IMG/VR virus record: IMGVR_UViG_3300032607_001790 | Length of the DNA: 20,000 nucleotides | Reading direction: 5' to 3' (one strand) | Source: an uncultured virus (IMG/VR IMGVR_UViG_3300032607_001790) | Lineage: Duplodnaviria; Heunggongvirae; Uroviricota; Caudoviricetes | In this document: positions 1 to 20,000 of the stretch, piece by piece | How positions within the stretch are numbered: position 1 is the first letter of the stretch | Layout: every line of letters begins with the position of its first letter | The notes under the pieces: model-generated | What the model was told of the DNA's origin: nothing | Seen by the model: only the letters and a program-made list of their open reading frames with translations | The model's database searches: none | Position numbers and translations under genes: made by a program

Positions 1-277
1 CATCAGCCTTGATCACCTTGCCAGAAGTAACCTTGACGCCTTGAATCAACCAATCCACCCATTCAGGAGGCTGTTGTACATACTGCTTGCACAGTGTGTC
101 CCAGTCAGCAAACACCTCAGGGTGGTACTTGCGCCACTTTTCTAATTGCGAGATAGCACTCCTGGCATCCATGCTGCCACTTTTAAGGCTAGGAGCAATG
201 CTCTGCACGAAAACTTTTTTCGCAGTTTCAGGCGATTGATTTGCGCAATGTTCAGGGGGAAGATCGGGGCGTTTCAT
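1..277 (-). CDS. hypothetical protein, 3' end beyond window edge (MKRPDLPLNIAQINRLKLRKKFFVQSIAPSLKSG...)
   Basis: Translated by hand. ATG 277-275 overlaps the helicase stop (TGATG); frame open for 92 codons to the edge. Not in the ORF track. Confidence 0.8.
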   Translation of the reverse strand, partial: MKRPDLPPEHCANQSPETAKKVFVQSIAPSLKSGSMDARSAISQLEKWRKYHPEVFADWDTLCKQYVQQPPEWVDWLIQGVKVTSGKVIKAD

Positions 278-2181
278 CAGGAGATACAAAGAGTGGGGAA
301 CTGCCTGGCAAAGTCCTCGCGAGACAATGATCGAAGTTTTTCATTAATTTCGTTAATAAAAGCATGGCGCTCTGTTAATTCACTTTCCCCCATTGAAACA
401 GTACCAAAACCAAAATTACGCTTAAGCAAGGTATTAATTGCTTTATTGGTATCAGGTAGCCTTGATTTATTGAAATTACCAAGAGACAATGCGCGAACCA
501 CATTGCTTGCAAGTGTTTTTACAGCTTTTGCATTAGCGCTACGAGCTTGTTCAATGCGATCAGTACTACCCATAGCATCAACAATTTGTTTTTCTGCTAC
601 GCCAATATTCATCTCTAACATAATGTCCCGCATCATTTTTATTGCCATTAATTCAGCCTCTGCATCATGACCACGAGCAACTGCAATTGACTTCACTTCT
701 TCAAGAAGATGTTGATCTTTCGCTTTTTCCATAAGGCCATCGACAATATGGACATTTAGTAATTCCACGTCTCCAAACATGATTGGAGGAATAGCGTAAA
801 TAGGAGTCACATCGCGAAGACTTCCTAACGGCTTTCGGTATTCATGTGGTTGCAAATCCTCCATGGAAAGAAAGTAATTCTTAGCTGGATGATCTTCGCT
901 AATAAAAACATCACACAAATCCTCCTCGTATTCAAGGCTATAGTTACGTCGAAGACCACGACCGAGTTGTTGCATTGCTAAAACGCTTTCGCCAACATCA
1001 TTAAGGAAGAGCATTACGCTACATTCCACGCAGTTAAAGCCTTCTGCAGCCTTGCTTACGTTGATCATTACGTCAAGATTGCCAGCAATAAAATCGCGTA
1101 ACACTTGTTCATTGATTTCATCTGGACGTTTTTCACCTAACCAATCAGCAGTAAGATCCCCATACTTCACAAAATAGCCTTGAAGGTGTTCTGCATGTTT
1201 TTGATCTCTAGCAAACACCAACATACGATGATGTTTTGTCGAGGGAAGATCTTTTTTGTCAAGCTTCTGACGTTTGTCATTTAAACAATCAACTGCTCCT
1301 TGAACTAAGGTGCTTATATATTTATCTTTGTAAGCAAGAAACTCACGGGCTTCGTTTTTAGCTCTGTGTTTAGGAACACCAGCAGCTTTCCTAACTTCAA
1401 TATAATCGCCTTCTAATTCACTAAGTTCCTTTGTAGTCATATCATACATTTCACCGTTAAATTCAACAGTGACAGAATAATCATGAACATGAGTTCTAAA
1501 AGGTCTAATAGCTTTTTCATTAATAGCATCAGCAATAGCCACTTCAACGATTAATTCGGGATCTTTCATTGCCACTGGCATCCCATCGGTGCGTTGTTTG
1601 GCAGCGGTTAATCCAAGAACAAACTCAGGATTTTGATTTAGCAGTTCACCAACAGAAAGCCCCCATTGGTTCTCCTCTCCATAGCGATGCAATTCGTCTA
1701 ATGCAATCATCCATCGTTTGCCTGGATAATTCAAAAGACGTTTAGCTACATCTAAGTTATTAGTAGACATCAGCGATTGGCAAGTGGCAACAATAACCTC
1801 ACATTTGTCTTGAATTACTTCGCGAGTGACAATTTTTAGCAAGTTTGCACTAAGACGATAAGCAACAATTTCATCGCCCCATTTTTCTTTAAAATCAAAT
1901 TCAATGCCTCCGAGGTAACTAGAAAGTTGTTCTTTGGATGGCACAATAATCATGAGCGCATCAACACGCCCTTGAAGCTTTAAAAGCTTATAAGCGAATT
2001 CAATGGCATCAGTTTTTCCGTAACCAGTGGGAAAAATTGCTTTGGCCGTATTAATAGCAGGATTAGCAGCAAGACCACTGACAAGGGCCAACTGTCCTTC
2101 GCGAAGACTGTACTTTTGATTGTTGAGCAGCAAGCTTTCAGTCAGCTTTTGCTGTGTTTTGTTTGATGACAAGGGAGACAT
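277..2181 (-). CDS. SF2 DExH helicase (type III restriction Res / RadD-like)
   Basis: Motif I PTGYGKT, motif II DELH, motif III TAA, motif V EGFN, motif VI QQLGRGLR. Start moved to ATG 2181, which has GGAG 5 nt upstream. Confidence 0.9.
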   Translation of the reverse strand: MSPLSSNKTQQKLTESLLLNNQKYSLREGQLALVSGLAANPAINTAKAIFPTGYGKTDAIEFAYKLLKLQGRVDALMIIVPSKEQLSSYLGGIEFDFKEKWGDEIVAYRLSANLLKIVTREVIQDKCEVIVATCQSLMSTNNLDVAKRLLNYPGKRWMIALDELHRYGEENQWGLSVGELLNQNPEFVLGLTAAKQRTDGMPVAMKDPELIVEVAIADAINEKAIRPFRTHVHDYSVTVEFNGEMYDMTTKELSELEGDYIEVRKAAGVPKHRAKNEAREFLAYKDKYISTLVQGAVDCLNDKRQKLDKKDLPSTKHHRMLVFARDQKHAEHLQGYFVKYGDLTADWLGEKRPDEINEQVLRDFIAGNLDVMINVSKAAEGFNCVECSVMLFLNDVGESVLAMQQLGRGLRRNYSLEYEEDLCDVFISEDHPAKNYFLSMEDLQPHEYRKPLGSLRDVTPIYAIPPIMFGDVELLNVHIVDGLMEKAKDQHLLEEVKSIAVARGHDAEAELMAIKMMRDIMLEMNIGVAEKQIVDAMGSTDRIEQARSANAKAVKTLASNVVRALSLGNFNKSRLPDTNKAINTLLKRNFGFGTVSMGESELTERHAFINEINEKLRSLSREDFARQFPTLCIS

Positions 2182-2354
2182 AACAACTCCAGATTTGGAA
2201 GGGATGTAGCGCCGCCTTCCGAATAAAGATGTCGATGATGAGCTTCGAACTTGTCCGTAAGTTTTGTTTTGCAGCAGGCACAAAGACCTTGCTGATCAAG
2301 CAGTAAAATACTGCATTGCCATTGATTGGCGTAACGAGCTTTAGGATTGAACAT
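2142..2354 (-). CDS. small HNH endonuclease
   Basis: CACC...AHH...GGATSLPNLELLCLPCHQTKH: HNH with two CxxC zinc ligands. Confidence 0.85.
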   Translation of the reverse strand: MFNPKARYANQWQCSILLLDQQGLCACCKTKLTDKFEAHHRHLYSEGGATSLPNLELLCLPCHQTKHSKS

Positions 2355-2413
2355 CAGCTATGCCTTGATAGGCTCATCGACCCTTGATGGAGGCGACTTA
2401 CAAAATATAGCGC

Positions 2414-2443
2414 AAAAAAAAAGGCAAGCATAGTGCCTGCCTT
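2414..2443 (-). terminator. Rho-independent terminator after rlpA
   Basis: Minus strand AAGGCAGGCA-CTA-TGCTTGCCTT plus T-run; the G-U pair is only valid on the minus strand. Confidence 0.8.
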
Positions 2444-2464
2444 TGCCTTCCTCACACCAGAGGA

Positions 2465-2827
2465 CTATATCACGGAATGGCAGACTTTAGCAACACCTTG
2501 GCCGGGGCTAGCAATTCTGCTGAAAGCACCATAACTCAAGTCCAGATCACGACCAGCAATAAATGGTCCTCTGTCTGTCACTGTAACGACAACGGTTTTG
2601 CCATTGTTTGGATTGCTTACCAGGAGCCTGGTGCCAAATGGTAGGTAGCGATGGGCCGTAGTAAGGGATTGCGGATTCATCGGCTGACCATTAGCCATTG
2701 TTTGCCAGGCATAGCCATCACCATGACCATAGAAGCTGGCATGAGAGCACATTGAAGCAGCCCCCACTGCAGTAGGCGCAAAAGCACCAAAGGCAATGGA
2801 AGCAGAAAGAAAAATTGATTTAAGCAC
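2465..2827 (-). CDS. rlpA: RlpA-like double-psi beta-barrel lytic transglycosylase with signal peptide
   Basis: ASFYG...MANG..MNP...TAHRYLPFGTRLLV.N...V.VTDRGPF..GRDLDLS; hydrophobic N-terminus. Confidence 0.9.
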   Translation of the reverse strand: MLKSIFLSASIAFGAFAPTAVGAASMCSHASFYGHGDGYAWQTMANGQPMNPQSLTTAHRYLPFGTRLLVSNPNNGKTVVVTVTDRGPFIAGRDLDLSYGAFSRIASPGQGVAKVCHSVI

Positions 2828-2874
2828 TGTTTTGGGGAATAAGGATCAAGGCTGCAGATCTCGCTGCAACCTTC

Positions 2875-2888
2875 ATATTACCACAAAA
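2875..2888 (-). promoter_or_regulatory. extended -10 promoter for rlpA (TTTTGTGG-TAATAT)
   Basis: TGG-TAATAT ~45 nt upstream of the start; the same 11-mer recurs at 6928 and 7420. Confidence 0.6.
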
Positions 2889-2896
2889 GGAAAAGC

Positions 2897-2925
2897 TTGT
2901 GTTTTAATGGTCCTGATGTTATGAT
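2897..2925 (+). promoter_or_regulatory. sigma70-type promoter for the putative ncRNA
   Basis: TTGTGT (2897-2902), 17 nt spacer, TATGAT (2920-2925) with extended TG at 2917-2918. Confidence 0.65.
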
Positions 2926-2931
2926 TATTTT

Positions 2932-3064
2932 GTTGGTCGGTCCTCCCCGTAAGGATGGACGGCTTTGACAGGAAGGGTTACCCCGTAAGGGATGCCGGGC
3001 GCTCATGGTTAGCCTGCAAGGCTTCCTGTCCCTTTGTTGAGGAGCCAAGCCATCGGAGGCCAAT
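2932..3064 (+). ncRNA. putative structured small RNA, family not recognised
   Basis: Nested helices GTTGGTC/GGCCAAT, GATGG/CCATC, GGCTTT/GGAGCC, GACAGGAAG/CTTCCTGTC; GNRA-capped side hairpins; flanked by a promoter and a terminator. Confidence 0.65.
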
Positions 3065-3071
3065 AGAAAGA

Positions 3072-3097
3072 AAGGGGCCGTAAGGCCCCTTCTTCTT
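3072..3097 (+). terminator. intrinsic terminator, possibly bidirectional
   Basis: AAGGGGCC-GTAA-GGCCCCTT followed by CTTCTT; A-rich on the 5' side. Confidence 0.7.
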
Positions 3098-3127
3098 GCA
3101 GTAAACTAAATCACCAACCACAAAACC

Positions 3128-3304
3128 ATGAAAGTTAACGTTCGATTAGTGCTGGAAGATTTAATTGCAGAGGGCATTGCTTTAGGATATCGCCGTTCGT
3201 TTAAACACAATGACAAACCAACAGAATCAGATATAACGGAACATATCGAAACAGCAATATGGGAGAAGATGCATCAATATTTAAGTTTTGACGATGATTT
3301 TTAA
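3128..3304 (+). CDS. 58-aa phage hypothetical protein (MKVNVRLVLEDLIAEGIALGYRRSFKHNDKP...YLSFDDDF)
   Basis: Translated by hand; below the track length cutoff; abuts the convergent gene stop at 3305. Confidence 0.75.
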   Translation: MKVNVRLVLEDLIAEGIALGYRRSFKHNDKPTESDITEHIETAIWEKMHQYLSFDDDF

Positions 3305-3550
3305 TTATTTATGCTCATCGAGTTGCTTATTAGTGGTTTCCATCACATAAGAATAATAAACATCTCTGCCCCTTAAATTCCAAGGGTCAAATTTTGGGTC
3401 AGACATACGATATTCACTTTCCATTTGATACCAACCATAGCTGAGTTCCTCAAAGAAAGCACAACGGTCTATGTTGTCATCGTAATCAACAAATCGGGAA
3501 TGAATGCAACACCCCCAAGACCACCAAGCATCTTCAAACCATTTTTTCAT
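3305..3550 (-). CDS. hypothetical protein (Trp/Tyr-rich)
   Basis: ATG 3550 lies just after the upstream stop (3552); tight operon packing. Confidence 0.7.
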   Translation of the reverse strand: MKKWFEDAWWSWGCCIHSRFVDYDDNIDRCAFFEELSYGWYQMESEYRMSDPKFDPWNLRGRDVYYSYVMETTNKQLDEHK

Positions 3551-3551
3551 T

Positions 3552-3749
3552 TTACTTCTTCTCCAGTTTAGCAAGTTTTTCCTGTGCTATTTTATAAGCA
3601 CGAGCAGAACTTTCCATCCATTTTTCGGCATACTCTTCACTTTTGCGTTGTTGTTCTTCCCAATCATGATTTGCCTGACGATATGCCTTCATATCATTAG
3701 CATATGCTTTATGCCGATAAGTGAGACCGTCTTCAATAGACATTTTCAT
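3552..3749 (-). CDS. hypothetical protein
   Basis: Coupled to neighbours; helical and charged. Confidence 0.65.
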   Translation of the reverse strand: MKMSIEDGLTYRHKAYANDMKAYRQANHDWEEQQRKSEEYAEKWMESSARAYKIAQEKLAKLEKK

Positions 3750-3952
3750 TTTCCATCTAATTGATATAAAATATTAGCAGCATAAGAACCAAAGTCGATC
3801 TTTCCTAACTTTGTACCGCCACAATATTCGGGAACATTATCCATTAAGTATTCATCAAAATAAAGAAACACACGAATTGCTTTTAGTTTATTCCGTTTAT
3901 GAGGTTCCGCAATCACCTCTGCAACCATCTCAAAAAGTTCATTTAATGTCAT
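3746..3952 (-). CDS. hypothetical protein
   Basis: Likely start MTLNELFEM at 3952; ATGA overlap with the downstream gene. Confidence 0.65.
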   Translation of the reverse strand: MTLNELFEMVAEVIAEPHKRNKLKAIRVFLYFDEYLMDNVPEYCGGTKLGKIDFGSYAANILYQLDGK

Positions 3953-4220
3953 CGGGCAATGCCTCCAATGCACGTCTAATGAGGATGTGTTCATCGGTGT
4001 TAATTACGGTCATTTGAGTGGGATAATCGGGACCACCAGCGGTAGCCAAAATCGCTAGCGCTTCCTCCTTTAAGGTCGGCGTCAGCTCAGGCTCAGACAG
4101 GGCGGCGCGGGCGCGTTGGCATAATGGATCTTCGTCAGGAGCAATTACCCAATGCGCGTACCCCTCATTTTCCAAAGCGCTTAATAGCTCAGCGCACAGT
4201 GCGCGGTAAGGATTAGTCAT
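3939..4220 (-). CDS. cyanophage-type hypothetical protein (MTNPYRALCAELL...RARAAL)
   Basis: ATG 4220 with GGAG upstream; the RALCAELL/RARAAL pattern is recognised from cyanophage small proteins. Confidence 0.75.
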   Translation of the reverse strand: MTNPYRALCAELLSALENEGYAHWVIAPDEDPLCQRARAALSEPELTPTLKEEALAILATAGGPDYPTQMTVINTDEHILIRRALEALPDDIK

Positions 4221-4221
4221 T

Positions 4222-4527
4222 TTAAACTCCAATTGCAGCAGCATAAGCCGCCAGGTAAGCAAGCTGATCGTCAGCGGTAGGAGCTGCAGTTAGTTCATTA
4301 TGCTCTTTCTCATGCCTTTTTACTGCCGTTTTTAGGATGATTAGCAGTTGCACCATGCTGCCCTGATGGCAAGCCTCAACGCCAGGAAGCAATTGCTCCA
4401 GCGTGGTAATGCTGTCCTGAAGCTGTTTTACCAGCAGGAAGCAGTTCACTACGGGCTGGCCGAAGTTCATTACTAATCTCTCGTTGCTAAAAGCAGAAAT
4501 GCTGCCGTTGTATTCAGTTTTAATCAT
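4222..4527 (-). CDS. hypothetical protein
   Basis: First ORF after the promoter at 4551-4579. Confidence 0.7.
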   Translation of the reverse strand: MIKTEYNGSISAFSNERLVMNFGQPVVNCFLLVKQLQDSITTLEQLLPGVEACHQGSMVQLLIILKTAVKRHEKEHNELTAAPTADDQLAYLAAYAAAIGV

Positions 4528-4550
4528 GGGTTTTGTTTGGAGGCTCCATC

Positions 4551-4579
4551 ATCATGCCCATGCCTTTCCCCATTGTCAA
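4551..4579 (-). promoter_or_regulatory. sigma70 promoter
   Basis: TTGACA (4579-4574), 17 nt spacer, CATGAT (4556-4551). Confidence 0.7.
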
Positions 4580-4607
4580 GCCTGTCAGCAATTAGTAAAA
4601 CTTATGC

Positions 4608-4955
4608 TTATTTCCAACCTTCTGCAATCATTCGATATTTACCAACTTGTTGAAAAAATACATGACGATGGGTGCGTTCTATTACATTACGAAATGCTTG
4701 TCGCATCTTTCTACTTATTTTCTCTTCTGGTTCTATTAACCAGCTTTTCGCCCAATCAGCCACTTCTTCAATATCTTTTAAGTCATTAGTACGTGCCACG
4801 AAATGATTACCACGTTCTTCAAACTTACGCCATATTGGATGTACTGGTGGTTCTTGAGCAGCAATTGCTTTTGCCTTTGCTCTTAATAATGGCGGCATAT
4901 AAAGCAGCACCAATGGTGGAAAAGCAATGGGATCAATGGCAACAGGACTAAACAT
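4608..4955 (-). CDS. hypothetical protein
   Basis: 115-aa ORF with AGGAGG RBS upstream. Confidence 0.8.
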   Translation of the reverse strand: MFSPVAIDPIAFPPLVLLYMPPLLRAKAKAIAAQEPPVHPIWRKFEERGNHFVARTNDLKDIEEVADWAKSWLIEPEEKISRKMRQAFRNVIERTHRHVFFQQVGKYRMIAEGWK

Positions 4956-5097
4956 GAGCTTCCTCCTTTAGTTGATAAGCATTTACAATTGCTTGACCTG
5001 CATTTAATTCCATTGCTAATTGCATTGCCATTGTTTCATCTCTTGCAATTAAAGAAAATTGATCACCATTACCAAGAACAATGGTGAAGACATCCAT
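4948..5097 (-). CDS. 49-aa hypothetical protein (MDVFTIVLGNGDQFSLIARDETMAMQLAMELNAGQ...)
   Basis: Translated by hand; fills the gap; AGGA upstream. Confidence 0.7.
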   Translation of the reverse strand: MDVFTIVLGNGDQFSLIARDETMAMQLAMELNAGQAIVNAYQLKEEAHV

Positions 5098-5111
5098 TAT
5101 ATTTCCTGTTA

Positions 5112-5567
5112 TCATTTGCTTTGCTCCAGGTAATCTTCAAGGGAGATGTTATCCTTCTCCAACTTCTCTAACATGGCATGAGTAATTGTAGTTTTTATCA
5201 TTTTTAACCATTGCTCATCACCAGAGAATGAACCTGTTTGTTGCAATAATTGTAATACTGTAGTGAGACGACTTAAGTCGTCCATAATAGATAAACCTTC
5301 TTGAATGCAATCATTATTAATTTGTTTACGTAAGACGTGAGCATGATAATTATGCCATTGATTCATGCAAAATAAAATAATTTGCCTATATGTTTCATCA
5401 CCATATTGATTTACTAAGGTAGCAATGGAATTAGCAAATACAGGCGGCACTCCAACTAATCCTGCATCATCAAAATAAGGCGTTAAATTATCATCAATGG
5501 AGGCAATCGTCTCTTCTTTAACTGATTTGGCTTGACGAAGGAAATCGTCCACTGAAGAAAAATCCAT
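5112..5567 (-). CDS. hypothetical protein
   Basis: 151-aa ORF downstream of the promoter at 5591-5619. Confidence 0.8.
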   Translation of the reverse strand: MDFSSVDDFLRQAKSVKEETIASIDDNLTPYFDDAGLVGVPPVFANSIATLVNQYGDETYRQIILFCMNQWHNYHAHVLRKQINNDCIQEGLSIMDDLSRLTTVLQLLQQTGSFSGDEQWLKMIKTTITHAMLEKLEKDNISLEDYLEQSK

Positions 5568-5590
5568 GGAGCAGCAAGAAATGCAATACC

Positions 5591-5619
5591 AGCATGACGG
5601 ATATTAGCGCAATTGTCAA
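5591..5619 (-). promoter_or_regulatory. sigma70 promoter
   Basis: TTGACA (5619-5614), 17 nt spacer, CATGCT (5596-5591). Confidence 0.65.
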
Positions 5620-5635
5620 TAGCCCCATGATTATT

Positions 5636-6334
5636 TCATACGCTTATGGTTGCTAATTTCGACGGGGGTTCAGTTGGTTCGTCATTTTCAGCTACGGTGA
5701 AGGTTGCATCAATTGCTTGTGCTTTTTCTTCTTTTTCTTTTACATCACCAATGGTTTTCGCAATATCATCCAAGAAATTCTTATAGCTTTTCTTTTCTTC
5801 GCTTTGCGGCTTGATTTCATATAGCCCTAGAACTTTTGCTTGCTGCTCCAAACAATTCCTTGCAACAGTAAGGAACGATGACTCCCCTGCCGATTCTGTA
5901 ATGGTAGTTATCTCTCCCCTTTCGGAAACTGTAGTAACAATTCGCTTTTTGCTAACTTCAAATTGTGATAATGCTTGTTCTTTTAATTCCATCGCTTCAT
6001 TTAATAACCTAGCGCGATGACAATCCTGGCTTTTTAATATACTTTCAGTCCATAGACTTCTGTTCTGTTGTCTATCAGCATTAACTGTTTCCTTGCTAAG
6101 TTTTAATACTCTTGATATTTGCGAATTACTTAAGTTTGCTGATAACAATTCTTGTACCATATAACGCCTTAAACCAGTGGTTTCTTTTGTATATGGAATC
6201 TTACCAGGACCATTACCAATCTTTTCTCGAATCTTCTCCACTTGTTCAAGGGTCAAGCCGGAATCTACTAATACTTTTAAACTATGACGCACCTCAGATT
6301 GATCATCAGGGAAATTAATAATAGGAGTTGCCAT
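5636..6334 (-). CDS. HTH DNA-binding protein, terminase small subunit-like
   Basis: HTH LSNSQISRVLKLSKETVNAD; C-terminal GESSFL...CLEQQAKVLGL pattern seen in phage HTH/TerS-like proteins. Confidence 0.55.
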   Translation of the reverse strand: MATPIINFPDDQSEVRHSLKVLVDSGLTLEQVEKIREKIGNGPGKIPYTKETTGLRRYMVQELLSANLSNSQISRVLKLSKETVNADRQQNRSLWTESILKSQDCHRARLLNEAMELKEQALSQFEVSKKRIVTTVSERGEITTITESAGESSFLTVARNCLEQQAKVLGLYEIKPQSEEKKSYKNFLDDIAKTIGDVKEKEEKAQAIDATFTVAENDEPTEPPSKLATISV

Positions 6335-6336
6335 GG

Positions 6337-6669
6337 TTAAAACAATTGCTCTTCTTTAGGAAGTGAATATACCAAACTTTCTTTATAGCTTAAAATTTTG
6401 TAATCACCTAAATCATCAGCTAATTTCTTGGTTTCTTTTAGTTCTTGCTCCATACGTACAATGATATCATTATATTGTTTATTAGCACGTTGTTGTAGTC
6501 GCACTGAACCATGAGTTGTAGATTCTTTTTCGATGCCATTCTCTTGCATAAATTGTTGTATTTCTTCTCTACATAAAGCTTCAGCTTCGTTAAGTACTTT
6601 TTGCTGCAATTTAATACTTTCTAATTTTTCCGTCAATTCACTTAAGCCATCCATGATATCAACGGTCAT
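6337..6669 (-). CDS. coiled-coil hypothetical protein (weak Gp157/Gam-like resemblance)
   Basis: N-terminal heptads followed by short beta segments; start at MTVDIM. Confidence 0.65.
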   Translation of the reverse strand: MTVDIMDGLSELTEKLESIKLQQKVLNEAEALCREEIQQFMQENGIEKESTTHGSVRLQQRANKQYNDIIVRMEQELKETKKLADDLGDYKILSYKESLVYSLPKEEQLF

Positions 6670-6901
6670 GATTAGACAATGGCGAAGGGGCAAAGTTACG
6701 ATCAATGAGTTGGGTGATTTCTTCTAAGCTTGAGCGCCAATGGCGCTCGCCCTTTTTATCTCTTACTCCATATAACATTCTGCTTTTAGGAGATGCACCA
6801 CGATCAGGCGTTGAATAGCCATGATGATTTAAGACAGTCACTTCCAGCCCTCTATGTTCCAATGCTGGGAGCACTTCAGGAGAAATAGGACGAAAAGGCA
6901 T
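6659..6901 (-). CDS. hypothetical protein
   Basis: ORF directly after the TTTTGTGG-TAAGCT promoter motif. Confidence 0.75.
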   Translation of the reverse strand: MPFRPISPEVLPALEHRGLEVTVLNHHGYSTPDRGASPKSRMLYGVRDKKGERHWRSSLEEITQLIDRNFAPSPLSNHDR

Positions 6902-6924
6902 AACAAGGTGCAGTAAACATCATT

Positions 6925-6938
6925 AGCTTACCACAAAA
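6925..6938 (-). promoter_or_regulatory. extended -10 promoter (TTTTGTGG-TAAGCT)
   Basis: Recurring 11-mer, ~25 nt upstream of ATG 6901. Confidence 0.55.
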
Positions 6939-6953
6939 TTATTAAAGGTAACA

Positions 6954-7256
6954 ATGAAAAAAGAGACGCAGATCGCTTCATAGGCGAACTGTAGCTGTTT
7001 TTTTATGCAACCTTGAAGGAAAGCGAAAGAAAGTTAAAGCACCTTATGAATGACGACCTTGTGGTCTACCTGATCGTACGGTGCTAAGCGAAAGGAACTT
7101 ATGGTTTTACCATCGTTTCCTTCTATGCGAAAGCGCCGGAGGGCAGGAGTGCTTAGGAAACCCTAGGCGCGTAGATAAGAAGGAAAACCTTCGGGACGAT
7201 TCTACGCACCCCCACCAAGCTCAAATGTGCCAGTCAAATAATTGGCACAGAAGCTT
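6954..7256 (+). other. non-coding multi-hairpin element (candidate replication origin or ncRNA)
   Basis: At least six stem-loops with G-U/G-T pairs on the + strand; GCGAAAG three times. Confidence 0.55.
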
Positions 7257-7345
7257 TAACCGAACCCTTTAGCAAAGCCTTTGGCAACAGGCTCATCTTC
7301 TTCCTCTTCATCAGCATCATCAGGCAGGATCACAGTGAAAGGCAT
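7256..7345 (-). CDS. 29-aa acidic peptide MPFTVILPDDADEEEEDEPVAKGFAKGFG (56 aa if started at GTG 7426)
   Basis: Translated by hand; acidic tract and KGFG ending. Confidence 0.55.
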   Translation of the reverse strand: MPFTVILPDDADEEEEDEPVAKGFAKGFG

Positions 7346-7400
7346 ATCGAGGGGAGCTGCTGGCGGATCGAGGGGAGCTTCCCATGGATCGATGGGAGCT
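7346..7400. repeat. three 13-bp direct repeats ATCGA(G/T)GGGAGCT with a 21-nt period
   Basis: Copies at 7346-7358, 7367-7379 and 7388-7400. Confidence 0.85.
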
Positions 7401-7474
7401 GAAGCTGGCTGATTGATGATTACCACAAAAAAGGATGCAATGGTTAATAAATTCTAATCGCAATTGTTTTCATT

Positions 7475-7496
7475 AAAAAAGGCCCCAAAGGGCCTT
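7475..7496 (-). terminator. Rho-independent terminator of the primase-helicase gene
   Basis: Minus strand AAGGCCC-TTTG-GGGCCTT plus T-run, ~22 nt after the stop. Confidence 0.8.
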
Positions 7497-7518
7497 CGTG
7501 AATTGTTTTGTTTGCTAC

Positions 7519-9480
7519 TTAAAAGAACTCTTCCACTACTTCTGTCACTTCCTTCTCTTCTATATCAGGGCCAGCCCATTCTGCTGCTTCATAATCCCAC
7601 GAATGGTAAAGCCTAGTTTTTTCTCCATTGGGACCAGTTTGAAAGCTACTGGTAACTAAGCCTTGACGGCGAGCCACTTCCAGCATCTTGCCTGCAGTAG
7701 ATAGCTCCACGCCTGCCAGCATTGACACCTCAAGCCTGGTAAAGCGCTGGTTCTTACGACGCTTCACAGCACCAACACATTGCTCCAGCTCGTTCAAAGA
7801 GCCGCTTAATGGCCCTGCATAATGCCAGCCATAGTTCAATGAATCGCGTTGCAGCATATGCTTTCCAGTGAGGCCGCTTCTGCTTTTCGTCCATTCAAAA
7901 TGGAACTGGTTTGGATCACCACAATTATCAGGACGAGTAAGCTTCACCACTTCGCTCACATTATCAACAAAGCTGCTTGAATCCCTGGTGCCACCGCTTT
8001 TGTTTAAATGGTGTAAAATGCAAATGCTAACTTTATATTTATTTGCAATATCACGAAGGCCATAAATTACATCGCCCGCATTGCTACGAACTAAATCAAC
8101 TTCCATGCCTGCAAGGCAAGCCGTTAATGAATCAATGGCAACAAATAAAGGGCGATTTTTCCTTACGTATTCTTCTAATTGATTTATGTGGCCAAAACGC
8201 CAATTCTCCCAAAAGGCAATAGTGCCTTCTTCTAATCCTGCTTCCCTATAACCAATAACGTTTAGCTTTTCGCTGGTATCAACTAATGGCTCATCCGATT
8301 GAATGATCAAGCTTTTTCCTTTCATGCATCGTCTGCCGCTCCATTCTTGCCCTAATGCAACATTTAATGCCCAGTTATAAATTAAAGTTGACTTACCCGT
8401 GCCGCCTGATGCAGCAAGCAACATTACGCTTCCTAATGGCATGATACCTGCAATCAACCATTCCCTGCATTCTTCAGAATTTGCAATGGTAAGCGCATCA
8501 ATTGTTTCAATTTCTTCACGGCCATAAATGCGATATTTTGCATCTTCAATAATTTTATCAATATTCTGTTGACTCATCTTTATGCCACGTTGCTCTAACC
8601 ATGATGTAAATTCATAAACAGTGCGGGCATCATTGGCGTAAAGCCCAACAAAATTTTCAATGGTGGCAATAATTTCTTCATAAGATGGCTTACCGTCTTG
8701 CCCTTTATGACGGCTAGTTGTAATTGAAGCTAATAAATCATCCTTATCAACACCTTCTGCAATGTAATCAGCTAGGTCTAATCCGTTGCCACTAGGAAGA
8801 TTCCGCCATTCCCATGATTTAGGATCTGCATATAACCATTGAGCACCAGGATTATCAGTTTCAATTTCACGCATAAATGCCACACCTTGCTCATCACGAT
8901 CAGGCGCAAGCACTAACTTATGCTGCTTAAATAATTGTGAATAATCACCATTAGTACGGTATTGTTTGCTGCCACCAAGGAAAGTAACTGATGGTAAACC
9001 AATACTCCACACTGCATCACAAGTAAGTTCACCTTCTACGATTACTATTGGCAATCCACTTTCTTTGCTAAATTTAATCGCTTCATTGTATTTATAAGGC
9101 AGTATCCCGGCTTTTATTTCTTGTAATTGCACCTTATGGCTGGGGAGGGTGTTGTCAATGGTTGGGAAATTTTGCCAAATGCGCTTAGTGCCGCTGGTGT
9201 CATCACGATGCACCACCACCACTTCAGTGCCCGTTTTATCGAAATAAGGAAATGAATACGATTGCGCAATACGAGGAGGCTTTTCCCATCGCACCATTGG
9301 AGCAAGTTTGTCGCGGATTTCCGCTCTGTGAGCCGGGCTCGGATCGTTGAAACAGGAGTAGGCACCATTGGTTTTATTTATCGAAAAGTCGTTGCCACCA
9401 CAGGCCGGGCAGATGAATTTGCTTTTATCCTCTTTACTGCTGGTTAGCTGGTCTAAGTGATCAAGAATCGAAAACGTCAT
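7519..9480 (-). CDS. primase-helicase (Zn-binding, TOPRIM, AAA_25/RepA-type helicase, C-terminal HTH)
   Basis: CPACGG...YSCF; VEGE...APDRDEQG; Walker A AASGGTGKST; Walker B VAIDSL; LHHLNK. Confidence 0.9.
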   Translation of the reverse strand: MTFSILDHLDQLTSSKEDKSKFICPACGGNDFSINKTNGAYSCFNDPSPAHRAEIRDKLAPMVRWEKPPRIAQSYSFPYFDKTGTEVVVVHRDDTSGTKRIWQNFPTIDNTLPSHKVQLQEIKAGILPYKYNEAIKFSKESGLPIVIVEGELTCDAVWSIGLPSVTFLGGSKQYRTNGDYSQLFKQHKLVLAPDRDEQGVAFMREIETDNPGAQWLYADPKSWEWRNLPSGNGLDLADYIAEGVDKDDLLASITTSRHKGQDGKPSYEEIIATIENFVGLYANDARTVYEFTSWLEQRGIKMSQQNIDKIIEDAKYRIYGREEIETIDALTIANSEECREWLIAGIMPLGSVMLLAASGGTGKSTLIYNWALNVALGQEWSGRRCMKGKSLIIQSDEPLVDTSEKLNVIGYREAGLEEGTIAFWENWRFGHINQLEEYVRKNRPLFVAIDSLTACLAGMEVDLVRSNAGDVIYGLRDIANKYKVSICILHHLNKSGGTRDSSSFVDNVSEVVKLTRPDNCGDPNQFHFEWTKSRSGLTGKHMLQRDSLNYGWHYAGPLSGSLNELEQCVGAVKRRKNQRFTRLEVSMLAGVELSTAGKMLEVARRQGLVTSSFQTGPNGEKTRLYHSWDYEAAEWAGPDIEEKEVTEVVEEFF

Positions 9481-9544
9481 TCGGTGCAAGGAATTGCATC
9501 CACCATCATTACAGCAATATCACCAGCTTGCAAGGCATTGTGGG

Positions 9545-9561
9545 CATAAGCAATGCTTATG
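9545..9561. promoter_or_regulatory. palindromic operator between divergent promoters
   Basis: Perfect inverted repeat CATAAGCA-A-TGCTTATG; direct repeat ATTGTGGGCAT at 9537 and 9595. Confidence 0.6.
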
Positions 9562-9621
9562 AAAGAAATAGTGGCAAGGGCTTGCTGAAGCGGTATTGTG
9601 GGCATGATCTTCGCGCTAATC

Positions 9622-9849
9622 ATGCCGAAAAGCCCTTATGACGGTGGCAAACATCGCCGCCATTTCACCTTGTCAGATCAAGCATACAATCACCTCACTG
9701 CTATTGCAAGCGATGGTGATCTATCGCGATCTGAAGCCTTAGAACGTCTCATTCGTTCCTGCCCTATTTTTGAGGGCAATGCCACGCTTTCAAATGGCGT
9801 CTGGCCGTTAATCATTGATCATTCCCTACCATCCCCCTGCCTTCCATGA
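9622..9849 (+). CDS. ribbon-helix-helix (CopG/Arc-like) regulator
   Basis: Strand RRHFTLS, helix DQAYNHLTAIA, then LSRSEALERLIR. Confidence 0.75.
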   Translation: MPKSPYDGGKHRRHFTLSDQAYNHLTAIASDGDLSRSEALERLIRSCPIFEGNATLSNGVWPLIIDHSLPSPCLP

Positions 9850-10097
9850 CAATCCACGAATTGATTACAGCTCTCACTGCCGCCACTCAAACAGTGCCTC
9901 AAGACACTGAAGTGCTACTGAGTTTTGAACCAAATGCCATGAAAGAAGGCTTTGATTGGGAACACGTTGAGACCATTTCTGACGTGAGAGTTTGCCCCCA
10001 CTGGCCCCTACCTGGTAACAGCGTAGTAATTCAAGAAACTGAAATACCATCAAAAGTTATTTTGTTTTACGACCTTTGTGATAATTGCTACGAATGA
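9846..10097 (+). CDS. hypothetical protein
   Basis: ATGA overlaps at both ends. Confidence 0.75.
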   Translation: MTIHELITALTAATQTVPQDTEVLLSFEPNAMKEGFDWEHVETISDVRVCPHWPLPGNSVVIQETEIPSKVILFYDLCDNCYE

Positions 10098-11044
10098 CTA
10101 ATTCTTCTTCTTATTTTCTTTACGATTCCAAATTCATGCAATCACCTGCTGCTGCTTCTATGTCTGATCGAATGAATGGCATCTTTTCTCCTTTAGAGAT
10201 TAGCCCTGCTGCTTTTACCACTGCTTATGAGCTTGCCATTGGCGAACACGTTGAGAAGAATTACAAAGGGCTTTCGTACCTTTCGTGGCCGTTTGCTTTT
10301 CGTTACCTCAAAGAACAGTTCCCTACGCTGTTTGTAGCATTTGAAGAAATCACAATGGGATGGCCAGTATTTGGTCAAACTGGCTGCTGGTTATTGCGTC
10401 CATATCTAACTGATGGATGCCGTCGTACTCCAGCGTTGGTATTTCCCATTATGGACAACAGACATAATGCAGTGAAAGAACTTGATGCTCGTCAAGTAAG
10501 CGACAATATCCAACGAGCAAGCGTTAAATGTATTGCAACTTTTACTGGTTTAGGGCTCAAGCTTTATTCTGGTGAAGATATCCCCACGAGTGATGAAAAA
10601 GAACCTGCCAAACTCCCGCTGCAACAGGAAAGCACGAAGTCTGCTGCGAGGCCAGACACGACGCAAGCACCAGCTACGGAAGCTGCTGCAACACCTGGAG
10701 CAACAGGGATTCCTGCCGCCAGTGGTAGTGAATTTAATGGCAAGGAAGCACTTCTTGGATTCTGTAAGGCCAACCCTTTCGATTATCCACAAGAACGCAA
10801 CAGCATGATGGCTGGCAAAAAAGCGCTTGAAAACTTGGGACTATCAAAAGGTGATGATATTAAAGATGTAGAGATGTTTGGTAATGTTGTTACTACTATG
10901 GTTACAGAATGGATTAAAGAAAAAGAAATAAAGATATCAAAAGCTGCAATGGTTACTGAAATCAAAGCGCTTCGTGAAGCATGTTCTGTATCAACAGAGC
11001 AAGCATTAAAGGAGGTGGAGGCGTTTGTTGCGGGAAAGCAATAA
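10094..11044 (+). CDS. sak: Sak/DUF1071 ssDNA annealing protein
   Basis: VEK..KGLSYLSW..A...PIMDNRHNAV...QRASVKCIA..GLGLKLYSGEDIP; Ala/Pro/Thr linker and helical C-terminal domain. Confidence 0.85.
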   Translation: MTNSSSYFLYDSKFMQSPAAASMSDRMNGIFSPLEISPAAFTTAYELAIGEHVEKNYKGLSYLSWPFAFRYLKEQFPTLFVAFEEITMGWPVFGQTGCWLLRPYLTDGCRRTPALVFPIMDNRHNAVKELDARQVSDNIQRASVKCIATFTGLGLKLYSGEDIPTSDEKEPAKLPLQQESTKSAARPDTTQAPATEAAATPGATGIPAASGSEFNGKEALLGFCKANPFDYPQERNSMMAGKKALENLGLSKGDDIKDVEMFGNVVTTMVTEWIKEKEIKISKAAMVTEIKALREACSVSTEQALKEVEAFVAGKQ

Positions 11045-11133
11045 ATCTAGTGGTGGCCCGTTTTTCGCGGGCCTTTACTGGAGCTTATGCCTTAAATGAT
11101 GATGGTTCCCTTCTTTCCCTTGAAACATTATGA
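11017..11133 (+). other. putative -1 programmed ribosomal frameshift signal and extension frame
   Basis: GGAGG 11017-11021; G GGA AAG 11032-11038; stem-loop 11046-11082; -1 frame open to TGA 11131-11133. Confidence 0.65.
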
Positions 11134-11387
11134 CAAGAGCTGAACTTCAACGAATGATCAAAAGGCTAAACGAAGCAAGTGTATCTTGTTTTGAATGTGG
11201 AGCTAAATACGGCATATATAGTGTTGGATGTTCATCAGTATGGCAAGGTAAATGTCATATTTGTGGCCGCACAACAGGAATTACTGAAGCAAGAGATTTT
11301 GCTTATTTTGTAACTGGTTTACGGCAATTACATTTACAATTAGCAGCTATTCCTAAAGATAAAAAAAAGGTTCCGTTTAATGAATAA
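11130..11387 (+). CDS. small zinc-finger hypothetical protein
   Basis: CFEC...CHIC; TEARDFAY. Confidence 0.75.
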   Translation: MTRAELQRMIKRLNEASVSCFECGAKYGIYSVGCSSVWQGKCHICGRTTGITEARDFAYFVTGLRQLHLQLAAIPKDKKKVPFNE

Positions 11388-12147
11388 TATGCTTGCTCGT
11401 TATGAGCCCAACCGCATTTCTCTTAATGGCAAAAGGCACTACCAGATCAGCCAGTTCCCGAATGTTCCAGAAGGTATGCTGCTGCCTTCTGTCACCACTG
11501 TGCTGTCTTCCATGGCACCAGTTGGCAAGATCATGGCCTTGATTAACTGGCGGAAGCGAGTGGGAAATGAAGAGGCAAATCGTCGCACCAGGCTTGCTGC
11601 TGATCGTGGCACCTGGATGCATGGTGTAATAGAAGATTTATTCAATGGCGAAGATATTGAACATCATTTGGAACGCAAGCCAGAATGGCAGCCATATTTC
11701 AATGCCATTGAACCCTTCCTTGAATTAATTGACAAGCCATTATTAGCTGAAAGCGCAGTGGCCTGGTGGAACGAAGAAGAGAAAATGGGCTACTCTGGAA
11801 CGTTGGACCAATTGGCCCTAATGGCAGACGGCTCTATTGCATTGATGGATTGGAAAACCAGTTATAAGATTAAACCAGATTATCAACTTGCAGATTACAA
11901 AAAACAATTAGGCGCGTATAGCTTGGCTGCCGAATCAATGTATGGCATCGATGTTGAAGCTGCATATTGCGTGATCAGCGTATACGACCCTGAAGAATCT
12001 AGTAGAGAAGCGGAACTACAAATATTGCATATGGATGGCTTTGAGCTGGTGCAGCAGCAGTCCGTTATGCAGGACACTCTTAAGAGATATTTCAACCAGT
12101 TCTACCCAGGCGGAAAAGCATTTGCATTAACCATGGATAAGGGGTAA
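11380..12147 (+). CDS. PD-(D/E)XK exonuclease (RecB/lambda-exo-like)
   Basis: LPSVTTVLS, RGTWMH, YSGTLD, DWKTS, QLGAY. Confidence 0.9.
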   Translation: MNNMLARYEPNRISLNGKRHYQISQFPNVPEGMLLPSVTTVLSSMAPVGKIMALINWRKRVGNEEANRRTRLAADRGTWMHGVIEDLFNGEDIEHHLERKPEWQPYFNAIEPFLELIDKPLLAESAVAWWNEEEKMGYSGTLDQLALMADGSIALMDWKTSYKIKPDYQLADYKKQLGAYSLAAESMYGIDVEAAYCVISVYDPEESSREAELQILHMDGFELVQQQSVMQDTLKRYFNQFYPGGKAFALTMDKG

Positions 12148-12150
12148 GAT
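12122..12150 (+). promoter_or_regulatory. internal sigma70 promoter for the ssb-like gene
   Basis: TTGCAT, 17 nt spacer, TAAGAT; followed by a GAGCCCT/AGGGCTC hairpin and a GGAG RBS. Confidence 0.6.
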
Positions 12151-12196
12151 AAGCGAGCCCTAAACAAGGGCTCCATTACTCCCCGGAGAAACACTC

Positions 12197-12445
12197 ATGG
12201 CTAACAGGCCCCCAATCACCGCTGCAATCGACCTAACTCCTGAAGTGCTTAATGCATTGAAGAAAGCTGGTCCCAATGAGCGCGGTAACTATTCGCTTGA
12301 TATGGCCGTATGGGTGAACGAAAAGCGCACTTCTGACAAAGCCCCCAACTTGACGGGCAGTGTCAAAGTTAAAGGCGATAAAGATGGCCCTAAAGGCTAT
12401 GCCAGTGTGTGGCAAAATGACGTTGAAACCAACGACGTTTTCTAA
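12197..12445 (+). CDS. small ssDNA-binding protein (DUF736-like)
   Basis: AVW.NEKRTSDKAPNLTGSVKV; acidic-aromatic tail NDVF; recombination-module context. Confidence 0.65.
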   Translation: MANRPPITAAIDLTPEVLNALKKAGPNERGNYSLDMAVWVNEKRTSDKAPNLTGSVKVKGDKDGPKGYASVWQNDVETNDVF

Positions 12446-12448
12446 ACC

Positions 12449-12628
12449 ATGAAGACTACTGCCATCGTTTTAGTTATCATTATTTTTGCTGGCTTAAGCG
12501 CGGTGGTAGCTTGTTTAGCCGCTTGGGCATTGACTGCCATCTGGCCGTCTTTGCCCTTTTGGCCTGTTGCTACTCTGGCTTGGCTTACTGCTGGTGTTTT
12601 TAGTCGTTCCTCTGCATCTTCATCATGA
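12449..12628 (+). CDS. 59-aa membrane protein (MKTTAIVLVIIIFAGLSAVVACLAAWALTAIWPSLPFWPV...)
   Basis: Translated by hand; two hydrophobic segments; ATGA overlap with dcd. Confidence 0.75.
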   Translation: MKTTAIVLVIIIFAGLSAVVACLAAWALTAIWPSLPFWPVATLAWLTAGVFSRSSASSS

Positions 12629-13224
12629 CCCTGCTTAATGATAAACAAATCAGCCAATTAGCTGAAAATGACATCTTTCTGCCATTCATTGGCGAAAAAC
12701 GACGCACCCTTGACAATGGCACAAAAGCAATTTCTTACGGTTTATCACAATCAGGTTATGACATCCGATTGTCTTCTGTTGAATTTTTAGTTTATGAACC
12801 TGAATTTACAACAGAAAATTTTTTTGATGGTCCAATAGTTGATCCCAAAAACTATCAAGCTAATGTTATTGTTGCAACTTTAGAAGAGCAAGAAGATGGC
12901 TCATGTTATTTCATTCTTCCTCCTAATACTTATGCATTAGGTACAAGTCTTGAATTAATATCAATGCCCAATAATGTATTTGCTTTATGTGAAGGAAAAT
13001 CTACTTATGGTCGCTGTGGTCTTATTGCTAATATTCTTCCCATTGAACCTGGGTGGATTGGCCATTTAACAATGTGCCTAATAAATCCCACAGAAACTCC
13101 TATCCGTGTTTATGCAAATGAAGGGATTGCTCAACTTGTGCTTTTTGGCATTGATGAAACCAGCAAACCATATGAAGGCATTTACCAGAAGCAATCGTCT
13201 AGGGTACAATTCGCTGCAGTTTAA
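12625..13224 (+). CDS. dcd: dCTP deaminase / trimeric dUTPase family protein
   Basis: ISYGLSQSGYDIRL, GKSTYGRCGL, IEPGW.G.LT, YANEGIAQLVLF; catalytic Glu appears replaced by Cys. Confidence 0.85.
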   Translation: MTLLNDKQISQLAENDIFLPFIGEKRRTLDNGTKAISYGLSQSGYDIRLSSVEFLVYEPEFTTENFFDGPIVDPKNYQANVIVATLEEQEDGSCYFILPPNTYALGTSLELISMPNNVFALCEGKSTYGRCGLIANILPIEPGWIGHLTMCLINPTETPIRVYANEGIAQLVLFGIDETSKPYEGIYQKQSSRVQFAAV

Positions 13225-13227
13225 CCA

Positions 13228-13593
13228 TTGAGCGCTCTTGAAGATCAGTTCCTTAGCCTTTGGCAAGCACGATTTCCTAAGTTAATTCTTGAAAGAGAAT
13301 TTTCTGATATTCCAGCATGGGAAGCTGATTATCAAAAGCGCTATTCCAAAAGTAAACGTTCAAAAAGGTATCGTCTTGACTTTGCTCACTCCAACAGTTG
13401 CACTGGTATCGAAATCCAAGGTGGCGTTTACATTCGTGGCCGTCATGTCACTGGCAGCGGTTATGAGCGTGATTGTTGCAAATATAATCTCGCGTACACA
13501 AGCAACTGGACGATCTTCCTCTTGACTAGCCAAATGGCCAAGGAAGCTTCATGGCTGTCATTGATTGCCGCTCACATTGCATCTGCTCGATAG
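13228..13593 (+). CDS. Vsr/DUF559-like PD-(D/E)XK endonuclease
   Basis: YRLDFAH...IEIQGG...GRH...GYERDC.KYN.A. Confidence 0.8.
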   Translation: MSALEDQFLSLWQARFPKLILEREFSDIPAWEADYQKRYSKSKRSKRYRLDFAHSNSCTGIEIQGGVYIRGRHVTGSGYERDCCKYNLAYTSNWTIFLLTSQMAKEASWLSLIAAHIASAR

Positions 13594-13897
13594 TATTACC
13601 AGCTTGAATCATTAATTCTTCTGCCGCTTTCAGATCTCTATCGCGACCATCTAAAGCTTGACGAAGTTCAATATTTTCTAGCATTATGCTTTGAAAAGCT
13701 GTTTGCATTGAACACCACCCCTGCAATAAATTCAAAGCTACAGGCTTGAGCTGGTTGATGTCTGAACAATCATGAATGGCGCGTTTATTTACCGTTAAAG
13801 CAAATTCACGTTCTGCAGAATGTTGGAATGGCCCCATGTTCGCAATATATTTCCGTCCATTGTAATTCATTTCTACTGGGATACTGTATGAAGCCAT
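13526..13897 (-). CDS. hypothetical protein with possible NblA-like helical hairpin and coiled coil
   Basis: 123-aa ORF; SAEREFAL...IHDCSDINQL...LL. Confidence 0.6.
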   Translation of the reverse strand: MASYSIPVEMNYNGRKYIANMGPFQHSAEREFALTVNKRAIHDCSDINQLKPVALNLLQGWCSMQTAFQSIMLENIELRQALDGRDRDLKAAEELMIQAGNTIEQMQCERQSMTAMKLPWPFG

Positions 13898-14249
13898 GGC
13901 AAAACGCTTTTCTTTTGTTACTAGGCTACAACTAACCGATGGGCGTAAGCAATTTGTACGGGCCGTGGAGAATGGCGAAAAAGCCGAAATTATGCATCCG
14001 GTTTCCCGCCGTTATGCTCTCGCCAGGCTTCCTGAAGGCTATGAATGGACGATAGGAGAGCGAGTGGTGCTAATTGCTTATACGGCTGCTGGTCCAGTTC
14101 CCACTGCAATATACGGACTATTCGCAGGGTTGACGAAAGGAAGCAATGGAAGGAAAGCAGCAATTATTGAATGGGATGAAAAGCAAGGCTTGATTTCTGA
14201 TATAGTTGCGATGCAACGTATCCGCCCCGTTTCTTGCATTCCCAGATGA
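13896..14249 (+). CDS. hypothetical protein (true start may be GTG 13965 or ATG 13992)
   Basis: ATGA overlap with the next gene; beta-rich C-terminal half. Confidence 0.65.
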   Translation: MAKRFSFVTRLQLTDGRKQFVRAVENGEKAEIMHPVSRRYALARLPEGYEWTIGERVVLIAYTAAGPVPTAIYGLFAGLTKGSNGRKAAIIEWDEKQGLISDIVAMQRIRPVSCIPR

Positions 14250-14461
14250 CCAGTTCTCAGTTAGAAACTTTTGCTGCGGCGGCTGGAGCTGCTGCTGCTC
14301 TTATTGCTATTGAGCTGGGCCTTGCGAGCTTAAGGGCTTGGCTTTTAAGTTTAGCAGTGGCATTGTTTGCGCCTGCCATTGTTCTTACTTTTTGGCAATG
14401 GCTTTTGGTCGTAGCGACCATTCGCTTCCTACTTATTGATCTTAATTCTTCTAAAAAATGA
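14246..14461 (+). CDS. small two-TM membrane protein
   Basis: Hydrophobic segments; ATGA overlaps at both ends. Confidence 0.7.
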   Translation: MTSSQLETFAAAAGAAAALIAIELGLASLRAWLLSLAVALFAPAIVLTFWQWLLVVATIRFLLIDLNSSKK

Positions 14462-14697
14462 CTTACGCTCCTTCGCTTTCTAGCCTCTTAGATGATGTTG
14501 CCATGTGTGCCATGGTACAGCTCATCCATTCGTATGAACCAGACGAAAGCTCAGGCGAAGAATACCCCACGGAGAAATGGTGCGAAGATATTGCTCGCAC
14601 CTCCTACTACATGGCTGCGGCCATGATGGAGGCTCGTTCTTCTTTTCATACTTTTCTTCTTGAAGGTAACAATGGGGAAAAGGAAGTTGAAGCTTGA
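14458..14697 (+). CDS. phage hypothetical protein
   Basis: D.AM.AM..L...IARTSY.MA.AMMEAR pattern. Confidence 0.75.
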   Translation: MTYAPSLSSLLDDVAMCAMVQLIHSYEPDESSGEEYPTEKWCEDIARTSYYMAAAMMEARSSFHTFLLEGNNGEKEVEA

Positions 14698-15388
14698 TCC
14701 TCTTAACGATGGCAAAAGTTCTTTATGTTTAGTTGATTCAATGGGAAATAGCTTGTCTGTGGTTAATGATGCTCGGCAATCTTTTGATTCCGAAAGTATT
14801 GAATGGACAGAACGTGATGGTAAGCTGTTGCGTTATTTGGCAAAACATAACCATACTTCTCCTTTTCGTGGAGTGGTATTTAAATGGGCAATTAAAGCAC
14901 CATTATTTGTCGCAAGGCAATGGTGGAAACATACAGTGGCATCTACTTATGTTGATGATCAATTGGGCTGGAACGAAAAAAGCTTTCGTTATTGCACAGC
15001 AGAAGAAGCTGAATTTTATGTGCCATGGGAATTTGCTAGGCAAAGCGAAAGCAATCGCCAAGCTTCTGCAGGCCCACTAGATAGCAAAAACCAGCAGTTG
15101 GCGCTTAGGCAATATATCGTTGCCTTGGAGTCGTCTAAGCAAGCCTATGAAGCATTGTTATTGATTGGTGTGAGCAAAGAGCAAGCCAGAGCAATCCTGC
15201 CCGCTGCGCTGTATACCAGTTTCGTTTGGACCTGTAGTTTACATGCACTATTCCATTTCATTTCATTACGAAAAGGCCATGGTGCTCAAGGTGAAATCAT
15301 GGCTTACGCTGAAGCATTATTAACGCTTGGCTGTCAAGTTGCTCCTGAAGCCTTTGATGCCTTTGCTGAAAACAACTATCAATTTTAA
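14672..15388 (+). CDS. thyX: FAD-dependent thymidylate synthase ThyX (start uncertain)
   Basis: VVNDARQSF, H.SPF, APLFVARQWWKH, WNEKSFRY, EQARAILP, SLHALFHFISLR...AQ.EI. Confidence 0.93.
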   Translation: MGKRKLKLDPLNDGKSSLCLVDSMGNSLSVVNDARQSFDSESIEWTERDGKLLRYLAKHNHTSPFRGVVFKWAIKAPLFVARQWWKHTVASTYVDDQLGWNEKSFRYCTAEEAEFYVPWEFARQSESNRQASAGPLDSKNQQLALRQYIVALESSKQAYEALLLIGVSKEQARAILPAALYTSFVWTCSLHALFHFISLRKGHGAQGEIMAYAEALLTLGCQVAPEAFDAFAENNYQF

Positions 15389-15390
15389 TC

Positions 15391-15714
15391 ATGAACGATC
15401 CCGTGAATTCACCATCGCATTATACCACTGGTCGAATCGAATGTATAGATACAATTGAAGCTTCGATGACTCCGCAAGGATTCAAAGGATTCCTTAAAGG
15501 TAATTGCATTAAATATTTACATCGTTACGAAAATAAAAATGGCAAAGAAGATTTATTAAAATGCCAATGGTATCTAGAGCAATTGTTAACTTATCTTGAT
15601 CGTGAAGATAGCTTCAGGAGATCAATTGAAGAAGCTGCAAGTATTGTTTTAAATGCTCCTGCTGATCCTGATAGTTACATGGTGCGTCATGGCCCATCAG
15701 AACGTTTATCTTGA
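15391..15714 (+). CDS. DUF3310 (SaV/T7 gp1.7-like) protein
   Basis: DPVNSPSHY..G.IECID.I...GFLKGNCIKYLHRY..KNG.EDL.K..WYL. Confidence 0.88.
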   Translation: MNDPVNSPSHYTTGRIECIDTIEASMTPQGFKGFLKGNCIKYLHRYENKNGKEDLLKCQWYLEQLLTYLDREDSFRRSIEEAASIVLNAPADPDSYMVRHGPSERLS

Positions 15715-16194
15715 TCAGGCCGTTTGCCATTGCCCCATAGGAAATGGAAGGATTGGCATATCTTTTTCATGCAGTGGCAATGCTCGTTGTGTCGCTTCAC
15801 ACCAAGCTTCCCAGTCTGATAAATCAGTATGCGCACTAACAAAACTATTATTATAAATCCAACTCATTAATATCTCTTCGCGAGATTGTGACCAGAAACG
15901 TTGAGGACGCCACCATTCAAATAATGGTGAATTGCCCTTACTTGCATTGCAATTTAAACAGGAAGGAGTATTGTTCCATTTTGCGAAGTGTGGTCCTCCT
16001 TTGCTCTTTGGTATGATGTGATCAATAGTTAATTTCTCAGTCCATTTCCCGCAATAAGCGCAAGCACAATGTCCTAATGGTCCTTTCGTTGGGAAATCTT
16101 CAAAAATGCTCTTTCGATATCGACGTTTTGCATCACCAGGACGTAGTTCAGAAAGCGAATGGAGGAGTTCTTCAGGCCCATTGCTTATCCCCAT
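15715..16194 (-). CDS. HNH endonuclease
   Basis: CAYCG...LTIDHIIPKSKGG...N..PSCLNCNASKG; start moved to ATG 16194. Confidence 0.88.
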   Translation of the reverse strand: MGISNGPEELLHSLSELRPGDAKRRYRKSIFEDFPTKGPLGHCACAYCGKWTEKLTIDHIIPKSKGGPHFAKWNNTPSCLNCNASKGNSPLFEWWRPQRFWSQSREEILMSWIYNNSFVSAHTDLSDWEAWCEATQRALPLHEKDMPILPFPMGQWQTA

Positions 16195-16284
16195 GGTGAT
16201 ATTTGCTTGGCTTGTTTTAAGCTTAAAGCCTAATTTAATTGATAGTGGAAGTTGTAGAATGAATAAAAGGATTGATTTATTATC

Positions 16285-16494
16285 ATGAAAGACTGGCAGG
16301 CAAAACTTGCGGATTTTGCGGTGGTGCTTACTGCCGGGATGCTTCTTGCCACTGGCAGCATGATGATGAGCGTAGGACATCAGCAGGTGAAAATCACCAC
16401 TCAAGTGGAAAATATCACGGAAAAGCTTGATGTATTAACCGAAAGCATGAAAGGATTAGAAGAACGTGTGCGTTCTCTAGAAATAAAGCGCTAA
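16285..16494 (+). CDS. TM plus coiled-coil protein (holin/lysis accessory-like)
   Basis: N-terminal TM; C-terminal LEERVRSLE; located upstream of the endolysin. Confidence 0.65.
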   Translation: MKDWQAKLADFAVVLTAGMLLATGSMMMSVGHQQVKITTQVENITEKLDVLTESMKGLEERVRSLEIKR

Positions 16495-16519
16495 ACTTTA
16501 TCTAAACGCTTTTATTCTT

Positions 16520-16663
16520 ATGGAACCAATTCAATGGTTTATTATTGGTGGCATCCTTGTTGCTGCTGCAGACCAAATTCTTGACAATTCCCCATGGAAA
16601 AGCAACAACATTTTGCAATTGATCATGGATACGCTTAAGACTTTCTTTCGCGCTAGCAAGTGA
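16520..16663 (+). CDS. 47-aa holin-like membrane protein (MEPIQWFIIGGILVAAADQILDNSPWKSNNILQLIMDTLKTFFRASK)
   Basis: Translated by hand; TM plus KSNN.LQL; GTGA overlap with the endolysin. Confidence 0.7.
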   Translation: MEPIQWFIIGGILVAAADQILDNSPWKSNNILQLIMDTLKTFFRASK

Positions 16664-17619
16664 CTACTGTTGCCAACACTTGGCAAGGTGTTAGCCTCTA
16701 CTCTCAAAAGGTAGGGGCTAAATTTCCTGATTTAGTAGCAGCTCAATGGGCAGTGGAAAGTGGCTTTGGGAAGCACTTCTCTGGTGCAAATAATCCATTT
16801 GGCCTTAAAGGGCATGGAACAAAACGTACCACGCAAGAATGGTACGATGGTCAATGGGTAACAATTCAAGACGGCTTTATTGATTTCCCTAGCTTAGCTG
16901 TTGCCATTGATTATTTAGTTAAACATTGGTATAAGGATTGGCAATCATATAAAGGAATAAATAGAGCAGCTAATCGTTACGCCGCTGCTCGTATGCTAAA
17001 AGAACAAGGTTATGCTACTGATCCTGATTATCCGGTGAAGCTATCAAAATTAATGAAGGAATATGCCCCTGAAACTGCTACTCCCATTGAGCCTAAAATT
17101 ATGACACTCGTCGGACCCAAGAAACGCCCTCAAGATTTTGGTTTTAAAGCTGGTGATCATCATTTAGTAGTGAATGATGCCAATGAAACCATGAAAGCTT
17201 TTTCTTTTAGTGGAACGCTTCTATGGCAAATTCCTTGCTTAGCTCGTGGGCAATATTCAGATAAAGAATGGACGATTACTAATTCTGACACTCCCGTAGG
17301 TTTATATCGCATTGGTGCTATTTATCGTGATTATGAAAACGCAGGAGATAATCCTGCATATGATCGCACTTTAATGAGTTATGGCTGGTATAGCTTAGAT
17401 ATGGTAGAACTAGAGAATCAAGAAGCAAAACATGGCAGGGCTGGAATTATGATTCATTCGGGAGGTTCTCAATGCGGTTGGCCTGGGGCATGGGCACCAA
17501 ATCAGCAATTGTTCCCTACATATGGATGCGTACGTTGTAAAAACATTGATCTGCGTGATAAAATTGTACCATTAACTAAAACTGGAGCAATATTTGTTAG
17601 TGTTTACCAAGAAATATGA
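16660..17619 (+). CDS. endolysin: GH73 glucosaminidase plus YkuD L,D-transpeptidase-like domain
   Basis: AQWAVESGFG, NNPFGLK, GYATDP.Y; C-terminal TPVGLYRIG...IMIHSGG...TYGCVR. Confidence 0.85.
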   Translation: MTTVANTWQGVSLYSQKVGAKFPDLVAAQWAVESGFGKHFSGANNPFGLKGHGTKRTTQEWYDGQWVTIQDGFIDFPSLAVAIDYLVKHWYKDWQSYKGINRAANRYAAARMLKEQGYATDPDYPVKLSKLMKEYAPETATPIEPKIMTLVGPKKRPQDFGFKAGDHHLVVNDANETMKAFSFSGTLLWQIPCLARGQYSDKEWTITNSDTPVGLYRIGAIYRDYENAGDNPAYDRTLMSYGWYSLDMVELENQEAKHGRAGIMIHSGGSQCGWPGAWAPNQQLFPTYGCVRCKNIDLRDKIVPLTKTGAIFVSVYQEI

Positions 17620-18014
17620 GCAAAGATATTCCATTTAATGCATCATGCTATGAGCTAGCTTTATTCGCTATTCGCAAATGGCCTTCACTTGCCTTTAATC
17701 CATGGGTCAAAGCTTTATTGGCTTGGTGCAAGCCTGACTGGGCGCAATGGAAAACCGAACAAACTATAAAGAAAGTAGATGAGCAAGTTGTAGAATTAGT
17801 GAAGCAATGGGAAAAAGAAGAAAGGGTTGTAATTGCAACAAAGCTTGCAGAGAAGGCTAAGGAGCTGTTCCCTGCTGCTGAAATCACGCCCATGCCCAAT
17901 GCCATCGTTCCTTCTGTGATGATCGTTCACGAGGCTCCTGATAGTGCTAGCGATGGGGTGAAAGCATTAGGTGGCGAATTACGCATCACTTGGACTTTAG
18001 ATGGTTTAGGCTAA
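17616..18014 (+). CDS. hypothetical protein
   Basis: ATGA overlap with the endolysin stop. Confidence 0.75.
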   Translation: MSKDIPFNASCYELALFAIRKWPSLAFNPWVKALLAWCKPDWAQWKTEQTIKKVDEQVVELVKQWEKEERVVIATKLAEKAKELFPAAEITPMPNAIVPSVMIVHEAPDSASDGVKALGGELRITWTLDGLG

Positions 18015-18076
18015 AAAAAGGTATTTTGTTTCCATGGAAATCATTGTTGGTTTGATAATGTTTTCCTTAGGAATGA

Positions 18077-18457
18077 CTATGGCAAGTCGCATGTATCATC
18101 ATTGCGTTCATCAATATCATCCTTCTTGCAAGGCTTCTGTTCAGCTTCAAGACCTTGATGGATAAGATTATGCAATTGCATATAATGCGCTAATCCATCG
18201 CCATAATCAAGATCAAAAACATCGTACATAGCATAACGATACGAACCTCTATCCAATACTTCCGCTTTGTACATTAACTTTGTGATTTGCCTAAATGCTT
18301 GGCTTTTATCATCACCATTAAGGCTATCCCACCAAGCATCATCTTCAGCATTCTGACACTTTTCAGCTTCGTTCCATGCTTTGCGTAAAGCTTTTAGCTC
18401 AGGAGAATTTATCCATTTAGTTGCGGATTGGTCATTATTTGGCGTAGTGTCTCCCAT
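18077..18457 (-). CDS. phage hypothetical protein
   Basis: WWDSL...AF...GSYRYAMYDVF pattern; start uncertain. Confidence 0.7.
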   Translation of the reverse strand: MGDTTPNNDQSATKWINSPELKALRKAWNEAEKCQNAEDDAWWDSLNGDDKSQAFRQITKLMYKAEVLDRGSYRYAMYDVFDLDYGDGLAHYMQLHNLIHQGLEAEQKPCKKDDIDERNDDTCDLP

Positions 18458-18621
18458 TTCAATGCTTCATTCTGATGATAATCATACCACCCTTCAATAG
18501 CTTCAAGCAATCCCTCGCGAGCTTTAACTGGTCCTTCATGCATCAATTCTTGCAATGCATCAGAAATTAATTCCACTTGGGCTTTGTAATGGTCGTCCAT
18601 AGCGATAAAGCCTGAGGCCAT
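18409..18621 (-). CDS. hypothetical protein
   Basis: 70-aa helical ORF in the minus-strand operon. Confidence 0.65.
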   Translation of the reverse strand: MASGFIAMDDHYKAQVELISDALQELMHEGPVKAREGLLEAIEGWYDYHQNEALKWETLRQIMTNPQLNG

Positions 18622-18654
18622 AGATTTTCTATGGTAAATACCATCATAATGGTT

Positions 18655-18783
18655 TTATGCTTCCAATTCAATCATTTGACCATTTTCTAATTCCATATAT
18701 GAGCCATCTTCCATCATCAAATAAAGACGTGTAATGCCACGACTAAGCGCATTGTGAAAAGCAAGAGCAATGGCAAGAATCAT
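18655..18783 (-). CDS. 42-aa structural-type microprotein (MILAIALAFHNALSRGITRLYLMMEDGSYMELENGQMIELEA)
   Basis: Translated by hand; TAATG coupling to the spike-base gene; LxxEDG/LENG repeats. Confidence 0.7.
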   Translation of the reverse strand: MILAIALAFHNALSRGITRLYLMMEDGSYMELENGQMIELEA

Positions 18784-19115
18784 TACAAAATCCCCACTAA
18801 GCCGGAAGCAGTAGTGGAAGAAGATCTAATTCTTTTTACTTGCAATGGTAAAAAACTACCACCTGGTACATTGAACAAAGTGACTGGATTTGTATCGCCA
18901 GAACAAATAAGGCTGATATTACCAGTAAATCCTACATATACACCTGTAGTAATGGACGCTAAATCTGCTCCATCATTAGGGGTTATAGCAAATGCAAATC
19001 CACCTTGCAACCCATCTACATCCACTTCTCCTTCTACATTTACTGCGCTGCCATCAATGTCGCCTTTAATTAAAAAGGCTTCATACTGCTCGCCGCTAAC
19101 AATGTTTTGGGCCAT
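18783..19115 (-). CDS. head spike base protein, RcGTA Rcc01079-like
   Basis: AFAITPNDGADL....GVYVG..GNI...NVPGGSFLPLQVKRI....TTA.GLV. Confidence 0.75.
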   Translation of the reverse strand: MAQNIVSGEQYEAFLIKGDIDGSAVNVEGEVDVDGLQGGFAFAITPNDGADLASITTGVYVGFTGNISLICSGDTNPVTLFNVPGGSFLPLQVKRIRSSSTTASGLVGIL

Positions 19116-19150
19116 GGTAATTTTTATTTATTTCATTCATCTTAATGGTT

Positions 19151-19297
19151 TTAGCCGTTACCTTGTCCTCTCATTGGCTTCTTACCTTTTCGCCTTGGAC
19201 GTGAATGCTTGCCTTGACCAATGGAAGTTAATTTAGGAACTCCAGGCTTATGGTCACGCTTGAGCCCTGCATTACCACCTTTGCTTTTTACTGTCAT
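19151..19297 (-). CDS. 48-aa basic microprotein (MTVKSKGG...IGQGKHSRPRRKGKKPMRGQGNG)
   Basis: Translated by hand; GAGG upstream; the RGQG ending is recognised from cyanophage microproteins. Confidence 0.75.
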   Translation of the reverse strand: MTVKSKGGNAGLKRDHKPGVPKLTSIGQGKHSRPRRKGKKPMRGQGNG

Positions 19298-19472
19298 CCT
19301 GCCTCTAGGAAATACTGTGCATCATTAATGCGTATTGGCACTCGTTTGTTGACTGCCATTACTCTAGTAAATATTATACCCCCATGCGGCAACGTTGATC
19401 GAAGTGTCTGCCGCAGCAACAAGGATTTTAATTACAGATCAAGATGTTGGTGCACCTAGTCTAGCGAATTGC

Positions 19473-19496
19473 AACCCCGTGGAAATCCACGGGGTT
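19473..19496. repeat. perfect 11-bp inverted repeat
   Basis: AACCCCGTGGA-AA-TCCACGGGGTT with no U-tract. Confidence 0.75.
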
Positions 19497-19519
19497 AGTA
19501 GAGGCGTTGACTTATCGGT

Positions 19520-19819
19520 TTAGAGAGCTGCATAAATTTTCCATGCAGGACGACACCGCCCACGAGCTTGATCTAAATAGCCATCTTTAGTCCAGGTTTT
19601 TAAACGTGCTGCTTTTAGTGCATCGAGATAAGGCTTAGCTTCTAATTTACTTTCAAATTTTTTTGGCGGTGTTGACGCACCAAATCTTTGAATGTCTTCT
19701 GTGTCAAGAGGTGATGCTGTTGTCCAGGAGTCTTCAATAGAAGTAGTTGTTTCTGAAACGTAATGAACCCATCCTGGCTCATACGCATAGTCACGGATTT
19801 CGTATACTGTGGTGGTCAT
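19520..19819 (-). CDS. hypothetical protein
   Basis: GGAG RBS; TTTTGTTG-TAATAT promoter-like motif at 19872-19885. Confidence 0.75.
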   Translation of the reverse strand: MTTTVYEIRDYAYEPGWVHYVSETTTSIEDSWTTASPLDTEDIQRFGASTPPKKFESKLEAKPYLDALKAARLKTWTKDGYLDQARGRCRPAWKIYAAL

Positions 19820-19910
19820 GATCTCCAGGGGATTGTGGCCGGGGGCAGGAGGTTACACTCGCTGCCCTGCCATATTACAACAAAAGTGTCAGACGCAGGA
19901 GTGAAGGGAA

Positions 19911-20000
19911 CTACGCGCCGGGGAACGGATATTTTTCTTTTACCGCAATACACGCTGCTTTATATGCGGCAATTTGTGCGGCATCATCCTTGGCAATACC
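19911..20000 (-). CDS. C-terminus of a tail-fibre-assembly-like protein (...AQIAAYKAACIAVKEKYPFPGA)
   Basis: Translated by hand; AVKxKYP ending; start lies outside the window. Confidence 0.55.
   Translation of the reverse strand, partial: GIAKDDAAQIAAYKAACIAVKEKYPFPGA

Follow-up and report, generated by a model that had tools for sequence, protein, structure and literature searches.

The 3' end of the sak gene of an uncultured member of the Caudoviricetes (IMG/VR record IMGVR_UViG_3300032607_001790) raises the question of whether the gene is read to one end or to two, and what the peptide added in the second case would do. The gene was analyzed within a stretch of 20,000 nucleotides, hereafter the window. 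A preliminary description of this DNA had proposed that a -1 frameshift close to the stop codon gives two Sak isoforms, which would differ by a tail of 31 aa.

The open reading frame (10136..11044, + strand) encodes 302 aa from the ATG at 10136, or 316 aa from the ATG at 10094. Its product matched PF06378 with 62.1 bits (Pfam cut-off 22.3) and phrog_8492 with an E-value of 6e-46 (PHROG). The structure model, which was built from 28 sequences and had a mean pLDDT of 75, was divided by pLDDT and DSSP into a Rad52-like domain (residues ~25-165), a disordered linker (~155-197) and a helical C-terminal domain (~200-302). The Rad52-like domain superimposed on the Sak protein of phage 80alpha (8qe9) with a VIA Z of 12.8 and an rmsd of 2.5 over 123 aligned residues, and a Foldseek comparison of the model with 80alpha Sak gave an E-value of 3e-5. 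The helical C-terminal domain, which was not folded alone, gave only middling helical matches with a Z of at most 6.9. By profile and by its Rad52-like fold, the gene product is a Sak annealase; by analogy with the family, it would form an oligomeric ring and anneal DNA strands.

The genome to which the window belongs has 69,463 bases and is complete by its terminal repeats. No detectable match to PolA, PolB, PolC or DnaX was present in this complete genome, and no PolA, PolB or PolC was found in five of five near-complete relatives. PHROG matches in the window comprised a helicase (277-2283, - strand), a primase/helicase-type AAA protein (7519-9489, -), a dCTP deaminase (12625-13224, +), a thymidylate synthase (14660-15388, +), an HNH endonuclease (15715-16404, -) and an endolysin (16660-17619, +), and judged by this gene content the window is a replication module without a polymerase. 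An ORF of 82 aa (12197-12445, +), which is directly preceded by a hairpin (12155-12173) and follows the exonuclease gene described below, had no Pfam or PHROG match; it ends in acidic residues and a terminal Phe, which we take to resemble the tail of a single-stranded DNA-binding protein (SSB). Among 50,697 annotated phage records, the only full-length relative of Sak was that of Synechococcus phage S-CBS4 (58% identity), and the gene order of S-CBS4 and the window is the same through the exonuclease and the dCTP deaminase. Since S-CBS4 is the only annotated full-length relative and shares this gene order, the host is probably a picocyanobacterium.

The elements on which the proposed frameshift was based were confirmed in the sequence. 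The slippery heptamer G GGA AAG (11032-11038, +) stands in X XXY YYZ phase and is followed by one further codon and the TAA stop of the short form (11042-11044, +). The -1 frame (11038..11133, +) adds 31 codons beyond the Lys before it ends at a TGA (11131-11133) that overlaps the ATG at 11130. An SD-like GGAGG (11017-11021, +) lies 10 nt upstream of the heptamer, and the stem-loop at 11046-11082 (+), the likely stimulator of frameshifting, begins after a 7-nt spacer and folds as claimed. A second GGAGGT is located at 11011-11016 (+). The segment 11005-11135 had a folding z-score of -3.06, with none of 200 shuffles as stable, and the z-score of the 60 nt after the heptamer was -5.8. G GGA AAG is also the site used by lambda gpG/gpGT. 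Both G GGA AAG and the related A AAA AAG are named as highly shift-prone in E. coli in the available text of PMC5009743.

The last 12 codons of all 135 ATG-initiated ORFs of at least 60 aa in the genome were scanned for such cassettes, and sak alone ended in G GGA AAG or A AAA AAG combined with an open -1 frame of at least 20 codons. Three other heptamer matches occurred in the genome, in two short ORFs, and the folds beside them had energies of -9.6 to -12.3 kcal/mol versus -24.1 kcal/mol at sak. Among ATG-ORFs of at least 60 aa close to a 1867-aa tape-measure-like gene, no X XXY YYZ site with a 20-codon extension was observed near the ORF ends, so that a tail-chaperone frameshift would be either absent or of another type. 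Contigs assembled from three public runs of relatives covered all 30 bins of positions 10000-11500, and no indel at the heptamer was present among the indels listed for them (12 of 13).

Relatives of the locus were collected from four contig scans and from S-CBS4, which yielded 229 loci in addition to the window; nine were cut before the 3' end and left out, and the rest represented 110 distinct ends. Their Sak proteins were 47-100% identical to that of the window. Both the heptamer and the open -1 frame, whose conservation the preliminary description had proposed to examine by aligning related sak 3' ends, were kept in 107 of the 110, although these counts overstate independence because the sequences are related. 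The heptamer was G GGA AAG in 69 ends and A AAA AAG in 38, in phase and one to two codons before the stop, and the -1 frame was open for 25-45 codons in all 107, each matching the tail profile in that frame. In the cultured phage S-CBS4 the heptamer is A AAA AAG; the same tail follows it and is unannotated. In one exception (L227) the cassette is present beyond an internal frame break, and another (L229) is a distant Sak that lacks this C-terminal domain. In L132 (2290-2520), the 3' end of sak from approximately residue 283 is swapped for unrelated coding sequence, which points to a chimeric assembly or a recombinant. L029, which has the cassette, contains seven extra codons between heptamer and motif. 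Within 61 sak genes, slippery coding was used at none of 118 internal Gly-Lys pairs and none of 23 internal Lys-Lys pairs, and at 61 of 61 gene ends. On a 56-row tree that was built without the last four residues, the heptamer class changed 10 times, with at least five changes forced by starred branches. As the class switches repeatedly while a slippery site stays, selection preserves slipperiness rather than one sequence.

The alignment of 60 ends, from which L029 was omitted on account of its insertion, showed a switch at the heptamer: the codon position that varies most is that of the 0 frame before it and that of the -1 frame after it. Among single-base changes, 67% were synonymous in the -1 frame, 24% in the 0 frame and 9% in the +1 frame, and stops broke the frame in 1, 30 and 44 of the 60 loci, respectively. 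In 42 disjoint close pairs, third-position changes of the -1 frame numbered 110 versus 38 and 29 at the other positions, and the ratio of synonymous to non-synonymous changes was 91:59 in the -1 frame, 26:131 in the 0 frame and 23:137 in the +1 frame. Past the hairpin this ratio was 41:40 in the -1 frame, with 58 third-position changes versus 26 and 19. A Gly in the tail is invariant (107/107), and the Phe that precedes it is present in 102 of 107. The -1 frame peptide, the conservation of which the preliminary description had named as a check, is thus conserved, and coding selection starts at the shift site. Comparative sequence evidence thereby strongly supports the two proposed isoforms, and we conclude that a programmed -1 frameshift very probably gives a second, longer form of Sak. 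Stop readthrough and a +1 shift were considered and rejected, as the 0 and +1 frames are frequently broken and their changes are mostly non-synonymous. Transcriptional slippage was rejected because G GGA AAG (69/107) contains no long run.

An in-frame fusion of Sak and tail was not found in the best 120 of 138 homologs (166-529 aa), nor among longer proteins, where the absence is weak evidence. A search of 1.84 billion representatives with the tail profile returned 35 matches; none of the 11 examined was a fused form, nine of them representing the -1 frame called as a short ORF and the other two being repeat proteins. Annotation by gene callers treats the -1 frame as a small gene of its own (P0124-P0144), and among these database ORFs P0134, P0137 and P0143 represent the same tail from relatives outside the locus set.

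The putative stimulators were kept to different degrees. Of 60 ends, 48 had a hairpin with a z-score below -2 in the first 60 nt downstream of the heptamer. In the commonest stem, 78.1% of cells were paired, versus 39-47% in slid controls, and the covariation that the preliminary description had named as a check was recovered, with 70 cells changed on both sides versus 28.6 in shuffles, an excess that is inflated by kinship. The position of the stem apex differs between clades (63, 17, 11 and 12 loci) and the peptide is retained in them; because the apex shifts and the peptide stays, the constraints on stem and peptide are not by-products of one another. A search of Rfam gave no match. GGAGG was found 5-14 nt upstream of the heptamer in only 34 of 107 loci, 32 of the 69 with G GGA AAG and 2 of the 38 with A AAA AAG, and is therefore likely an accessory stimulator that is absent as a family feature. 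The preliminary description had recognized a complete dnaX layout, which holds for the window and does not extend to the family. The SD-like element overlaps Val-Glu codons, and in the G GGA AAG class the Glu is encoded there by GAG 36 times and by GAA 9 times, compared to 908 and 1426 inside sak, counts that are again taken from related sequences. A weak 3' stem was observed in 14 of 107 loci. Most of these, largely from one clade, have GGAGG (10/14: L008, L044, L046, L049, L056, L127, L133, L138, L151 and L029), versus 23 of 58 strong-stem G GGA AAG loci. A trade-off between stem strength and SD is possible.

The tail consists of an amphipathic helix, a Phe-x-Gly, a hydrophobic strand and an acidic patch. 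A comparable motif was found in cyanobacterial DnaX. The DnaX set comprised 120 cyanobacterial-type proteins retrieved with a Gloeothece query, the named members of which are not picocyanobacteria, the probable hosts; the motif was defined from 85 non-redundant C-terminal 200-mers, without the use of the tail profile. The disordered tail of these proteins contains a single conserved motif, a helix followed by Phe-x-Gly-Glu-Ile, with ~15 informative columns. The tail profile aligned to it over 23 columns with an hhalign probability of 95 and a score of 29.3; 100 column shuffles scored at most 17.6 with a probability of at most 57, and 34 windows from Sak scored at most 12.8. In the reverse direction, the tail was the best match of the motif in 90 of 107 loci, and 59 of the 107 tails were found at E < 0.05 at genome search size (six-frame segments), the best with 24.5 bits and an E-value of 2e-6. 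The tail profile landed on the same motif in most of the 120 DnaX proteins.

The tail of the window itself scored -0.7 bits against the motif, tied lowest of the 107 (best domain -2.5 bits), and was outside the top 10 of the 2683 six-frame segments of its genome. Together with L001, L002, L004, L006, L009, L072, L073 and L075, the window forms a starred 9-row clade that has the most divergent tails, with Val-Val and Tyr at positions where most have Ala-Ala and Ile/Leu/Val. A host DnaE of another kind or a switch of partner may lie behind this drift. At the level of sequence, the tail thus resembles the conserved C-terminal motif of cyanobacterial DnaX as a family, and the window tail alone does not.

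The motif and the tail can be placed, weakly, in register with the alpha-binding segment of E. coli tau. In this register, the Leu/Phe of the tail, the Phe at +4 and the hydrophobic residue at +8 fall on L627, F631 and L635 of tau, and a Gly at +6 and acidic residues after +8 are shared by the tail and the DnaX motif. Mutation of L627, F631 and L635 costs 5.4, 3.8 and 1.7 kcal/mol of alpha binding, respectively, and the affinity of a 32-mer tau peptide for E. coli alpha is only 3.8 uM (PMC1888804, available sections); the tau residues that bear on alpha binding are also treated in the accessible part of PMC11470591, and the tau-binding domain of alpha corresponds to residues 1079-1160 according to that of PMC4703070. 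As far as the available text of PMC1888804 goes, the alpha-binding function of the segment is proven only in E. coli. An HMM of the cyanobacterial DnaX motif gave no match to E. coli tau. Against an alignment of E. coli tau with C-termini from the phylum of genome G001, the motif reached an hhalign probability of only 46 in the L627/F631/L635 register, so that its equivalence to E. coli residues 624-636 is tentative, and the tail profile reached only 4.6. Among 1.84 billion representatives the tail profile found no DnaX at E <= 0.001, and searches of the tail against Pfam, NCBIfam, PDB, ESM Atlas and annotated phages returned nothing meaningful. No host dnaX was found in the IMG/VR scan and no cyanobacterial dnaE on plasmids. 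Four of four plasmid-borne DnaX (L231-L234) were short (428-478 codons) and by eye had no C-terminal motif, and their plasmids had no dnaE match; by their sequences they are gamma-like clamp loaders.

From these comparisons a mechanism can be proposed. A share of ribosomes would slip by -1 at the heptamer, aided by the stem and, in the window, by the SD, and the slip would swap the last residue for the 31-residue tail, giving forms of 302 and 332 residues (316 and 346 from the upstream ATG). Short and long subunits would mix in Sak oligomers, in line with what is generally known of Rad52-family rings, and each oligomer would carry a few tails. If the cyanobacterial DnaX motif is an alpha-binding segment like its E. 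coli equivalent, the tail could dock on the tau-binding domain of the alpha subunit of host DNA polymerase III and bring the host polymerase to 3' ends annealed by Sak. Recombination would thereby be coupled to the restart of replication or to the formation of concatemers. How many polymerase handles an oligomer carries would be set by the frameshift, which would also restrain a class of peptide that is toxic when freely expressed in E. coli; such rationing would have a reason, as free tau domain V is lethal in this organism. Sak is needed for replication and concatemers of phage 80alpha, as stated in the accessible text of PMC5499656. The absence of polymerase genes is weak support for docking, because many phages have no polymerase, and since the tails of the window clade have drifted furthest from the motif, the steps of alpha binding and polymerase recruitment rest on the family. 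We rate the whole chain, from frameshift to tail to docking on Pol III alpha at annealed ends, as slightly better than even. In its more specific form, that S-CBS4-like cyanophages stud their annealase with dosed tau-mimic tails that capture Pol III alpha and pass 3' ends to the replicase, the proposal is tentative and falls a little short of even.

The resemblance to DnaX could also be a convergence of short amphipathic helices with a Phe-x-Gly motif, in which case the frameshift would be real and the tail would bind another partner, such as the phage exonuclease, an SSB-like protein, the primase/helicase, RecA or the C-terminal domain of Sak itself. Annealase C-termini commonly bind SSB or exonuclease, 98 of 107 loci have an exonuclease gene no more than 1.5 kb downstream, the window tail alone is not recognizably tau-like and the motif offers few informative columns. 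Against these points stand the match of the profiles, which is far above shuffles and natural helical controls, the bit score of the best tails and the recurrence of the same motif in most DnaX proteins. We consider binding of a different partner unlikely, with some weight left to it. It is decidedly unlikely that the tail has the same target and the opposite aim, competing with tau for alpha and thereby shutting down host replication. The DnaX evidence fits such sequestration as well as it fits docking, and E. coli is killed by low-level expression of tau domain V, presumably because alpha is sequestered (PMC1888804, available sections). However, the tail is tethered to the annealase in 107 of 107 loci, 76 of which have no start codon from which the tail could be made alone; as a pure inhibitor needs no tether, this attachment counts against sequestration, and the phage itself depends on the host polymerase.

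In the window, the TGA of the -1 frame forms an ATGA overlap with an 85-aa Cys-rich ORF (11130..11387, +) without PHROG or Pfam match, which is followed by a PD-(D/E)XK exonuclease gene (11380..12147, +; phrog_298, E 1e-45), likely the partner of the annealase. From this arrangement it had been suggested that the frameshift gates the translation of the downstream Zn-finger and exonuclease genes. Delivery of ribosomes to the next gene as the main purpose, with the tail incidental, is nevertheless improbable. The ATGA overlap is found in 43 of 107 loci and, with ATG as the only start considered, an other-frame ORF starting between -8 and +30 nt of the 0-frame stop in none of 107, so the -1 stop acts as the gene end to which the next gene is spaced. 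The gene directly next is however a Zn-finger in only 8 and the exonuclease in only 9 of 107 loci, elsewhere being small membrane or other ORFs, and because it varies gating would be at most a side effect. The peptide itself is selected, as seen in its conserved Gly and Phe and in the synonymous excess past the hairpin, and coupling as the purpose is accordingly a weak claim. The Cys-rich ORF is the next gene in eight members of the 9-row clade of the window.

It is very improbable that translation of the -1 frame starts independently, as a small gene in its own right. An in-frame ATG does occur 17 codons upstream in the window (10981), and gene callers call such ORFs, but from the preceding -1 stop to the fourth codon the 76 loci mentioned above contain no ATG, GTG or TTG, and in 5 of 107 a -1 stop stands immediately ahead of the heptamer, which together make a separate gene unlikely; upstream of the heptamer the -1 frame has no protein-type conservation. 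A reading without recoding, in which the hairpin terminates transcription or marks an RNA-processing site and the open frame is a by-product, is hardly credible and already largely refuted: the stem stands right after the stop, as terminators do, but a terminator scan did not call it, it has no U-tract (only 3 of 107 loci have at least five T among the 8 nt that follow the paired stem), and such a reading leaves unexplained the heptamer, the phase switch and the retention of the peptide beside differing stems.

With the programmed frameshift as the preferred reading, the cassette can be set beside known systems. It shares with E. coli dnaX the heptamers, the 3' stem-loop, in the window an SD within the 9-14 nt spacing reported for stimulation of -1 frameshifting, and two predicted products that differ in a tau-type C-terminal segment (PMC5009743, available text). 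In contrast to dnaX, the shift lengthens the protein rather than truncating it, the gene is a phage annealase and the SD is confined to a third of the loci; a reversed arrangement has been predicted for dnaX of a few bacteria (PMC5009743, same text). As in lambda gpG/gpGT and in Ig-like extensions of capsid and tail proteins, a -1 shift near the gene end would yield a minority form with a C-terminal adaptor (PMC5009743, same text). Unlike gpG/gpGT, sak is a recombination gene in a replication module, the added part is a 31-residue motif instead of a domain, and the gene does not precede the tape-measure gene, as the tape-measure-like ORF lies ~37 kb away on the other strand. With the Sak annealases of PF06378, such as those of 80alpha and lactococcal phages, it has in common the Rad52-like N-terminal domain and the link to an exonuclease, and it differs from them in its lineage-specific helical C-terminal domain and its frameshift tail. 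The tail is similar to the alpha-binding segment of tau in its helix, Leu/Phe, Phe at +4, Gly at +6, hydrophobic residue at +8 and acidic residues; unlike tau, it has no domain V core and sits on an annealase, its window copy is divergent, and the profile link between the cyanobacterial motif and E. coli is weak.

Known phage frameshifts, as far as the accessible literature describes them, are mostly located in tail-chaperone, capsid and tail genes. Neither a frameshift in a phage annealase nor a tau-like annealase tail was found in the literature, mainly open-access papers without their supplements, which agrees with the earlier remark that programmed frameshifting is not known to have been described for phage annealing proteins. 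The word frameshift does not occur in the available part of the 80alpha Sak paper (PMC5499656), nor do recombinase and anneal in those of PMC10885494 and bioRxiv 10.1101/2025.10.02.679949. The recoding mechanism itself is textbook, and its apparent use on an annealase with a tau-like tail would be new.

A conserved frameshift in an annealase would add a new class of genes to those recoded in this way, one that is unannotated even in the cultured S-CBS4 and is therefore directly testable. Should the tail bind Pol III alpha, a molecular link would be at hand by which annealases could drive the switch to recombination-dependent, concatemer-forming replication when a phage relies on the polymerase of its host. 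The same binding would indicate where the alpha-binding segment of cyanobacterial tau lies and offer natural peptide variants aimed at the tau-alpha interface. The tail would then represent a viral tether between annealase and polymerase that is built by recoding, and a new route of takeover for a phage without a polymerase.
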